Below are positions 1 through 64,000 of a stretch of 64,000 nucleotides of DNA, in pieces. The translations under genes were made by a program, and so were the position numbers. The stretch is from an uncultured Christensenella sp. (lineage in GTDB: Bacteria; Bacillota; Clostridia; Christensenellales; UBA1242). A model generated the notes under the pieces. That model was not told where the DNA came from. It saw only the letters and a program-made list of their open reading frames with translations, and ran no database searches. The stretch is from assembly GCA_949300385.1 (NCBI GenBank), contig CASGDZ010000001.1, forward strand, positions 80,276 to 144,275, in the 5' to 3' direction. How positions within the stretch are numbered: the first letter of the stretch is position 1; every line of letters begins with the position of its first letter.

Positions 1-162
1 TATTGTTATTATTTTGCAAAAGAGATTAAAGGATCAAATATTGAAAGGTTATATGATGTTGTAAAGGAAGCTGGAGATTTCTATTATTTAAAAAGTTTAT
101 TATCTGAAATAAAAATGGAAAAATATGAAGAAAAATTGAAAAATCAAAATAGCGAAATATAA
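1..162 (+). CDS. 3' end of an unidentified CDS entering from upstream of the window
   Basis: Frame 1 is open from base 1 to TAA at 160-162 (…YYLKSLLSEIKMEKYEEKLKNQNSEI*). A hairpin plus T-run follows. No family is recognisable from 53 residues. Confidence 0.3.
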   Translation, partial: YCYYFAKEIKGSNIERLYDVVKEAGDFYYLKSLLSEIKMEKYEEKLKNQNSEI

Positions 163-194
163 ACATTTTTTAATTATAATTTAACATAAAAAAT

Positions 195-222
195 TTCACT
201 ATTAATTTAGTGGATTTTTTTT
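195..222 (+). terminator. Rho-independent terminator candidate
   Basis: Stem 195-201/208-214 (ttcacta/tagtgga, one G-U pair), loop ttaatt, then T8 at 215-222. Confidence 0.55.
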
Positions 223-250
223 CGCTTTTATTATAAAATTATATTTGAGT

Positions 251-571
251 ATGAATATAGAAGAAAGAGTTTATGTTGCTATTTTAATGAAATACTATGG
301 AAATTTACTTACCAATAAGCAAAAGGAAGTATTATCTATGTATGTAGATAACAATTTGTCTTTGCAAGAAGTTAGCGAAGAATTAGATATTTCGCGTCAG
401 GCAGTTAAAGATACATTAGATAAAGCAATTAATACGCTAAATAAAACAGAAGAAAGTTTAAAATTCATTTCTAGGGACAAAAAACTTATTAAATTTATTA
501 ACAGTAAAGCAAATAAAGAAATTGATGAAATAACAAAAAAAGAATTATTATCAATATTGGAGGACGAATAA
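251..571 (+). CDS. ylxM: YlxM/p13-like putative DNA-binding protein (UPF0122)
   Basis: Small HTH-like protein (LSLQEVSEELDISRQAVKDTL). Its stop overlaps the ffh ATG (TAATG). The ylxM-ffh pairing is conserved in Firmicutes. ATG 251 is preferred over the track start TTG 245. Confidence 0.8.
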   Translation: MNIEERVYVAILMKYYGNLLTNKQKEVLSMYVDNNLSLQEVSEELDISRQAVKDTLDKAINTLNKTEESLKFISRDKKLIKFINSKANKEIDEITKKELLSILEDE

Positions 572-1923
572 TGGCTCTATTTTCTAACCTTAGTGAGAGA
601 TTAAATCATATTTTTAGTAAAATGACTAAACGCGGGAAATTAACTGCATTAGAGATAAAAGAAGCAATGCGTGAAATTCGTGTAGCACTATTAGAAGCAG
701 ATGTCAACTTTTCTGTTGCAAAAGAATTCATAAATAAAGTTAGTGAGAAAGCAGTAGGTGAAGAAATTTTAAATAGTTTAACACCTACCCAACAAGTTAT
801 TAAAATCGTACGCGACGAATTAACCGCGCTTATGGGCGGAGAAAATCAAAAATTAAATGTTGCACCAAAACCACCTACAATAATTATGATGTGTGGTCTG
901 CAAGGTAGTGGTAAAACGACACTTTGCGGTAAACTCGCTTTAAAATTAAAAAAAGAAGGGAAGAAACCTCTGCTAGTAGCGTGCGATATTTATCGTCCAG
1001 CCGCAATCGACCAATTAAAAGTCTTAGGTAAATCAATACAAATTGATGTTTTTGAGCGTGGGACACAAGAACCAGTCAAAACTTGCAATGAAGCAATCAA
1101 GTATGCAGAAAAATTCGCACTCGACACTGTAATTATTGATACAGCAGGAAGATTGCAAATTGATGAAAAATTAATGGACGAGTTAAAACGAATAAAAAAA
1201 GAAATCGAGCCTACTGAAATTTTGCTTGTAATTGACTCAATGATAGGGCAAGAAGCAGTGGCGGTTTCTACTGCATTTAATGACGCGTTAGATGTAACAG
1301 GCGTTGTACTCACTAAGATTGACGGCGATACGCGTGGCGGTGCAGCATTATCAATTCGCTCAGTGATTGGTAAACCTATAAAATTTGTTGGTGTGGGCGA
1401 GAAATTAACAGACCTTGAACCATTTTATCCTGACCGAATGGCGTCAAGAATATTAGGTATGGGCGATGTTTTAACGCTTATTGATAAAGCACAACAAGCG
1501 GTAGATGAAAAAACTGCGCAAGAAATGGAACGAAAGTTTAGGGAAAATAGTTTTGACCTAAATGACTATATTGAGCAGGTTAATTCATTGAAAAAAATGG
1601 GAGGACTAAAATCTGTTCTCTCAATGATGCCGGGTATTAGCGGAAAAATGAAACAAATTGAAGATATGATTGACGAAAAGATGCTTGATAAAAATAAAGC
1701 GATTATTCAGTCAATGACACCAAAGGAGCGACAAGATCCAAGTATAATCAACGGCTCACGCAGACAAAGAATAGCGAAGGGCGCAGGGGTAGAAGTAAGC
1801 GACATTAATCAACTTATTAAACAATTTAATCAAAGTAAAGAAATGATGAAAATGATGAAAAACCCTAAGGCGTATGGTGGCAAATTAAAGATGATGAAGA
1901 ATCTAATGGGTGGAAACTTTTAA
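571..1923 (+). CDS. ffh: Signal recognition particle protein Ffh
   Basis: 450 aa. SRP54 N/G domains (GLQGSGKTT, DTAGR, TKIDGD) and a Met-rich M domain at the C-terminus. Confidence 0.97.
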   Translation: MALFSNLSERLNHIFSKMTKRGKLTALEIKEAMREIRVALLEADVNFSVAKEFINKVSEKAVGEEILNSLTPTQQVIKIVRDELTALMGGENQKLNVAPKPPTIIMMCGLQGSGKTTLCGKLALKLKKEGKKPLLVACDIYRPAAIDQLKVLGKSIQIDVFERGTQEPVKTCNEAIKYAEKFALDTVIIDTAGRLQIDEKLMDELKRIKKEIEPTEILLVIDSMIGQEAVAVSTAFNDALDVTGVVLTKIDGDTRGGAALSIRSVIGKPIKFVGVGEKLTDLEPFYPDRMASRILGMGDVLTLIDKAQQAVDEKTAQEMERKFRENSFDLNDYIEQVNSLKKMGGLKSVLSMMPGISGKMKQIEDMIDEKMLDKNKAIIQSMTPKERQDPSIINGSRRQRIAKGAGVEVSDINQLIKQFNQSKEMMKMMKNPKAYGGKLKMMKNLMGGNF

Positions 1924-1937
1924 CATTAATTTGACAA
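1858..1937 (+). repeat. Direct repeat copy 1 (last 21 codons + stop of ffh + 14 nt)
   Basis: 80 nt identical to 1996-2075, compared base by base at an offset of 138 nt. Confidence 0.95.
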
Positions 1938-1995
1938 CAATACGACATAGGGGAAAGCTGTCATCATTACATATAACCGCGTTATATGAAGGACA

Positions 1996-2075
1996 AAAAA
2001 CCCTAAGGCGTATGGTGGCAAATTAAAGATGATGAAGAATCTAATGGGTGGAAACTTTTAACATTAATTTGACAA
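1996..2075 (+). repeat. Direct repeat copy 2 (orphan copy of ffh 3' end)
   Basis: Exact 80-nt copy of 1858-1937. Weaker similarity continues for about 17 nt (1938-1954 vs 2076-2092). Confidence 0.95.
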
Positions 2076-2114
2076 TAAAACGGCATAGGGATAAAAAGAT
2101 AAACTCTTATTTAT

Positions 2115-2142
2115 TTGACAGATAATTTTAATGAATTATATT
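2115..2142 (+). promoter_or_regulatory. sigma-A-like promoter candidate
   Basis: TTGACA (2115-2120), 16 nt spacer, TATATT (2137-2142). Confidence 0.4.
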
Positions 2143-2208
2143 AAAAACTTAAAATTTATAAAAATACACAATATATAGTAGTTGTTTATTATTAATAACA
2201 CTGTAAAA

Positions 2209-2237
2209 TTGCTTAGGGGTCGATATTCTAGTATAAT
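2209..2237 (+). promoter_or_regulatory. sigma-A-like promoter candidate
   Basis: TTGCTT (2209-2214), 17 nt spacer, TATAAT (2232-2237). Confidence 0.45.
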
Positions 2238-2313
2238 GATATCACTAATTTTTGATTTGTCAATATGTGAAAAAAAATTTTATAATAATTATACAAAAAT
2301 TATAGAAAAACCC

Positions 2314-2342
2314 TTTACAAATTATGGAATATCTGATATAAT
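2314..2342 (+). promoter_or_regulatory. sigma-A-like promoter for rpsP operon
   Basis: TTTACA (2314-2319), 17 nt spacer, TATAAT (2337-2342). Lies 45 nt upstream of rpsP, which has an AAAGGAG RBS. Confidence 0.55.
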
Positions 2343-2386
2343 GTAAAGGTAAATTACTTTACAAGTGGTAAATAAAAGGAGAAATT

Positions 2387-2680
2387 ATGGCAGTAAAAAT
2401 TAGATTAACTCGTTTAGGAGATAAGAAATCACCTTTCTATCGTGTAGTTGTTGCTGATGCTAGAGTTGCTCGTGATGGTAAATACATTGAACAAATCGGT
2501 ACTTACAATCCGCTTAAAACTCCTGCTGAAATCAACATTAACGATGAACTTGCTACTAAATGGTTAAAGAATGGTGCTGTTCCTACTGAAACTGCTAAGA
2601 CTTTATTGCAAAAAGTTGGCGTTTTAGAAGTTAAAGGAAATAGTGCACCAAAAACTAACAATAAAAAGAAAAAAGCATAA
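2387..2680 (+). CDS. rpsP: 30S ribosomal protein S16
   Basis: [26 protein letters not shown] is the canonical S16 N-terminus. Strong RBS. Confidence 0.97.
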
Positions 2681-2690
2681 GGAGTAGGCT

Positions 2691-2921
2691 ATGCAAGAGA
2701 TGTTATCGTACATTGTAAAGAACTTAGTGTCTAACCCTGATGTTGTTGAAATTAGTACAGAAAATCAAGGCAAGACTAAGGTCTACAAAGTTAAAGTGGA
2801 CGAAAAAGATTTAGGAAGTGTCATTGGACGCGGTGGAGTAATTGCCAATGCTATACGCACAGTTGTTAAGTCCACAAATGACAAAAAAGAGCGAATTGTT
2901 ATAAAATTTGACTCTAAGTAA
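2691..2921 (+). CDS. ylqC: KH-domain RNA-binding protein (YlqC/KhpA-like)
   Basis: 76 aa with a GRGG KH motif (IGRGGVIANAIR). Sits in the conserved slot between rpsP and rimM. Confidence 0.85.
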   Translation: MQEMLSYIVKNLVSNPDVVEISTENQGKTKVYKVKVDEKDLGSVIGRGGVIANAIRTVVKSTNDKKERIVIKFDSK

Positions 2922-2946
2922 TAATTTAATTAGTTAAAAGGAAAAT

Positions 2947-3447
2947 ATGCAAAATTTACTAGAAATAGGGAAAATTGTGCGAACTCACGGCATTAAAGGT
3001 GCAGTTAAAGTAATTAGCTACCTAGATGGCGTGAATTTTTCTATATTTAAACATATTTATATAGGCCATGAAAAGTTGAGCGCAAACATTATTAAATCTC
3101 AACCTTTAAATAATGATGCTTTTTCAGTACAAATTGATATATTAAACAGCGTAGAAATTGCGGAGAAATATAAAAACAAATCCATATATATAGATAGAAA
3201 AGAATATCCAACATATAAAGATAAAATCTATTTGTCTGATTTAATAGGCGTACCAGTAATAAGTGAGAATGACAAAATCTTAGGCAATATGGTAGATTTT
3301 GAAGATTATGGTGCTAGCGTTATTTTGACGATAAAATGTGGCGCAGTCAGTTATTCAATACCATATGTCGATGAAATAATCAAATATGATAACATAAAGA
3401 ATGCATTTATAATTGATGAACAAAAATTTAAGGATTTGCGCGTATGA
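2947..3447 (+). CDS. rimM: 16S rRNA processing protein RimM
   Basis: IGKIVRTHGIKGAVKV N-terminal signature. Sits in the rpsP-rimM-trmD synteny. Confidence 0.9.
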   Translation: MQNLLEIGKIVRTHGIKGAVKVISYLDGVNFSIFKHIYIGHEKLSANIIKSQPLNNDAFSVQIDILNSVEIAEKYKNKSIYIDRKEYPTYKDKIYLSDLIGVPVISENDKILGNMVDFEDYGASVILTIKCGAVSYSIPYVDEIIKYDNIKNAFIIDEQKFKDLRV

Positions 3448-4112
3448 GAATTGATATTTTAACGCTTTTCCCTGATATGTTTGCGCCTTTAAAAGAGAGC
3501 ATAATAAAGCGCGCAGTAGATTCAAAATTAGTAGAAATAAATATTACAAATATTCGCGATTACGCTTCACCACCGCATTTCAAATGCGATGACGAACCTT
3601 TTGGCGGTGGGGCAGGAATGGTCATGATGTGTGACCCCATATTTAAAGCAATTGAGGCTATAAAACAAGACAATAGCAAAATATTTTATATGTCGCCAAG
3701 GGGAAAAGTATTTAATCAAAATATTGCGCGTGAAATGTTAAAATATAAACATATAATTTTTCTTTGCGGTCATTATGAAGGTGTCGACCAAAGAGTAATC
3801 GATTACTTTAATATTGAAGAATTGTCGATTGGCGATTATGTGCTAACTGGTGGAGAAATTCCCGCTATGGTTGTGGCAGATTGCATAACGAGGTTAGTTC
3901 CAAACGTAATCAAAAGTGAAAGTGTAGAAGACGAAAGTTTTTCGAAAAATTTACTTGAATACAATCAATATACACGCCCAGCAGTATATCGAGATATGGC
4001 GGTGCCTGAAGTTCTACTTAATGGCAATCACGCAAAAATTGCTGAGTTTAGGCAAAATCAATCGATCGAGATAACAAAGAAGAATAGACCTGATTTATTA
4101 AATAAAAAATAA
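3444..4112 (+). CDS. trmD: tRNA (guanine37-N1)-methyltransferase TrmD
   Basis: MRIDILTLFPDMF…GGGAGMVM…GHYEGVDQRV…LTGGE motifs. Overlaps the rimM stop. Confidence 0.95.
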   Translation: MRIDILTLFPDMFAPLKESIIKRAVDSKLVEINITNIRDYASPPHFKCDDEPFGGGAGMVMMCDPIFKAIEAIKQDNSKIFYMSPRGKVFNQNIAREMLKYKHIIFLCGHYEGVDQRVIDYFNIEELSIGDYVLTGGEIPAMVVADCITRLVPNVIKSESVEDESFSKNLLEYNQYTRPAVYRDMAVPEVLLNGNHAKIAEFRQNQSIEITKKNRPDLLNKK

Positions 4113-4284
4113 TATATGGCTTTGATTAGTCTATAAGATTATTGTCTATGTTTAAATAATTTAAATTTAACAAATGTTTAAAATGACATTATAAAAATAT
4201 AATATCATTTATGGTATACAAATTATTAAAAATAATTTGATATGTATAATATAAAAATAATTAAATGTTAAAAATCTGAAAAAG

Positions 4285-4317
4285 AACAAAATAAAATTGA
4301 AATTATTTTGTTTTTTT
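4285..4317 (+). terminator. A/U-rich hairpin + T-run (weak terminator candidate for trmD operon)
   Basis: 10-bp stem aacaaaataa/ttattttgtt (4285-4294/4303-4312) and T-run 4311-4317. Only one G-C pair. Overlaps the rbgA promoter. Confidence 0.35.
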
Positions 4318-4325
4318 GTTATAAT
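4297..4325 (+). promoter_or_regulatory. Promoter of rbgA with leaderless-type geometry
   Basis: TTGAAA (4297-4302), 17 nt spacer, TATAAT (4320-4325), 6 nt, ATG 4332. No SD in between. Confidence 0.5.
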
Positions 4326-4331
4326 ATACGC

Positions 4332-5165
4332 ATGATAAATTGGTTTCCTGGACATATGAATAAAACATTGAAACAAATGCAAACGGACGCTAAACTTTGC
4401 GATTGTTTTTTATATGTTGTTGACTCTCGTTGCCCAACAAGTTGTATTAATCCAGAATTTGTAAAAGTCGTGGGGAAGAAGCCTATTATTTTTATTCTAA
4501 ATAAAGCAGATTTAATAAATAAAACGGACATAGATAGATTTAAAAGATATTTTATTAATCAAGGGCAAAGATGTGTTAGTCTAAACGCTACTATGAGTGG
4601 TACAAGCAAAATAATAATCTCTGAAATGAAATCGATATTTAAAGATAGGTTAGAGATAAATAAAACTCGCGGTGTGAATTTTATTTTACGCGCTATGGTT
4701 ATAGGTGTACCTAATTCAGGAAAATCAACTATTGTAAACAATCTATGCAACAAAGGACGAGCAGTAACAGGAAATCGCGCGGGCGTCACTCGTTCAAAAC
4801 AATGGGTGAAAGTAGACGCTAATATAGAGATTATGGATACACCAGGAGTATTATTGCCAACTTTTGAAGATGAAAATACGGCTTATAATTTGGCATTTGT
4901 AGGCTCTGTAAAAGACGAGGTTTTAAATATAATTGATATTGCAACTAGGTTAATATCTAAATTAATAAAAATTGACGGCAACATTATTTCAACTAGATAC
5001 GGCGTAGATATCAATAATTATACACATGATATTGAGTTATTAGAACGAATTGGCAAAAAGCGTGGATGTATGATAAAAGGCGGAGAAATTGATTTGGAGC
5101 GGACGGCTAAAATAGTAATTAGTGATTTTAGATTGGGGAAATTAGGTAAAATTTGCTTAGAATAG
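4332..5165 (+). CDS. rbgA: Ribosome biogenesis GTPase A (YlqF/RbgA)
   Basis: MINWFPGHM N-terminus and circularly permuted GTPase motifs (NKADL … GVPNSGKST … DTPG). The track start TTG 4308 was rejected in favour of ATG 4332. Confidence 0.9.
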   Translation: MINWFPGHMNKTLKQMQTDAKLCDCFLYVVDSRCPTSCINPEFVKVVGKKPIIFILNKADLINKTDIDRFKRYFINQGQRCVSLNATMSGTSKIIISEMKSIFKDRLEINKTRGVNFILRAMVIGVPNSGKSTIVNNLCNKGRAVTGNRAGVTRSKQWVKVDANIEIMDTPGVLLPTFEDENTAYNLAFVGSVKDEVLNIIDIATRLISKLIKIDGNIISTRYGVDINNYTHDIELLERIGKKRGCMIKGGEIDLERTAKIVISDFRLGKLGKICLE

Positions 5166-5176
5166 AAGAGAAAAAT

Positions 5177-5827
5177 ATGATAGATACAAATGAAATATTT
5201 AATTATGATAAATCATTATTATCAGAAGACATAAAACTTATTGCTGGTATGGACGAAGTTGGCAGAGGACCACTTGCAGGTCCAGTTGTCACTGCTTGCG
5301 TTGCTATGCCTTATGATTTTATGATTGATGGAGTATTTGATAGTAAAAAGGTAACTAAAAAAAATCGCGAACGATTATATGATGAAATAATTTCGCATGC
5401 TCTTGATTATTCAATTAGTGTAATCGACCAAGATACGATTGATGAAATAAATATTTTAAATGCAACAAAAATGGCAATGACTAAAAGTTTTAATGATCTA
5501 AAAGTAAAACCTGATATTTTATTGATAGACGCTGTAAAATTAAATCTTTCAAACAATGAGCGCTCTATTATCAAAGGCGACGCAACAAGTTATGCGATAG
5601 CATGTGCTTCAATAATTGCTAAAGTATATCGTGATAGGATTATGGAAGAATATTCTAAAATCTACCCTCAATATGATTTTGATCACAATGTAGGATATGG
5701 AACTAAAAAACATATTGATGCTATTAAACAATTTGGAATAACGAAAATACATAGATTGAGTTTTTTAAAATCAATTATAGGTGAAGAAACATGCAAAAAG
5801 ATATATTTGGAAAGAAGGGCGAAATAA
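5177..5827 (+). CDS. rnhB: Ribonuclease HII
   Basis: AGMDEVGRGPLAGPVV catalytic motif. The start could instead be TTG 5153, which would overlap rbgA. Confidence 0.9.
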   Translation: MIDTNEIFNYDKSLLSEDIKLIAGMDEVGRGPLAGPVVTACVAMPYDFMIDGVFDSKKVTKKNRERLYDEIISHALDYSISVIDQDTIDEINILNATKMAMTKSFNDLKVKPDILLIDAVKLNLSNNERSIIKGDATSYAIACASIIAKVYRDRIMEEYSKIYPQYDFDHNVGYGTKKHIDAIKQFGITKIHRLSFLKSIIGEETCKKIYLERRAK

Positions 5828-6138
5828 TTGCTAGCCAGTACTTAAAAAATAAGGGGTATAAGATAATAAAAACTAACTATAAGAATCCTTTAGGTGAAAT
5901 TGATATTATTGCAAAGCAGGGTGATTATATAGTTTTTGTTGAGGTTAAGACTCGAACATCACGCGCATTTGGTGACCCATTAGAAGCGGTAAATGAAACT
6001 AAACAAATGAAAATTAGACAAGTCGCAACGCTATATTTAAAACAATTGAATAGACTTGATACTCCATGTCGATTTGATGTAATATCGGTATTAGGTCAAA
6101 CTGAAGAAGAGATTAGGCATATAATAAATGCGTTTTAA
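5791..6138 (+). CDS. yraN: YraN-family (UPF0102) endonuclease-like protein
   Basis: GE…GEIDIIA…VFVEVKTR motif pattern. Sits in the conserved slot after rnhB. Confidence 0.85.
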   Translation: MQKDIFGKKGEIIASQYLKNKGYKIIKTNYKNPLGEIDIIAKQGDYIVFVEVKTRTSRAFGDPLEAVNETKQMKIRQVATLYLKQLNRLDTPCRFDVISVLGQTEEEIRHIINAF

Positions 6139-6268
6139 TTTATAAATTATTATATGTGATTTTTTCTTTAATATTTTTATATAGAATTTTAAAAAAGCAT
6201 AATGGATAGTTTAAAGTGTAAAATCAAAATTTATAATAGTAATTCTATAAAAAATTTATAAAAAACCC

Positions 6269-6297
6269 TTGCAAAAATTTTTAATTTATGATAAACT
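6269..6297 (+). promoter_or_regulatory. sigma-A-like promoter for rplS
   Basis: TTGCAA (6269-6274), 17 nt spacer, TAAACT (6292-6297), with TG at 6289-6290 (extended -10). Confidence 0.5.
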
Positions 6298-6307
6298 ACT
6301 TGTGTTG

Positions 6308-6345
6308 TTGGCGGTCCGCTACATTCCCAAATGCAAGAACGCCAA
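6308..6345 (+). promoter_or_regulatory. Structured rplS 5' leader (L19-leader-like hairpin)
   Basis: ttggcg (6308-6313) pairs with cgccaa (6340-6345), directly upstream of the GGAGG RBS. L19 autoregulatory leaders are known in Firmicutes. No covariance model was run. Confidence 0.4.
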
Positions 6346-6360
6346 ATTTAGGAGGTAAAT

Positions 6361-6705
6361 ATGAGCAACATTATCGACCAAATCGAGAAAGAGCAATTAA
6401 GAGATGACCTCACTTCCTTTAATATTGGGGACACCGTACGAGTTATGGTTAAAGTCAAGGAAGGCGACAAGGAGCGTATCCAAGCGTATGAAGGCGTTGT
6501 AATTGCAAAGAAAGGTAGCGGAATTCGTGAAACTTTCACTGTTAGACGCGTATCGTTCGGTATAGGTGTAGAGAGAACATTCCCTATGCACAGCCCAAGA
6601 ATTGATAAAGTAATCGTCACAAGGAAAGGTAAAGTTCGTCGCGCTAAAATTTATTACATTAGAAATCTTTCTGGTAAAGCTGCTAAAGTTAAAGAAATTA
6701 AGTAG
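6361..6705 (+). CDS. rplS: 50S ribosomal protein L19
   Basis: Canonical L19 sequence (FNIGDTVRV…[19 protein letters not shown]…RRAKIYYIR). Confidence 0.97.
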
Positions 6706-6726
6706 ACTAGCTTTTGAATTTGGATC

Positions 6727-6754
6727 AAACGGACATTAAGTTGTCTGTTTTTTT
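6727..6754 (+). terminator. Rho-independent terminator after rplS
   Basis: 9-bp stem aaacggaca/tgtctgttt (one G-U pair), loop ttaagt, and a T-run through 6754. Confidence 0.75.
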
Positions 6755-6937
6755 AATTTTAGTTAAAGAAAATTTCAAGATATTATAATATATAACTTAA
6801 AGACACATAAGAAAATCATATAACAATTCAATGAATTAATTGAATTAAAATATTAATAAAAAATTTTATAAATTAATAAATGATAAATCATTAATCATTA
6901 TAAAATAAGAACACTAGTATTTGTTTAAATTATTATT

Positions 6938-6951
6938 CAAACATTTGTTCG
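6938..6951. promoter_or_regulatory. LexA (Cheo-type) box candidate upstream of comM-dprA-topA
   Basis: CAAACATTTGTTCG is the exact reverse complement of the box upstream of lexA (62619-62632). It fits GAAC-N4-GTTY and lies 9 nt upstream of a TTGACA -35. Confidence 0.5.
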
Positions 6952-6960
6952 ATAAATTAT

Positions 6961-6990
6961 TTGACAAATTATGGCAATTTATGTTAATAT
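6961..6990 (+). promoter_or_regulatory. sigma-A-like promoter for comM operon
   Basis: TTGACA (6961-6966), 18 nt spacer, TAATAT (6985-6990), with TG at 6982-6983. Confidence 0.55.
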
Positions 6991-7006
6991 CCTTAAAAGA
7001 GGTCAT

Positions 7007-8539
7007 ATGTTAGCAAAAATCTTATCATACGGATTAACAGGGATCAATGGGTATCCCGTAGAAATTGAATTGGATATAAATGCTGGTCTTCCAGGATACG
7101 ATGTAGTAGGTCTAGCAGATACTGCTATTAAGGAAAGCAAATCGCGTGTTAAAGCCGCAATTAAAAATAGTGCATATAATTATCCAATTAATAAAGTTAT
7201 AATAAATCTTGCACCTGCAGATACAAAGAAAGAAGGTAGCATGTATGATCTACCAATAGCACTAGGTATTTTAACAGCACAAGAAGATTTACCGGCAAAT
7301 GCTTTAAAAGATTATGTAGTATTGGGTGAATTAAGTTTAAATGGCGAAATTAGAAAAGTTAATGGAATTTTGCCAATGCTTATTAGTGCGAAACAGGCTA
7401 ATTATAATAAATTTATAATACCCAAAGAAAATGCTATGGAAGCATCATTTATTGATAAAATTGAAGTCTATCCAGTATCAACTCTGCGTGAAGTTGTACA
7501 ATTCTTAAAAGGCGAGATACAAATAGAAAAGAATAATTCTAAGACATTTGAATCCGCTTTGAAAGAACATGAATATAAGCATGATTTTGCATATGTACGC
7601 GGACAAGTTAGTGCTAAGCGGGCTATGGAGATAGCAGCGGCAGGCGGACATAATATTTTGTTAATTGGCCCACCGGGTGCAGGTAAGACTATGCTCGCAA
7701 AATGTTTCCCTTCAATATTGCCCGATTTGACATTTGAAGAGAGTTTGGAAGTAACAAAGATACATAGTGTGGCTGGCATTTTGGACCCTAAAAAAGGTAT
7801 AGTTATAGAGCGTCCATTTAGAAGTCCGCACCATACTGCGACATTAATTGCATTGACTGGAGGTGGGCAAAAAGCAAAACCGGGTGAAATTAGTCTAGCG
7901 CATAATGGTGTATTATTTTTAGATGAAATGCCTGAGTATGCGCGTAATACAATTGAAACACTTAGACAACCTATGGAAGATGGTTACATTACAGTTGCAA
8001 GAAACGCGCTAACTGTTCAATATCCTGCTAACTTTATTTTAGTAGCAAGTATGAACCCATGCCCATGCGGATACTATGGTAGCGCAACACATCCGTGCAA
8101 GTGTACACCTTCGGCGATACATAAATATTTATCAAAAATAAGCGGTCCGCTTATGGATAGAATAGATTTGCATATAGAAGTAGACGCAATCAATTATGAC
8201 GAATTGACAAAAAGCGATTTAGAAGAGCCAAGTAGTGAGATAAAGAAACGAGTAAACAAGGCGCGTGAAATTCAATTGACGCGATTTAAAAATAGTAAAA
8301 TATATGCTAATGCGAAAATGAATGAAAAGGAGTTTAAACAATATTGTAAACTTGATAGCGAATGTACGGAAATACTTGAACTTGCATTCAAAAAATTGAA
8401 TCTTTCAGCACGCGCATATAATAGAATCCTAAAAGTAGCACGCACAATCGCAGACCTTGATGGAAAAGAGAATATAGAAAAAGCACACATTATGGAAGCG
8501 ATACAATATCGCTCATTGGATAAAAAATATACGGTATAA
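7007..8539 (+). CDS. comM: Mg-chelatase-like AAA+ protein ComM/YifB
   Basis: Lon-protease-like N-terminal domain, AAA+ Walker A GPPGAGKT, Walker B LFLDE, and a Cys cluster NPCPCGYYG…CKC. ATG 7007 with an AAGAGG RBS is preferred over track start 6971. Confidence 0.9.
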   Translation: MLAKILSYGLTGINGYPVEIELDINAGLPGYDVVGLADTAIKESKSRVKAAIKNSAYNYPINKVIINLAPADTKKEGSMYDLPIALGILTAQEDLPANALKDYVVLGELSLNGEIRKVNGILPMLISAKQANYNKFIIPKENAMEASFIDKIEVYPVSTLREVVQFLKGEIQIEKNNSKTFESALKEHEYKHDFAYVRGQVSAKRAMEIAAAGGHNILLIGPPGAGKTMLAKCFPSILPDLTFEESLEVTKIHSVAGILDPKKGIVIERPFRSPHHTATLIALTGGGQKAKPGEISLAHNGVLFLDEMPEYARNTIETLRQPMEDGYITVARNALTVQYPANFILVASMNPCPCGYYGSATHPCKCTPSAIHKYLSKISGPLMDRIDLHIEVDAINYDELTKSDLEEPSSEIKKRVNKAREIQLTRFKNSKIYANAKMNEKEFKQYCKLDSECTEILELAFKKLNLSARAYNRILKVARTIADLDGKENIEKAHIMEAIQYRSLDKKYTV

Positions 8540-8540
8540 T

Positions 8541-9620
8541 ATGACAATTGATGATAAAAATATAATTTGGTTAGATTTATTCCCATTTATCACATATCAA
8601 AAGAAGGTTAAGATTCTTGAAATGTTTTCGCGAGGCGAAGATATCAAGCAGTCTTTTTCATCAAAACCTCAAATTCATGAAATGCTAACTGATATTGAAT
8701 ATAATAAGATGTTGTCAATGCGTGATGATATACGATTAAATCAGCGCATTGAAAAATATTTATCGGATGGAATAATACCTATTACAATTCACGATGACAG
8801 ATATCCTAGTATGTTGCGCGAGATTTCTTCGCCGCCATTGTGTTTGTATTGTAAAGGGAATTTGCAACTATTAAATAGTGAATGTATTGCAATAGTAGGT
8901 TCACGAAAATTGACTGATTACGGCGTTGTAACTACTAAGCAATATGCGTCTGCATTTAGTGAGTGCGATTTAACAATAGTTTCTGGATTAGCAGTAGGAG
9001 TGGATACAATTGCGCATAAAACTGCCATAGAACACAGCGGTAAAACTATTGCGGTATTAGCAGGCGGGCTATATAACATATATCCAGCAATCAATATCTC
9101 ACTAGCAAACAAATTATGTGAGAACAATCTAATAATTAGCGAAAATTGTCCTACAACTCCGCCACTAAGTTATCTTTTTCCTATACGAAATAGAATTATA
9201 GCAGGACTTTCGCGAGCAGTCGTCGTTACAGAAGCCGCAGAAAAGAGCGGATCTATTAAAACAGCGAGGTTTGCTTCTGAGTTTAATAGAGAAGTTTTTG
9301 CAATACCAGGTAAAATTAATTCGCCATTATCAAAGGGTACAAATTCACTAATTAAATCTTTAATTGCAAACATAACACTCTCACCAGATGATGTTTTAGA
9401 TAGTCTCAACATAAAAAAAGAAAATTCTGAAAATCCTACTCGTCAACTTGACATTAAAGAACAATTTGTATTAAATTATATTCGTACTGAGAAAAAGACT
9501 TTCCAAGAAATTGCAGATTATACTGAGATGTCAGCACGCGAATTGAACACTATTCTTATGGGTTTAGAAATGGTGGGTCTAGTAACAAAACTTGCCAATA
9601 ATAGTTATATAATGTCTTAA
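8541..9620 (+). CDS. dprA: DNA processing protein DprA (Smf)
   Basis: Rossmann-like DprA core (IAIVGSRK…SGLAVGVDTIAHK…FPIRNRIIAGLS) plus a C-terminal winged-helix tail. Confidence 0.9.
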   Translation: MTIDDKNIIWLDLFPFITYQKKVKILEMFSRGEDIKQSFSSKPQIHEMLTDIEYNKMLSMRDDIRLNQRIEKYLSDGIIPITIHDDRYPSMLREISSPPLCLYCKGNLQLLNSECIAIVGSRKLTDYGVVTTKQYASAFSECDLTIVSGLAVGVDTIAHKTAIEHSGKTIAVLAGGLYNIYPAINISLANKLCENNLIISENCPTTPPLSYLFPIRNRIIAGLSRAVVVTEAAEKSGSIKTARFASEFNREVFAIPGKINSPLSKGTNSLIKSLIANITLSPDDVLDSLNIKKENSENPTRQLDIKEQFVLNYIRTEKKTFQEIADYTEMSARELNTILMGLEMVGLVTKLANNSYIMS

Positions 9621-9647
9621 TCGATATTATATTTGCATAGGAGATTT

Positions 9648-11723
9648 ATGAAATTAGTTTTAATAGAAGGACCAGGTAAACAAGAAGCAATAAAAAAATA
9701 TTTAGGCGCAAATTATGTTGTTTTTGCAACAAAAGGTCATGTTAGAGACCTTCCTGAAAAATCATTTGGAATAGATTTAGAGAATAATTTTGAACCTAAA
9801 TATGAGATCATACCGAATAAAAAATCTACAGTAGAACAATTAAAAAAGTTAGCGAGTCAAGCAGAAGCAATCTATCTTGCGTCCGACCCGGATAGAGAGG
9901 GAGAAGCCATCTCTTGGCATATTGCTGAAATTTTAGGACTGAATAAAGATGCGTTGGTTCGTACAGCCTTTAATGAAATTAGTAAAAAAGCAGTAAATGA
10001 AAGTATATCGCATCCACGAGCAATAGATTATAATCTAGTAGACGCGCAACAAGGCAGACGTGTACTAGATAGAATAGTGGGATATAAATTAAGTCCATTA
10101 TTATCTAAAAAAATTCATGGTAAACTTAGTGCTGGTAGAGTTCAATCTGTTACTTTAAAACTTATTGTCGATAGGGAACGCACTATCCAAAACTTTGTTC
10201 CTGTTGAATATTGGAATATATCGGCTGAATTAAGTAAAAATGGACAAAAATTTAAATCAGATTTAGCGCTATATAAAGGCAAAAAAATCGAGATATCAAA
10301 TAAAGAGCAAGTAGATAATATACTTTCTTATATTGAAAATGCGGACTACAAAGTATCACAAGTAAAAAGGCAAGTGTCATACTCAAAACCGCCAGCGCCA
10401 TACATTACTACAACTTTACAACAAGACGCTATTAAAAAATTGAAAATGACTTTGAATTCATATACAAAGTGCGCGCAAACATTATATGAAGGGGTACAAA
10501 TTGCAGGAGAAGGCAAAACCGCGTTAGTAACATATATTCGTACCGATTCAACGCGTGTAAGTTTAGACGCGCAATTCATGGCAAAAGAGTATATTTTAGA
10601 AAATTATGGTAGCGAGTATCACCCAGGAAAATTCAACGAATTTTCAACAAAAGAGAGTGCACAAGACGCGCACGAAGCAATACGACCTATTAGCTTGAAA
10701 TATACTCCAGAATTTTTAAAAGGTAAAATAGAAGATCAATATCTTAAACTATATACACTTATATTTAAGCGATTTATAGCGAGCCAAATGAGTTATGCTA
10801 AATATGATACTTTGTCTGTAGACATAATAGCAGGAGAAGATTATACTTTCCGTTCGAGTGGAAGAGCATTGATATTTGATGGATATACCCGAGTATTAAA
10901 ACCACAAGATGATGAGAAGAGTGGCATAAATATACCAGACTTAATAGAGGGTGAGATTGTCCAAAAAGAAAAGATAAATACTGAGCAAAAATATACTAAA
11001 CCGCCAGTTCGATTTGACCAAGCGAGTATAGTTCACGAAATGGAAGTTCAGGCTATAGGTAGACCCTCAACAACCGCTTCTACAATAATGACATTATTTA
11101 ATAGAGAATATATCGCTACAGAGAAAAAATCAATTGTACCTACCGAATTAGGATTCCAAGTGACCGAATATTTGGAAGAATATTTTAAGAATGTTATGAA
11201 TGTAAAATTTACTGCTGAGATGGAAAAACAATTAGACGAAATCGCTGAAGGCAAGAAACATTGGCAAGATACAGTTGAAGAATTTTATGATACATTCGAA
11301 AAACAATTAAACTACGCTAGTGAGCAGATGGGGGTAAATGTACCTAAATCTGCACCTGAACCTAGCGATATAAAATGTGAAAAATGTGGTGCGATGATGG
11401 TGTACCGCGAAGGTAAGTTTGGCAAATTTCTTGCTTGTTCTAACTTCCCACAATGTAGGAATACTAAAAATATAAACGAAAACAATGTTACAGAAACGGG
11501 AGTTTGTCCAAAATGCGGTGGTGTAGTAAGCGCAAAATATTCGAAAAAGGGTAAATTATTCTTTGGTTGTGATAACTATCCAAAATGTGATTATATATCA
11601 TGGGATTTGCCTATAGAAGAAAAATGTCCTTTTTGTGGCAATAATCTATTTAAGAAATTCGGCCCAAAAGGCAAAATATCAATTCTATGCAATAACAAGG
11701 GTTGTACATATGTTAAAGATTAA
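9648..11723 (+). CDS. topA: DNA topoisomerase I
   Basis: TOPRIM start (MKLVLIEGPGK…DPDREGE), catalytic region (YIRTDS), and three to four C-terminal CxxC zinc ribbons. ATG 9648 with a TAGGAGA RBS. Confidence 0.95.
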   Translation: MKLVLIEGPGKQEAIKKYLGANYVVFATKGHVRDLPEKSFGIDLENNFEPKYEIIPNKKSTVEQLKKLASQAEAIYLASDPDREGEAISWHIAEILGLNKDALVRTAFNEISKKAVNESISHPRAIDYNLVDAQQGRRVLDRIVGYKLSPLLSKKIHGKLSAGRVQSVTLKLIVDRERTIQNFVPVEYWNISAELSKNGQKFKSDLALYKGKKIEISNKEQVDNILSYIENADYKVSQVKRQVSYSKPPAPYITTTLQQDAIKKLKMTLNSYTKCAQTLYEGVQIAGEGKTALVTYIRTDSTRVSLDAQFMAKEYILENYGSEYHPGKFNEFSTKESAQDAHEAIRPISLKYTPEFLKGKIEDQYLKLYTLIFKRFIASQMSYAKYDTLSVDIIAGEDYTFRSSGRALIFDGYTRVLKPQDDEKSGINIPDLIEGEIVQKEKINTEQKYTKPPVRFDQASIVHEMEVQAIGRPSTTASTIMTLFNREYIATEKKSIVPTELGFQVTEYLEEYFKNVMNVKFTAEMEKQLDEIAEGKKHWQDTVEEFYDTFEKQLNYASEQMGVNVPKSAPEPSDIKCEKCGAMMVYREGKFGKFLACSNFPQCRNTKNINENNVTETGVCPKCGGVVSAKYSKKGKLFFGCDNYPKCDYISWDLPIEEKCPFCGNNLFKKFGPKGKISILCNNKGCTYVKD

Positions 11724-13014
11724 TATAATAGGAGCAGGTTTAGCAGGTAGTGAGTGTGCGATATACTTGGCAAATCATGGTTATATAGTCAATCTATATG
11801 ATATAAAGGGAATGAGCCTAACTCCTGCACACCATAGCACTAATTATGCAGAAATTGTTTGCAGTAATTCATTAAAAAGCGATGACGATACTACTGCATC
11901 TGGTGTATTTAAAAGAGAACTCACACTATTAGGAAGCGCACTTTTAAAAACAGCCTATGAAGTAAGAGTCCCAGCAGGACAAGCATTAGCGGTAGATAGA
12001 GAAGAATTTTCAAATAAAATCACTCAATTAATAAAATCAAATAAAAATATCATTTTGCATACTGAAGAAGTAGATTCTTTTGTAGCAAACGCAATAACGA
12101 TTGTCGCAACAGGACCATTGACAACGGATAAAATGTGTAACGCTTTAAAAGACAAAATTGGACAAGATTTTCTATATTTCTACGATGCAGCAGCTCCAAT
12201 AATTAGTGCAGAAAGCATAGACATGAATAAGGCATTTTATGCTTCAAGATATGACAAGGGAGAAGCAGATTATCTTAATTGTCCTATGGAGAAGGACGAA
12301 TATCTAAAATTTTACAATGAGTTGATTAATGCCAAGACTATTGAATTACATTCGTTTGAAAAAAATAACATTTTCGAAAGTTGTATGCCGATAGAGATAT
12401 TAGCAAAACGCGGAACAGACACTATCAGATTTGGACCATTAAAACCGGTCGGGATAAAAAATCCGCATACAGGTACGCGTCCATATGCCGTAGTTCAGTT
12501 GAGAAAAGAAAATAATTATGCTACAATGTACAATATAGTAGGATTTCAAACAAATCTAACTTTTGGCGAGCAACAACGGGTTTTCAGACTTATTCCAGGT
12601 CTTGAAAATGCCGAATTTTTAAGATATGGAGTCATGCATACAAATCATTACATAAATTTTCCAAAAGTCTTAGACAAGTATTCAAGATTAAAAATTGACA
12701 ATAATATATACATTGCTGGTCAATTGTCAGGCGTGGAAGGATATGTCGAGAGTATTGCTAGTGGACTATATTGCGCTATTAATGTTATTAGACAATTAGA
12801 AGGAAACGAATTAATTAGTTTTAGTGCAGACACAATAATTGGAGGTTTATACAATTATTTAGAAAATGCAAATGAAATAAATTTTCAACCTATAAATGCT
12901 AATTTTGGAATATTAAATCCTATAAATGAGCGCGATAAAACAAAACGAAATATTATGTATCGAGACAGATCATTAACTGAAATAAATAAGATAATAGAAA
13001 AAATTAAGGAGTAA
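11710..13014 (+). CDS. trmFO: Methylenetetrahydrofolate-tRNA-(uracil-5)-methyltransferase TrmFO (Gid)
   Basis: FAD fold IIGAGLAGSE plus conserved TrmFO blocks (VCSNSLK, FFYDAAAPI-like, GFQTNL). Sits in the topA-trmFO-hslVU synteny. Start taken as ATG 11710. Confidence 0.92.
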   Translation: MLKINIIGAGLAGSECAIYLANHGYIVNLYDIKGMSLTPAHHSTNYAEIVCSNSLKSDDDTTASGVFKRELTLLGSALLKTAYEVRVPAGQALAVDREEFSNKITQLIKSNKNIILHTEEVDSFVANAITIVATGPLTTDKMCNALKDKIGQDFLYFYDAAAPIISAESIDMNKAFYASRYDKGEADYLNCPMEKDEYLKFYNELINAKTIELHSFEKNNIFESCMPIEILAKRGTDTIRFGPLKPVGIKNPHTGTRPYAVVQLRKENNYATMYNIVGFQTNLTFGEQQRVFRLIPGLENAEFLRYGVMHTNHYINFPKVLDKYSRLKIDNNIYIAGQLSGVEGYVESIASGLYCAINVIRQLEGNELISFSADTIIGGLYNYLENANEINFQPINANFGILNPINERDKTKRNIMYRDRSLTEINKIIEKIKE

Positions 13015-13016
13015 AC

Positions 13017-13553
13017 ATGGAACAATTTAGAGGCACAACCATTGTGGCAGTAAAAAGAAATGGAAAAACAGTTATTGCAGGAGACGGACAAGTTACATTA
13101 GGAGAAAAAATCGTTTTAAAAGGCACTGCACACAAAGTTCGCAGACTTTATAACGGCAAAGTTATAGTTGGATTTGCAGGCGGTACAGCGGACGCATTTG
13201 CTATGTTCGAAGAATTTGAAAAAATGCTCAATAAATATAGTGGAAGTCTAATGCGTAGTTCAGTTGAGTATGCTAAAACATTGCGCAATGGTGGCGGACA
13301 TAATGAATCAGGGGCTATCATGATAGTTGCTGATAAAGATACACTTTTAATGTTGACAAGCATTGGCGATGTAGTAGAACCAGATGACGGAATATGTGCT
13401 ACAGGTAGTGGCGGGTTCTATGCTTTATCTGCTGCTAAAGCATTAATGAGAAACACTGATTTGGACGCACGTACTATTGCTCTGCAATCTATGGAAATCG
13501 CAAGTGATATTTGTATTTTTACAAATAAAAACTTTGTTGTGGAGGAGGTGTAA
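13017..13553 (+). CDS. hslV: ATP-dependent protease subunit HslV (ClpQ)
   Basis: GTTIVAVKRNG…GDGQVT N-terminal nucleophile region and a GSGG motif. Confidence 0.93.
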   Translation: MEQFRGTTIVAVKRNGKTVIAGDGQVTLGEKIVLKGTAHKVRRLYNGKVIVGFAGGTADAFAMFEEFEKMLNKYSGSLMRSSVEYAKTLRNGGGHNESGAIMIVADKDTLLMLTSIGDVVEPDDGICATGSGGFYALSAAKALMRNTDLDARTIALQSMEIASDICIFTNKNFVVEEV

Positions 13554-13554
13554 T

Positions 13555-14871
13555 ATGTCAAATGTTATGTCATGTAAAGAGATAGTTAAAAATTTAGACA
13601 ATTTTATAATAGGTCAATCTAAGGCAAAACGCGCAGTCGCTATTGCACTTAGAAATAGATATCGTAGAAGTCATTTGCCTAAAGAAATTAGCGACGAAAT
13701 CACTCCTAAAAATATAATTTTAAAAGGGCCTACCGGAGTTGGCAAGACAGAAATTGCACGCAGACTTGCAAAACTTGTTAATGCGCCTTTCGTTAAAGTC
13801 GAAGCAACAAAGTATACTGAAGTAGGTTATGTTGGTCGCGATGTTGAAAGCATGATTAGAGATTTGGTTGAATCGGCTGTTCGTATTGTCCACGACGAAC
13901 AAATATCAAAAGTTATGGATAAAGCAACAATTATCGTTGATAAAAAAATTACTGACGCGCTCTATCCTTTAAAGAAAATGAATAAGCCTGAGGATATGGA
14001 TACTGAACTATTTAGAAATCAATTTTATGAAGACTACAAGGCTAAAAAATTCGAAAAGGATATTATTGATATAGATGTTAAAGAGCAACCAAAATCAATG
14101 AATCTTCTAGACGGAGTTGGTGCTGAAATTAACATTGGGCAAATTATGGGTGGTATTATCAAAGCACCTAGAAAAATGAAGAAAATGTCAGTAGAGCGTG
14201 CTAGACAAATATTACTAGAAGAAGAGTGTGATAAATTAATCGATCAAGATAGTATTAACAAAGAAGCAATTTATCGCGCGGAGCAAGAGGGAATTATCTT
14301 TATCGATGAGATAGATAAAATAGCAGCAAAGAAAAATAATGGACAAGATGTCTCGCGTGAAGGTGTACAACGCGATATTTTGCCAATTGTAGAAGGTAGC
14401 GTTGTTAATACAAAATATGGGGTAGTTCATACTGATTATATACTATTTATTGCTGCGGGAGCATTCCATATATCAAGTGTTAGCGACCTTATTCCAGAAT
14501 TGCAAGGTCGTTTCCCTATTCAAGTGGAATTAGACAGCCTTAATAAAGAAGATTTCAAAAAAATATTAACCGTTCCTCAAAACGCAATAACAACTCAATA
14601 TCAAAAATTGCTTTCAGTAGACAATGTTGAATTAGAATTTACAGACGATGCAATTGACGCAATAGCCGAGATAGCAGCTGATGAAAATGAGACAAACGAA
14701 AACATTGGAGCGAGAAGATTGCAGACAATAATGGAAGCACTTTTAGAAGATATATCATTTAATGCTAATGACGATAATCCTGTTGTAAAAGTAAAAATTG
14801 ATAAACCATTTGTTATATCTACTATGGAAAATTTGATTCAATCGCACGATTATAAAAAATACATTATTTAA
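13555..14871 (+). CDS. hslU: ATP-dependent protease ATPase subunit HslU (ClpY)
   Basis: Walker A GPTGVGKTEIARRLA, Walker B IIFIDEIDK, and an I-domain insert. ATG 13555 follows a GGAGGAGG RBS. Track start 13477, which overlaps hslV, was rejected. Confidence 0.95.
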   Translation: MSNVMSCKEIVKNLDNFIIGQSKAKRAVAIALRNRYRRSHLPKEISDEITPKNIILKGPTGVGKTEIARRLAKLVNAPFVKVEATKYTEVGYVGRDVESMIRDLVESAVRIVHDEQISKVMDKATIIVDKKITDALYPLKKMNKPEDMDTELFRNQFYEDYKAKKFEKDIIDIDVKEQPKSMNLLDGVGAEINIGQIMGGIIKAPRKMKKMSVERARQILLEEECDKLIDQDSINKEAIYRAEQEGIIFIDEIDKIAAKKNNGQDVSREGVQRDILPIVEGSVVNTKYGVVHTDYILFIAAGAFHISSVSDLIPELQGRFPIQVELDSLNKEDFKKILTVPQNAITTQYQKLLSVDNVELEFTDDAIDAIAEIAADENETNENIGARRLQTIMEALLEDISFNANDDNPVVKVKIDKPFVISTMENLIQSHDYKKYII

Positions 14872-14883
14872 GGAATTAGATTT

Positions 14884-15606
14884 ATGCTTAATAATTTACA
14901 ATACATTGAACGATTTGCTATTATGTTAGATAAAGAACAAATAGAAAATCTGGTAAAAGCAAAAATAATTGTATTTGGTGTTGGTGGCGTTGGTAGTGCT
15001 GTTTGCCATTTCCTAGTGCGCTCAGGCATACAAAATCTGGATATAGTTGATTTTGATAAAATTGATATTACGAATATAAATAGACAACTTGTAGCATACA
15101 ATAACAATATTGGCAAACTAAAAGTAGAAGAACTTAAGACACAATTATTAGACATTAATCCAAACCTTAATATTAAAACATATCCAATTAGATTTTCAAA
15201 GGAAAGCGAAAACAACATACAATTGAAAAATTACGATATAATAATTGATTGCATAGACGATATCAATGCAAAAAAATTACTTATAGAACGATCAAATGAG
15301 TACAATATTTATCTTTTGTCATGTATGGGGGCGGGGAACAGATATCTTGATATACCACGATTTGAAATTACAGATATATCTAAGACGAGTTACGACCCAA
15401 TCGCTAAAATTATAAGGAAATATTGTAGTGAAAATAGAATAAAGAAATTAGATGTTTGTTATACTAAACAAAAGGCAACTAAATTTTCTTGCAACAAAAT
15501 AGGAAGTGTGGTATACTATCCTGTGAATATGGCTACAGTTGTTGTAGCGCATATAATTAACAAAATTGTTTCAAATAAGGAGGAAAATCATGGAACAAGT
15601 AAATAG
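14884..15606 (+). CDS. ThiF/E1-like protein, TcdA (tRNA ct6A dehydratase)-like
   Basis: 240 aa with a nucleotide-binding loop FGVGGVGS. Size and layout match the YgdL/TcdA subgroup of the ThiF family. The assignment is by resemblance only. Confidence 0.7.
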   Translation: MLNNLQYIERFAIMLDKEQIENLVKAKIIVFGVGGVGSAVCHFLVRSGIQNLDIVDFDKIDITNINRQLVAYNNNIGKLKVEELKTQLLDINPNLNIKTYPIRFSKESENNIQLKNYDIIIDCIDDINAKKLLIERSNEYNIYLLSCMGAGNRYLDIPRFEITDISKTSYDPIAKIIRKYCSENRIKKLDVCYTKQKATKFSCNKIGSVVYYPVNMATVVVAHIINKIVSNKEENHGTSK

Positions 15607-15916
15607 TTCAAATTTTGATGATTTCATTAACCAAGATTGTGTTACATTTGTAGACTTTTTTGCGACTTGGTGTATGCCTTGCAAAATGTTTAAACCTATA
15701 TTAGAACATGCGTCTGAGAAAATTAAAGATGTTAAATTTGCAACATTAGATATAGATGAGAGCGAAGATATTGCTAAGCGTTATCGCGTATTTAGCGTAC
15801 CCACACTTGTATGTTTTAAGTCTGGTAAAAAGATTGATAGCATAGTTGGACTTAATCCATATGATGATGTTGTCGATTTCGTCAACAGGTGTAAAAATGC
15901 TGATATAAATGAATAA
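15590..15916 (+). CDS. trxA: Thioredoxin (active site WCMPC)
   Basis: Thioredoxin fold with FFATWCMPCKMF…VPTL. ATG 15590 follows an AAGGAGG RBS. Confidence 0.85.
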   Translation: MEQVNSSNFDDFINQDCVTFVDFFATWCMPCKMFKPILEHASEKIKDVKFATLDIDESEDIAKRYRVFSVPTLVCFKSGKKIDSIVGLNPYDDVVDFVNRCKNADINE

Positions 15917-15940
15917 GAGCGTTAAGCTCTTTTTTATTTT
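15915..15940 (+). terminator. Rho-independent terminator after trx
   Basis: aagagc/gctctt stem around loop gttaa, followed by a T-run. Confidence 0.7.
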
Positions 15941-15967
15941 TTTGCTAAGTAATATCAAAAAACATAC

Positions 15968-15996
15968 TTGACAATATTATATATCAGTGTTATACT
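15968..15996 (+). promoter_or_regulatory. sigma-A-like promoter for nifS
   Basis: TTGACA (15968-15973), 17 nt spacer, TATACT (15991-15996), with TG at 15988-15989. Confidence 0.6.
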
Positions 15997-16015
15997 CTCG
16001 TTAGGAGAAAATTTT

Positions 16016-17212
16016 ATGGAGAGAATATATTTAGACAATGCAGCGACAACTTCTCTAAGCCCAGAAGTATTAAATGCAATGATGCCTGCTTTGACATCAG
16101 TTTATGGCAATTCTGCTTCGATTCATTCTTTTGGAAGAGAAGCGTCTAATCTTATTGATGAGAGTCGTGATGTAATTGCAAAAACAATCAATTCTAAATC
16201 AAACGAAATATATTTTACATCAAGCGGAAGTGAAGCAAATTCAATGGCAATAGTTGGTATTGCTAATGCAAATCGTAGTCGCGGAAATCATATTATTACA
16301 AGCAAAATAGAGCATGAATCTATCTTAAACGCATGTAAATATTTAGAGAATAATGGTTTTAAAGTGACATATCTTGATGTCGATCAAAATGGCATGATTA
16401 ATTTTACCGAATTATTACATGCTATTAATCCTAGTACCATACTTATTTCAATAATGGCAGCAAACAATGAACTTGGATCAATTCAATTCATTAAGGCAAT
16501 AGCTCAAACTGCTCACGAGAAAGGTATCCCTTTCCATACAGACGCCGTTCAACTTTATGGACATATGGATATAGATGTAGTAGATATGGGAATCGACGCC
16601 ATGACAATATCTGGTCATAAAATATATGGACCAAAAGGTTCTGCGGCATTGTATGTTAGTAATAATGTTAAAATTGACCCTATCATATTTGGAGGAAATC
16701 AAGAACGCAGCAAGCGTGGTGGTACATGTAATACAGCAGGGATTGTTGGATTGGCTAAAGCGTGCGAAATTGCAACACGCGATATGAGAAGCAACAATCA
16801 TAAATTACGCCTTCTAAGTGATTATTTTACCACAAAATTAACCCAAGAAGTTGAGCATGTAAAAATTAATGCGAATATTCGCCAAAAACTTCCACAAATT
16901 ATATCCGTTACATTTGTAGGTGTAGACGGAGAAAGTTTGGTTACTAAACTAGATATGAATGGAGTGGCAGTATCTACCGGTAGTGCATGCACTAGCAATA
17001 GTCTTTCCGTTTCGCATGTCATGACAGCAATCGGACTAACAAATGACAATGCTCGTAGTACTATTCGCTTTAGTTTAGGTAAAAACAATTCATATGAAGA
17101 ACTAGACTCTGCTATTGCAACAATTAAACAGGCAGTTGAAGAATTAAGAGAATATTCTTCTACCTATGGAGCAAAGATTCGCAAGAGAAAGGGGGATAAT
17201 GATGTACAATAA
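16016..17212 (+). CDS. Cysteine desulfurase (NifS/IscS class I)
   Basis: MERIYLDNAATT start, PLP-Lys region (SGHKIYGPKG) and active-site Cys loop (STGSACTS). Confidence 0.9.
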   Translation: MERIYLDNAATTSLSPEVLNAMMPALTSVYGNSASIHSFGREASNLIDESRDVIAKTINSKSNEIYFTSSGSEANSMAIVGIANANRSRGNHIITSKIEHESILNACKYLENNGFKVTYLDVDQNGMINFTELLHAINPSTILISIMAANNELGSIQFIKAIAQTAHEKGIPFHTDAVQLYGHMDIDVVDMGIDAMTISGHKIYGPKGSAALYVSNNVKIDPIIFGGNQERSKRGGTCNTAGIVGLAKACEIATRDMRSNNHKLRLLSDYFTTKLTQEVEHVKINANIRQKLPQIISVTFVGVDGESLVTKLDMNGVAVSTGSACTSNSLSVSHVMTAIGLTNDNARSTIRFSLGKNNSYEELDSAIATIKQAVEELREYSSTYGAKIRKRKGDNDVQ

Positions 17213-17570
17213 AATAATTATGAATATATTTTCAAACCCTAAAAATTCAGGAAGAATTTCAAAGCCAGATGGTATAGCAGATTTATATAATGCCGAACAG
17301 ACTGCGCATGTTGAGTTTTCGCTACGAATTGAAAGCGGAATTATAATGCAATGTAAGTTTAGAGCACAGGCGAATCCTTATATTACTGCAGTTTGCTCAA
17401 AAATTACAGAAATGGTAACAGGCAGAATGGCTAATATGTTGTATATAGATTCAATGAGTGTTAAAAAGGCACTTGAAGATGAAAGCGATATTGATATAGA
17501 ATTTTGCCTAGATTGCCTTAAAGGTGCAGTGCGCGATTATCAAGAAAAATTGGAAAAAAGTAGCAGATAA
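17199..17570 (+). CDS. IscU/NifU-like protein with degenerate cluster ligands
   Basis: U-type scaffold length and start (…FSNPKNSG…) in the nifS-nifU position. The NPxCGD and GC ligand motifs are replaced (NAEQTAH, AQAN). Only the C-terminal Cys region (EFCLDCL) remains. Confidence 0.65.
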   Translation: MMYNKIIMNIFSNPKNSGRISKPDGIADLYNAEQTAHVEFSLRIESGIIMQCKFRAQANPYITAVCSKITEMVTGRMANMLYIDSMSVKKALEDESDIDIEFCLDCLKGAVRDYQEKLEKSSR

Positions 17571-17629
17571 TAGTTTCATCATTCTACATATTTTTACATT
17601 ATTTGCAGAAAATATGTTAGGAGGCTAAG

Positions 17630-17803
17630 ATGAAAGAATTATTGATTGGAATGGGTCTAGGATTCGTCGTGGGTGCAATCGTCGCTAAAACTAATAAACC
17701 TATCTCTGATACAGTAGAAAAAGGTGTTGAAAAGAGCAAAGAAATTATTGAGGATATCAAAGACGAAGTCCAAGCTCAAACTAAAAAAATGAAAAATAAA
17801 TAA
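17630..17803 (+). CDS. Small YtxH-like membrane-anchored protein (57 aa; not in ORF track)
   Basis: AGGAGG RBS 7 nt upstream. MKELLIGMGLGFVVGAIVAKTNK… gives one TM helix followed by a charged helix. A clean terminator follows. Confidence 0.55.
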   Translation: MKELLIGMGLGFVVGAIVAKTNKPISDTVEKGVEKSKEIIEDIKDEVQAQTKKMKNK

Positions 17804-17817
17804 TCAAAATTTATTAA

Positions 17818-17841
17818 AATCTACCACATGGTAGATTTTTT
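17818..17841 (+). terminator. Rho-independent terminator
   Basis: atctacc/ggtagat stem, loop acat, then T6. Confidence 0.75.
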
Positions 17842-17937
17842 AATATAAAATTAATCATATGTGCAATAATAGATTAAAATAAAATTTTAACTTTATAAAA
17901 TTTATAAATAATTGTTTTAATTTTATTTTAAAATGAT

Positions 17938-17966
17938 TTTACTAAATTTAAACTATATGATATAAT
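17938..17966 (+). promoter_or_regulatory. Promoter of ruvX with leaderless-type geometry
   Basis: TTTACT, 17 nt spacer, TATAAT (17961-17966), 6 nt, ATG 17973. No SD. Confidence 0.45.
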
Positions 17967-17972
17967 CATAAT

Positions 17973-18386
17973 ATGAAGACTATGGGTTTAGATTTTGGAC
18001 TAAAACGCATAGGTATCGCACTTAGCGACGAAACTAAGTTTTTAGCGTCTCCGTATTTAACATATCATAGGAAAGAGGAACAAGCGGACTTAGAATACCT
18101 ATTGTCAATTATTGAAAAAGAGCATGTTGATGAGATTGTTTGTGGACTACCTATGAACATGGCGGGTGAAGAGCAGACTATCGCTAGTCAAACACGCGAA
18201 TTCATGTCCAAACTTTACACACTTTGCAAAATAGAAATAAAATATGAAGATGAGCGATTATCTTCATCTATGGCAGAAGACATTTTAAAAATGCGTGAAA
18301 AAGATTGGAAAAAGCGCAAAAAAAAATTAGATTCAGTCGCGGCTACAATAATACTACAAGATTATTTAGATTCAAAAATTAAATAG
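17973..18386 (+). CDS. ruvX: Putative pre-16S rRNA nuclease / Holliday junction resolvase-like YqgF (RuvX)
   Basis: MGLDFGLKRIGIALSD signature and a C-terminal AATIILQDYL. Confidence 0.9.
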   Translation: MKTMGLDFGLKRIGIALSDETKFLASPYLTYHRKEEQADLEYLLSIIEKEHVDEIVCGLPMNMAGEEQTIASQTREFMSKLYTLCKIEIKYEDERLSSSMAEDILKMREKDWKKRKKKLDSVAATIILQDYLDSKIK

Positions 18387-18399
18387 ATAAGGAGAATTT

Positions 18400-18762
18400 A
18401 TGAGAGATTTAAAAGAAGAATTAAAGAATAAAAGAAAAGTTAAGGCAGTCGACCCTATTAAACAAATATTAGATGAAAATAACAATGATAATGTTATACT
18501 ATATGACGCTGAGAATAAACCTATTGAGTTTGAGCAAATCGCGGTTATTTCACTTGACGATAGCGATGTACTATACGCTATTTTAATCCCTATAACACCT
18601 ATGCAAGGTGTAGAAGAAGGGGAAGGCGTCATTTTCTCAATCAATGAAGAAACGGGAGATTTAGATGTAGTCAATGATGAAAAACTTATCAACAAAATTT
18701 TGACTGCATATGAAAAACTTTGTGAAGAAAATGGCGAAGGTGCAAACGATTCTAACAAATAA
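18400..18762 (+). CDS. DUF1292 family protein (YrzB-like)
   Basis: Acidic 120-aa protein with the F-E…YAIL…P core typical of DUF1292. Sits in the conserved slot after ruvX. Confidence 0.75.
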   Translation: MRDLKEELKNKRKVKAVDPIKQILDENNNDNVILYDAENKPIEFEQIAVISLDDSDVLYAILIPITPMQGVEEGEGVIFSINEETGDLDVVNDEKLINKILTAYEKLCEENGEGANDSNK

Positions 18763-18831
18763 TGGTGTAAAATCAAACTTTAATAGACTAGTTTTAATTT
18801 ATTACAATTTTTCTCGTTTTTGTTATTTTAG

Positions 18832-18856
18832 ACTTACATTTAATGTAAGTTTTTTA
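18832..18856 (+). terminator. Rho-independent terminator
   Basis: acttaca/tgtaagt stem followed by T5. Confidence 0.65.
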
Positions 18857-18897
18857 TTTAAAATTGCAATAATTAAAAATAAATATTAACTTATCCG

Positions 18898-18926
18898 TTG
18901 ACAAATAGAAAAATTTTTGATATCAT
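18898..18926 (+). promoter_or_regulatory. sigma-A-like promoter for rpsB-tsf
   Basis: TTGACA (18898-18903), 17 nt spacer, TATCAT (18921-18926), with TG at 18918-18919. Confidence 0.6.
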
Positions 18927-18950
18927 TATAAAGTTTTATATGAATATTCA

Positions 18951-19010
18951 CCTATTTACGATTGCTAGACTGTTGCCAAATTGGTTCGATGGCAAAACGA
19001 CTAAATAGGG
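18951..19010 (+). promoter_or_regulatory. Structured rpsB 5' leader (nested helices)
   Basis: The outer helix cctattta/taaatagg (18951-18958/19002-19009) encloses ttgcca/tggcaa (18973-18978/18990-18995). It lies just upstream of the GGAGG RBS. Confidence 0.4.
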
Positions 19011-19032
19011 TAGACAAACAGGAGGAAAATTT

Positions 19033-19842
19033 ATGTCAGTTATTTCAATGAAACAATTATTAGAAGCAGGATGCCATTTTGGTCACCAGACTAGAAAGTG
19101 GAATCCTAAAATGAAGAAGTACATCTTCACAGATAGAAATGATATTCATATTATCAACCTTGAAGATACTTCTAAAAAGATAGATGAAGCATATGTATTC
19201 ATCAAAGAAAAAGTGCTTGCAGGTGCTAGTGTATTATTCATCGGCACTAAGAAACAGGCTAGTGAGACTGTTAAGCAAGAGGCTGAGCGTTCAGGTATGT
19301 TCTATGTTAACTCTCGTTGGTTGGGAGGTACTCTTACTAACTTTACTACGATTAGAAAGAGAATTGAGCGCATGAACAAACTTAATAACATGGAAACTCT
19401 TGGCGACTTTGACCTTTTACCTAAGAAGGAAGTTATTAAACTTAAAGCAGAACGCGACAAACTTGCTAACAACCTTTCAGGTATTAAGAATATGACAGCA
19501 TTACCTGGTCTTATCATCTTAGTAGATCCACATACTGAGCATATCGCAGTGAAGGAAGCAAAACGCCTTGGTATTCCAACAGTTGGTATTGTTGATACTA
19601 ATAGCGATCCAGATGATGTTGATATTTGCATTCCAGCAAACGATGATGCTATCGGTTCAGTTAAATTGATTTTAAGCGCATTAACTGATGCTATTATGGA
19701 AGCAAAAGGTGGCGAAATTCTTCATGATTTAACAGCTAATGACGAAACAGAGTCTATGGAGTCTATGGTTGGAAGCGAGAAGAAGAAAGAAAATCGCGCT
19801 TCTAAAAAAGAAAAGACTGAAGAGTCTGAACAAAAAGATTAA
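19033..19842 (+). CDS. rpsB: 30S ribosomal protein S2
   Basis: Canonical S2 ([19 protein letters not shown]…). Confidence 0.97.
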
Positions 19843-19857
19843 TAAAAAGGAGTAACT

Positions 19858-20742
19858 ATGGAAATTACAGCAAAAGATGTCGCAAATTTGCGTAACATGA
19901 CAGGCGCAGGCATGATGGACTGCAAAAAGGCACTAGTTGATTCAAATGGTGATGTAGACAAGGCTATCGAGCTACTTCGTGAGCGCGGTGTTGCTAAGGC
20001 TGCAAAAAAGGAAAGTCGTATAGCAGCAGAAGGCGCAGTTGGAGCGTATGTTGATGGTAATGTTGGCGTATTGTTAGAGATTAATTGCGAATCAGACTTC
20101 GTGTCTAAAGGTGATAAATTCCAGGGTATAGTTTCAAGTATTGCAAAGGTTATTGCTGAGCAAAAGCCAGCAGACTTAGAGGCTCTTAATGCTTGTAAGA
20201 TAAATGGCATTACTGTAAAAGAGTTTATCGCTGAACAAACACTTGTAATTGGTGAAAAATTATCTATTCGTAGATTTGAATTATACCAAACAAGCGGTAA
20301 AATTGAAACATATATCCACATGGGCGGAAAAGTTGGTGTTATGGTTGAGGCTAACCCTTATGCATCAGGTGAGGAACTTTTGCACGATGTAGCACTACAA
20401 ATTGCCGCTGCAAAACCAAGTTATATATCTAAAAATGATGTCCCGGCTGATGTTATTGAAAAAGAGAAAAATATTTTGCTTGTTCAAATGCAAAATGATG
20501 AGAAAAATGCTAATAAACCAAAAGAGATTCTTGCAAAGATTGTTGACGGAAAAATTGGCAAGTTCTATACTGAAAATTGCCTAATGAACCAACCTTTTGT
20601 TAAAGATGATTCTATGACGATTGAGAAATTGATTGCTAACAAATTTACAGTTGCTAAATTTGTTCGTTGGGAAATGGGCGAGGGACTTGAAAAACGCCAA
20701 GATGATTTTGTTGCAGAAGTTGCTGCTCAATCTAAAATGTAA
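19858..20742 (+). CDS. tsf: Elongation factor Ts
   Basis: UBA-like N-terminus (LRNMTGAGMMDCKKAL) and EF-Ts dimerisation domains. Confidence 0.97.
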   Translation: MEITAKDVANLRNMTGAGMMDCKKALVDSNGDVDKAIELLRERGVAKAAKKESRIAAEGAVGAYVDGNVGVLLEINCESDFVSKGDKFQGIVSSIAKVIAEQKPADLEALNACKINGITVKEFIAEQTLVIGEKLSIRRFELYQTSGKIETYIHMGGKVGVMVEANPYASGEELLHDVALQIAAAKPSYISKNDVPADVIEKEKNILLVQMQNDEKNANKPKEILAKIVDGKIGKFYTENCLMNQPFVKDDSMTIEKLIANKFTVAKFVRWEMGEGLEKRQDDFVAEVAAQSKM

Positions 20743-20748
20743 TTTATA

Positions 20749-20779
20749 AAGATAGTTTAATACTATCTTTTTTCTTTTT
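20749..20779 (+). terminator. Rho-independent terminator after tsf
   Basis: aagatagt/actatctt stem, then a T-rich tract. Confidence 0.7.
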
Positions 20780-20885
20780 AATTTATAGCAATAATCAAAC
20801 TTAAAAAATATAAATTTATTATAATGATAATATTTTAGTTGCTAAATTATGTTAAATTCGCTAATATAATATTTAGGAGAATTGT

Positions 20886-21452
20886 ATGAACGAATCAGTT
20901 GAAATCGCTCTAATGGAGTATGAAGAAAATTTAAATAAACAATTTAATCATCTTGTTGATGAATTAATGCTTATCCGTGTAGGAAGGGCAAATCCAAAAA
21001 TGATTGAGAATTTAAAAGTTGATTATTATGGTACTAGAACGCCAATTAACCAAACTAGCAATATTATGGTACAAGACGCACGCATGTTGATTGTCTCGCC
21101 TTGGGATAATAGTACACTTAAAAATATCCGCTCTGCTATTGAAAGCGCAAATTTAGGAGTGTCAGTTAGTGATGACGGAAAAATCATACGAGTAAATTTC
21201 CCAATGTTGACAGAAGAGAGAAGAAGAGAATATTCAAAGGATGCTAAGAAACTTCTTGAAGAAGCAAAGATTGCTATGCGTAATTCTAGACGCGATTGCC
21301 TAGATGTATTTAAAGAGATGAAAAAGAATAGCGAGATTAGTGAAGATGATTATGCTTCGTTAGAAAAAGATGTCCAAAAGCAAATAGATAACTTTTCTTT
21401 AAAAGCAGACAATGCTTGTGATAAAAAGATTGCTGAAATCATGGAAGTGTAA
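20886..21452 (+). CDS. frr: Ribosome recycling factor
   Basis: RRF sequence (LIRVGRANPKM…VDYYGT…NIRSAIESANLG…). Confidence 0.95.
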   Translation: MNESVEIALMEYEENLNKQFNHLVDELMLIRVGRANPKMIENLKVDYYGTRTPINQTSNIMVQDARMLIVSPWDNSTLKNIRSAIESANLGVSVSDDGKIIRVNFPMLTEERRREYSKDAKKLLEEAKIAMRNSRRDCLDVFKEMKKNSEISEDDYASLEKDVQKQIDNFSLKADNACDKKIAEIMEV

Positions 21453-21454
21453 AT

Positions 21455-22174
21455 ATGAACATTGAAAAATTAAAACAAGATCCCCGTATGCCTAAACATA
21501 TTGCTTTCATCATAGACGGCAATGGTAGGTGGGCAAAATTGAGAGGTCAACCGCGTAGCGTTGGGCATAAGTTTGGAGCAGACAATGTAAAACGCCAAAT
21601 TGAAGCAGTCAGAGATTTGGGAATAAAAAATTTATCCATTTATTGCTTTTCATCTGAAAATTGGAAACGCCCACAGAAAGAAGTTGATTATTTAATGTCC
21701 TTATTTGAAAACATGATGGACGAATATAGACAAGAATATATTGATAAGGATGTTAAAATAATATTTTCTGGCGATTTTAATGATGAACGCTTACCTAAGG
21801 TGGTAAGAGAAAAAGCAAAGAAACTGTCAGAAGATAGTGCAAAAAAGACAGAATTTATATTAAATTTATGTATAAATTATGGTGGAAGACAAGAAATTTT
21901 AAAAGCAGTTAATGAAATTGTTTTTGAAAATGTGAAGTCTGTCGATAGTAAAATTTTTGAGCGTCATTTATATACAGCAGATATGCTACCATTAGATTTA
22001 GTTATTCGCACATCTGGTGAACAGCGCTCTAGCAATTTTATGCCATGGCAAACAACATATAGCGAATGGATGTATCCTAAAAAACTATGGCCTTCATTTA
22101 GCAAAAAAGATTTAATAAAATGTATAAAATCATATATGAAGCGTAATCGTCGTTTTGGCGAAATAAAGGAATAA
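21455..22174 (+). CDS. uppS: Undecaprenyl diphosphate synthase
   Basis: HIAFIIDGNGRWA and the RTSGEQR/SNF motifs of cis-prenyltransferases. Confidence 0.95.
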   Translation: MNIEKLKQDPRMPKHIAFIIDGNGRWAKLRGQPRSVGHKFGADNVKRQIEAVRDLGIKNLSIYCFSSENWKRPQKEVDYLMSLFENMMDEYRQEYIDKDVKIIFSGDFNDERLPKVVREKAKKLSEDSAKKTEFILNLCINYGGRQEILKAVNEIVFENVKSVDSKIFERHLYTADMLPLDLVIRTSGEQRSSNFMPWQTTYSEWMYPKKLWPSFSKKDLIKCIKSYMKRNRRFGEIKE

Positions 22175-22181
22175 TAATAGA

Positions 22182-23081
22182 ATGAAAAAAAGAGTGTTGA
22201 CAAGTATAGTAATTGTAGTATTAGTCGCTTTAGCAGTACTTAGTAAATTTTTGCCGTACTCTATAGGCGATTATATATTTGATATATTCATATTGGTTAT
22301 TGCTATCATTGCAGGAATAGAAATGTGCAATATTATGGCGCATACAAACAAAACTTTAAACAAATTTATGACGAGTATGTATGCAATTTTTAATTATGTC
22401 ATACTTCTATTTTCGCTCAAAGCAGTTGAATATTTTATGCTCCCAATAATTGAGATTTGCGCACTCATTTTATACTATTTAATTGCTTTAATTGTAGAAT
22501 GTTCAAAAAATCGTCAACTTACATTTAAAGAAAACGCAAATTCTGCTTTTAACACAATATTAGCATGTATTTATCCTAGTTTTATTTTGTGCTTAATGTT
22601 AGCAATTAATCATGCGGACATTTATGCTGGCATGCAATATTTTTCAGTTCCTTTCATTATTATAGTGTTTGCTATAACATGGTTGACTGATACATTTGCA
22701 TTTTTAATCGGTAGTCTTTTAAAAGGTCCTAAACTTGCTCCAAGCATTAGTCCTAATAAAACTATTAGCGGTGCAGTAGGTGGATTAATCGGTGGTATAA
22801 TAGGCGCAATGCTTTGCTATGTCCTAGTATACTATGTACCAGTATTCCAAGGAATTATCACAAATTTCAATCTATCATGGTGGGTATTTTTAATTGTTGG
22901 GCTAATAACATCAGTATTTGCGCAAATGGGCGACCTATTTGAAAGCAAATTAAAACGAAGAGCTGGAATTAAAGATAGCGGAAACATTTTCCCTGGTCAT
23001 GGCGGAATGCTTGATAGAATAGACGCTATGATGTTCTCAATTTTTGTAATATATATAGTTACATTAGGAATAATTGCCTAA
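22182..23081 (+). CDS. cdsA: Phosphatidate cytidylyltransferase
   Basis: Polytopic membrane protein with the CDS signature SKLKRRAGIKDSGNIFPGHGGMLDRID. Confidence 0.9.
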   Translation: MKKRVLTSIVIVVLVALAVLSKFLPYSIGDYIFDIFILVIAIIAGIEMCNIMAHTNKTLNKFMTSMYAIFNYVILLFSLKAVEYFMLPIIEICALILYYLIALIVECSKNRQLTFKENANSAFNTILACIYPSFILCLMLAINHADIYAGMQYFSVPFIIIVFAITWLTDTFAFLIGSLLKGPKLAPSISPNKTISGAVGGLIGGIIGAMLCYVLVYYVPVFQGIITNFNLSWWVFLIVGLITSVFAQMGDLFESKLKRRAGIKDSGNIFPGHGGMLDRIDAMMFSIFVIYIVTLGIIA

Positions 23082-23106
23082 ATGTACGCTTATAATTAAT
23101 TAGATT

Positions 23107-24276
23107 ATGTCTCAAATTTTAAGTATATCAACTGTTTTTAATTACATTGGCTATATTATTATAGCCATTATTGTTTTATTATTCATGGTTCTTATTCATG
23201 AACTAGGACATTATACTGCGGGTAAATTGTTAAAATTTAAAATTAATGAATTCAGCGTCGGATTTGGACCAAAAATATTGCAAAAAAAGAAAAAGAATGG
23301 CGAACTTATAACGCTCAGAGCCTTTCCGCTTGGCGGATATTGTGCTTTTGAGGGCGAGAATGAAGACGGCGTTGAATCAAGTGAAGCATTTAACAATCAA
23401 AAACCATGGAAGCGATTAATTGTATTATTTTTTGGCGCGTTCTTTAATTTCTTAAGCGCAATAATATTTTCATTTATTTTGTTGCTATCCAGTGGCTACG
23501 ATCTTGTACAAGTTCAAAATGTTAGTTCAAATTCAATAAATTATAATTACTTGCAATCGGGAGATGTAATATATGGAATAGATGGGAATAAAATAGATTT
23601 TTTGTCGGACAAGTATATGCCTAACCTTATCTCACTAGAGATAGAAGGTAATTATCCTACGATAAGTGAGAATGATGAAGTTAGTTTTGAATTTACATCT
23701 TCGGACGGAAAAGATTATCGTATGGTTACAAGAGCAATTAACTACAATGTAAAGCGAGATGGCAAAGAGATAATTCAAGCAGGATTCGTTAATGTAATAT
23801 ACGATGAAAATGGCAAATATTCTGGCTGGTCTATGCTTTCTACAAATACAGAAAATCAGTTAGAATTTAGTATTGCAACATATAAATATTCGTTCGGTGA
23901 AGCACTTAAAGAATCTATTCCTTTCACATGCAAATGGGCGGTCAAAGTTTTAAAAATATTCGGACAATTAATAACGGGTAAACTCTCAATAACCGCATTG
24001 GGTGGGCCTGTAACAACAATAAATATGATAGCGTCATATACTCAGCAAAGTTTCAGTTACCTGTTGTTATTATTACCATTAATTGCTGTGAATTTAGCAG
24101 TATTTAATCTTTTGCCTATACCTGCTTTGGACGGATTTCAAATGATTTTCGTGCTAATAGAGTGGATAAGAAAGAAGCCTGTTAGCAGAAAGGTGATAAA
24201 TGCAGTAAATACGATTGGGTTATTTGCCTTATTAGGATTTGTCATTATAGTAGATATAATCCAATTCATCATATAA
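23107..24276 (+). CDS. rseP: Site-2 (RIP) zinc metalloprotease RseP/RasP
   Basis: HELGH in TM1, a central PDZ-like region, and a C-terminal NLLPIPALDG motif. Confidence 0.88.
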   Translation: MSQILSISTVFNYIGYIIIAIIVLLFMVLIHELGHYTAGKLLKFKINEFSVGFGPKILQKKKKNGELITLRAFPLGGYCAFEGENEDGVESSEAFNNQKPWKRLIVLFFGAFFNFLSAIIFSFILLLSSGYDLVQVQNVSSNSINYNYLQSGDVIYGIDGNKIDFLSDKYMPNLISLEIEGNYPTISENDEVSFEFTSSDGKDYRMVTRAINYNVKRDGKEIIQAGFVNVIYDENGKYSGWSMLSTNTENQLEFSIATYKYSFGEALKESIPFTCKWAVKVLKIFGQLITGKLSITALGGPVTTINMIASYTQQSFSYLLLLLPLIAVNLAVFNLLPIPALDGFQMIFVLIEWIRKKPVSRKVINAVNTIGLFALLGFVIIVDIIQFII

Positions 24277-24286
24277 ATGTCGCAAC

Positions 24287-24315
24287 TTGACAGTTACGAC
24301 ATTTTTTGATATAAT
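24287..24315 (+). promoter_or_regulatory. Consensus sigma-A promoter, leaderless-type geometry
   Basis: TTGACA (24287-24292), 17 nt spacer, TATAAT (24310-24315) preceded by TG, 6 nt, ATG 24322. No SD. Confidence 0.6.
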
Positions 24316-24321
24316 GAGCGT

Positions 24322-25845
24322 ATGCAAAATTCAGTAGAAAAATTAGACGAAATATTTGATGGATTAAAATTTAAAGACGCTGTATATTCTGAAAGTAACA
24401 ATACATGTACAGTCAATTTTTTATATAATCCCGATTATTTTAAACCTACTGAAGAGAATAAATCTATAATAATAAAAAATTTAGTAGATATGATAGGAGA
24501 TTATGTAAAATATTCCTTAAATTTAACTAGTTGTCCACTAGATAAGCGCACAATAGCAAACCATACATATACAACAATAATCAACAATTTCCCTGCTATA
24601 TCAAGGAACTTCGCATTCGATGATATATCGGTTGATATTGATACTTTAAAAGTAACAATACATTTAAAATTAGCGAGCAGTGCATATGATTATGCAGTAG
24701 GACTAAATAGAGAAAAATTAATTGCTGATAAATTAAAAGAAAGTTTTTTGGCAGATTTTGAAGTAATTTTTGACAAAAAAGATGAAAATGCTGTAACTAA
24801 TAAAAGTTTTATAGAAGACAATATAGAATTAAATTATAGCATTAAGCAAGCGCAGGATAAAACAGTATACACATTAACAGAAGTAACAAATATAATAGGG
24901 AAAAATGATTATACTTTAGCAAGCGACTTTTCAAAGATAAAAGAACCAGTTGAGAATGTTGTTATTTGTGGTGAAGTAACGAATATAGTACGCGCACAAT
25001 ATAAGAAAACGACAACTCGAAATGGAGTACAAAGTGAAGTTGAACACACATATTATAGATTTACTCTGCGTTTAAATGAAAAATATTTACAATGTGTAAT
25101 TTTCCCTAGACAAGCAGATGAAGCAAAGGGAGACCTAATAACACAAGGTATGAAAGTATGTTGTTATGGTTCATTTAGGTTAAGAAATGATAGATTGAGT
25201 TTTACAGCAAACACAATCGCCCGCTGTGAATTTTCTAGAGAAGAAATAAAATCTTCGTATAAGCAGGTAAATGAAAATTATCATACTGTATTTCCTGTGC
25301 CATTCGTAGATTATGAGCAAACAGGACTATTTGATGACGCGGACAAAAATTTCCAAGGGTCATATGTAGTGTTCGACCTTGAAACAACCGGTCTTGAGTC
25401 ATCTAGCGATGAAATAATAGAAATAGGTGCATGCAAAATTGAAGAAGGGCATATTAAAGAAGTATTTTCAACATTTGTTCACCCAAAACGCCGTATATCT
25501 AAAGAAATAACAAATCTTACAGGGATAACCAACGAAATGGTTGCAGATGCGCCCGAAATTAATTATGTTTTGCCCGACTTTTACAAATTTTGTTATGGTT
25601 GCACAATGGTTGCACACAACATTTCGTTCGATATAGGTTTTATATATAACGCTGCAAAGAAATTGTCATATAATTTTGACAATCCGCTTATGGATACTCT
25701 AGAGATGTCGCGAAATAAATTGCCCGGTTTAAAAAATTATAAATTAGGTACGGTAGTCGATAGATTAAATATAACACTTGACCACGCCCATAGAGCGGTT
25801 AATGACGCAACGGCGACAGCAAAAGTTTTTATAAAATTAATGTAA
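24322..25845 (+). CDS. PolC-like N-terminal/OB-fold domains fused to a DnaQ-type 3'-5' exonuclease (no polymerase or PHP domain)
   Basis: C-terminal Exo I FDLETTGL, Exo II HNISFDIGF and Exo III HRAVNDA. There is an OB-like segment around aa 205-300. At 507 aa it occupies the rseP…rimP slot where Firmicute polC normally sits. Confidence 0.7.
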   Translation: MQNSVEKLDEIFDGLKFKDAVYSESNNTCTVNFLYNPDYFKPTEENKSIIIKNLVDMIGDYVKYSLNLTSCPLDKRTIANHTYTTIINNFPAISRNFAFDDISVDIDTLKVTIHLKLASSAYDYAVGLNREKLIADKLKESFLADFEVIFDKKDENAVTNKSFIEDNIELNYSIKQAQDKTVYTLTEVTNIIGKNDYTLASDFSKIKEPVENVVICGEVTNIVRAQYKKTTTRNGVQSEVEHTYYRFTLRLNEKYLQCVIFPRQADEAKGDLITQGMKVCCYGSFRLRNDRLSFTANTIARCEFSREEIKSSYKQVNENYHTVFPVPFVDYEQTGLFDDADKNFQGSYVVFDLETTGLESSSDEIIEIGACKIEEGHIKEVFSTFVHPKRRISKEITNLTGITNEMVADAPEINYVLPDFYKFCYGCTMVAHNISFDIGFIYNAAKKLSYNFDNPLMDTLEMSRNKLPGLKNYKLGTVVDRLNITLDHAHRAVNDATATAKVFIKLM

Positions 25846-25851
25846 AAACTA

Positions 25852-25880
25852 TTGATTAATTAAAATTTATGTGATATAAT
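25852..25880 (+). promoter_or_regulatory. sigma-A-like promoter for rimP-nusA-infB operon
   Basis: TTGATT (25852-25857), 17 nt spacer, TATAAT (25875-25880), with TG at 25872-25873. Confidence 0.6.
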
Positions 25881-25893
25881 ACTAACAGAGAGT

Positions 25894-25926
25894 AGGAGTG
25901 GCGTTGCCACTCCTAACTTAGTTTTT
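25894..25926 (+). promoter_or_regulatory. Leader hairpin with interrupted U-tract (attenuator candidate)
   Basis: 8-bp GC-rich stem aggagtgg/ccactcct, loop cgttg, 7 nt, then T5 (25922-25926). Lies between the promoter and the rimP RBS. Confidence 0.4.
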
Positions 25927-25936
25927 AAGGAGTTTT

Positions 25937-26389
25937 ATGAAAGTAGCAGAGATAGTATTCAATGCCATAGAACCATTGTTCACTGGCGATATTAAATTAG
26001 TTAATGTTGAATATGTTAAACGCGCAGATGGAATGCATTTAATCGTTTACATCGACAAAAAAGGTGGAGTCAATATTGATGACTGCATAGAAGTTAATCA
26101 ATTGATAGACGAAAAACTTGATGAGATTAACCCTACAAACGATTCAAGTTATGTACTTGATGTATCTAGTTATGGATTAGACAAACCACTAAAATTTGAT
26201 TGGCAGTTTAACCAATACAAAGGCAAAAAGGTAAATGTTAAATTGTATCGTTCTATCAGTGGGAGAAAAGAGTTTGTCGCAACGCTTATCGACCACAACG
26301 ACGAGATGTCACAATTTAATATCGATGACGAGAATATTACAATAAATGCTACTGATATCGCATATATTACACCATATATAGAGTTTTAA
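25937..26389 (+). CDS. rimP: Ribosome maturation factor RimP
   Basis: 150 aa in the conserved slot upstream of nusA, with the typical RimP two-domain length. Confidence 0.88.
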   Translation: MKVAEIVFNAIEPLFTGDIKLVNVEYVKRADGMHLIVYIDKKGGVNIDDCIEVNQLIDEKLDEINPTNDSSYVLDVSSYGLDKPLKFDWQFNQYKGKKVNVKLYRSISGRKEFVATLIDHNDEMSQFNIDDENITINATDIAYITPYIEF

Positions 26390-26401
26390 GGAGAATTATA
26401 A

Positions 26402-27529
26402 ATGATTAATAAAGATTTTTTTGAAGCACTTAAAGATTTGGAAAATGAAAAAGGAATTAACGAAGAAGTGTTCATCCAAGCACTAGAACAAGCTCTTACT
26501 GCCGCATACAAGAAAAATAGCGGAATGGCAAAAAATGCTCAAGTAAAGTTAAATCCAGAGAAAAATACAATTAAAATTTATTCATATAGAACAGTTGTTG
26601 ACAATGTTGAAGACGAAGAAAAAGAAATTAGCCTAGAAGACGCGCGTCAAATCAAGCACGCATATAAAATAGGCGATCAGGTTATGCAAGAAGAAAGTAC
26701 AAAAGATTTTAATCGTATAGCTGTACAAACTGCTAAACAGGTTATAACTCAAAAGATTAAAGAGATTGAGAAACAATCTGTATATAAAGATATAGCGGAG
26801 AAAGAAGGTAAACTTATAGTTGCGCACGTTAAACGCTTAGATCAAGAAAATGTATATCTAGAGATAGGCGGAACAACTTTAGAAGGTCTTTTAACTAAAC
26901 GCGATATGTTGCCTACAGATAACTTTAAGCCAGGTGATGTCGTTAAAGTTTATGTTCGCCATATCCGAGATGACTTCCGTGGTACTGTAGTTCAAGTTTC
27001 AAGAACACATGCTAATTTTGTTAAACTTCTTCTAGAGATGGAAGTTCCAGAATTAAGTAACGGAGAAGTTAGCATTGTAAACATTGTGCGTGAGGCAGGA
27101 TTGAGAACAAAAGTTGCCGTTACAACAAAAGTTGCGAACTTGGATCCGGTCGGTGCATGTATAGGTAATAAAGGTTCGCGTATAAACAATATAATTAACG
27201 AATTAAATGGTGAGAAAATCGATATAATCAATTATAGCGAAAATCCTGCAGACTATATTGTAGCAGCGCTTAGCCCTGCTGAAGTTAGCGAGATTACAGT
27301 GGACACAGCTGCTGGAATCGCTAAGGTTTTAGTACCTGAAAACAAATTATCACTTGCAATAGGTAAAGGCGGACATAATGTTCGTTTAGCAGCAAAACTT
27401 ACTGGATATAAAATTGATGTTAAACCTACTTTGGCACATACAAACGAATCTAAAACTAATGATGTAGTATCTACAACAGGGGCAAATATTATTTTAGACG
27501 ACGACTTCTTCAATGATATAGACGAGTAG
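26402..27529 (+). CDS. nusA: Transcription termination/antitermination factor NusA
   Basis: NusA N-terminal domain, S1 domain, and two KH domains (GACIGNKGSRINNI; AIGKGGHNVRLAAKLTG). Confidence 0.96.
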   Translation: MINKDFFEALKDLENEKGINEEVFIQALEQALTAAYKKNSGMAKNAQVKLNPEKNTIKIYSYRTVVDNVEDEEKEISLEDARQIKHAYKIGDQVMQEESTKDFNRIAVQTAKQVITQKIKEIEKQSVYKDIAEKEGKLIVAHVKRLDQENVYLEIGGTTLEGLLTKRDMLPTDNFKPGDVVKVYVRHIRDDFRGTVVQVSRTHANFVKLLLEMEVPELSNGEVSIVNIVREAGLRTKVAVTTKVANLDPVGACIGNKGSRINNIINELNGEKIDIINYSENPADYIVAALSPAEVSEITVDTAAGIAKVLVPENKLSLAIGKGGHNVRLAAKLTGYKIDVKPTLAHTNESKTNDVVSTTGANIILDDDFFNDIDE

Positions 27530-27536
27530 GTACAAT

Positions 27537-27791
27537 ATGCCTAAACAAGAGCGTAGATGTGTCGCTTGTCGCCAGACAAACAATCAAGAAAATTTGATTA
27601 GAGTGGCGCGAGTTAATGGCAAATTTGTGTTAGACAAAAATCATAAATTAGGTGGTCGCGGTGCATATATATGCAAGAGTGAAGCATGTATAAATAGTAC
27701 AATAAAAAAGCACTTGTTGAATAGAGCATTTAAATGTAATGTAGATGTATCTGTATATGAGGAATTGAAGACTTATGAACAAAGTGATTAG
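27537..27791 (+). CDS. ylxR: YlxR-family RNA-binding protein (DUF448)
   Basis: RRCVACR…GRGAYIC motif pair. Sits in the slot after nusA. Confidence 0.85.
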   Translation: MPKQERRCVACRQTNNQENLIRVARVNGKFVLDKNHKLGGRGAYICKSEACINSTIKKHLLNRAFKCNVDVSVYEELKTYEQSD

Positions 27792-28074
27792 TTATATTGG
27801 GTTCGCACGCAAATCAAATTCAATAATTTGCGGGCAATCATCAATAAAACATGCATATCAACCGATTTACTTGATATTGGTTTGCAATACTGCGAGCGAG
27901 AATTTAAAAAACCTTGCTAAAAATGTTTCAATAAAAAAGAATTGTCCATTTATTATAACTAATCCAAAATTAGAGGACTTGTCACACATTAAAGATATAA
28001 AAATACTTGCTATAACGGACGAAAATTTAGCACGCGGAATAATTAACGAACGAAATTCAATAGAGAATATATAA
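27775..28074 (+). CDS. ylxQ: L7Ae-family RNA-binding protein YlxQ
   Basis: 99 aa in the conserved slot between ylxR and infB. Overlaps ylxR by 17 nt. Confidence 0.75.
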   Translation: MNKVISYIGFARKSNSIICGQSSIKHAYQPIYLILVCNTASENLKNLAKNVSIKKNCPFIITNPKLEDLSHIKDIKILAITDENLARGIINERNSIENI

Positions 28075-28093
28075 TAATTTTAAGGAGAGAATA

Positions 28094-30556
28094 TTGGTTA
28101 ACGAAACTAAAAATCAAGAGTTTAATAAAGCGATTAAACAATTAACGCTAATGGTAAAGGATAAAATGCTTGTATCCCTTGCTGAGAAGTTTTATTATCT
28201 CAAAAATGAAATGTCGACTTTAACAAGGTCAGTAAAAGAGAAAGAAACTGCACTTTTGCAAAAGAAGTCAACTCAAAATATTGAACCAGAGATTAAGAAG
28301 GAAGAGACTACTTCAGTTGTTTCTGCGCCAAATCCTCCTATTAAACAGGAAGCTCAACAGGAAAAACCTCAAATAAAACAAAATACGCAAAATAAGAATT
28401 TCCAACAAAATAATCAAAATAGAACAGCGCAAAATCAACAGAATTATCAGCGTAAGCCGTTTAATAATAATCGCCCTAATTTCCAAAATCAAAATGGACA
28501 AAGACAAAATAATTTTAGGCCTAATAATCCAAATTACAAGCCAAATGCTCAAAAACCAGCATTTAATAGGGATAATAAGCGCCCAGCAATTAATTATGCT
28601 CAGCCAATAATTACTGCTACTCCTGCCAAAAATAACTTTAAAAAGAAAGAAACTGAGCATAGGGAAGAAAAGAAATCATACACTAAGCGTGATTTAATTA
28701 AACGCGGAATGTTAGTTGAAGGACTTGATGACGATAGAATTCTAAATCGTAAAGTAAGGAAGAAGAAAGAAGTCGTACAAGAAGTTGTAGAACGCCCACA
28801 AGGCCCTGTTACAATAACAACTGACAATATAACAATAAAACTGTTAAGTGAAGCGAGCGGTCGTCCTGTTAGCGAAATCATGAAGAAATTCATGCAACTT
28901 GGCATGATGGTTACGATTAATTCAGTAGTTGATTTTGATACAGCACAACTTGTATTCAGCGATATGGGAGTTGAACTCATTCAAAAACTTGACAAAACAA
29001 GTGAAGAGAAACTTAAAGATGTTCAAAAGACTATCCGCTCATACGATGAAACAGAGGCAGTTACTAGACCTCCGATTGTAACGGTTATGGGTCATGTCGA
29101 CCATGGTAAAACTAGTCTTCTTGACTATATTAGAAAGACAAAAGTAACATTAGGCGAAGCAGGTGGTATCACACAATCAATTGGTGCTTATCGTGTTAAT
29201 ATTAATGATAAATATATCACATTCATTGATACTCCAGGACACGAAGCGTTTACTGCTATGCGTGCGCGTGGTGCGTCAGTAACAGATATCGCGATATTAA
29301 TTGTTGCAGCAGATGATGGTGTTATGCCTCAAACGGTTGAAGCAATTAACCACATAAAATCAGCAAATATCCCTATGATTGTTGCAATAAACAAGATGGA
29401 TAAACCACAAGCCGACCCTGATAGAGTATTGCAAGAATTAGCAGAGCATAATGTACTACCTGAAGCTTGGGGTGGTGACGCAATTATATGTAAAATATCC
29501 GCACATACAGGTGAAGGTATTGATAAACTTTTGGAAACAATCTTACTTGTAGCAGACATGCAAGATTTAAAGGCAAATCCTAATGTCCCAGCAATGGGTA
29601 CAATTTTGGAAGCACGCTTAGATAAAGGTAGAGGCGCGGTTGCTTCGCTTATTGTTATGGATGGTTCTTTAAAAATAGGCGACACCATCATATCAGGCAC
29701 AACTATATGCAAAGTTAAAGCAATGATTGATGAAAACAATCGTCAAGTTAAAGTTGCTACACCATCAATGCCTGTTACCGTTTTAGGATTTAATGAAGTT
29801 CCTAGCGCGGGTGAGACCTTTACGGTAGTTGATGAAAAACTATCTAAACAAATTGTTGAAGAGCGCAAAGCAAAGTTAAAAGAAGAATTAATAAAGAATA
29901 GTGGCGGTAATACACTAGAAGATTTAATTCAAAAGACTAGCGAAAAAGATGTAAAAGTCCTTAACATTATTTTAAAGACAGATGTTAATGGTTCGCTTGA
30001 AGCTATTCGTTCGTCAATCATGAAGTTAGTCAATGATGAAGTTAAAATCAATATTCTTCATAGTGGAGTTGGAGCGGTTAGCGAAAGTGATTTAATACTT
30101 GCTAAAGCATCAAATGCTATGGTTGTAGCATTTAATATAGGACAGGATAGTAAAGTTAAAACTATTGCTGAGAGAATGAAGATACCTGTTCATTCATATA
30201 AAATAATTTATGAATTGTTAGACGATATTGAGCGCGTTGTTAAGGGTATGAAAGAACCTAAATACGAAGAAGTATACTTAGGTAGAGCGGAAGTTATGGC
30301 TGTATTCAAATTGTCTAGCGCAGGCGTCATTGCTGGTTCATTCGTCCGCGATGGTAAAATCGTTCGTGGAGAACACGCGCGCATTTATCGTGGAGATGAA
30401 ATGATTGCTGATACAATAATTCGCTCATTAAAGATAGTTAAAGATGATGTAAAAGAAGCAGGAAAAGATAGAGAATGTGGAATTAAAACAGACTTTGATT
30501 CAGTTCAAGTTGGAGATAGAATCGAGTGCTATACCCTTAAAAGGATTGAAGAATAA
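28094..30556 (+). CDS. infB: Translation initiation factor IF-2 (TTG start)
   Basis: G domain [20 protein letters not shown] and NKMD. TTG start 5 nt after an AAGGAGAG RBS. The N-terminal linker is N/Q-rich. Confidence 0.97.
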
Positions 30557-30921
30557 TGAAAAGTGTTCGTATAGAGCGTATCAATAGTGAATTGCAAAAA
30601 GTCATCAATTATATTATTGACAACGAACTTCGTGATCCACAAATCGACGCAATGATTAGTGTAACTAATGTAGATACTACACCAGATTTAGCGTATGCTC
30701 GTGTGTACCTCACATCTATAGGCAAAACTCCAATTGACGAAGTAGTAAATAGGATTAAAGGCGCTGGCGGATTTATTCGAAAAGAAGTTTCTAAACGAAT
30801 AAAGTTAAGACTCACGCCACGATTAGAGTTCATTAAAGACACTTCTGAAGAATATGGTAATAAAATAGACAATATCTTGAAAACAATCAAATATACTACA
30901 GAAGAAGGCGACGATGAATAA
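30556..30921 (+). CDS. rbfA: Ribosome-binding factor A
   Basis: RbfA KH-like fold sequence (R…RINSELQKVI…DP…VTNV…). Confidence 0.92.
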   Translation: MKSVRIERINSELQKVINYIIDNELRDPQIDAMISVTNVDTTPDLAYARVYLTSIGKTPIDEVVNRIKGAGGFIRKEVSKRIKLRLTPRLEFIKDTSEEYGNKIDNILKTIKYTTEEGDDE

Positions 30922-31765
30922 AGGTTTTTTACCTATCAATAAGCCTAAAGATTGGACAAGTTTTGATGTGGTAAATAAGGTAAAACATATTTTACATGAC
31001 AATAAGGTTGGACATTTAGGGACACTTGACCCAATGGCGACTGGAGTATTAGTCTTAACCATAGGTAAAGCAACTAAATTATTTGACTTAATGCAGGTCA
31101 AGAAAAAAACATATATAGCAAAATTTAAATTTGGTTTAGAAACTGACACTTTGGATATAACAGGGAATGTTATTAATCGATGTGAAAGGACACCAAATCT
31201 AGATAAAATAAAATCAATTTTGCCTAAATTTATAGGTGAAATTGAGCAAATCCCTCCAAAGTTTAGCGCAAAATCTATCAATGGGAAGCGAGCGTATAAT
31301 TTAGCGCGTGAAAATGTAGACTTTGAGTTAAAGCCTTCAATAGTAAATATTGAACGAATAAATGTTATTTCATATTTAGATTCTGAACTTAAACTAGAAA
31401 TAACATGTGGAAGCGGAACATACATTCGCGCACTAGGTAGGGATATTGCATATATGTTAAATAATTATGCAACAATGACCGAATTAGTTAGAACAAATGT
31501 AGGAAATCTTAAATTGAGCGATTGTTTTAACATAGATGAATTAAATTCAGAAAATATATCATCTAAAATAATAAAAATTCGTGATATTCTAGGTTTCAAG
31601 GTCTTGAACTTAGAAAAAGAAATATCTGATAAACTTATAAACGGACAAGTTGTAAGTTTAAACATGCCAAATGGAGATTATTTGTTAAATGGCAATGTTG
31701 ACACTATAGCAATAGTGAAAATACGCGATTTTAAAGCAAAAATGTCAATTTTCTTAGGCATTTAA
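30914..31765 (+). CDS. truB: tRNA pseudouridine55 synthase TruB
   Basis: GFLPINKP…GHLGTLDPMATGVL (catalytic Asp) and the IEQIPPKFSA motif. Confidence 0.92.
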   Translation: MNKGFLPINKPKDWTSFDVVNKVKHILHDNKVGHLGTLDPMATGVLVLTIGKATKLFDLMQVKKKTYIAKFKFGLETDTLDITGNVINRCERTPNLDKIKSILPKFIGEIEQIPPKFSAKSINGKRAYNLARENVDFELKPSIVNIERINVISYLDSELKLEITCGSGTYIRALGRDIAYMLNNYATMTELVRTNVGNLKLSDCFNIDELNSENISSKIIKIRDILGFKVLNLEKEISDKLINGQVVSLNMPNGDYLLNGNVDTIAIVKIRDFKAKMSIFLGI

Positions 31766-31814
31766 TTTGAAAATAAATAATTAATATGATATAATATGCA
31801 AGTAAGGAGATTTT

Positions 31815-32393
31815 ATGATAACAGCAGGAGATATAAGAAAAGGTATAATTTTTGATGATGGTAGTTCTACAGATCCTAAGAAACCAAGTCTTTATATAGT
31901 AGTGGACTTTCAACATGTAAAACCAGGTAAAGGTGCAGCATTTGTTCGTACTACATTAAAAAATGTTTTGACAGGTAAAGTGATTGAGCGCACATATAAT
32001 CCATCTGAAAAAATCAATGACATAAGCATTGAGCGTAAGGAAATGATGTATTTGTATAATGAAGGTGGATTATACTATTTTATGGACAATGATACTTATG
32101 ATCAAATTCCATTTAACTATGATACAGTTAAAGATGCACTTAATTTTGTTGTAGAAAACACTAATTGTAATGTTCAATTCTATAATGGTCAACCTATAAG
32201 TGTTGAACCACCTATATTTGTAGAATTAACAATTACTAAGGCTGAGCCTGGAGTTCGTGGTGATACTGCAAAATCGGGCGGTAAACCTGCGACATTAGAA
32301 ACTGGATATGTAATTCAAGTTCCTTTGTTCGTAAATGAGGGCGACCGCGTTCGTGTAGACACTCGTACAGGCGAATATATGGAGCGTCTATAA
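31815..32393 (+). CDS. efp: Elongation factor P
   Basis: [14 protein letters not shown] loop and a C-terminal [13 protein letters not shown]. Confidence 0.96.
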
Positions 32394-32415
32394 TTTAAAA
32401 ATTTTAGCGAAAAAA

Positions 32416-32444
32416 CAATACTCTTGCAGTATTGATTTTTTTTT
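32416..32444 (+). terminator. Rho-independent terminator after efp
   Basis: caatact/agtattg stem, loop cttgc, then T9. Confidence 0.7.
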
Positions 32445-32479
32445 GGCATTAATAACAATCTTTTTTAATAATTTTAGAT

Positions 32480-33382
32480 ATGTTAAAAGATTATTTGGAT
32501 AGGGATATTTATAATTTAATTACAAAAAATTTTAGTTTTAATGATATAACAGAAATTCGCATGCGCGCGAATGAAAATTTAGTTATTGTTGTGCGTAATA
32601 AAAAATTCTATTTAAAAGATGATAATGGTGAATTTATTAAATGCAATACAAACATGATTGAAAATTTTATTAAAAAAGCAAGTGAGAATTCCATCTATGC
32701 ATACAATGACAATATAATTAATGGTTATATTACTTTACCTAAAGGTATACGAGTTGGACTATGCGGGAATATTGTCACTGATGGCGATAAAATTGTAACA
32801 ATAAAAGAATTTCAAGCGCTAAATATTCGTATTCCACATTTGGTGAAAAATTGCAGTTTGCCCGCTTATGAGTATATTGTAGATGATGACATTAAAAATA
32901 CTTTAATTATTTCTCCGCCTGGAGCAGGTAAAACGACATTTATACGCGACCTTATATATCAGTTATATGTACATAATGTCCCTAAAAATATACTTGTCGC
33001 AGATGAGCGAAATGAAATATGTTCAGTTATTAATGGCGAACCAGCACTAGATATAGGCGGTTTTGCTGATATATACACAAATTGTAGTAAAAGTTTTGCT
33101 TTTAAAAATGGTATTCGTAGCATGCGTCCGGATGTTATAGTAACAGATGAAATTGATTTGGACAAAGATATGTCATGCATTGTTGAAGCTATTAATTCAG
33201 GTGTAAGCGTTATAGCAACTATACATGCGAAAGATTTAAACCAACTTAAACGCAAAGCAAATTTTGATAAAATTTTAGATGAAAAATATTTCTCCAGATA
33301 TATAGTTTTATCAAACGATGAAGGTCCTGGGACGCTTAAAAATATTTATGATGAAAAATTAAATTGTATATATTGTAGGTAA
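32480..33382 (+). CDS. spoIIIAA: Stage III sporulation protein AA (ATPase)
   Basis: Walker A SPPGAGKTT and Walker B VIVTDEI. First gene of an 8-gene spoIIIA-type operon. Confidence 0.88.
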   Translation: MLKDYLDRDIYNLITKNFSFNDITEIRMRANENLVIVVRNKKFYLKDDNGEFIKCNTNMIENFIKKASENSIYAYNDNIINGYITLPKGIRVGLCGNIVTDGDKIVTIKEFQALNIRIPHLVKNCSLPAYEYIVDDDIKNTLIISPPGAGKTTFIRDLIYQLYVHNVPKNILVADERNEICSVINGEPALDIGGFADIYTNCSKSFAFKNGIRSMRPDVIVTDEIDLDKDMSCIVEAINSGVSVIATIHAKDLNQLKRKANFDKILDEKYFSRYIVLSNDEGPGTLKNIYDEKLNCIYCR

Positions 33383-33384
33383 TT

Positions 33385-33858
33385 ATGAAGTGGATACTTA
33401 TAGTCATTTTGATAAGTGTAATAATGTTAATCGCGCGTGCAGTGAGCGAACAATATAGCGAGAAATTTGACTTCTATTCAAAGTTAAAAGAATTCCTTAA
33501 TCAATTTAAAATTAATTTATCGTTTTCACAGTCAAAGATTAAAGAATTCTTAGATAAAGTCAATTCAAAAAAACAATTTAAATTATTTATTGAAAGTTAT
33601 AAGGATTATTTAAAGTCTGGAGAACTCGATTTATCAAAAATTAAAATTTTAGATGATGAAGAAAAATCAGAGTTAAATAATATTGTTCGCAATATAGGAA
33701 AATACAATGCCAAAAATGAAATGCTACAAATAAATTCATTCTTGTTATCTGTTGATTCGAAATTGGAAAAGGCAAAACAGGACAAGCAAAAATTATGCCC
33801 ATTAATTTTAAAATTATCTTTACTTTTTGCTATTGCACTTTCAATTATATTAATTTAG
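33385..33858 (+). CDS. spoIIIAB: Stage III sporulation protein AB
   Basis: 157 aa with N- and C-terminal TM helices. Assigned by its position in the operon. Confidence 0.72.
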   Translation: MKWILIVILISVIMLIARAVSEQYSEKFDFYSKLKEFLNQFKINLSFSQSKIKEFLDKVNSKKQFKLFIESYKDYLKSGELDLSKIKILDDEEKSELNNIVRNIGKYNAKNEMLQINSFLLSVDSKLEKAKQDKQKLCPLILKLSLLFAIALSIILI

Positions 33859-33867
33859 GGGGAAGGT

Positions 33868-34056
33868 ATGGAGATTATATTTAAACTCGCAGGTATTGGA
33901 CTAATAACTTCGATTGTTAATCAAATACTTAAATATTGCGGGAAGGAAGAGATTGCGTCTATAACTACATTAGCAGGCTTAATTATAAGCCTATTAATGG
34001 TTATTGACTTAGTTCAGGACTTGTTTGATACAGTACGCTCATTATTTATATTTTAG
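33868..34056 (+). CDS. spoIIIAC: Stage III sporulation protein AC
   Basis: 62-aa two-TM protein (FKLAGIGLITSIVNQILK…). GGGGAAGG RBS. Confidence 0.85.
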   Translation: MEIIFKLAGIGLITSIVNQILKYCGKEEIASITTLAGLIISLLMVIDLVQDLFDTVRSLFIF

Positions 34057-34062
34057 GTAGGT

Positions 34063-34449
34063 ATGACAGAATTATTAAAAATAATTGCAGTAGGTGTGAT
34101 AACAGTATTCGCGCATATGTTAGTCAAACAGACCAGACCAGAAATAGCGGTATTTATATCTATTGCAGGTAGTATTTTAATAATCATAATGGCAGTTGAT
34201 ACATTGAATTCTGTCATATCTTCTTTCTATAACATCTTTTCAGCAACAAATGTAGACACAACGCTTTTAACACCATTATTCAAAATAATAGCGATAGGTT
34301 ATATTGCTGAATTTAGTGCAAACATATGTTTAGATGCTGGATCAAGTAGTATAGCAGATAAAATTCTATTCGTAGCAAAAATTATAATTTTGATGATAGC
34401 TTTACCTATTATAACAACAGTAATTGATATGGTGGTGGCGCTTCTATGA
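34063..34449 (+). CDS. spoIIIAD: Stage III sporulation protein AD
   Basis: 128-aa four-TM protein, paralogous in style to AC (IIAVGVIT…FKIIAIGYIAEF). Confidence 0.85.
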   Translation: MTELLKIIAVGVITVFAHMLVKQTRPEIAVFISIAGSILIIIMAVDTLNSVISSFYNIFSATNVDTTLLTPLFKIIAIGYIAEFSANICLDAGSSSIADKILFVAKIIILMIALPIITTVIDMVVALL

Positions 34450-35672
34450 ATAAATTGATAAGATATAAAAAAACAAACTACAATAGAGCGACCATTATTT
34501 CTTTAATAATACTTTTTGCGCTATGCTCAATTTTAATGCCATTACAAACATTTTGTACTACGAGTGAGCTAGCCGAGATAAGTGAAGATTTAAATAATTC
34601 TGTAATAGAAGAATTGAATGAAATAGACTTTTCTGAGTTTAACGCTATTATTGTTCAACTCGAAGAAAATCAAACAAATATATTTTCAATCGACAATATA
34701 AAAGATAAGGTATATTCCATTATTTCAGGTGAAAATGCTTTAAGTTATTCATCATTTTTTGCTAGTATTTTCTCTATATTTTTGGATATGGTTGTAAAAT
34801 ATATGCCATTGTTATCGCTTATTGTAGCAGTTGGCGTTATATCAAATTTATTGGGCGGAATTAAAAGTAAATTTAACGAAAAATCAACTAGTAACTTAAT
34901 ACATTTAGTCTGCTTCTTTGCAGTTGCGATTCTCATGATAGGTATGATAACAAATCTATCTAATATTGTTACAAGTTCAGTCGATAATATGGTGAATCAA
35001 ATTAATGTTTTATTTCCTATCATGTTGGCAATGATGATAGGAATAGGAGCAAACGCTAGCGCCAGCATATTCCAACCAATCGTCTCAATAATGTCTACAT
35101 ATACGGCAGATTTCTTCTCATACATAATAATACCAATGTTTACTATAAGTTTTGTGTTTGGACTTATTTCTAATTTAAGTGATAACATAAAATTGGACAA
35201 ATTTAATAGTTTTATTTCAAGTCTGTTTAAGTGGAGTGTTGGATTAATATTTACTCTGTTTTTTGCAGTTTTTACTATTCAAGGTATAAGTGCAGGAAGT
35301 TTTGATAGTTTAAGCATTAGAACAACAAAATACACAATTAAAAGTTATGTACCTGTTATGGGCGGATATTTATCAGATGGAATGGATCTAATATTATCTA
35401 GCACTATCTTGATAAAAAATTCAATAGGTCTTGTAGGTATTTTAATGATTATATCGACAATAATATCGCCTTTATTAGAGATTATTGTATTCAGTCTTAT
35501 GTTAAAATTAGTTTCCGCTATTTTACAGCCTATGGGGAATTCTAAAACATCGAACTTCTTAATGTCTACTTCAAAATCTATAACGATGTTATCAAGCGCG
35601 ATAATAGCTATAGGATTTATGTATCTTTTGTCGGTCGGTCTAGTAATGACAACTGCTAATGTGGTGGTATGA
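34446..35672 (+). CDS. spoIIIAE: Stage III sporulation protein AE
   Basis: 408-aa polytopic membrane protein with a signal/TM N-terminus. Assigned by operon position. Confidence 0.85.
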   Translation: MNKLIRYKKTNYNRATIISLIILFALCSILMPLQTFCTTSELAEISEDLNNSVIEELNEIDFSEFNAIIVQLEENQTNIFSIDNIKDKVYSIISGENALSYSSFFASIFSIFLDMVVKYMPLLSLIVAVGVISNLLGGIKSKFNEKSTSNLIHLVCFFAVAILMIGMITNLSNIVTSSVDNMVNQINVLFPIMLAMMIGIGANASASIFQPIVSIMSTYTADFFSYIIIPMFTISFVFGLISNLSDNIKLDKFNSFISSLFKWSVGLIFTLFFAVFTIQGISAGSFDSLSIRTTKYTIKSYVPVMGGYLSDGMDLILSSTILIKNSIGLVGILMIISTIISPLLEIIVFSLMLKLVSAILQPMGNSKTSNFLMSTSKSITMLSSAIIAIGFMYLLSVGLVMTTANVVV

Positions 35673-36145
35673 TGAGCGGATATATATTAAGTATTTTAGG
35701 CATAGTCCTAGTAGGCATAGTAATTGATATAGTACTACCAAATGGCGTAATAAACAAATATATTAAAAGTCTCTTTTCAATCTTTGTTATAGCGGTAATT
35801 TTGAGTCCAATAATCACATTTGTAAAGGAAAATAAAGATTTTACATTGCACTACGAAGATTATGAAGTCCAGCAAAATATAATGAACTATATCTTTAATC
35901 AAAGGGTATCTAGTATAGAAAATAGTATAGAAAAAGAATTAGAAAATAGCGGATTTTCTAATATCGACATAAAACTAAATTTTTCGATAGAATCAAACGA
36001 ATTAAGCGTAAATTCATGCACAGTTTTTATGAAAAATGCGGTAATTTCGTCGGACAACCAGCATATAAATAAGTATGAATTCATTAGTGATGTTGTGCTA
36101 AAATTTACAGATTTGACATTCGAGGAGATTATATTTGATGAATGA
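35669..36145 (+). CDS. spoIIIAF: Stage III sporulation protein AF
   Basis: 158 aa with two N-terminal TM helices followed by a soluble domain. Assigned by operon position. Confidence 0.75.
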   Translation: MMSGYILSILGIVLVGIVIDIVLPNGVINKYIKSLFSIFVIAVILSPIITFVKENKDFTLHYEDYEVQQNIMNYIFNQRVSSIENSIEKELENSGFSNIDIKLNFSIESNELSVNSCTVFMKNAVISSDNQHINKYEFISDVVLKFTDLTFEEIIFDE

Positions 36146-36587
36146 TAAAGAAAAAAAATCGATAAAATGGCTAAGCAGACTAAAAAATATTAAGCATATT
36201 GAAGTATATGTCGCCATAATATTTATTGTAATCTTGCTCCTTATCTACATGTCAAACTTTTCATCAAATAGGACAAGCAACAACAATTCAACAACCACAA
36301 GTGAATTAACAATCACTACATATGTCGAAAATTTGGAAAGCAATTTGCAAGAAATACTTTCAAACATAGGAGGTGTGTCAAATGTAAAGGTGATGATTAC
36401 ACTAAACATGGCTGACTCAACTGTTACTGACTCAAAGATAAATCTTGACAGTTTTCCGCCAATAAAAGGTGTGCTGATAACTGCAAACGGAGTAAGTGAC
36501 ACTAGTACTAAATTGAAAATATTGCATGCAGTTGAAGCGGTGATTGACATTACTAATGGAAATATAGAAATTTTATCAAGTGATTAG
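36135..36587 (+). CDS. spoIIIAG: Stage III sporulation protein AG
   Basis: One TM helix, then GGVSNVKVMITL … GVLITANG … ring-forming domain pattern. Confidence 0.78.
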   Translation: MMNDKEKKSIKWLSRLKNIKHIEVYVAIIFIVILLLIYMSNFSSNRTSNNNSTTTSELTITTYVENLESNLQEILSNIGGVSNVKVMITLNMADSTVTDSKINLDSFPPIKGVLITANGVSDTSTKLKILHAVEAVIDITNGNIEILSSD

Positions 36588-36595
36588 GAGGGTAT

Positions 36596-37081
36596 ATGAA
36601 AACAATGTCAAAAAAGAAAAAAATCGTTATAATTTCTGTTATGGTCGCATTATTATTAGTTACAGGTTATTTAAATGTTGCATTAAATAGCACATTATCT
36701 AGTGGCAATAGCACTACAACAAGTACAACATCTGCAAACTTTTACACTAAATATAGGACAGAGCGTGAAGCAACTAGAACACAAGAAATTCAGTTCTATG
36801 ATTCTATTATAGCAAGTACATCTTCAAGTGAAGAAGCTAAACAAGAAGCTGAAGAAAATAAACTCGCACTTATCTCTCAAATGGAAAAAGAGTTAGTAAC
36901 GGAAGGTATTATTAGGGGTAAAGGTTTTACAGATGCTATCGTTACGATGTCAAGTAGTAATGTAAATGTCTTTGTACAAAGTGCCGAATTAGAAAAAACT
37001 GAAGTTGCTCAAATTACATCAATCGTTACAGAGCAATTAGGCGTTGAGATAGATAAAATCATTATAATACCATCAGAATAA
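36596..37081 (+). CDS. spoIIIAH: Stage III sporulation protein AH
   Basis: N-terminal TM helix, low-complexity linker, and a C-terminal YscJ-like region. Last gene of the operon. Confidence 0.7.
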   Translation: MKTMSKKKKIVIISVMVALLLVTGYLNVALNSTLSSGNSTTTSTTSANFYTKYRTEREATRTQEIQFYDSIIASTSSSEEAKQEAEENKLALISQMEKELVTEGIIRGKGFTDAIVTMSSSNVNVFVQSAELEKTEVAQITSIVTEQLGVEIDKIIIIPSE

Positions 37082-37131
37082 TTGCTAAAATAATTTGTTT
37101 GTGATATAATACAAGCAGAGGAAAACAAATT

Positions 37132-37488
37132 ATGGCACAATTAAAAAATGTTAATGGCGAGAGCAATACATATATTAACAAAAGCATGGTTGTATCTATC
37201 GTTAGCCTTGCTACAAAAGAAATAAAAGGCGTTATTGATGTTTATCAACCTACTAAATTGTCGCTACGACGCATGTTTAATAGAAATATAGGTAAAGGTG
37301 TTCGCATTAAATACACAAATTTAGGAATTTTAATTGATATCTATGTAATTGTATCTGTTGATTGCGAAGTTAATGATGTAGTATACAGAATACAACAAAA
37401 TGTAAAGAACAGCATAACATCACTTTTGCCAATCACTATTAAGGCAATTAATGTTCACATAATGGACGCTGAAAAAAATTCTCTCTAA
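37132..37488 (+). CDS. Asp23/Gls24-family alkaline shock protein
   Basis: 118 aa (…IVSLATKEIKGV…). Sits in the conserved slot between spoIIIAH and nusB in clostridial genomes. Confidence 0.78.
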   Translation: MAQLKNVNGESNTYINKSMVVSIVSLATKEIKGVIDVYQPTKLSLRRMFNRNIGKGVRIKYTNLGILIDIYVIVSVDCEVNDVVYRIQQNVKNSITSLLPITIKAINVHIMDAEKNSL

Positions 37489-37521
37489 ACGAGAGAGTTT
37501 TTGTCGTTAAGGAGGAAATTT

Positions 37522-37902
37522 ATGAAACGCACAGAAATGCGCGAATTAGCTTTTAAAACTATCTATTCAAAATTCTTTAATCCTGTAGATGAGGATATTT
37601 TTAAAAACGCAGATCAAAAGGGACTAGAATTTACTAAAAAAATACTTGAAGCATTCGCAAACAATTATACAGAAATCAATGACATAATTAACGATCATCT
37701 TAAAGGCTATACAATTGATCGAATTTATAAAATAGACTTAGCAATAATTATTGTTGCTATTGTTGAATTAAAATACATAAAAGAAAACCCTAAAGAAGTT
37801 ATAATCAATGAAGCGGTTGAGTTGGCTAAAAAATTCTCTACTGAAAAAAGCCCCAAATTTGTAAATGGAGTGCTAGCCGATATAGTGAAAGACATTAAAT
37901 AA
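37522..37902 (+). CDS. nusB: Transcription antitermination factor NusB
   Basis: MKRTEMRELAFK… NusB fold. ATG 37522 follows an AAGGAGG RBS. Track start TTG 37501 was rejected. Confidence 0.9.
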   Translation: MKRTEMRELAFKTIYSKFFNPVDEDIFKNADQKGLEFTKKILEAFANNYTEINDIINDHLKGYTIDRIYKIDLAIIIVAIVELKYIKENPKEVIINEAVELAKKFSTEKSPKFVNGVLADIVKDIK

Positions 37903-39071
37903 TGAAAATTTTTACAGTAAGCCAAATTAACAAAATAATTAAAGACATAATAGACAACGAAATCATTTTAGAAGATATAATGGTCACAGGAGAGTTGTCT
38001 AGTTTTTCTATAACACGCGGGATCGCATATTTTACATTAAAAGATAGCGAAACAATGTTGTCAGGTATTCAATTCGGAGCAAAAACGAGTTTTAATATTG
38101 GCGATATGGTGCAATGCCGTGGCAATATAAAATATTATACTAAAACAGGGAAATTGTCATTTAATGCTCTAAATATTGAATTATGTGGTCAAGGTGAGTT
38201 ATATAAACAATTTATTGAATTGAAGAACAAATTGCAACAAGAAGGACTATTTGATGAGTCACATAAAAAGCCTTTGCCTAAATTTATCAATTCAATTGGG
38301 GTAGTAACAAGTAAGACAGGCGCTGTATTGCAAGATATTAAAAATGTGTCTACACGAAGGAATCCAAATTTAAATATTTATGTATATGACGCACAAGTGC
38401 AAGGCAATTTCGCCGTAGAGCAAGTAATAGAAGGAATTAATTATTTTGATAATTTCCTTGATGTTGATGCAATAATTGTTGCGCGTGGTGGCGGTAGCAT
38501 AGAAGATTTAATGCCTTTTAATGATGAACGATTAGCGCGTATGGCTTATATCTGTAATACTCCAATCATTAGTGCAGTAGGTCATGAAACCGATTATTCT
38601 ATATTAGATTTCGTTGCAGATTTAAGAGCACCTACGCCAAGTGCAGCAGCAGAATTAGTAACTTACGACAATAAGGACCTTATACGAAGAATTAAGGACT
38701 TATATATTAATATTGAAAATATGGTTACAAATCAACTAAAAAAAGAAAATGATAGAGTTAATTTGGCAGTCGGCGAAATAGAATATGAAATTTCAAGCAT
38801 TATAAATAATCAAACTTTATATATAAATTCATTATTAAATAAATTAGATAATGTAATTGATAATAAAATTGACAACACAAAATATAGCGTAGATTTATTA
38901 ATAAATACACTAGATAAACTAAATCCAATAAAAATATTAAAGTCTGGATACTCGTATGTTTCTAAAGATGGACAACCAATTAACAGAGATATTCAACTAG
39001 GCGACATGATAGATATCAGGACTAACACAATGGAATTAAAGGCAGAAGTTAAATCGAAGGAGATATTATGA
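37902..39071 (+). CDS. xseA: Exodeoxyribonuclease VII large subunit
   Basis: N-terminal OB fold (VTGELSSF…YFTLKD) and catalytic region (RGGGSIEDL…SAVGHETD). Confidence 0.92.
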   Translation: MKIFTVSQINKIIKDIIDNEIILEDIMVTGELSSFSITRGIAYFTLKDSETMLSGIQFGAKTSFNIGDMVQCRGNIKYYTKTGKLSFNALNIELCGQGELYKQFIELKNKLQQEGLFDESHKKPLPKFINSIGVVTSKTGAVLQDIKNVSTRRNPNLNIYVYDAQVQGNFAVEQVIEGINYFDNFLDVDAIIVARGGGSIEDLMPFNDERLARMAYICNTPIISAVGHETDYSILDFVADLRAPTPSAAAELVTYDNKDLIRRIKDLYINIENMVTNQLKKENDRVNLAVGEIEYEISSIINNQTLYINSLLNKLDNVIDNKIDNTKYSVDLLINTLDKLNPIKILKSGYSYVSKDGQPINRDIQLGDMIDIRTNTMELKAEVKSKEIL

Positions 39072-39274
39072 TTGAAAACAATATTACAAGATTAGAAGAA
39101 ATAGCAAAAATTTTAGAAAAAGGCACCACATTAGACGAAAGTTTAAAATTGTATGAAGAAGGATGTAAACTAGCAAAAACATGCCTAAAAGAGTTGGAAA
39201 AAGCCAAAGGAAAGATTATAATGATAAAAAAAGATTTTAATGTAAAGGATGAAGAAAATGGCGAAACAAGATAA
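39068..39274 (+). CDS. xseB: Exodeoxyribonuclease VII small subunit
   Basis: 68-aa helical protein (LEEIAKILEKGTTLDESLKLYEEG) that overlaps xseA. Confidence 0.88.
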   Translation: MIENNITRLEEIAKILEKGTTLDESLKLYEEGCKLAKTCLKELEKAKGKIIMIKKDFNVKDEENGETR

Positions 39275-40691
39275 ACAATTCGTAAATGATATTGCAGATA
39301 TAAATACAGATTTTGCGCAGTGGTATACTGATGTTATTTTGAAGACAGATATGGTTGATTATGGCCCTGTTAAAGGAACTATGGTTATAAAGCCTTATGG
39401 ATATGCTATATGGGAAAATATCCAAAATTATTTGAATAAAGAATTTAAAAAACAAGGTGTTCAAAACGCATATTTTCCAATGCTTATACCTGAAAGTTTT
39501 TTGAAAAAAGAAGCAGAACATGTGGAAGGTTTTGCTCCTGAAGTAGCTGTTGTCACTTATGCAGGTGGCGAAGAATTGAATGAGAAATTAATAGTACGCC
39601 CAACGAGTGAGACAATCATTTGCGCCATGTATTCTAAATGGATTAAATCATATCGCGATTTACCTCTTGCCATGAATCAATGGTGTAATGTCGTAAGATG
39701 GGAGAAAACTACTCGTCCATTTTTGCGTACAAGCGAATTTTTATGGCAAGAAGGTCATACAGTTCAAGCTAGTATGGCGGACGCTGAACGCGACACTCAA
39801 ACTATGTTAAAAGTTTATTCAGATTGTTTGCGCAATCTAATGGCAATACCTACGCTTACTGGTCGAAAGACTGAGAACGAAAAATTCGCAGGCGCAGAAG
39901 CAACTTATGGTATGGAAGCAGTTATGAAAGACGGAAAATGTCTTCAAGCTGGGACTTCACATAATTTAGGTCAAAATTTTGCAAAAGCTAGTGATATAAA
40001 ATTTTTAAATAAAGATGGAGTGCTTGAATATGGATATTCGACAAGTTGGGGTGTTAGTACACGATTAATTGGCGCTTTGGTCATGGTGCATGGCGATGAG
40101 CGTGGACTTCGACTTCCTCCAAATATTGCTCCTATTCAAGTTGCATTAATTCCTATTGCTAGCAAAGTTGACGGAGTTGTTGCAAAATGTGAACAGGTAC
40201 AAGAAGAGTTAAATAAGGCAGATATTAGAGTTAAATTTGACAATTCAAACAATACTCCTGGTTGGAAATTTAACGAATATGAAATGAAGGGTGTACCATT
40301 ACGCCTTGAAATTGGACCTAGAGATATTGAGAATGGAGTGGCAACAGCAGTAAGGCGTGATACTCATGAGAAATTACAATTACATTTAAATAATATTGTA
40401 AATGAAGTAGATGATTTGCTAAAAGACATTCAATCAAATATGTTACGTCAAGCGGAAGATAATCTTCAATCTTCAATGACTGAAACAGATGATTTTAATA
40501 CTTTGGTAGATGATGTTAACAATAGAAAAGTCGTATTAGCATATCACTGCGGAGATCCTGAGTGCGAAAGCGAAATTAAACAAAAAACAACTATAACTAC
40601 GCGTGTAATTCACTCTTATGATGATAACCACAAATGCATATATTGTGGCAAAAAGAGTAAATATCGTGTATATTTTGGTAAACAATACTAA
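39258..40691 (+). CDS. proS: Proline-tRNA ligase (archaeal/eukaryote-like type without INS domain)
   Basis: FAQWYTDVI…VKG…YGYAIWE start, class II motifs, and a C-terminal Cys-rich domain (HCGDPECE…CIYCG). The start could be ATG 39249 or 39258. Overlaps xseB. Confidence 0.9.
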   Translation: MAKQDKQFVNDIADINTDFAQWYTDVILKTDMVDYGPVKGTMVIKPYGYAIWENIQNYLNKEFKKQGVQNAYFPMLIPESFLKKEAEHVEGFAPEVAVVTYAGGEELNEKLIVRPTSETIICAMYSKWIKSYRDLPLAMNQWCNVVRWEKTTRPFLRTSEFLWQEGHTVQASMADAERDTQTMLKVYSDCLRNLMAIPTLTGRKTENEKFAGAEATYGMEAVMKDGKCLQAGTSHNLGQNFAKASDIKFLNKDGVLEYGYSTSWGVSTRLIGALVMVHGDERGLRLPPNIAPIQVALIPIASKVDGVVAKCEQVQEELNKADIRVKFDNSNNTPGWKFNEYEMKGVPLRLEIGPRDIENGVATAVRRDTHEKLQLHLNNIVNEVDDLLKDIQSNMLRQAEDNLQSSMTETDDFNTLVDDVNNRKVVLAYHCGDPECESEIKQKTTITTRVIHSYDDNHKCIYCGKKSKYRVYFGKQY

Positions 40692-40717
40692 AAAGTGGTC
40701 GATTGACCATTTTTTTT
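40692..40717 (+). terminator. Rho-independent terminator after proS
   Basis: aaagtggtc/gaccatttt stem, loop gatt, then T8. Confidence 0.7.
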
Positions 40718-40825
40718 GTAAAAAATATTATTATTATATATGTTTTTTAATATCATAAATAAACAATAAAATCTTTAATAAACCTTGTAATTTATTGTAT
40801 AATATGATAAACTAGATTAAATTGT

Positions 40826-41479
40826 ATGAATATTTATAGATGGTTTAGATCAATACCAGAAGAAAATAAATTAGTAGCATATGGCAAGTTGGCATTTGTA
40901 AAAAACTTGTTTTATTTTCTATTCAAAATTTTAGTAGGTATAATTTTTAAATCATGGTTCCTTATTACCATCGCATTATATAGTTTATGTATAGGAGTAG
41001 TTAAAAATATTTGTTCGCGCGGATTAAACGAAAAAGATGAAAGGAAAAATTTAGACAGATATATCATGGGTGGAGCAGTACTTACGGCTTCAAGTTTATT
41101 TTATATTGTTTATTCGATATTTCAAATGTTTATTCCGACAAACTTTGATTATAACATGATAATTGCTATTGCCATTGCAGCATTTGCTACATATAGCATA
41201 GTTGTATCTATAATCGGTGTTGTCAAAATGCGCGGTAAATCCGCATTAATTAAGGAATATAAACTTACAAATTTCGCAACCGCTTTCAATAACTTAGTAT
41301 TAGCACAAATCGCATTGCTTTCTTTCACTAGCAGTGAAGACATGAGTTTTTACAATGGTTTAATGGGCGTAATAGTTGGATTTATTATATTAACTACAAG
41401 TATTTACTTATTAATTGATGGTGTTAAACGAAGAAAAAAATATTATCAAGAAATCAATGATAAGGAAATCGAAAGTTGA
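40826..41479 (+). CDS. Hypothetical polytopic membrane protein
   Basis: 217 aa with about 5-6 hydrophobic helices and no recognised motif. No obvious SD. Confidence 0.55.
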   Translation: MNIYRWFRSIPEENKLVAYGKLAFVKNLFYFLFKILVGIIFKSWFLITIALYSLCIGVVKNICSRGLNEKDERKNLDRYIMGGAVLTASSLFYIVYSIFQMFIPTNFDYNMIIAIAIAAFATYSIVVSIIGVVKMRGKSALIKEYKLTNFATAFNNLVLAQIALLSFTSSEDMSFYNGLMGVIVGFIILTTSIYLLIDGVKRRKKYYQEINDKEIES

Positions 41480-41587
41480 TTTTACCACTATTAAAATAAA
41501 AAATTTATAATTATAAAAAGAAATATAAGACATATAAATAAATTTGTTATATTGCTTACAATAATTTTAATGATAAAAGGGGCACCT

Positions 41588-41977
41588 ATGAATACAAAAT
41601 ATCTTAATAAAATTGTTAATGTCGAAATTGATAGAAAAATGGGAAGTAGGCATCCTAAACACGGCTTTGTCTATCCTGTAAATTATGGTTTTATTCCTAA
41701 TACTATTTCTGGAGACGGCGAAGAACTAGACGCATATGTCTTAGGAGTATTTAAGCCTATTGAAAAATTTGAAGGCAAAGTCATTGCAATTATCCATAGA
41801 TTAAATGATAACGACGATAAATTGATAGTAGTACCTGAAAATAAAGATTATACCAACGAACAAATTAAAGCATTGACTGAGTTTCAAGAACAATGGTTTA
41901 AATCTCAAATTATAAGGTATGAACTAGACGCCCAAAATGGTGTTGAAATAAAAAAGAATATCGAAAATCTATTTTAA
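41588..41977 (+). CDS. Short inorganic pyrophosphatase-family protein
   Basis: …YPVNYGFIPNT…DGEELDAYVLG… resembles the family I PPase metal-binding core. ATG 41588 follows an AAAGGGG RBS. Confidence 0.65.
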   Translation: MNTKYLNKIVNVEIDRKMGSRHPKHGFVYPVNYGFIPNTISGDGEELDAYVLGVFKPIEKFEGKVIAIIHRLNDNDDKLIVVPENKDYTNEQIKALTEFQEQWFKSQIIRYELDAQNGVEIKKNIENLF

Positions 41978-42050
41978 CACTTATAATAAATTTATAAGAT
42001 AAAATTTTAATAATTTTTAAAATATTATTAAAATATCTTTTTTATAACAT

Positions 42051-42380
42051 TTACTTGATTAAATCTAATGAATCTTCAGTTAAAAGATCTAAATATTCTA
42101 GTTTTTCAATATCCATAAAAGAAATAAAATGTTCTTGTAAATAGTTTAAATTAAAATCTTTTTTTAAAAAGATAACGCCTTTGTTAAAACCAAATTCATT
42201 ATTTAGTTTTAAAAAATCTTTAATATATTCATTACTATATAATATTATATTATTTTTTGATTTATTTTTAAATTTATTTTCTAAAAGAATATAATAATCA
42301 TAGAGATCTTTTATATTGATTGACATTTTAGAAAATTTAATCATAAGAGACGAAACCATATCTTCTAATGTTATTATCAT
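42051..42380 (-). CDS. Hypothetical protein (orphan, extremely AT-rich)
   Basis: 109-aa ORF with a GGAGAA RBS, downstream of the tRNA-Glu terminator on the same strand. No recognisable family. Confidence 0.4.
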   Translation of the reverse strand: MIITLEDMVSSLMIKFSKMSINIKDLYDYYILLENKFKNKSKNNIILYSNEYIKDFLKLNNEFGFNKGVIFLKKDFNLNYLQEHFISFMDIEKLEYLDLLTEDSLDLIK

Positions 42381-42399
42381 AGATTTTCTCCGATTTATT

Positions 42400-42427
42400 T
42401 TAATAAAAAAGTGGACAATTCCACTTT
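42400..42427 (-). terminator. Rho-independent terminator after tRNA-Glu
   Basis: On the minus strand, aagtgga/tccactt stem with a 4-nt loop, followed by a T-run. Confidence 0.6.
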
Positions 42428-42502
42428 TGGTAGCCCTATGGGGAATCGAACCCCAGTCTCAACCGTGAGAGGGTCGCGTCCTAACCTCTAGACTATAGAG
42501 CC
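42428..42502 (-). tRNA. tRNA-Glu (anticodon CUC), CCA encoded
   Basis: The manual cloverleaf folds as GGCTCTA-TA-GTCT-AGAGGTTA-GGAC-G-CGACC-CTCTCAC-GGTTG-AGAC-TGGGG-TTCGATT-CCCCA-TAGGGCT-A-CCA. It has the Glu-type D arm GTCTAGAGG…AGGAC and a 4-nt variable loop. G1-U72 and U4-G69 are wobble pairs. Confidence 0.88.
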
Positions 42503-42621
42503 ATCTCAACTTTCTCAGTCTAGCATATTTTTTTCTTTTTTTCAAGTGTATTTACTATTTTTCTTAAAAATTTTATGATATAATCTAAAAAAATATAATT
42601 TATTTTAAATACAAAAGAAAA

Positions 42622-44148
42622 ATGCGGTCATTTATCAAAGAAAGGTGGTTTAATTATCGTCCATTATGTGTTGTTATGATTTTCCTAGCATTAGGAAGTA
42701 TTTTTGCTTTCTATATCACTAATAATCTCATCTTTACATTAATTTCATCAATTTTTATATTGTTACTTATCATTATAATTGCAATTGTTAAACGAAAATT
42801 ACAATACTTTTTAGTTCCAATATTGTCTTTTATTGTTGGGATATCTAGTTACTTTATCGCAGTCAATTTATTTACTAATGCGGGCGAACAATCTCCTAAT
42901 ATAATTCAAGCACGCGTTTATAGTGTTGATATACCTACGGACGGAAGAGTAAAATTATATGCCGATAGTGTGATATTTGATAAAAATAAGCAAAATTCAA
43001 ATTTAATTATTTATCTATATGATAATTCAAATATATTTGATGGGATAGAGATAGGTAGTGTTATTCAATTTGAGCCCACTAAAGTATACAAATCCGATTT
43101 ATTTTATTCTGGAATTCCAAACAGCAATATTTATACAAATAATCTTAAATATAGCGTGACTGCCAGCATAAATAAACTAACAGTAATAGGAAATGATAAA
43201 ACATTTGCTGAAAGTTTGCGCGAATATATAAAAGAAAATTTAAGCAACGGCTTAACAAATGAAAATACGGAGATTGCATATTCGGCTTTATTCGGCGATA
43301 AATCTCTATTAAGTGACGATCAATATTCCGCTTATAAATTAAGCGGAGTGGCGCATTTACTCGCAGTATCAGGTCTACATGTTGGAATTATTGTTGGAAT
43401 ATTGTTTTGGATTTTAAAACGACTAAAAATAAACGGTTGGAAGCGCGTTATAATTGTAGGCGTAATACTTTTGCTATATGCATATATGTGTGGGTTTTCT
43501 GTCTCAATTATCCGCGCGGTCATAATGACTTTAGTTTTGATGATAGCACCGCTTGTATTTAGGCAGTATGACAGCATATCTTCAATATCTTTAGCGGGAA
43601 TAATTGTATATTTTATAAATCCGCTAGCAGTTTTTGATGTCAGCACTCTTATGAGTTTTTCATGTGTATTTGGAATTGCGTTATTATATAGACCAATTTA
43701 TAATGCCCTTTGTAAAACACATATGCCTGTATTTTTATCGAAAAGCCTGGCAATGAGTTGTTCTACAACAATTTCGCTTTTATTTATCATGGCATACTTC
43801 TTTAAAACGCTTAATTTAATATCTATAATTGCAAATATAATTTTAATACCAATATTCACTATTGCTTTTACATTAGTTTTTGTTCTTTCATTAATCTCAA
43901 TGATAATCCCATTTGTTACTTATTTACTAGTGATTGTAAATCCAATATTTGATTTACTAAATTTAATAGCGATTGTATTAGGCAATTTGCCAATATCTAA
44001 TTTTTCAACAATGCATATAACTTACATATCAATATTTATATATTCCTTCATAATCACTTTAATTAGCCGTATGTGCAGGGCAGAGTATGAACATAGGGTA
44101 ATAATTTCGCTTCCAATAGTTGCATTGCTAGTGGTCAGTTTGGTATAA
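42622..44148 (+). CDS. comEC: ComEC/Rec2-family DNA internalisation channel (no metallo-beta-lactamase domain)
   Basis: Polytopic protein with the competence-domain motif SGVAHLLAVSGLHVGI. At 508 aa it lacks the C-terminal MBL domain of long ComEC proteins. Confidence 0.82.
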   Translation: MRSFIKERWFNYRPLCVVMIFLALGSIFAFYITNNLIFTLISSIFILLLIIIIAIVKRKLQYFLVPILSFIVGISSYFIAVNLFTNAGEQSPNIIQARVYSVDIPTDGRVKLYADSVIFDKNKQNSNLIIYLYDNSNIFDGIEIGSVIQFEPTKVYKSDLFYSGIPNSNIYTNNLKYSVTASINKLTVIGNDKTFAESLREYIKENLSNGLTNENTEIAYSALFGDKSLLSDDQYSAYKLSGVAHLLAVSGLHVGIIVGILFWILKRLKINGWKRVIIVGVILLLYAYMCGFSVSIIRAVIMTLVLMIAPLVFRQYDSISSISLAGIIVYFINPLAVFDVSTLMSFSCVFGIALLYRPIYNALCKTHMPVFLSKSLAMSCSTTISLLFIMAYFFKTLNLISIIANIILIPIFTIAFTLVFVLSLISMIIPFVTYLLVIVNPIFDLLNLIAIVLGNLPISNFSTMHITYISIFIYSFIITLISRMCRAEYEHRVIISLPIVALLVVSLV

Positions 44149-44149
44149 T
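44120..44149 (+). promoter_or_regulatory. Promoter of holA with leaderless-type geometry
   Basis: TTGCAT (44120-44125), 18 nt spacer, TATAAT (44144-44149) with TG at 44141-44142, 6 nt, ATG 44156. Overlaps the comEC stop. Confidence 0.4.
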
Positions 44150-44155
44150 ATAAAT

Positions 44156-45070
44156 ATGAAATTTATGGAATTAACCAAGTTACTTAGAGAAGAGATTAAG
44201 CCTGCGTACAATCTAAAAGGCGAGGATATCTTTTTAATCCAAACAGCAATTAAAAATTTGAAATCAACTTTGATTTCCGATTTTGAAGAATTTAATTTTA
44301 TGAAGTTTAATGGCGAAAAATTAAAGATTGATGAATTAAAGGCTCAAATCGATACTCTGCCTATTAATAGCGAACATAGAATGCTTTTAATTGATACGCC
44401 AAACTCAGAGATTATTAAATATTTAAACTCGTACAGGTACGAAGACAACACATGCGTAATAGTATGCATACATTCTGATAAGTTTACAAATGCAGAGATA
44501 GTCGATTGCTCATCTTTAGATAGAAAAGATATTTCAAAATATATCCTAAATTATTTAAATAAATTTGATATTTCAATTCATGAGCGCGCGCTTGATTATC
44601 TTATTGACTCTACAAATAAAGATATGTCAAAAATTCATAATGAATTGTTAAAGATAAGTGCTTATGCGTCTGATTTAGATGTTATAGATATGGATATTGT
44701 AACAAATTTGGTAGCAAATTCTTCTGAATATGCAACTTTTATGCTAACAAGTGCAATAGATGAAAAAGATTTAACAAAGTTTCAAACTATACTTTCTGAT
44801 ATGTCAAAATCTAGCACAATGTCTGAGATATTTTCATATATGGGGAAATATTTTCGTCGCATGCAATATATTGCGCTATCTAAAGACGATGAAAATATTG
44901 CAAAAATATTAAATATAAAACTTTATGCCGTGAAAATCTCAAGACAATATATCAAGAAAAATGGTATAAATTTTTATCTCAATCTTTACCAAAAATATAC
45001 CAATCTAGACTATGATATCAAGTCGGGTAAAATTAGTCCTACAAATGCAATGTACAAATTGGTGTTTTAA
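44156..45070 (+). CDS. holA: DNA polymerase III delta subunit
   Basis: 304 aa in the conserved comEC-holA / rpsT neighbourhood, with a clamp-loader delta-like length. Sequence similarity was judged by eye only. Confidence 0.75.
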   Translation: MKFMELTKLLREEIKPAYNLKGEDIFLIQTAIKNLKSTLISDFEEFNFMKFNGEKLKIDELKAQIDTLPINSEHRMLLIDTPNSEIIKYLNSYRYEDNTCVIVCIHSDKFTNAEIVDCSSLDRKDISKYILNYLNKFDISIHERALDYLIDSTNKDMSKIHNELLKISAYASDLDVIDMDIVTNLVANSSEYATFMLTSAIDEKDLTKFQTILSDMSKSSTMSEIFSYMGKYFRRMQYIALSKDDENIAKILNIKLYAVKISRQYIKKNGINFYLNLYQKYTNLDYDIKSGKISPTNAMYKLVF

Positions 45071-45071
45071 T

Positions 45072-45737
45072 ATGAATAATGACTTGATTAAACCAACAAA
45101 GTTAGTGCGCACACGCAGAAAGTCTATTGCTTTAATAATTAATAATAGGGGAGAACTAATAGTTCGTGTGCCTGTGCGTGTTAGTGAAAAAGACATCTAT
45201 GAATTTATTATTAAAAAAGCAAACTGGATTATTGAAAAGCGAACAAAAATAAAAAATAATCCATATATTACAATCACACCAAAATCAAATGAAAAAATAC
45301 CTATATTAGATACGATTTATGATATTGAATTGTATAATCTTTCTCGTGCAAAGATTGTTGAAAATAAATTGTTTGTACCTAATGAAAATTCAAAGGAAAA
45401 ACTTATAAATTTTTTAAAGAAATATGCTAGAAAGTATTTAAATGAGCGTGTAGCAGAATTGGCTAAAAAGTTTTGTTTCAATTATAAAAATATTTCAATT
45501 AGTTCTGCTCATACTAGATGGGGTTCATGCAATTATTACAATTCACTGACTTTTACATATAAACTAATCTTATGTCCGAAATTTGTTGTTGACTATATAA
45601 TTATTCATGAATTATCTCACACTATCGAGAAAAATCATAGTAAGAAATTTTGGAGTCTAGTAAAAAAATGCTTACCAAACTATAAAGATTGTGAAAAATG
45701 GCTAAAAGACAATCGCTCTATTATAGATTTAATTTAA
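45072..45737 (+). CDS. YgjP-like (DUF45/M48-like) metal-dependent hydrolase
   Basis: HELSHTIEKNHSKKFW zinc motif. ATG 45072 is preferred over track start 45012. Confidence 0.8.
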   Translation: MNNDLIKPTKLVRTRRKSIALIINNRGELIVRVPVRVSEKDIYEFIIKKANWIIEKRTKIKNNPYITITPKSNEKIPILDTIYDIELYNLSRAKIVENKLFVPNENSKEKLINFLKKYARKYLNERVAELAKKFCFNYKNISISSAHTRWGSCNYYNSLTFTYKLILCPKFVVDYIIIHELSHTIEKNHSKKFWSLVKKCLPNYKDCEKWLKDNRSIIDLI

Positions 45738-45764
45738 AAAGTGGGTGAGATAACCCATTTTTTA
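45738..45764 (+). terminator. Rho-independent terminator (plus strand)
   Basis: gtgggt/acccat stem followed by T7. Confidence 0.65.
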
Positions 45765-45768
45765 TTAT

Positions 45769-45791
45769 AAAAAAACGCCATATAAATGGCG
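45769..45791 (-). terminator. Rho-independent terminator after rpsT (minus strand)
   Basis: cgccat/atggcg stem, loop ataa, with a T-run on the minus strand. Confidence 0.7.
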
Positions 45792-45806
45792 AGTTAATTC
45801 TATTTT

Positions 45807-46058
45807 TTATTTCTTATAACTACTTAATCTAGCTTTCTTTCTATTAGCAGTTGCTTTTTGCAAAATGCCCTTAGATACAGCTGAATCGATAAGTGAAAAT
45901 GTCTCGCTAAGAATTGTTGTTGCATTTTCTTCATTATTATCAACAGCGCTCTTATATTTTTTTACATAAGTAGCGATTTTTGTCTTATATGATTTATTTT
46001 CCATAGTTTGTCTGTCGATAACTTCGATGCGTTTTTTAGCTGATTTAATATTAGCCAT
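45807..46058 (-). CDS. rpsT: 30S ribosomal protein S20
   Basis: MANIKSAKKRIEV… The GGAGG RBS lies inside the longer track ORF, so ATG 46058 was chosen. Confidence 0.95.
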   Translation of the reverse strand: MANIKSAKKRIEVIDRQTMENKSYKTKIATYVKKYKSAVDNNEENATTILSETFSLIDSAVSKGILQKATANRKKARLSSYKK

Positions 46059-46196
46059 ACAAACCTCCATTTGACTTAGAGTATACCAAATAATTTATTA
46101 AATTGCAAGTGCTTTCACAATATTTCTACAAAATTGTTGACCTTTTTTTATTTTTTTAATGAACAATTTTTTTATTATATAAATAAATAGTTATAT

Positions 46197-46868
46197 ATGT
46201 TGAATAAATTAAAGCCAACTATAGCCATAATTGATAGTGGCATTGGTGGTATAAGCATACTTAGATCGTTAATTAACAAATATGGCGTAGGAAACTTTAT
46301 ATATTATGCTGATAATCTTTATATGCCATATGGAACACGCTCGAAAAGTTTTGTGAAAAATAGAATTGACTACTTAATAAGATTGTTGCGTGACACTTAT
46401 AAGGCGAACATAATTATAATAGCATGCAACACAGCTTCTTCCGCAATAGATAATTTTAAATATGATAATGTGTACACGATGCATTTTGATAATAAATATA
46501 CATATTTAGCTACAAGTTTAACAAAGAAAAACAAACCGAGTTTAAAAGTCATACCAGACAAAACTTTGGCTAAAATGATAGAAAAAAACATTTTTAATAA
46601 GCCAGTATTAAAAAGAATTATCAGGGATCATGTTAAAAAATACAAACTAGATTCATATAAAAATTTAGTATTAGGATGCACTCATTATGAATTAGTGGCC
46701 GATTTATTTAAAGAAAATTGTCCTGATACAAATTTTATCTTAAACAGCAACGCCACTTTAGAGCAATTGTCATTTGACCCGAAAGAAGAACAATTAACGA
46801 TCAAAATATTGATGAGTAGATATAGCCAAAGTTATTACGAAAAAATAATGAAACTTATAAGGAGTTAG
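46197..46868 (+). CDS. murI: Glutamate racemase (short form)
   Basis: IAIIDSGIGG, the first catalytic Cys in IACNTAS, and the second in LGCTHY. Confidence 0.8.
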   Translation: MLNKLKPTIAIIDSGIGGISILRSLINKYGVGNFIYYADNLYMPYGTRSKSFVKNRIDYLIRLLRDTYKANIIIIACNTASSAIDNFKYDNVYTMHFDNKYTYLATSLTKKNKPSLKVIPDKTLAKMIEKNIFNKPVLKRIIRDHVKKYKLDSYKNLVLGCTHYELVADLFKENCPDTNFILNSNATLEQLSFDPKEEQLTIKILMSRYSQSYYEKIMKLIRS

Positions 46869-46869
46869 T

Positions 46870-48552
46870 ATGTGTGGAATATATGGTTGTATAGCAAAAA
46901 ATAAAGCGTATGAAAAAGTCCTTAATGGGCTTAAATTATTACAATATCGAGGATATGACTCATGCGGTATAGCGTATTATGAAAATAATGAGTTTAAATT
47001 AAATAAAGCAATAGGCACCTTAGATAACTTAAAACCTATAAATACGAAATCAAATATTGTGTTTGGACACACTAGATGGGCGACAAATGGAGAGGTTAAT
47101 TTCGCAAATACCCACCCGCATGTAAGTTTTGATAAAAAATTCACACTTGTTCATAATGGGATAATCACTAACGCGGATAATATCAGGAAAGATTTAGAAA
47201 AGGGCGGAGTAAAATTTTATTCTACAACTGATACAGAGGTTATAGCAAATGTACTCTCAAGTTTTAAAGGAGAAATTGACGATCGTATAAAGAAATTATT
47301 TTCTATGCTTGAAGGGTCGTTTTCTTTAATTATAGGATATGTAGATGGCACAATATATTTAGTTAAGCATTTTAGTCCATTAAACATTGTTGAATCTAAT
47401 GACGGTATATACATATCAAGCGATATATCAAGTTTAAAACAAGGCGAATTATATAGTTTAAATGATGGAGATATAATAAAAATTAAAGACAATAAAATAT
47501 CTTCTTTATCAAATAGCACATTAAACTTTAGCTGTCATGAAAACACTATTAAGACACTTAATTTGAATGGTTATGACCATTTTATGTTAAAAGAAATATA
47601 TGAGACTCCTCAAGCAATTCACAGAACTTATACATATTTACAATCAATAGATACAAATAAAATATTTAAAAAATATAAAAAAATAACATTCATTGGTTGC
47701 GGAACAGCATATCATTCTTGCCTAGTAGGCGAATGGTTATTTAATAAATTACATAAATACGATTGTAATTCAGTTTTAGCCTCAAACTATGAAATAGATA
47801 GTAAAGTAAATAAAAAGCACCTTCATGTTATAGTAAGTCAAAGTGGAGAGACTGCTGACTGCATAAAGGTGGCGGAAAATATCAAAGAACAGGGCGGGAA
47901 AATATTAATAATAACTAACGAAGAAAAAAGTACAATAACTAAATATGCAGATTTTTTAATACTCACAAAATCTAATAAAGAACTGGCGGTTGCAAGCACA
48001 AAAACATATTGTAGTCAAATATTTGTATTTGCTCTAATTGTAAAGCGTTTATTTAATAAAGATTATACCTTAGATATAGAAAGTTTTATAGAGAAGTTAT
48101 CTAAGTATATAAAAACGATTGATGTTTCTCTTCTATCAGATGAGTTGACAAATATATCTAATATGATATTAATAGGTAAAGATATAGATTATTTAACATT
48201 GTTAGAAGCTAGTTTAAAAATTCGTGAATTAGATTATGTTTATACTATACCTATGTATTCGGGTGAGTTAAAGCACGGCACCTTATCATTGATAGACAAT
48301 ACCAGTACAATCATCTCATTAAATAGCAGTAAAGATATAAGCAAATTGTCTACTGTCATGAATGAAATTTTATCGCGTGGTGGTAAAGTAATTGATATGT
48401 CTAAATATTTAGAAAAAGTTTTAATAGATGAATATTTTATGCCAATATTTAGTATCATACCTTTTCAATTATTAAGTTATTATATAGCGATAAACCGCGG
48501 TTATAACCCAGATATGCCACGCAATCTTGCTAAAAGTGTAACAGTAGAATAA
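46870..48552 (+). CDS. glmS: Glutamine-fructose-6-phosphate aminotransferase
   Basis: MCGI N-terminal nucleophile, two SIS domains, and C-terminal …NLAKSVTVE. Starts 1 nt after the murI stop. Confidence 0.93.
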   Translation: MCGIYGCIAKNKAYEKVLNGLKLLQYRGYDSCGIAYYENNEFKLNKAIGTLDNLKPINTKSNIVFGHTRWATNGEVNFANTHPHVSFDKKFTLVHNGIITNADNIRKDLEKGGVKFYSTTDTEVIANVLSSFKGEIDDRIKKLFSMLEGSFSLIIGYVDGTIYLVKHFSPLNIVESNDGIYISSDISSLKQGELYSLNDGDIIKIKDNKISSLSNSTLNFSCHENTIKTLNLNGYDHFMLKEIYETPQAIHRTYTYLQSIDTNKIFKKYKKITFIGCGTAYHSCLVGEWLFNKLHKYDCNSVLASNYEIDSKVNKKHLHVIVSQSGETADCIKVAENIKEQGGKILIITNEEKSTITKYADFLILTKSNKELAVASTKTYCSQIFVFALIVKRLFNKDYTLDIESFIEKLSKYIKTIDVSLLSDELTNISNMILIGKDIDYLTLLEASLKIRELDYVYTIPMYSGELKHGTLSLIDNTSTIISLNSSKDISKLSTVMNEILSRGGKVIDMSKYLEKVLIDEYFMPIFSIIPFQLLSYYIAINRGYNPDMPRNLAKSVTVE

Positions 48553-50820
48553 CTACACAGGCCAACGCTTTTTTCCAGATAAAAATTCATTATTAAGCCT
48601 ATTAATTAAATAATCTTTTGGTCGTATCGACACAGTATTAGACGAATTTTCTCCCTGAATAATAAAATATGAAATGGTTTCATAATTATAAATATCATTA
48701 TCAATAATTTCAATATTGCCTGATTTATCTTTTACAACGCCTAAAAGGATACTATTATCTTTGCAAGTTTTATATACATAATATTCTTTATATTTATCTG
48801 CATCAAATGTCAAAATTGATTTAGAATTATCTATTTTTACATTCAATATAATATTTTCATTGCTAGCGATAGTTTCTGGCGGATTGCTAACTTTAAAATA
48901 ATCATAGGCTATGTAGCGAGCTATATCATGATTAGGCTTAACTAGACGATGATTTTCTTCTAGTTCATTCAAATCATAAGCAAATTTTTCAACCGTATTA
49001 GGTTTAACAAAATCATTTGGTCGTTTATTCGAATAAATATTTGCAAAAATTCTTTTAGTCATTTCAGTAGGTTGTACTGAACTATAAAACCCATTTGGTA
49101 GGACATTATCTTTAATGTCAGCAATCCAAGATAGAGTAGTGTAGTCTGTAGTATAAGCGATATTGTATAAATCATTATTATTTTCTCCATTTGTAGCAGT
49201 CCCCGTCTTACTTGCAACAGGAATATTTAGAGAATTTAAGCGCTTTGCTGTACCTGAAGTGGAGACATCTTTAAGCATATCGGTCAGTATGAAAGCGTCC
49301 GCTTCATCTATGATTTTTTGCGAATATTCTTCATGCTCATATATAATGTTACCATGTTTGTCTAAAATTTTATCTACAAAACATATCGGACGGTATGTCC
49401 CTAAATTAGCTAAAACATTATATGCGCTAACTAATTGTAACAAACTAACCCCACGATAGGTTGAACCTAAAGCTAGAGACATATTCATATCACTATTATC
49501 TAATTGTATACCCAAACTAGATAAAACATCTCTAGATTTATTTAATCCAACATTATCTAACAATTTAACAGCAGGAATATTTAATGATTCTTTAAGTGCT
49601 TCACGCGCACTTACATAGCCATGATATTTATTATCTGCATTTTTAGGAGAGTAGCCATTATAATCTATTTTTTCATCCAAAATCTCTGTTGCAGGTTTCA
49701 ATATATTGTGTATTATACATGGCAAATACACTGCCAATGGTTTTAAAGTGGAGGCAGGTTGTCTTTTCATATTATGTAAATCATAATTACTATTGACATA
49801 ATACGCTTTTACAGTTCCGTCATTTGCAACCAAAATTGAAATACTATCTAAAGTGTCATCGTTATTTGATGTTTCTTCAATAACGCTATTGTTTGAATCC
49901 ATAACAATTTTTTGTAAATCATCATCTTTGAATGTTATTATTTGATATTCTTTATTTATCAATTCGCGTTCGCTAATGTTTAATAGGTTACATGCTTCAT
50001 AAATTGCTTCTTTCTCATAACTATGATTTGTTTCATTATTTTTAACAATATTTAATGGTTGAGATATTACATTTTGATAATCTTGTTCTGAAATATCTTT
50101 GCAATCTAACATGGTTTTAGCAACAAAATTCCTACGCGATATTGCATTTTCATAATTTAATATAGGGGAGTATCTAGCGGGCGACTTTATAATTCCAGCC
50201 AAACAACATGCTTCATTTAATGTTAAATCTTTCGCTGATTTGTTAAAATAAATTTGACTTGCATTTTCTATGCCATAAGCGTTTGCACCAAAATATATAG
50301 TATTTAAATACATCTCTAAAATTTCGTCTTTTTGAAATTCTTTTTCCATTTTTATTGATAGAATAATTTCTTCAATTTTTCTTTGATAAGTCTTTTCATT
50401 TGACAATAAAGCGTTTTTTATTAACTGCTGGCTAATAGTTGAGGCTCCCTGAGATTTTGAGCGAGTAGTCATATTAACTATACTTGATTTTATTATTCTC
50501 TTTAAGTCATATCCATTATGTTCATAAAATCGTTTATCTTCAACATCAATAAATGCTTTAGCAACATAATCCGGCAATGTATTTAATTTTATAATTGACC
50601 TATTTGTGTTATATAGTGTTGATTCTTTTCCTGTCGAAGAATATATTAAAACACCATTATTTACGCTTGTTAATGCATTGACATCAAGGTCATATTTATT
50701 GTAAAAATAGGTAATTATAATTGTACAACTAACAAATAAAAGCGCTATCAATACACTAATGATAAGCAAAACCCGCTTTAATTTTTTATTTTTAACTGAA
50801 TTATCTTTATATTTCATCAC
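48553..50820 (-). CDS. Class A penicillin-binding protein (glycosyltransferase + transpeptidase)
   Basis: GT51 motifs EDKRFYEHNG, GASTISQQL and RKIEE. Transpeptidase motifs STLKP, SLN and KTGT. N-terminal TM anchor. Confidence 0.9.
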   Translation of the reverse strand: MMKYKDNSVKNKKLKRVLLIISVLIALLFVSCTIIITYFYNKYDLDVNALTSVNNGVLIYSSTGKESTLYNTNRSIIKLNTLPDYVAKAFIDVEDKRFYEHNGYDLKRIIKSSIVNMTTRSKSQGASTISQQLIKNALLSNEKTYQRKIEEIILSIKMEKEFQKDEILEMYLNTIYFGANAYGIENASQIYFNKSAKDLTLNEACCLAGIIKSPARYSPILNYENAISRRNFVAKTMLDCKDISEQDYQNVISQPLNIVKNNETNHSYEKEAIYEACNLLNISERELINKEYQIITFKDDDLQKIVMDSNNSVIEETSNNDDTLDSISILVANDGTVKAYYVNSNYDLHNMKRQPASTLKPLAVYLPCIIHNILKPATEILDEKIDYNGYSPKNADNKYHGYVSAREALKESLNIPAVKLLDNVGLNKSRDVLSSLGIQLDNSDMNMSLALGSTYRGVSLLQLVSAYNVLANLGTYRPICFVDKILDKHGNIIYEHEEYSQKIIDEADAFILTDMLKDVSTSGTAKRLNSLNIPVASKTGTATNGENNNDLYNIAYTTDYTTLSWIADIKDNVLPNGFYSSVQPTEMTKRIFANIYSNKRPNDFVKPNTVEKFAYDLNELEENHRLVKPNHDIARYIAYDYFKVSNPPETIASNENIILNVKIDNSKSILTFDADKYKEYYVYKTCKDNSILLGVVKDKSGNIEIIDNDIYNYETISYFIIQGENSSNTVSIRPKDYLINRLNNEFLSGKKRWPV

Positions 50821-50910
50821 GATTTATTATTTGCAGATTTTGATAATTAATAAGTATTTTTATAATTTTTAGTTGAAAAAAACAACAACTTATATTATAA
50901 TAACTATATT

Positions 50911-52245
50911 ATGAGTTTAAGTTATTATGAAGGAAAAACATTTCATGTCGTAACCTATGGTTGCCAAATGAATGTACATGAATCAGAAAAAATACGCGGA
51001 ATTTTATCTACGCTAGGTATGCTTGAAATTGACGACATAAATAAAGCTAATGTCGTTGTTTTTAATACTTGTTGTGTTCGTGAAGGCGCAGAAGATAGAG
51101 CATATAATAATATTGTATCTTTGAAAAAGGTTAAATCTGAAAATAAAGACAAAATTATTGTCGTTTGTGGTTGTATGTCGCAACAAAAAAATGGCAAATA
51201 CGACCTAAAGAAGAAACTTCCTTTTGTTGATATTATTATCGGTACACATAATATAAATCTGCTTGCAGATTATTTATCGAAATTCGCTGAGACTCATAAG
51301 CGAATTTATGATATACTCGATCAACCAACTGCGAGTATGGATGGCGTAAAATGTGTTAGAGATGATAAAATTAATGCTTATGTCAATATTATATATGGTT
51401 GCAATAAATTTTGTACATATTGCATTGTTCCTTATGTTAGAGGTAGGGAAAAGAGTAGACCAGTAAAAGAGATCTACGATGAAGTTAAGGATTTAGTCCA
51501 AAATCAAGGATATAAATATATAACGCTTCTAGGACAAAATGTTAATTCATATGGTAAAGACCTTGAAGAAAAGATGACTTTTTCTAAATTATTGAATTAT
51601 CTTTGCACTATTGAAGGAGATTTTAAAATAAAATTCATGACATCACATCCAATGGATTTTGGAGATGATATTATTCATGTTATGAAGACCCAACCAAAAA
51701 TAGCAAAAGCACTTCATTTACCTGTTCAATCGGGTAGTAACAAAATTTTACAAAAAATGAATAGGCATTACGATATAAAACATTATCTTCACATAATTAA
51801 AAAATTAAGGCACGCTATCCCTAATATCGCTCTATCTACTGACATTATTGTTGGATTCCCTGGCGAAACTGAAAAAGATTTTAATCAAACAATGAAATTA
51901 GTTAAGCGTGTTAAATTTGACCAAATATTCGCGTTTATGTACTCAAAGCGCTCGGGTACTCCAGCAAGTGAATTTTTAGACCAAATTGATGAACATACTA
52001 AAAATGTACGAGTAAACAAATTATTGCGTTTAGAGAGATTAATTCAAAAAGACCAAATAAAAAAATATTTTAACAAAACATACGATTGTTTGATTAGACA
52101 AATTAATGGAGTAGCAGTTGGAATTACTGATGGAGGTAAAGAAATATACATACCTACATATAGATACAACAATCAAAATTATTTTGCACTTGTTAAAGTA
52201 GAAGATATTAGAAATCATAAACTTTCAGGAGTAATAATCAAATGA
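50911..52245 (+). CDS. miaB: tRNA-2-methylthio-N6-dimethylallyladenosine synthase MiaB
   Basis: UPF0004 domain (TYGCQMN), radical SAM CNKFCTYC, and a TRAM C-terminus. Confidence 0.92.
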   Translation: MSLSYYEGKTFHVVTYGCQMNVHESEKIRGILSTLGMLEIDDINKANVVVFNTCCVREGAEDRAYNNIVSLKKVKSENKDKIIVVCGCMSQQKNGKYDLKKKLPFVDIIIGTHNINLLADYLSKFAETHKRIYDILDQPTASMDGVKCVRDDKINAYVNIIYGCNKFCTYCIVPYVRGREKSRPVKEIYDEVKDLVQNQGYKYITLLGQNVNSYGKDLEEKMTFSKLLNYLCTIEGDFKIKFMTSHPMDFGDDIIHVMKTQPKIAKALHLPVQSGSNKILQKMNRHYDIKHYLHIIKKLRHAIPNIALSTDIIVGFPGETEKDFNQTMKLVKRVKFDQIFAFMYSKRSGTPASEFLDQIDEHTKNVRVNKLLRLERLIQKDQIKKYFNKTYDCLIRQINGVAVGITDGGKEIYIPTYRYNNQNYFALVKVEDIRNHKLSGVIIK

Positions 52246-54791
52246 AAAAAGACAATGAGCCATCACCAATTATAAAGCAATATTTAGCAATGAAAGAACA
52301 ATATAAAGATTGTATATTGTTTTTTCGCTTGGGTGATTTCTATGAAATGTTTTTTGATGATGCAAAGATTGCCTCAAAAGAACTTGATATAACGCTTACA
52401 GGCAAAGATTGTAGCCTTGAAGAACGCGCGCCTATGTGTGGTGTTCCATATCATGCCTACGAGAGTTATGCGCAAAAACTTATTGAGCGCGGATATAAAG
52501 TCGCAATATGCGAACAAACAGATAATATTGTAAACAAAATTGTCCAACGCGAAGTAGTACGCATTATAACTCCTGGAACAGTCATGGAAACTAGCATGCT
52601 TAATGAAGGGCAAAATACATATATAATGTGTATATATCGCAATAAAAACACAATATCTTACGCTTATAGTGATTTATCTACAGGCGAATTTAATGTCGGA
52701 GAATATTCTGGTGAAAATATCCTCGGTTATATTAATGATCAAATAATTCGCATAATGCCTAGTGAAATTATATGCAATCATGAAATGATAGAAATTGCTC
52801 CCGACCTTGCAGTTGTACAATCAAATGATAAATACAGATTTAATGAATACTATGATTGGGCTTTTAATCCTACAAATGCGGAAAATGCCTTATTAAAACA
52901 ATACAATTTAACATCACTTAAGGGATATGATTTTTCAATCAAAAATTTAATTTATCCAGCAGGTGCGTTGTTAGAGTATTTTAAAGAGACACAAAAGCGC
53001 GAACTTAAGCACTTAAAACTACCTAGATTAATAAAAGATAGTCAATATATGTACATTGACACAAATACGCGTCGCAACCTTGAAATAGAGCAAACTATGC
53101 GTGATGGATCTAAATATGGTTCACTTTTATGGGTCTTAGATGATACTTGCACCAGTGGTGGCGCTAGAATGCTTAGAAATTGGGTTAGACAGCCATTACA
53201 AGATAAAACAACTATTAATACCCGTTTAGAGATGGTTCAATGCTTAACTGAGAATGCTATAATACGGGCTAATTTAAAACAATTATTATCAAATGTACAG
53301 GACATTGAGCGATTAGTAGGTAAAATATCATATGGAAATATCACGCCTAAAGATTGCTTAGCATTGTCACAGTCTTTATTGCAACAACCAGAAATAAAGC
53401 GTCAATTAATTGCTAGTGGAAATAAATATTTAATTGAAATTGCAAATGAATTGGTAGACACTTCAAGTATAGTTAATTTAATTAATTCGACTATCTCAGA
53501 AAATCCCCCTGCATTGATGAAAGATGGAGGATATATTCGTGCCGGTTTTAATGCTAATCTTGACAGACTTAGAAATATGAAACAAAATGCGGAAAATGTT
53601 ATTTTAGGCATTCAAGCGCGCGAGCGTGAAGCAACTGGAATTAAGAACCTTAAAATTGGCTACAATAAGGTCTTTGGCTATTATATAGAAGTAAATAAAC
53701 AATTTAGTGAGTTAGTACCTTTTAACTATATAAGAAAACAGACAATATCTAACAATGAGCGATATATTACAGAGGAATTAAAACAATTTGAAGAAGAAGT
53801 TTTAACTTCGCACGAACAGGCGATTAAATTAGAGGAGCAAATATTTTCTCAACTTAAATCTCAACTTGTATCTAACGCAGAAGTTATGCAAAGAGTTGCT
53901 ATAGCAATATCAACTATTGATTGTGTTTATTCTCTTGCAACAGTTGCTGTCTCTAACGGATATGTAAAACCAAATATAGTTGACAACAATCAAATTAATA
54001 TTGTGGCAGGAAGACACCCCGTTATTGAAAAAATACAACGAACAGGCGATTTCATACCTAACGATTGCTTGTTAAACGATTCTGATCAACGCACTATATT
54101 ATTAACCGGGCCAAATATGGCAGGAAAATCTACATATATGCGTCAGGTTGCATTAATTACATATCTTGCTCATATCGGAAGTTTTGTCCCTGCAAAAAGT
54201 GCGGATATTTGTATTGTTGATCGTATTTTTACGCGTATTGGCGCAAGTGATGACTTGGCAGTTGGACAATCAACCTTTATGGTAGAGATGATAGAAGTTG
54301 CAAATATTTTAAACTTTGCTACAAATAAAAGTCTAATTATCTTAGATGAAGTAGGCCGTGGGACTTCAACATTTGATGGACTGAGCATTGCATGGGCGGT
54401 TGTAGAATACTTGTCTAAAAAACTAAATGCAAAAACATTATTTGCCACTCATTATCATGAATTAATGCAACTAGAAGGATTGTACGACGGAGTTAAAAAC
54501 TTTTGCATATCAATCAAAGAAATTGGCGGTAAATTGGTATTTTTAAGAAAAATAATGCGTGGTAGTGCTACCAAAAGTTACGGAATAGAGGTAGCAAGTT
54601 TAGCCGGTCTTCCTAATGAAATCATAAATAGAGCGAAGGAATTAATTAAAGAATTTGAATCTGAAAAAATAGTAAATAATGTTCAACAAGATAGTGAAAT
54701 AGTTGATATATTAAAACATATTGATATTAATAATTTAACACCACTTGTTGCTTTTGATACACTATCTCGTTTAATTGATATGGTAAAATAA
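52242..54791 (+). CDS. mutS: DNA mismatch repair protein MutS
   Basis: PIIKQY…FFRLGDFYE mismatch-binding N-terminus, Walker A GPNMAGKST, and FATHYHEL. Confidence 0.97.
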   Translation: MKKDNEPSPIIKQYLAMKEQYKDCILFFRLGDFYEMFFDDAKIASKELDITLTGKDCSLEERAPMCGVPYHAYESYAQKLIERGYKVAICEQTDNIVNKIVQREVVRIITPGTVMETSMLNEGQNTYIMCIYRNKNTISYAYSDLSTGEFNVGEYSGENILGYINDQIIRIMPSEIICNHEMIEIAPDLAVVQSNDKYRFNEYYDWAFNPTNAENALLKQYNLTSLKGYDFSIKNLIYPAGALLEYFKETQKRELKHLKLPRLIKDSQYMYIDTNTRRNLEIEQTMRDGSKYGSLLWVLDDTCTSGGARMLRNWVRQPLQDKTTINTRLEMVQCLTENAIIRANLKQLLSNVQDIERLVGKISYGNITPKDCLALSQSLLQQPEIKRQLIASGNKYLIEIANELVDTSSIVNLINSTISENPPALMKDGGYIRAGFNANLDRLRNMKQNAENVILGIQAREREATGIKNLKIGYNKVFGYYIEVNKQFSELVPFNYIRKQTISNNERYITEELKQFEEEVLTSHEQAIKLEEQIFSQLKSQLVSNAEVMQRVAIAISTIDCVYSLATVAVSNGYVKPNIVDNNQINIVAGRHPVIEKIQRTGDFIPNDCLLNDSDQRTILLTGPNMAGKSTYMRQVALITYLAHIGSFVPAKSADICIVDRIFTRIGASDDLAVGQSTFMVEMIEVANILNFATNKSLIILDEVGRGTSTFDGLSIAWAVVEYLSKKLNAKTLFATHYHELMQLEGLYDGVKNFCISIKEIGGKLVFLRKIMRGSATKSYGIEVASLAGLPNEIINRAKELIKEFESEKIVNNVQQDSEIVDILKHIDINNLTPLVAFDTLSRLIDMVK

Positions 54792-54799
54792 GGAGTTTT

Positions 54800-56725
54800 A
54801 TGTCAATAAATATACTTGATAGCATGATAATAAACCGAATCTCAGCTGGGGAAGTGGTTGAGAGTCCTTTTTCCATTGTAAAAGAATTGATTGACAATTC
54901 AATTGACGCGGGAGCAACAAAAATTTCGATCGAAATTTTAAATGGAGGAATAGATTACATTCAAATTAAAGATAATGGATATGGCATTGAAAAAAATGAC
55001 TTAATAAAAGCTTTTTTGCCACATGCAACAAGTAAAATAAAAAATATAGATGATCTTAACGAAATTGCCACTCTTGGTTTTAGAGGGGAAGCCCTTGCAA
55101 GCATATCAAATGTAAGTCAAACTAGATTAGTTTCAATTGTAAAAGATGGTGAATGTGCTTATAGTATAGAAGTGAATGGGGGAAAATTCTCTGAAATCAA
55201 CCCAGACACAATAGATGAGGGAACTAAAATAGAAGTTAGTAATTTGTTTTATAATACACCAGCACGAAGAAAATTTTTGAAAAAACCAAAAACGGAAGAG
55301 AGTCAAATTACGAATATAATCTCTCGTTACATTTTAGCTCATCCTAATATAAGTTTTAAATATACTGCAAATGGTAAGCTAATATATCAATCATCAGGTA
55401 CAAATTTACTAGACGCCATATATTGTGTATATGGAGCTGAATTTACTCAAAATATTATGCCAGTCGATAAATCAATCGGCAACATGCATCTATATGGATA
55501 TGTCTCAAAGGTAGGTTTTAGCAAGCCAAATACTACATATCAAACTTTGATGATTAATTCTAGATATGTGATAGATGAGATTGTATCTAAAGCAGTATAC
55601 ATGGCAAATGAAGAATATTTAATGACAAGGCAGTTCCCAGTGTACATACTAAATCTTGACATGCCTAAAATTGATGTTGATGTTAATGTTCATCCAAGCA
55701 AAATGAATGTAAAATTTTCAAATCCTAGTAAAATTTATGATCTAGTATATACGGCTGTTCGAAGTGCTATCTATAACTTTATAAACCCACGAAATACTGA
55801 ATTGAATTATACAAAAGAAAAAAATAATGTTAATGAAAACCTTATACAAACGGATATTAATTCTCTAAAAGAAATTGAATTGGAACCTACAGCAATTAAA
55901 CCAAATCATGAATATACTTTACGCCAAACATCATATTCTCCTATAACTATTTTTGATTTAAAATCTGAGTTAAATAAAGAAGAGAATAAAGATGTAAATA
56001 AGACAACTACTGTTGATAATTTAATCAATAAAAATAATACAGAATTGAATCTAAACAAGATAAATGAATTTAAGATTGAACAAGATAAAATAAATAGGAA
56101 AATTGATATTAAAGATAATAATTCAACTATTTTTAAAAATATTGAAGATGTGTTAGACTATAAAATTGTAGGACAAATATTTAACGAATTTTTAATATTA
56201 GAGCGTGGAGAAAACATGATACTTGTTGATTTCCATGCAGGTCATGAGCGCTTAAATTACGACAAATTTACTGAAATGGTTAAAAACAGAGATATAGTTA
56301 TCCAAGATTTACTCATTCCATACACTCAAGAGATGTCTCAGTCTGAAGTAGATTATATTTTAACTTTAAAAGATGAATTATCAAATTTAGGATTTGATAT
56401 AGATTCATTTTCAGACAATAAAATTATAATAAACGCAATACCAATGCAACTTAAAGACATAAACTTGAAAGAATTTGTTGATGATTTATTACATGATATG
56501 AAAAATTTAAAACCAAAAATGAATAATGAAATTCAACACTATTTGATGCAAAAGGCGTGCAAGTCTAGTGTGAAGTCAGGAATGACGCTTAGTGAAATGG
56601 AGATTAAAGAATTGTTACGCAATTTAGATTTAAAAAATCCTGTTTTACTATGTCCGCATGGTAGACCAGTAATATCTGTTATAAATAAAAGCCAAATAGA
56701 AAAGTGGTTTAAGAGAATAGTATGA
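54800..56725 (+). CDS. mutL: DNA mismatch repair protein MutL
   Basis: GHKL ATPase motifs (IAAGEVVE-like ISAGEVVESP, ELIDNSIDAG, GFRGEAL) and a C-terminal endonuclease domain. Confidence 0.95.
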   Translation: MSINILDSMIINRISAGEVVESPFSIVKELIDNSIDAGATKISIEILNGGIDYIQIKDNGYGIEKNDLIKAFLPHATSKIKNIDDLNEIATLGFRGEALASISNVSQTRLVSIVKDGECAYSIEVNGGKFSEINPDTIDEGTKIEVSNLFYNTPARRKFLKKPKTEESQITNIISRYILAHPNISFKYTANGKLIYQSSGTNLLDAIYCVYGAEFTQNIMPVDKSIGNMHLYGYVSKVGFSKPNTTYQTLMINSRYVIDEIVSKAVYMANEEYLMTRQFPVYILNLDMPKIDVDVNVHPSKMNVKFSNPSKIYDLVYTAVRSAIYNFINPRNTELNYTKEKNNVNENLIQTDINSLKEIELEPTAIKPNHEYTLRQTSYSPITIFDLKSELNKEENKDVNKTTTVDNLINKNNTELNLNKINEFKIEQDKINRKIDIKDNNSTIFKNIEDVLDYKIVGQIFNEFLILERGENMILVDFHAGHERLNYDKFTEMVKNRDIVIQDLLIPYTQEMSQSEVDYILTLKDELSNLGFDIDSFSDNKIIINAIPMQLKDINLKEFVDDLLHDMKNLKPKMNNEIQHYLMQKACKSSVKSGMTLSEMEIKELLRNLDLKNPVLLCPHGRPVISVINKSQIEKWFKRIV

Positions 56726-57630
56726 TAAAAAATATTGTAATAATAACTGGATTAACGGCGAGTGGTAAAAGTAATCTAGCACTTGAAATTGCAAAAAAAT
56801 TTAATGGAGAGATAATATCTGCTGATAGTGTTCAAATTTATAAAGGCTTAGATATTGGAAGCGCAAAAGATAGCATAGAAGAAAGGAAATTGATACCACA
56901 TCATCTAATAGATATAAAAAATTATGATGAAACTTATAATGTAGGCGAATTTTTAAAAGATTGTAGTAATGCCATAACTGATATAACTTCACGCTCAAAA
57001 CTCCCTATTATAGTAGGGGGAACGGGATTGTATATTAAAGCCTTAATTCAAGGATATACTTTGGGTGAGCATGCTTCAAATGACGAATTTAGAAAAAAAT
57101 ATCAGGAACTAGCTAAAATTCATGGCAATCAATATGTATATGACATCTTGAAATCTAAAAATCCTATAAAAGCTCAAACTGTTCATCCTAATAATTTAAA
57201 GCGTGTTATTAGATATTTAGAATGCGAGGAGTACGGGGAAATGCCGTCGACTAGCATTAGCATTTTATCTAACTTTAATATTTGCGCTGTCGGTATTATT
57301 GAAGATAGAGAACTTATTTACGAAAAAATAAATAAACGCGTTGATAAAATGATTGATTTAGGTCTTGAAAACGAAGTAAAAAGTTTAATAAATAAAGGGG
57401 CAAATAATCAATTGCAATCTATGAATAGTATCGGTTATAAAGAATGGTTTGATTATTTTTCTAATCAATCTACACTTAATGATACTATTGGTCTTATAAA
57501 GCAACATTCTAGGAATTATTGCAAAAGACAATTAACCTTCCTTAAAACAATACCACAAGTTGAACTTTGTGATTTAAAGACGGCTAAAATCAAAATTTTA
57601 AAATTTTTAGAAGGAGAGCATAAATGCTAA
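56722..57630 (+). CDS. miaA: tRNA dimethylallyltransferase MiaA
   Basis: P-loop GLTASGKS, ISADSVQIYKGLDIGSAK and HHLID. Confidence 0.93.
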   Translation: MIKNIVIITGLTASGKSNLALEIAKKFNGEIISADSVQIYKGLDIGSAKDSIEERKLIPHHLIDIKNYDETYNVGEFLKDCSNAITDITSRSKLPIIVGGTGLYIKALIQGYTLGEHASNDEFRKKYQELAKIHGNQYVYDILKSKNPIKAQTVHPNNLKRVIRYLECEEYGEMPSTSISILSNFNICAVGIIEDRELIYEKINKRVDKMIDLGLENEVKSLINKGANNQLQSMNSIGYKEWFDYFSNQSTLNDTIGLIKQHSRNYCKRQLTFLKTIPQVELCDLKTAKIKILKFLEGEHKC

Positions 57631-58862
57631 CTATTGATAACAAATTGTTAGATTTAATTAATGATTGTGAAAATCAATCAAAAAAACAATTTGACGATAT
57701 TGAAAGAATTGAATTTAAAAATCAATTAAAAGTTCTAAACGCTTTTAATGAAAATCATATTCAATCATATCATTTTATTGGTAGTACTGGATATGGTCAT
57801 AATGATATAGGTAAAGAAAAAATTTGCGATGTATTCGCTTCTATTTTTCACACAGAATCCGCCTTTGTGAGTCCTTTAATTAGTTGCGGTACGGAAGCTA
57901 TAAGTCAAACTCTATTAGGTATTTTGCGTCCAGGTGATAATATGTTGTGCATATCTGGAACACCATACGATACTTTAAAAAAGGTCATTTATGGGGTAGA
58001 AGGGAAGGACATAGGGTCTTTAAAAGATTATAATATAAGTTATAATGAAATTGACTTAATAGATAATGATTTTGATATACCTGCAATAATTAAATTTATC
58101 TCTTTGCACAGCCCAAAATTAATTTATATTCAACGCTCTCGTGGCTATTCTTTAAGAAACGCTATTACAATATCACAGATAGGCAATCTAATTAAATCAA
58201 TCCGACCTTATACAAATGCTTATATAGTAGTAGATAATTGCTATGGAGAATTTACTGAAGAATTAGAGCCAACCGATGTAGGTGCAGATTTGGTAGTGGG
58301 TTCATTATTGAAAAATATGGGAGGAGGGATAGCCCCAACTGGCGGATATATTGCAGGAAAGAGCGAACTAATTGAACTGATTTCATATAAGTTGACTAGT
58401 CCTGCATTAAGTACTGATACAGGTTCATATGAACCAGGTTATAAAGCGTTCTTTGAAGGTGTATTCCTTGCTCCTCATGTAGTAGCAGAGAGTAAAAAAC
58501 TCGTAGTCATTACTTCAATGTGCTTATCAAAATTAGGATATAAGACAATCCCAAATACAAATCAACCTATAAGCGATATTGTATGTACAATTGTATTCAA
58601 TGATAAAAATAAGTTAATTAATTTCTCAAAAGCCATTCAAGCATCTAGTGCAATCGATAGCGATTCTGTATTAGAGGCAGGAGAGATGGACGGATATGAC
58701 GACCTTATAATTATGGCAAGTGGAAGTTTTAATCAGGGTAGTAGTATTGAATTAAGTTGCGATGGACCTATGCGCGAGCCATATGCTGGTTATATTCAAG
58801 GTTGCCTAACATATCAACATGGCAAAATCGGATTAATGAACGCCCTTAGAACTTTACAATAA
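57624..58862 (+). CDS. YnbB-like Cys/Met-metabolism PLP enzyme ('aluminium resistance' family)
   Basis: 412 aa. The family was recognised by overall pattern (…GYGHNDIGKE…; SLLKNMGGGIAPTGGYIAG) and by its conserved location after the mutSL-miaA cluster. Confidence 0.75.
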   Translation: MLTIDNKLLDLINDCENQSKKQFDDIERIEFKNQLKVLNAFNENHIQSYHFIGSTGYGHNDIGKEKICDVFASIFHTESAFVSPLISCGTEAISQTLLGILRPGDNMLCISGTPYDTLKKVIYGVEGKDIGSLKDYNISYNEIDLIDNDFDIPAIIKFISLHSPKLIYIQRSRGYSLRNAITISQIGNLIKSIRPYTNAYIVVDNCYGEFTEELEPTDVGADLVVGSLLKNMGGGIAPTGGYIAGKSELIELISYKLTSPALSTDTGSYEPGYKAFFEGVFLAPHVVAESKKLVVITSMCLSKLGYKTIPNTNQPISDIVCTIVFNDKNKLINFSKAIQASSAIDSDSVLEAGEMDGYDDLIIMASGSFNQGSSIELSCDGPMREPYAGYIQGCLTYQHGKIGLMNALRTLQ

Positions 58863-59039
58863 TCTATTTATATTTTGCGACAATTTTGTTAATAAAAAAA
58901 GTTAGACATGTATTATTCTACATGCCCAATTTTTTATATAAGTAGGAGAAATACAAACGCTAAATAACTAAAATTAATAATGTTAAAATTATGCAATGCA
59001 TCACAAATGAATAAAAAATAATCAAGGAAGCATTTGTAA

Positions 59040-59054
59040 TTTTACGCAATGATA
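59040..59054 (+). repeat. Arm motif copy A (TTTTACGCAATGATA; 14/15 match)
   Basis: Matches TTTTRCGCAAAGATA with one mismatch. Its TTTACG doubles as the -35 of a promoter. Confidence 0.7.
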
Positions 59055-59068
59055 CATATTGATATAAT
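59041..59068 (+). promoter_or_regulatory. sigma-A-like promoter inside the non-coding island
   Basis: TTTACG (59041-59046), 16 nt spacer, TATAAT (59063-59068), with TG at 59060-59061. Confidence 0.45.
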
Positions 59069-59143
59069 GATATAAATCGATATATAATATAATTTCAATA
59101 AGATAAATTAAGCAAAAATTCTAAAAATTTGGAGAAATATATG

Positions 59144-59327
59144 TGTGGACAAAGTAGAGGAGGAAGAAAGATTTACATATATATCTTTGCGCAAAACACT
59201 TCTTTTGCGCAAAGATATTGCAATTTTGGGCTAAAAACCTGTGGAAATGCCATTTTTTATCCACACATTCTAACTTATTATAAATATTGTTACAATTTTC
59301 GACAAGATTGACTTTTAATAATCCACA
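59144..59327. promoter_or_regulatory. DnaA-box cluster (4 boxes in 184 bp)
   Basis: Against TTATCCACA, the four boxes are:
- 59144-59152: tgtggacaa, reverse orientation, 1 mismatch
- 59240-59248: tgtggaaat, reverse orientation, 2 mismatches
- 59257-59265: ttatccaca, perfect
- 59319-59327: taatccaca, 1 mismatch. Confidence 0.45.
59181..59218. repeat. Perfect 16-6-16 inverted repeat (arm motif copies B and C)
   Basis: The sequence reads ATATCTTTGCGCAAAA-CACTTC-TTTTGCGCAAAGATAT. The arms are exact reverse complements. Each arm also contains the 10-nt palindrome TTTGCGCAAA. Confidence 0.95.
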
Positions 59328-59690
59328 ATGCCATTTTGTGCATTTTAATTCATTTTATGTTAATAATTTTATGACCTAGTCTTTGACATTTTTTAATATT
59401 TGCAATATTTTAATAATCTTAAAACTTTGTCTTAAATCAACTGAAATTCAAATGACCAATTACTCATCTTTTTTTATTTGAATTCGTCTCAGCGCAGATC
59501 TGACGGGTATAAAATATTAGATAGCCATTAATTGACAAATTATATTATTTAACCAATATTTAAATCCAATGATTTTTCCTTTGCTTAAATTAGATTTATA
59601 GAAATTAAATATAATTTCTTTACAATAACATATTATGATTTGCCTTATCTATGACCTATTATACTGTCAAAGATTAGCAAAAATTAGATT

Positions 59691-59719
59691 ATATTATCAT
59701 ATTGTTATCTTTGCGTAAA
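59691..59719 (-). promoter_or_regulatory. Minus-strand sigma-A-like promoter overlapping arm copy D
   Basis: On the minus strand: TTTACG (59714-59719), 17 nt spacer, TAATAT (59691-59696) preceded by TG. It points into the non-coding island. Confidence 0.4.
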
Positions 59720-59722
59720 AAC
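59706..59722. repeat. 17-bp inverted repeat, left copy (arm motif copy D)
   Basis: TATCTTTGCGTAAAAAC is the exact reverse complement of 61376-61392. Confidence 0.95.
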
Positions 59723-59759
59723 CTTTAATTATAATTTTTATATCGATTTTAATTATTCT

Positions 59760-59791
59760 AAAAAACAAAAGACTAACATAATGCTAGTCTT
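59760..59791 (-). terminator. Rho-independent terminator for serS (+ small ORF)
   Basis: On the minus strand, aagactagc/gttagtctt stem (one G-U pair), loop attat, then TTTTGTTTTTT. Confidence 0.75.
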
Positions 59792-59795
59792 CATT

Positions 59796-59912
59796 TTACC
59801 ATTTCCATAATTTAGTTCTGATTTTTCTTTGTCTACCGCTTTTAGTACTCGGAATACCAGTTGTTTTTGATATTTTGGTTTTAACCTTTGTTATACCAAA
59901 ATTCTTTTCCAA
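59796..59912 (-). CDS. Candidate 38-aa highly basic small protein (TTG start; not in ORF track)
   Basis: GGAGG lies 6 nt upstream of the TTG, with an in-frame TAG immediately upstream. The product is MEKNFGITKVKTKISKTTGIPSTKSGRQRKIRTKLWKW. Its stop is 4 nt before the terminator, and there is no terminator between it and serS. Confidence 0.3.
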   Translation of the reverse strand: MEKNFGITKVKTKISKTTGIPSTKSGRQRKIRTKLWKW

Positions 59913-59980
59913 CTAAATCCTCCACCATTCATATCTCATCTACTATCCTTTTTTGTTATCAGAATTTAGATGTATCCTAC

Positions 59981-61267
59981 TTACTTTTTTACATTAATAA
60001 CTTTTGTTCCACCCATATAAGGCCACAAAACTTCTGGTATTGTCACACTACCATCTGCTTGTAAATGATTCTCTACGAAAGCGATTAACATTCTTGGTGG
60101 CGCAACGACTGTATTGTTTAATGTATGAGCAAACACATTCCCTTTATCTGATTTATATCTTATCCCTAAACGCCTAGCTTGAGCGTCTGTCAGATTACTA
60201 CATGAACCAACTTCAAAATATTTTTTTTGTCTAGGACTCCATGCTTCCACATCCAAACTACGATATTTTAAATCTGCCAAATCACCCGAACAACAGATTA
60301 ATGTTCTTACAGGAATTTTCATAGAAACAAATAACTCTACAGTGTAATTCCACATTTTTTCGTACCAACTTTCGCTGTCTTCAGGTTTGCATATAACAAT
60401 CATTTCTTGCTTTTCAAATTGGTGTATACGATAAATACCCCTTTCCTCTATGCCATGAGCGCCTTTCTCTTTTCTAAAACACGGACTATAAGATGTTAAA
60501 GTTATCGGCAACTTATCTTCTGGTATGATTGTGTCCATAAATCTACCTATCATACTATGTTCACTTGTACCAATAAGATATAAATCTTCTCCTTCAATCT
60601 TATACATCATATTGCCCATTTCTTCAAAACTCATAACGCCTTCAACCACACTGCTATGAATCATAAATGGCGGAATTACATAAGTAAATCCTTTATTGAT
60701 CATAAAGTCTCTGGCATATGCTAAAATAGCACTATGCAAACGCGCAATATCGCCTGTTAAATAATAGAATCCTTGCCCAGAAGTACGCCTAGCGCTATCA
60801 ATATCTATTCCGTCCAATTTCTCTAATATTTCAGTATGATATGGAACTTCAAAGTCCGGAACTTTAGGCTCTAAGAAAGTTTGCGCTTGGACATTAGATC
60901 TATCATCTTCGCCGATAGGGACATCATCTGCAATAATGTTAGGAATAGTCATCATAGCGCGCTTAATCTTTTCATCCAATTCACTGACTTCCTTCTCTAT
61001 AGAAGTTATCCTTTCGTTGTTAATAACGACTTCTGCTTTTACTTTATTAGCATCATCAATGCGCTTTTCTTTCATAAGCATGCCGATTTGACTGGACAAT
61101 GTGTTCCTTTTTGCTCTTAAATCATCGCCTTCTTTTTTTAAAGCACGGACCTTTTTATCCATATCAATAACTTCATCAACTAAATGTAGTTTATGATCTT
61201 GAAATTTCTTTTTAATGTTTTCTTTTACTTTATCAGGATTGTTTCTTAAAAAATTAATATCTATCAT
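59981..61267 (-). CDS. serS: Serine-tRNA ligase
   Basis: N-terminal coiled-coil arm plus a class II core (FRKEKGAHGIEERGIYRIHQFEKQE; GTSEHSM). AAGAGG RBS. Confidence 0.96.
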   Translation of the reverse strand: MIDINFLRNNPDKVKENIKKKFQDHKLHLVDEVIDMDKKVRALKKEGDDLRAKRNTLSSQIGMLMKEKRIDDANKVKAEVVINNERITSIEKEVSELDEKIKRAMMTIPNIIADDVPIGEDDRSNVQAQTFLEPKVPDFEVPYHTEILEKLDGIDIDSARRTSGQGFYYLTGDIARLHSAILAYARDFMINKGFTYVIPPFMIHSSVVEGVMSFEEMGNMMYKIEGEDLYLIGTSEHSMIGRFMDTIIPEDKLPITLTSYSPCFRKEKGAHGIEERGIYRIHQFEKQEMIVICKPEDSESWYEKMWNYTVELFVSMKIPVRTLICCSGDLADLKYRSLDVEAWSPRQKKYFEVGSCSNLTDAQARRLGIRYKSDKGNVFAHTLNNTVVAPPRMLIAFVENHLQADGSVTIPEVLWPYMGGTKVINVKK

Positions 61268-61284
61268 ATATGCCTCTTGGGTTT

Positions 61285-61313
61285 ATTATATCAAAACATA
61301 ATAAAATTTGCAA
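61285..61313 (-). promoter_or_regulatory. sigma-A-like promoter for serS (no T-box leader)
   Basis: On the minus strand: TTGCAA (61308-61313), 17 nt spacer, TATAAT (61285-61290). The leader is only about 15 nt. Confidence 0.6.
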
Positions 61314-61375
61314 CAAATTAAAATTTTATAATAAAAATTTTACCAATTTTCAGAAAAATATATATAAAATAATTT

Positions 61376-61392
61376 GTTTTTACGCAAAGATA
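61376..61392. repeat. 17-bp inverted repeat, right copy (arm motif copy E)
   Basis: GTTTTTACGCAAAGATA is the exact reverse complement of 59706-59722. It lies immediately upstream of the recombinase -10. Confidence 0.95.
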
Positions 61393-61395
61393 TTG

Positions 61396-61401
61396 TATAA
61401 T
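61396..61401 (+). promoter_or_regulatory. -10 element of recombinase gene, leaderless-type geometry
   Basis: TATAAT, 7 nt, ATG 61409, with no SD. The -35 is poor (TTTGTT at 17 nt). Confidence 0.4.
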
Positions 61402-61408
61402 ATGATAT

Positions 61409-62455
61409 ATGTCATCAAATTATTATTTGGATAGAAATAGAAATAATATGCGAAAATTAAATGAAATGTTGACTGAATTGCCAGCATTCTGTTCTATATT
61501 TTTTATCGGTATTCAGGATACCACCACTCCACTCACAAGATTGAATTATGCTGTTGATTTAAAGACATTTTTTAATTATCTAACCACTTATGAAACAAAT
61601 TTTATGGGTCGTGATGTGCGAACTATTACATTAGCAGATATCGATAAAATTGATGCTCAGACGATTGAAAGATATATGGCATCATTATCTTATTATGATA
61701 AAGATAATGGCAAAATATATACTAATGGCGAGCGTGGTAAACTTAGAAAACTTTCTAGTCTGCGTGCATTTTTTAAATACTTTTTCAATAAAGATATGCT
61801 ACGCGCTAATGTTGCTAGTAAAGTTGCAAGTCCGAAACTGCATGAAAAACCTATCATTCGCCTAGAAAACCAAGAAACTGCTGAATTGATGTATTCATGT
61901 GAAACTCTATCTGGATTTAGTGATCACCAAAAGAAATACAATGAAAAATTTAAAGTTAGAGATAATGCCATTTTATCGCTTTTCTTAACGACAGGTATTC
62001 GTGTTAGTGAATGTGTTGGATTGAATGTTGACGACATAAATTTCAACCTAAATTCTTTTAGAGTTACTAGAAAAGGTGGAAATCAAGTTATACTCTATTT
62101 TGGAGAAGAAACAGCAGAAGCGTTGAATAAATACCTTGCTTTTAGAGACACATTAAATTTACCCAAAGAAGAACTAGCACTATTTATTTCAAGTCAAGGT
62201 AAACGAATGGTGGTTAGATCTATGGAATATTTAGTCAAAAAATATGCAAAAATCGCTACCCCATTAAAAAATATAACTCCTCATAAATTGCGATCTACAT
62301 ACGGAACAAATCTTTATAATGAGACTAAAGATATTTATATTGTCGCAGAAGTATTAGGTCATAAAGATGTCAATACTACAAAAAAACATTATGCCGCAAT
62401 AAGCGACGATGTTCGAAAATCTGTAGCTGGTAAAGTCAAACTCAACAATATGTAG
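61409..62455 (+). CDS. Tyrosine site-specific recombinase, XerS-like architecture
   Basis: 348 aa with the catalytic set R (TTGIRVSE), HxxR (TPHKLRST) and H…Y (LGHKDVNTTKKHY). The VTRKGG block and long N-terminal core-binding domain resemble single-recombinase XerS as I recall it. No alignment was run. Confidence 0.85.
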   Translation: MSSNYYLDRNRNNMRKLNEMLTELPAFCSIFFIGIQDTTTPLTRLNYAVDLKTFFNYLTTYETNFMGRDVRTITLADIDKIDAQTIERYMASLSYYDKDNGKIYTNGERGKLRKLSSLRAFFKYFFNKDMLRANVASKVASPKLHEKPIIRLENQETAELMYSCETLSGFSDHQKKYNEKFKVRDNAILSLFLTTGIRVSECVGLNVDDINFNLNSFRVTRKGGNQVILYFGEETAEALNKYLAFRDTLNLPKEELALFISSQGKRMVVRSMEYLVKKYAKIATPLKNITPHKLRSTYGTNLYNETKDIYIVAEVLGHKDVNTTKKHYAAISDDVRKSVAGKVKLNNM

Positions 62456-62470
62456 TGTATGTCAAATATA

Positions 62471-62512
62471 ATATACAATATAAATTGTATATCTTTATCT
62501 TTTGTCTTTTTT
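62471..62512 (+). terminator. A/U-rich hairpin + T-rich tract (weak terminator candidate)
   Basis: atatacaat/attgtatat 9-bp stem, loop ataa, followed by a T-rich run. Confidence 0.35.
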
Positions 62513-62618
62513 CAATTGATGTTTCCAACCAATTGATAGATTAATATTTTATTTCTAACTATATGTTTACTATTAGAAGATAATTTTGCTATCTTGATAT
62601 TAATTTTATCCATTTTAT

Positions 62619-62632
62619 CGAACAAATGTTTG
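62619..62632. promoter_or_regulatory. LexA (Cheo-type) box upstream of lexA
   Basis: CGAACAAATGTTTG fits GAAC-N4-GTTY and lies 8 nt upstream of a TTGACA -35. Autoregulation is expected for lexA. Confidence 0.65.
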
Positions 62633-62640
62633 AAAAGTGT

Positions 62641-62669
62641 TTGACAATTGTTTGAATATATGATAGATT
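62641..62669 (+). promoter_or_regulatory. sigma-A-like promoter for lexA
   Basis: TTGACA (62641-62646), 17 nt spacer, TAGATT (62664-62669). A TAGGAG RBS lies before ATG 62690. Confidence 0.55.
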
Positions 62670-62689
62670 TTATATAGGAGAATTGTTTT

Positions 62690-63274
62690 ATGAATAACAC
62701 TCAAAAAACTTATGACTTTATAATATCATTTATGGATAAGAATAAATATCCGCCTACTGTTAGGGAAATTTGCAATAGTTTGAATTTTGATTCGACATCA
62801 AGTGCTATGTATCATTTAAAAAAACTTGAGAAAGAAGGAAAAATTACTAGAAATTTTAATAAAAACAGAGCGATTGAACTTACTGACAAGACTCAAGCAA
62901 ATATTTCATTACCTGTCATAGGAACTATAGCAGCTGGTACCCCTATCCTAGCGGAAGAAAATTTAGTTGATAAAATGATAGTGAGTGAAAACTTGTTTAC
63001 TGGTACGAATATGTTTGTTTTACAAGTAAAAGGTGACAGCATGATTAATGTCGGTATATATGACGGAGACTATGTTGTAATTTCAAAACAATCAGTAGCA
63101 AATAATGGCGAAATCGTGGCATGCCTTATAGACAATGAAGCTACTGTCAAGCGATATTATAAAGAAAGCGGATATTTTAGACTTCAACCTGAGAATTCTT
63201 TTATGCGTCCTATCATTACTGATCACTTAAAAATATTAGGAAAGGTTGTCGGTCTTATTAGAAATAAATTTTAA
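62690..63274 (+). CDS. lexA: LexA repressor
   Basis: N-terminal winged HTH, AAG cleavage site (GTIAAGTPI), and the Ser/Lys dyad (KGDSM … TVKRY). Confidence 0.94.
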   Translation: MNNTQKTYDFIISFMDKNKYPPTVREICNSLNFDSTSSAMYHLKKLEKEGKITRNFNKNRAIELTDKTQANISLPVIGTIAAGTPILAEENLVDKMIVSENLFTGTNMFVLQVKGDSMINVGIYDGDYVVISKQSVANNGEIVACLIDNEATVKRYYKESGYFRLQPENSFMRPIITDHLKILGKVVGLIRNKF

Positions 63275-63363
63275 AAAAAATTTTAAATTCAATAAACATA
63301 TTTTTATTATAAAATTATTTAGAAACCAAATTCTTACAAATTTTTATTAATTTCGCCTAATTA

Positions 63364-63392
63364 TTGACTAATGACAAAAATTATTATATAAT
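63364..63392 (+). promoter_or_regulatory. Near-consensus sigma-A promoter, leaderless-type geometry
   Basis: TTGACT (63364-63369), 17 nt spacer, TATAAT (63387-63392), 6 nt, ATG 63399. No SD. Confidence 0.55.
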
Positions 63393-63398
63393 AATTTT

Positions 63399-64000
63399 AT
63401 GAAAACGACAGATTTGATACCTTTAATTTTGCTCCAACTCAATGAAGGAGATAAATATGGCTTAGAATTGACTAAGGCCATTGAAACAAAATCTAATGGT
63501 AAAATTATCATTAAACAACCTACTCTTTACACTATCTTGAAAAAATTAGAAAAATCTAAATTCATTAAATCTTATTGGGAAGATAGTGAAATCGGTGGTA
63601 AACGCCACTATTATAAAATAACAGATAATGGCAAATCTCAAGTATCGACTTTGCCTTCTTTTGATGCTTTAATATCTTCTATACTATCTTCAGAAGATAA
63701 TTATAATCTTGATGAAAGCAATACATTTAACAATAACGAATCAGATAATCAGTCAGATAATCAGAATGAAAACAATTATGATTTAAACAATAATATGTCT
63801 TATTCCATAATGGATCTATTAGATAATCAAAATTCTACGGTTGATAATGTAAAAAATACGCCTACTACCCCTAGCATATTACCAAGCGAGGAAGTATTTT
63901 CTTCAAATTCTATCGATACAGCCACAGAAACTGAGATAAACATGTCAAATTCCGATTTATTAAAATCTAAATCTGATAGCCAAAACGAACATTTTGCAAA
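63399..64000 (+). CDS. PadR-family transcriptional regulator with N/D/S-rich C-terminal extension (3' end outside window)
   Basis: I translated this by hand. MKTTDLIPLILLQLNEGDKYGLELTKAIETKSNGKIIIKQPTLYTILKKLEKSKFIKSYWEDSEIGGKRHYYKITDNGK is a PadR winged helix. The frame stays open to base 64000. It is absent from the ORF track because it has no stop in the window. Confidence 0.8.
   Translation, partial: MKTTDLIPLILLQLNEGDKYGLELTKAIETKSNGKIIIKQPTLYTILKKLEKSKFIKSYWEDSEIGGKRHYYKITDNGKSQVSTLPSFDALISSILSSEDNYNLDESNTFNNNESDNQSDNQNENNYDLNNNMSYSIMDLLDNQNSTVDNVKNTPTTPSILPSEEVFSSNSIDTATETEINMSNSDLLKSKSDSQNEHFA

Follow-up and report, generated by a model that had tools for sequence, protein, structure and literature searches.

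The five copies (A-E) of a 15-nt motif, TTTTRCGCAAAGAT, in the 64-kb stretch of DNA analysed here (the window) are very probably arms recognised by the Xer-type tyrosine recombinase encoded beside them at 61409-62455 (+), with copies B and C making up the chromosome's dif-like dimer-resolution site, copy E suggesting autoregulation, and copies D and A being most likely extra binding sites. An earlier sequence-only reading had tied the motif, as the arm of a recombinase site, to this adjoining gene, and the present analysis supports that link. At up to one mismatch the motif matches five times in the window versus 0.05 matches expected by chance, and none of 100 dinucleotide-preserving shuffles held more than one match. 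The copies are located at 59040-59054 (A, +, TTTTACGCAATGATA, one mismatch), 59182-59196 (B, -), 59203-59217 (C, +), 59706-59720 (D, -) and 61378-61392 (E, +, TTTTACGCAAAGATA), exactly where and on the strands that the sequence-only reading had placed them. That reading had seen no further copy by eye, and our scan of the entire 64 kb at up to two mismatches likewise returned no sixth one. In the ∼21-kb related loci only a few stray arms at up to one mismatch occur outside the island (e.g. at +5962 from xer in L048 and -4690 in L063). Because the motif is restricted to one locus, a mobile repeat (MITE or IS ends) was rejected. Copies D and E do extend, as had been reported, to a perfect 17-bp inverted repeat (59706-59722 and 61376-61392) that encloses 1653 bp, and its 2 extra bp are not kept in relatives. 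The further claim that neighbouring copies are always inverted holds in the window but fails in those species that have doubled arms, arranged as (+)(+) dif (-)(-).

Overlooked in the earlier reading, copies B and C are the two halves of one perfect 16-6-16 palindrome, ATATCTTTGCGCAAAA-CACTTC-TTTTGCGCAAAGATAT, at 59181-59218, which consists of the left arm (copy B, 59181-59196, -), an asymmetric 6-bp central region CACTTC (59197-59202, +) and the right arm (copy C, 59203-59218, +). Core sites of tyrosine recombinases have this form, with two inverted arms around a centre of 6-8 bp, and we interpret the palindrome as the dif-like core of the adjoining single Xer-type recombinase. The palindrome is present once in the 64-kb window and once in each 21-kb locus of 34 related species, whose Xer proteins are 63-91% identical, and its spacer falls into seven types among these species. 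Variable positions of the right arm mostly change together with those of the left: the two arms are concordant at position 12 in 31 of 34 sites and at position 9 in 32 of 34, the concordant pairs being GCGC/GCGC, GCGT/ACGC, TCGC/GCGA, CATTGCGC/GCGCAATG, CTCTTCGC/GCGAAGAG and CTATTCGC/GCGAATAG. The flanks are conserved as well. A TGTGGA box (59144-59149, +), ∼33 bp left of dif, is followed on its 3′ side by the G-rich block GTAGAGGAGG (59153-59162), and the resulting consensus TGTGGA ... GgG..gtG, a candidate accessory flank, is kept in 34 species; 22 bp right of dif stands the inverted repeat TGTGGAAATGCCATTTTTTATCCACA (59240-59265, no strand assigned), whose consensus tGTGGAaA-N-T.TCCACa recurs in nearly all of them. 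All tblastn hits obtained for small proteins in 58863-59980 reflect this DNA conservation around dif, in every frame, and neither the 38-aa ORF (59796-59912) nor a 60-aa ORF has a conserved counterpart, the ORF region being missing from the nearest species. Searches of the window for dif of the Bacillus (B. subtilis) and E. coli types gave nothing above shuffled controls.

The recombinase gene encodes 348 aa with a PF00589 domain (E = 7e-31) and a complete catalytic set, R198, K222, H292, R295, H318 and Y328, which is invariant in a nine-sequence alignment. Its best NCBIfam model is XerS (NF003462 equivalog), aligned over the full length at 176 bits and thus below the cut-off of 267 for membership of XerS; the nearest solved structure is XerD (1a0p), and similarity to the XerH structure 5jjv is weak (E = 1.7e-7). 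An exact-protein look-up found no identical protein on record, and there was no ftsK gene among the window ORFs checked. In single-recombinase Xer systems dif adjoins the gene (PMC5357621, PMC2731167). Here the recombinase gene is ∼2.2 kb from the palindrome in the window and 1.8-4.7 kb across the clade, with serS between.

Natural integration events show where the crossover occurs. In four relatives (L002, L007, L028 and L065) prophages of microviruses, which are small single-stranded DNA phages, lie exactly at the palindrome; they are 5.3-5.8 kb long and have Phage_F, Chlamy_scaf and Rep genes but lack an integrase. At attL the retained left arm of the host is joined through the spacer to a degenerate arm of the phage, and attR is an intact dif; in L002 and L028 the TGTGGA ... 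GgG..gtG flank is also found on the phage side of attR. Empty sites are available from conspecifics or sisters (L001/L003, L008, L029/L032), and comparing filled with empty sites in the four host species revealed an exchange of arms at the spacer. L002 has CTCTTC as the spacer of both attR and the empty site, and CCCTTC as that of attL, so the crossover fell at or inside the central region. As read from these junctions strand exchange takes place at the central region; the junctions locate the exchange and do not identify the enzyme. The window gave no phage protein match and is itself without a prophage; the integrase-less element with a degenerate dif is thus a feature of the four relatives. 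In IMG/VR the full-site attP pattern had 0 hits, and the 15-mer arm occurred in 67 contigs that were mostly unrelated. Of 80 capsid relatives in that database only two contigs, both with host flank (L074 and L133), contained the site, and no circular phage genome with this attP was recovered among the 80. Gokushoviruses integrate at dif via the host Xer (PMC7062461). We propose that the present microviruses carry a dif mimic and integrate at this place owing to the conservation of the site and the constant availability of the recombinase.

Moreover, the strand polarity of the chromosome switches at the site. Pooled over 27 species, the G-rich motif AGGG[CT]AG occurs 65 times on the plus strand and 0 times on the minus strand to the left, and 0 times on the plus and 88 times on the minus strand to the right, where the pooled loci are orthologous and hence non-independent; the counts in the window alone are small (left, 8 plus and 1 minus; right, 0 plus and 2 minus). 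The nearest RGGGYAG left of dif is at 58735-58741 (+) and points to it, with further plus-strand starts at 1786, 3609, 14419, 19007, 38298, 44077 and 57993, and to the right the motif occurs at 62256-62262 (-) and again at 63865-63871 (-). GAAGAAG is distributed 65/10 on the left and 21/84 on the right, genes left of the site are almost all on the plus strand (163 versus 1) and mixed on the right, and in the window the cumulative GC skew reaches its maximum at ∼58-60 kb. The plus-strand GC3 skew of plus-strand genes is about -0.04 to the left of the site and falls to about -0.2 on its right, and we count this as supportive only because it is confounded by gene content, though the direction is as expected. 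Skew, strand bias and the switch of the polar motif together place a convergence of replichores at the site on the sequence within ∼60 kb of it. In the dimer-resolution scheme two recombinase monomers would occupy each dif, two such sites would synapse, and strands would be exchanged at the edges of the 6-bp centre, probably under the direction of FtsK reading the AGGGYAG motifs that converge on the site.

Copy E lies within the promoter of the recombinase gene (61374-61401, +), which is made up of a -35 TTGTTT (61374-61379), the arm (61378-61392), an extended TG and a -10 TATAAT (61396-61401); the sequence-only reading had rightly noticed that E adjoins the -10. The arrangement is held in one fixed register, as the -10 begins 4 nt past arm E in 35 of 42 related species; a TTG 5 nt ahead of the arm is found in 24 of the 42 and the extended TG in 19. 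An arm fixed in the xer promoter of nearly every species suggests autoregulation of xer, and a monomer on arm E would hinder RNA polymerase, so that the autoregulation would presumably be negative. The outgroups L058 and L059, which are the most distant relatives, have a full dif at -92 and -82 from xer, respectively, and by eye a -10-like hexamer follows its right arm at +3 nt in L058 and at +4 nt in L059, the latter being the E spacing. Arm E hence looks like the remnant of an older layout in which a whole dif overlapped the xer promoter.

Copies D and A are solitary arms that face dif from opposite sides, often at the terminators of flanking genes. D is a left-type arm (TATCTTTGCGTAAAAAC, 59706-59722, -) 488 bp right of dif in the window, just past the terminator of the serS operon (a terminator-like hairpin at 59768-59792, -, marks the end of the serS transcript); virtually all species of the clade have it without mismatch and in constant orientation, at 340-1045 bp to the right of dif. 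A is a right-type arm 143 bp left of dif that points to it, and comparable left-hand plus-strand arms were found only in L020, L036, L044 and L063, with none in L019 and most other species. Over 51 such solitary arms, 20 share their T-run with a terminator hairpin. Promoters facing into the island had been proposed at both copies: a promoter-like match overlapping A (TTTACG-16-TATAAT, 59041-59068) did emerge from our scan, but the one at D stayed below the scan threshold, and no -10 is fixed across the 51 arms, which show only a weak excess at +10 to +12, so inward-facing promoters at A and D are unsupported as a conserved feature. Because D and A have neither a fixed -10 relation nor a fixed distance to dif across species, no mechanism is supported for them; they are most likely additional recombinase-binding sites, which may delimit or organise the dif island.

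Binding of a single monomer at a solitary arm is plausible, since XerH binds a single-arm substrate almost as well as a full site (KD 180 nM versus 150 nM; PMC5241119). The invariant, non-recombining half-sites would then each keep one monomer in place, at the xer promoter and where terminators bound the dif island. Such monomers could set recombinase dosage and, with the conserved TGTGGA boxes, might insulate or organise the region around dif. We offer only tentatively the wider idea that in this lineage of Christensenellales the dimer-resolution recombinase has a second role, as a regulator that binds specific DNA sites or as an architectural protein. In a related view, capture of serS may have split the promoter-proximal dif of an ancestor into what are now D and E, which would make serS a gene fixed within a recombination site.

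The sequence-only reading had alternatively regarded all five copies as operators of one regulator, naming LexA and the PadR protein among candidate binders. The idea of an operator fits copy E, with its fixed promoter register, but neither protein fits as the binder: the LexA boxes at 62610-62660, upstream of lexA, differ in sequence, and the PadR-domain gene sits downstream of lexA in relatives. Another reading assigns A, D and E to a conserved regulator distinct from the recombinase, their likeness to dif arms being historical only. Besides the promoter position of E, this is favoured by the solitary arms being more invariant than the dif arms and not co-varying with them; in species with dif arms TTTTGCGAAAAGAT, D and E stay TTTTACGCAAAGAT, so that either a different protein binds them or the recombinase tolerates both. 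On the other side, dif-arm variants in sister species have, over 14-15 bp, exactly the sequence of the solitary arms, the right arm of dif itself fills the E position in the outgroups, and the lack of the motif elsewhere in the 64 kb, with few strays in relatives, would leave such a regulator with a regulon of one locus. We consider it unlikely, and infer that all the arms are bound by this Xer alone.

Slightly less probable still is that the solitary arms are inert relics, left either by past phage integrations or by a promoter-proximal dif that was split when serS arrived. Phage integration does generate extra arms at the locus, copy A, with its mismatch, is found only sporadically, dif in the outgroups stands immediately upstream of xer and solitary arms are lacking there, and D (left-type) and E (right-type) would jointly form one site. 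But relics would decay, and D and E show 0 mismatches in ∼40 species amid intergenic DNA that has freely diverged; phage-derived attL arms, moreover, are degenerate, unlike the solitary arms.

We regard as very improbable the sequence-only proposal that A-B, C-D and the serS segment D-E are invertible segments of a multi-site inversion module flipped by the recombinase. It drew on the inverted orientation of all neighbouring copies in the window, the tyrosine recombinase gene next to them and the perfect D/E repeat. An invertible switch or shufflon has complete inverted sites at the segment ends and both orientations among relatives, and neither was seen. B and C are two arms of a single core site with a 6-bp centre, which removes A-B and C-D as separate segments, and none of A, D and E is accompanied by a second arm at 6 bp, so that none is a complete recombination site; copy A is missing from most relatives. 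The serS gene (serine-tRNA ligase; 59981-61267, -; TIGR00414, 411.7 bits) has a single orientation, the order mgl - dif - serS(-) - xer - lexA being identical in 32 of 32 species with serS here and unchanged in three conspecific contig sets from independent metagenomes, and C-D is colinear in the four aligned sequences (the window, L001, L003 and L005). As serS is essential and has a promoter of its own, it is not obvious what output a switch would gain from flipping it, and the natural crossovers seen at the locus are phage integrations into B-C. Least probable of all is that the palindrome is a mere hairpin (a terminator or RNA element): symmetric arm changes would keep a stem too, but a T-run is absent after it on both strands, Rfam has no match there (only a tRNA-Glu at 42.4 kb, from the whole window at the gathering threshold and 58800-61450 at E ≤ 1), AGGGYAG polarity flips exactly at it, and the prophage junctions, which place the exchange within its centre, already disfavour this reading.

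In the TnpI sites of Tn4430 and Tn5401 extra recombinase-binding motifs are present beside the core and overlap the promoter. As in the window, a tyrosine recombinase motif thus occurs there as an inverted pair plus single copies, one of which would regulate the recombinase's own gene; unlike here, the accessory motifs adjoin the core at fixed spacing, whereas the solitary arms of this clade lie at variable distances of 130-1000 bp and 2.2 kb. By its predicted components the system of the window is a variant, from uncultured Christensenellales, within the single-recombinase Xer/dif modules XerS/difSL, XerH/difH and XerL. It resembles XerS/difSL of streptococci and lactococci in having one recombinase of ∼350 aa with XerS as the best NCBIfam model, a site linked to the gene (in L058 and L059 directly upstream, like difSL; PMC5357621), A-tracts around a 6-bp centre and a Firmicute host, and differs in the score below the equivalog cut-off, in arms of 14-16 bp that are nearly perfectly symmetric and of other sequence, in serS standing between site and gene, and in conserved extra solitary arms. 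With XerH/difH of Helicobacter and Campylobacter it shares a single recombinase and a near-palindromic ...GAAAA-N6-TTTTC... site close to the gene (PMC2731167), but protein similarity is weak, the arm sequence is another, and we found no description of solitary arms for difH. In Legionellales a dif mimic on the mobile element LME-1, which led to the discovery of XerL/dif, likewise marks the dimer-resolution site of a lineage-specific single recombinase, XerL; phylum, recombinase and site differ, and function was demonstrated genetically there and is supported by comparison here (PMC9765430). The prophages of the relatives match gokushovirus EC6098 of E. coli and CTX-phi in being integrase-less, inserted at dif and bounded by one good and one degenerate site (PMC7062461, PMC5357621), except that they reside in Clostridia (Christensenellales) that have one XerS-like recombinase in place of XerC/XerD.

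For Candidatus Onthoplasma and its relatives, a gut clade that is widespread but uncultured, these results define the site and the recombinase and put forward AGGGYAG as the candidate motif that guides FtsK. Earlier predictions assigned a Bacillus-type dif to most Firmicutes (PMC3025954), and the site sequence here is unlike that type. For annotation, short inverted repeats near a recombinase gene should not be taken by default for an inversion switch. The half-sites raise the questions of whether Xer represses its own promoter from a half-site and what the half-sites flanking dif do. The hosts of gut microviruses are otherwise mostly inferred via CRISPR spacers (PMC10159846), and the integration junctions link such viruses directly to Clostridia hosts; a 2022 paper lists predicted microvirus prophages from Bacteroidales, Hyphomicrobiales and Enterobacteriaceae only (PMC9753089). 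Microvirus lysogeny via the host Xer would thereby extend to single-recombinase systems.

The arm motif TTTTRCGCAAAGATA occurs five times in the window, and a motif search confirmed the copies that a sequence-only reading of this DNA had found by eye, namely A (59040-59054, plus strand), B (59182-59196, minus), C (59203-59217, plus), D (59706-59720, minus) and E (61378-61392, plus). No further copy was present in the 64-kb window at up to two mismatches, in agreement with that reading, which had noticed the motif nowhere else; with up to one mismatch allowed, the shuffled window would be expected to yield 0.05 matches, and no shuffle gave more than one. The reading missed that B and C pair as the halves of one perfect palindrome, ATATCTTTGCGCAAAA-CACTTC-TTTTGCGCAAAGATAT (59181-59218). 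The core site of a tyrosine recombinase consists of two inverted arms that flank a 6-bp centre, and we consider it highly probable that the neighbouring Xer-type recombinase has B-C as its dif site.

The left part of the window (∼58 kb) carries housekeeping genes, nearly all on the plus strand, which end with mutS, mutL, miaA and a Met_gamma_lyase-family gene (mgl). A non-coding stretch of 1.1 kb comes next, with A, B-C and D in it, and to its right lie serS on the minus strand, E, the gene of a 348-aa tyrosine recombinase (xer, 61409-62455, plus strand) and lexA, which has its own LexA boxes, different from the arm motif. These boxes, at 62610-62660 upstream of lexA, are two LexA-box-like repeats, ACAAATGTTTGAA and ACAATTGTTTGAA, with CGAACAAATGTTTG, and are unrelated to the motif. 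A basic 38-aa ORF (59796-59912, minus strand) with a strong Shine-Dalgarno sequence (GGAGGA, 6 nt, then TTG) lies between serS and its terminator; it had no family match, is missing from the nearest species and had no tblastn counterpart among 60 related loci. The recombinase has a complete catalytic set. Among protein families XerS matches it best, with a full-length alignment at 176 bits, which is below the curated cut-off of 267, with XerC, XerA and XerD scoring close behind; the nearest solved structure is XerD, and the closest database relatives come from Candidatus Onthoplasma and Clostridia MAGs of the order Christensenellales.

For comparison, 18 related loci were retrieved by exact-protein look-up, and GTDB species representatives supplied 47 orthologous loci (Xer identity 63-91%). 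The palindrome was found once per locus in 34 species, 32 of which have the order mgl-dif-serS(minus strand)-xer-lexA. The two arms of dif change mostly together: position 12 was C/C at 21 sites, T/T at 10 and discordant at 3, position 9 was G/G at 27 sites, T/T at 5 and discordant at 2, and positions 6 and 7, which seldom change, did so concordantly in every case, which is the pattern expected if one protein species binds both arms. The 6-bp centre is asymmetric and occurs in seven types. The multi-site inversion module proposed by the sequence-only reading found no support, because the solitary arms A, D and E, which have no partner 6 bp away, are incomplete sites, orientation is constant across species (serS has a single orientation in 32) and, for three species, between metagenome assemblies obtained independently, four aligned sequences are colinear over the C-D interval, A is missing from most relatives, and the perfect 17-bp inverted repeat that D and E do form around 1653 bp has an extension that is not conserved. 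What stands of that interpretation is the reading as recombinase sites and an operator.

The surroundings of dif are strongly polar. Pooled over 27 species (loci L019-L065), the G-rich heptamer AGGG[CT]AG, the core of RGGGYAG, occurred 65 times on the plus strand and never on the minus strand left of the palindrome, and right of it never on the plus and 88 times on the minus strand; this change of strand takes place inside the 2-kb bins touching dif and holds even though about half of the right-side genes are on the plus strand. GAAGAAG behaved similarly (65/10 left and 21/84 right of dif). In the window alone, RGGGYAG was found 8/1 left and 0/2 right of dif (plus-strand starts 1786, 3609, 14419, 19007, 38298, 44077, 57993 and 58735; minus-strand starts 5662, 62256 and 63865), and the conserved left flank of dif includes one copy of the polar G-rich motif. 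Moreover, gene orientation is 163:1 left of dif and mixed to the right, the plus-strand GC3 skew of plus-strand genes is markedly more negative right of dif (about -0.2 versus about -0.04), and the cumulative GC skew of the window peaks at 58-60 kb. No dif of the Bacillus or E. coli type was found above chance in the window. FtsK-guiding sequences in other bacteria are converging polar G-rich motifs; since AGGGYAG converges in the same way, we infer that it is a candidate FtsK-orienting motif of this clade. An earlier inversion symmetric around the terminus would fit the outgroup L058, in which the mgl-miaA block (9232-13311) flanks dif-xer-lexA on the opposite side and runs on the other strand.

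Of the solitary arms, copy E has the clearest explanation, and it differs from the others in its fixed relation to a promoter. A -10 hexamer starts exactly 4 nt past the 14-nt arm E in 35 of the 42 species, a TTG lies 5 nt ahead of it in 24 and an extended TG is present in 19; arm E therefore fills the spacer in an xer promoter of the sigma-A type. The sequence of promoter spacers is normally not conserved. The most distant relatives, the outgroups L058 and L059 (63-64% identity), have a complete dif at -92 and -82 from xer and no solitary arms, and a -10-like hexamer, read by eye, follows the right arm of dif after 4 nt in L059, as at E, and after 3 nt in L058. Because dif overlaps the xer promoter in these outgroups, E is most likely the descendant of such a dif arm, retained as an operator. 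The outgroup arrangement, with dif by the gene, has been described for xerS/difSL and xerH/difH (PMC5357621, PMC2731167), and XerH loses little affinity when its substrate has one arm instead of the full site (PMC5241119), which makes binding of a monomer at E plausible. We infer repression at E by the recombinase, and the odds slightly favour E being an autoregulatory operator.

Essentially all species of the clade have D, free of mismatches and with its orientation unchanged, at 340-1045 bp to the right of dif, with no partner arm and no fixed -10 across relatives. A, its mirror image left of dif, is sporadic (the window, L020, L036, L044 and L063), and three of the A-bearing species have two arms on each side of dif in roughly symmetric placement. 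A T-run is shared with the terminator hairpin of the flanking gene in 20 of 51 D-type and A-type arms, versus 1 of 42 for E. Within a species, changes in the dif arms are not mirrored in the solitary arms; thus, either a lone monomer depends on the optimal sequence and cooperative binding at dif is more tolerant of variants, or a protein other than the recombinase is involved at these arms.

Other conserved elements lie around dif. A TGTGGA box (59144-59149, ∼33 bp left of dif) followed by a G-rich block, and an inverted pair TGTGGAaA...T.TCCACA (59240-59265, ∼22 bp right), keep their positions in 34 related loci; the TGTGGA boxes and a TTCGTCTSAGCGCA box may be bound by accessory proteins. 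Amid free-drifting non-coding DNA, the conserved box TCATCT-N13-TTCGTCT[CG]AGCGCAGAT (59464-59499) recurs in many relatives, which carry one to four copies in the dif-serS interval (at 7932 and 7985 in L034; four in L035); it showed no consistent hairpin, Rfam match or ORF, and might bind a protein or act as a promoter for an alternative sigma factor. In some species an additional 1-2 kb separates dif from serS (gap of 2475 bp in L028 and L032, 1840 bp in L035, 1465 bp in L037 and 1254 bp in L026), and this DNA could be another inserted element; in L028 and L032 the distance from dif to D is 468 bp, which places the added DNA of these two between D and serS.

A 5.4-kb microvirus prophage sits exactly at dif in the related locus L002 (2562-7972), and the conspecific L001 and L003 have empty sites. 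It encodes Phage_ORF5, Chlamy_scaf, a Phage_F capsid, a REP_ORF2-G2P replication protein and an HTH protein, and no integrase gene was found in it. Its left junction reads host left arm, CCCTTC and the degenerate arm CTTTACGCAAAAAT, and on the right a perfect dif carries the host's spacer, CTCTTC. Different gokushovirus-like microviruses without integrase (5.3-5.8 kb each, with that of L002 included) show the same junction pattern in L007 (2366-7693), L028 (521-5893) and L065 (1633-7496), compared with the empty sites of L008, L029 and L032, and two IMG/VR contigs with host flank (L074 and L133) also carry dif. These junctions are the signature of elements that integrate via the host Xer system, as experiments on an E. 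coli gokushovirus have demonstrated (PMC7062461), and they show that strands are exchanged inside the 6-bp centre of B-C or at its edge. The left TGTGGA box and G-rich block recur on the phage side of the right junction in L002 and L028, and hence may be accessory recombination sequences. After integration the functional dif of L007 (7660-7693; L008, 7666-7699) combines a phage-derived left arm of GCGC type with a host right arm of ACGC type; phage traffic can thus alter a single arm of dif, and may be one source of the arm variation between species. The window itself holds no phage remnant.

In function the module is most probably a single-recombinase Xer/dif system of the XerS/XerH/XerL kind, with dependent microviruses. 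Its recombinase falls outside the curated XerS equivalog and its dif sequence is its own, and unlike in known single-Xer modules, serS separates dif from the gene, an invariant half-site is kept in the xer promoter and further conserved half-sites flank dif. No earlier description of this system was found in the literature searched, of which coverage was incomplete. In that literature, Gokushovirus-Clostridiales links have been based on CRISPR spacers (PMC10159846), and predicted microvirus prophages are listed from Bacteroidales, Hyphomicrobiales and Enterobacteriaceae (PMC9753089). The prophages at dif in four Christensenellales species assign these phages directly to their hosts and are evidence that lysogeny occurs in Clostridia.

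Follow-up and report, generated by a model that had tools for sequence, protein, structure and literature searches.

What does a long, perfect inverted repeat do in the emptiest part of a chromosomal region, between two genes that are read towards each other? The question is raised by the window analyzed here, a continuous stretch of DNA of 64 kb, for which a preliminary description had reported a 16-6-16 palindrome within a gene-free stretch and had read it as a dif-like site served by the only recombinase gene in the window. Sequence and coordinates of the repeat proved exact (arms 100% complementary), and the gene-free stretch is real, being by far the largest gap in the window and also the most AT-rich one, with a GC content of 23.2% versus 31.0% overall. 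The features of this region are as follows:

59181 to 59218, no strand assigned: candidate core recombination site, a perfect 16-6-16 inverted repeat
59181 to 59196: left arm of the core, ATATCTTTGCGCAAAA
59197 to 59202: spacer of the core, CACTTC
59203 to 59218: right arm of the core, TTTTGCGCAAAGATAT
58863 to 59795, no strand assigned: AT-rich gene-free island between convergent genes
58902 to 58929: terminator-like hairpin after the PF06838-family gene (terminator scan)
59768 to 59792, minus strand: serS-side terminator (terminator scan)
59129 to 59311, plus strand: short ORF overlapping the palindrome, rejected as coding
59121 to 59264, minus strand: short ORF overlapping the palindrome, rejected as coding

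Among inverted repeats in the window whose arms are ≥12 nt long and whose spacer does not exceed 12 nt, the palindrome is the sole perfect one, and it occurs there as a single full copy. None of 60 windows simulated under a first-order Markov model reached a perfect arm of 16 nt (longest, 15 nt). Its layout is the generic one of dif sites, two inverted arms around a centre of 6 to 8 bp. The PF06838-family gene to the left of the island (plus strand) ends at 58862 and serS to its right (minus strand) ends at 59981; with terminator hairpins on both sides, the palindrome sits between two convergent transcription ends. A coding role for the palindrome was rejected, since the short ORFs that overlap it are without Pfam match and the alignment has indels between the conserved motifs.

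Two further elements were observed in and beside the island. Between the serS stop and the serS terminator lies a strongly basic ORF of 38 aa (MEKNFGITKVKTKISKTTGIPSTKSGRQRKIRTKLWKW; 59796 to 59912, minus strand), which has a GGAGG ribosome-binding site and no Pfam match, and is missing at that place in most relatives. To the right of the palindrome, a conserved block at about 59455 to 59515 (columns ∼560 to 640 of alignment A2) comprises the hairpin AGATGA-N8-TCATCT, its T-run and, beyond these, AATTCGTCTSAGMGCA; the block may mark where a small transcript ends or may bind a protein. Rfam gave zero matches in the island, this block included, at gathering and permissive thresholds alike.

We consider it likely that Candidatus Onthoplasma has a chromosomal Xer-type system with a single recombinase, whose core site, analogous to dif, is this palindrome at the replication terminus. 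According to this model, one monomer of a 348-aa tyrosine recombinase would occupy each ∼14-bp arm, the two sites of a chromosome dimer would synapse, and strand exchange across the 6-bp spacer would turn the dimer into monomers. The dif-like interpretation draws support from the conservation of the site, its linkage to the recombinase, its terminus-type position and the viral use of its spacer. We infer that the linked recombinase is the enzyme acting at the palindrome and that dimer resolution is its physiological role; the recombinase would be the only Xer of the cell, acting alone, and a septal translocase would control recombination at the palindrome.

Conservation was assessed on a comparative set of 54 loci (L001 to L054) from a scan of species-representative genomes. 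The palindrome was present at nearly all loci with sufficient upstream DNA, as one full copy per 21-kb locus with the exception of L051, and each of the 37 sites, taken from 36 loci of Candidatus Onthoplasma and its relatives, had a spacer of 6 nt. Across these 37 aligned sites, arm positions 3 to 16 remain complementary; this is the conserved symmetric part, and the functional geometry is thus ∼14-6-14. A comparison with relatives that had been proposed earlier as a check found the palindrome conserved beside orthologous recombinases, with compensatory changes in the arms: both sides had changed in 7 of the 16 arm pairs, giving for example TTTGCGC/GCGCAAA, TTTTCGC/GCGAAAA, CATTGCGC/GCGCAATG and TATTCGC/GCGAATA. 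Paired cells made up 90.7% of the alignment versus 83.7% in shuffles (observed value reached in 0 of 500), and pairing dropped to 31 to 57% when the partner column was slid. Such mismatches as occur in the arms are C-A, and G-U intermediates are almost absent. The arm alignments show, at the level of sequence, that the symmetry of the arms is kept under selection and that their geometry is conserved. The spacer sequence is variable, with an orientation relative to the recombinase that is constant within the genus (NNCTTC or CAAYAC). The exceptional locus, L051, from an Oscillospiraceae relative, has two differing full sites 1 kb apart upstream of the recombinase (7667 to 7700 and 8737 to 8770), which may be the remnant of an integrated element.

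In two species the site has been used by microvirus prophages, which are joined to the chromosome at the spacer. Locus L010 carries a 5.3-kb Microviridae prophage (541 to 5880) directly left of the full site, encoding a major capsid protein (phrog_514; 1e-220), Rep (phrog_942; 1e-105), a pilot protein, a DNA-binding protein and a repressor. The 5.8-kb Microviridae prophage of locus L039 (1653 to 7483; major capsid, 3e-217; Rep, 2.5e-112) has the same arrangement, and its Rep is 79% identical to that of L010. No integrase was found in either prophage. Both are bounded on the left by a left arm, the spacer and unrelated sequence, and on the right by a complete site. At the left junction of L010, host flank is followed by the left arm TATCTTTTCGCAAAA, the spacer CACTTC and then unrelated ACATTCGAAATACGTG; at the right junction, ∼45 nt of flank together with arm and spacer are repeated, and a proper right arm follows. 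In L039 the two junctions are identical only over arm and spacer, the flanks having diverged. The phage side comprises a copy of the host left flank (∼45 to 60 bp, including a DnaA-box-like motif at −37), an arm, the spacer and a degenerate right arm. Junctions at the spacer show that DNA was broken and rejoined there by host machinery, and use by integrase-less integrative elements (IMEX), a generic property of dif sites, is thereby seen in L010 and L039. Gokushovirus prophages at the dif site of Escherichia coli, integrated via XerC/XerD, have the same architecture, and in 2020 such prophages were reported only from enterobacteria (PMC7062461). A search for free microvirus genomes with an attP copy returned the prophage-bearing contig alone, and 79 more distant microviruses contained zero convincing arms. 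An IMG/VR contig (L068/L084/L085) is also listed with an integrase-less Microviridae prophage at the site.

The position of the palindrome is that expected of a terminus. In the window, GC skew is positive along 58 kb of plus-strand genes and negative past the site, and cumulative skew peaks at 59170. Of 32 loci, 31 had positive skew on the left of the site and negative skew on its right, with genes converging on it, and at 14 of 26 loci no more than 62 bp separated the cumulative maximum from the palindrome (median offset, −13 bp); in two loci the maximum lay 7 to 8 kb to the right. In a metagenomic set, the expected skew signs were found in 19 of 28 loci. On the local scale, then, the skew analysis that had been proposed as a check places the palindrome at a switch of GC skew and gene orientation where replichores converge, as at other dif sites, an assignment drawn from stretches of 20 to 64 kb and not from the whole replicon. 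The gene order in L046 and L047 is plus-strand genes, site, recombinase, rnhA and a minus-strand run. In Onthoplasma the site is followed by serS, a plus-strand island (recombinase, lexA, PadR and an ABC transporter) and then minus-strand rnhA, rny and thiI; this 6-kb plus-strand island after serS means that the strand switch is not clean in the genus. A replication origin was rejected as an explanation of the DnaA-box-like motifs in the gene-free island, because genes and skew would diverge from an origin but converge on the island.

The proposed enzyme is encoded to the right of serS:

61409 to 62455, plus strand: tyrosine recombinase of 348 aa, proposed cognate enzyme, with R, K, H-x-x-R, H and Y kept

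As had been claimed, this is the only recombinase found in the window, and the xerC/codV slot of the Bacillus subtilis-type arrangement is empty, with zero genes between the trmFO stop (13014) and the hslV start (13017). Seven diverse members all retain the catalytic residues R, K, H-x-x-R, H and Y unchanged, so that an Xer-type recombinase with an intact catalytic set accompanies the site. Its earlier characterization as XerS-like holds for length and layout but not for family membership: XerS (NF003462) is the best NCBIfam profile and matches over the full length, with 176 bits against an equivalog cutoff of 267. Scores against the XerC profile (164 bits; cutoff, 335) and the XerD profile (155 bits; cutoff, 330) were also below threshold, as was that against XerA, which makes the protein a new variant outside those families. 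Among solved structures, XerD is nearest in sequence (3e-21), and the match to the XerH structure (PDB 5JJV) is weak (E = 1.7e-7) and poorer than that to XerD. Thousands of close relatives occur among gut metagenome-assembled genomes (MAGs) named Candidatus Onthoplasma (Christensenellales, Clostridia), and identity between species is 82 to 91%. An exact-sequence look-up of the recombinase returned zero records, and a protein-database profile search for taxonomic breadth again returned only Onthoplasma-type proteins.

Site and recombinase gene are 2.2 kb apart in the window with serS between them, unlike in the XerS and XerH systems. Where the recombinases are 50 to 55% identical (L043, L045 to L047 and L050), the site lies 150 to 300 bp upstream of the gene and adjoins a TTGACA −35 element. 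A metagenome scan for other lineages yielded 80 loci, in which sites were scored with a position weight matrix. A 14-6-14 site scoring >20 lay upstream of the gene in 50 of them (shuffles, ≤9.3), always upstream and at distances of 52 to 3,359 bp, with arm families specific to the lineage (AACTATTCGYRAAA, AACATTGCGCAAAA, ATTTATTCGYAAAA, ATCTATACGACAAA). The other 30 loci had no detectable site; some of these had short upstream sequence. Small viral contigs with their own recombinase were also observed (L055, L056, L057, L061, L067, L071 and L081; IMG/VR, 4.4 to 9 kb). The recombinases of these seven contigs (353 to 357 aa, 26 to 32% identity) start within ∼30 bp of a related palindrome, for example AATTTCGTAAAA-N6-TTTTACGAAATT or AATTGCGTAAAA-N6-TTTTACGCAAT. 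Two of the seven were scanned for phage genes: L061 has a rolling-circle Rep, and L057 has Zot-, G2P- and RstB-like genes that give it the look of an inovirus. The closeness of gene and site in distant relatives, metagenomic loci and viral contigs places adjacency in the wider family; difSL and difH are both close to their own recombinase genes (PMC5357621).

The same viral contigs carry the strongest rival to the dif-like reading, namely that recombinase and palindrome form an integrase/att module of mobile-element origin that serves integration, excision or element maintenance and not dimer resolution. Besides the related palindromes that adjoin recombinases on these contigs (the inovirus-type L057 among them), it can appeal to XerS itself, whose acquisition as a module has been suggested (PMC1914069). 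We regard this explanation as improbable. The module in the window is without flanking mobile-element genes, it holds the same chromosomal position, with mutL-miaA upstream and rnhA downstream as its neighbours, throughout the genus and beyond, and its recombinase is highly similar between species; moreover, the palindrome lies at the skew switch and is used by other, integrase-less elements.

Single arms of the palindrome recur around the core:

61377 to 61392, plus strand: lone right-type arm TTTTACGCAAAGATAT, inside the recombinase promoter; proposed autorepression operator
59706 to 59720, plus strand: lone left-type arm TATCTTTGCGTAAAA, partnerless; genus-wide, 350 to 1,000 bp to the right of the core
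59040 to 59054, plus strand: lone right-type arm TTTTACGCAATGATA, one mismatch; in some species only
7780 to 8536 of L018: locus with lone arms
7208 to 7898 of L040: locus with lone arms
253 to 1122 of L026: locus with lone arms

Lacking a second arm, the lone arms fall short of a complete core site. Around the core of three rabbit-gut (Lapin) MAGs they are doubled (R R core L L), roughly symmetric and facing outward. The gene content between the lone left-type and right-type arms varies by species in the genomes looked at, and some species have extra minus-strand genes without Pfam match inserted around serS (L010, 6956 to 8035; L017, 6329 to 7150 and 8472 to 9854), which lie in the interval that separates serS from the lone left-type arm or in the one that separates it from the lone right-type arm. 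That the left-type arm is a leftover att junction was rejected, as it lies to the right of the core and so on the wrong side; the right-type promoter arm is on the compatible side, and the same origin is speculative for it.

The promoter arm at 61377 to 61392 lies between a −35-like TTGTTT (61374 to 61379) and a TG-n-TATAAT (61394 to 61401), and the equivalent arm occupies the interval between −35 and −10 of the recombinase promoter at most Onthoplasma loci. Judged by this placement, the lone arm probably lets the recombinase repress its own gene, in keeping with the autoregulatory promoter overlap proposed speculatively for difSL (PMC1914069). In the window, the recombinase ATG is located 7 nt past TATAAT and has no Shine-Dalgarno sequence (61396 to 61411), which suggests a leaderless mRNA; the gene has a longer leader with GGAGG in most relatives.

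An explanation by regulation alone would have a dimeric regulator, or the recombinase as repressor, bind the palindrome and the lone arms as transcriptional operators. The exact fit of the lone arm between −35 and −10 in most species favours it, and so does the clustering of five arms within 2.4 kb with none elsewhere in the 64 kb. The full site, however, is located between two convergent terminators with zero genes to regulate, and the prophage junctions show breakage and joining at the spacer. The double operator suggested in the preliminary description, built on the 10-nt mini-palindrome TTTGCGCAAA, is disfavoured because in three loci (L010, L011 and L014) TTTTCGCAAA is paired with TTTGCGAAAA, so that the 10-nt sub-palindrome is lost while the large dyad stays. 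An operator function without recombination thus appears very unlikely.

Still less credible is an RNA hairpin, acting as terminator or structured RNA element, which had been raised as a second competing reading. As RNA the palindrome folds at −20.7 kcal/mol (z-score, −7.4), and formally the covariation of the arms would also suit a stem. However, the stem is followed by no U-tract or T-run, as an intrinsic terminator would require, and the terminator scan of the window made no call there; the palindrome lies beyond both flanking terminators, has no Rfam match, and shows C-A mismatches with nearly no G-U intermediates. Conservation of the lone arms outside any hairpin and the structure of the prophage junctions argue against RNA as well.

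The dif-like core is accompanied on both sides by motifs resembling DnaA boxes, with offsets counted relative to the palindrome:

59144 to 59152, minus strand: DnaA-box-like TTGTCCACA, offset −37; also in prophage-borne copies of the left flank
59240 to 59265, no strand assigned: inverted pair of DnaA-box-like motifs, offsets +59 and +79
59240 to 59248, minus strand: DnaA-box-like ATTTCCACA, offset +59
59257 to 59265, plus strand: DnaA-box-like TTATCCACA, offset +79; the only perfect copy in the window
59296 to 59304, plus strand: TTTTCGACA, conserved; its minus strand reads TGTCGAA (Spo0A-type)
59319 to 59327, plus strand: TAATCCACA, offset +141; conserved

The offsets −37, +59, +79 and +141 are fixed across the genus despite variable sequence between the motifs. 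TCCACA occurs four times in 184 bp versus 18 times in 64 kb, and the density of DnaA-box-like motifs is 7.9 per kb near the site versus 0.63 per kb elsewhere; in sequence terms, the flanks therefore hold a cluster of conserved matches to TTATCCACA. All Onthoplasma loci agree in how flank motifs and spacer are ordered and oriented relative to the recombinase, with no inverted variant among them, and an invertible DNA switch that has the lone arms at 59040 and 59706 as its inverted boundaries is next to negligible as an explanation, for all that these arms enclose a 0.65-kb segment with a tyrosine recombinase gene nearby. Each of the four rivals (att module, operator, RNA hairpin and invertible switch) accounts for fewer observations than the dif-like reading.

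Returning to the dif analogue, an accessory nucleoprotein structure is probably assembled on the other lone arms and the phased DnaA-box-like flanks. It could lend the symmetric core an asymmetry and a control that the core itself is unable to provide. A bolder version, which we put forward tentatively and hold to be doubtful, is that core, phased flanks and lone arms make up a single terminus nucleoprotein machine of ∼200 bp, in which DnaA or another box-binding factor together with extra recombinase monomers would give directionality and cell-cycle timing. If so, FtsK control would be supplemented or supplanted by the machine, which might in addition flag the terminus as a place of SMC unloading, and the microviruses would copy the left flank and its box as a requirement of the first strand exchange.

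To our knowledge, single-recombinase Xer systems are few (XerS, XerH, XerA and XerL). Each has been instructive on the way in which order and direction arise in a reaction run by a symmetric enzyme. As the core here is fully palindromic, only the spacer or the conserved flanks can be the source of any asymmetry. If the reading is correct, the Clostridia gain a single-recombinase Xer system in the Christensenellales, common gut bacteria known mostly from metagenomes, with related sites widespread in gut metagenomes; a literature search found no description of such a system in this order. The palindrome would allow the terminus of these genomes to be located by sequence, and the site would explain the lysogeny of integrase-less microviruses in a Gram-positive gut lineage. 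DnaA-box-like motifs at a terminus are an association for which our literature search found no report, queries pairing DnaA boxes with dif sites having returned nothing relevant.

Among known systems, XerS/difSL of streptococci and lactococci resembles the present one in its single recombinase of ∼350 aa, with XerS the best-matching profile, and in the A-run/T-run at the inner arm ends (TTTGCGCAAAA here versus TTTCCGAAAA in the left arm of difSL; PMC5357621). In distant relatives the site is also directly upstream of the gene, beside the promoter. The differences are that the protein, at 176 versus 267 bits, is no XerS equivalog, that the palindrome here is perfect and longer (arms of 14 to 16 nt) whereas the arms of difSL are unequal and imperfect, that serS and 2.2 kb separate site and gene in Onthoplasma, and that lone arms and DnaA-box-like flanks are present. 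The 31-bp difSL arrangement (TTTCCGAAAA and TTTTCTTGAAA directly upstream of the gene) was not found, adjacency being confined to the distant relatives. XerH/difH of Helicobacter and Campylobacter shares the single recombinase, a site near the gene, a centre of the 6-bp class and GAAAA-type inner arms, but protein similarity is weak (E = 1.7e-7), the arm sequence is another, and difH is asymmetric, so that the locus does not fall under XerH/difH either.

The XerL/dif system of Legionellales has long uninterrupted inverted-repeat arms at the terminus, and its dif site was discovered via the integrating mobile element LME-1 (PMC9765430). Compared by description only, it is like the present system in having one recombinase, such arms, a terminus position and a mobile element that integrates there; it differs in phylum, in the distance of xerL from dif (>400 kb), and in that the element is LME-1 and not a microvirus. 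XerCD/dif as used by gokushoviruses and other IMEX offers the parallel of integrase-less Microviridae, one canonical and one variable or hybrid site, a 6-bp spacer and the terminus (PMC7062461). In contrast to its two recombinases and asymmetric 11-6-11 site, there is seemingly one recombinase and a symmetric site here, and the prophage, unlike gokushoviruses at dif, carries a copy of ∼45 to 60 bp of the host left flank including the −37 box. A XerC/XerD pair with a 28-bp dif was not found within the window, which has one recombinase and an empty codV slot.

The lone arms and DnaA-box-like flanks are extras that would not be expected from any known system. For the lone arms, the nearest precedent is the XDS of B. 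subtilis, dif-like sites of the terminus region that bind XerD without recombination and act on SMC (PMC11840125; PMC11894783). Thermococcus has its dif site, an SMC boundary, within a large intergenic region on which genes converge (PMC11840125; PMC11894783), and the lone arms and 0.93-kb island described here resemble both. The likeness is one of DNA layout alone, and the lone arms differ in being single perfect arms within 2.4 kb.

At the plasmid Xer sites cer and psi, binding sites for ArgR/PepA or ArcA at a fixed distance, on one side only, control the reaction. The present locus likewise has motifs of a protein-binding type at fixed distances beside an Xer core, but it is chromosomal, and its motifs are DnaA-box-like and stand on both sides. 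On these comparisons, palindrome and recombinase are best classed together as a new variant of single-recombinase Xer/dif and not as a member of XerS, XerH or XerCD.
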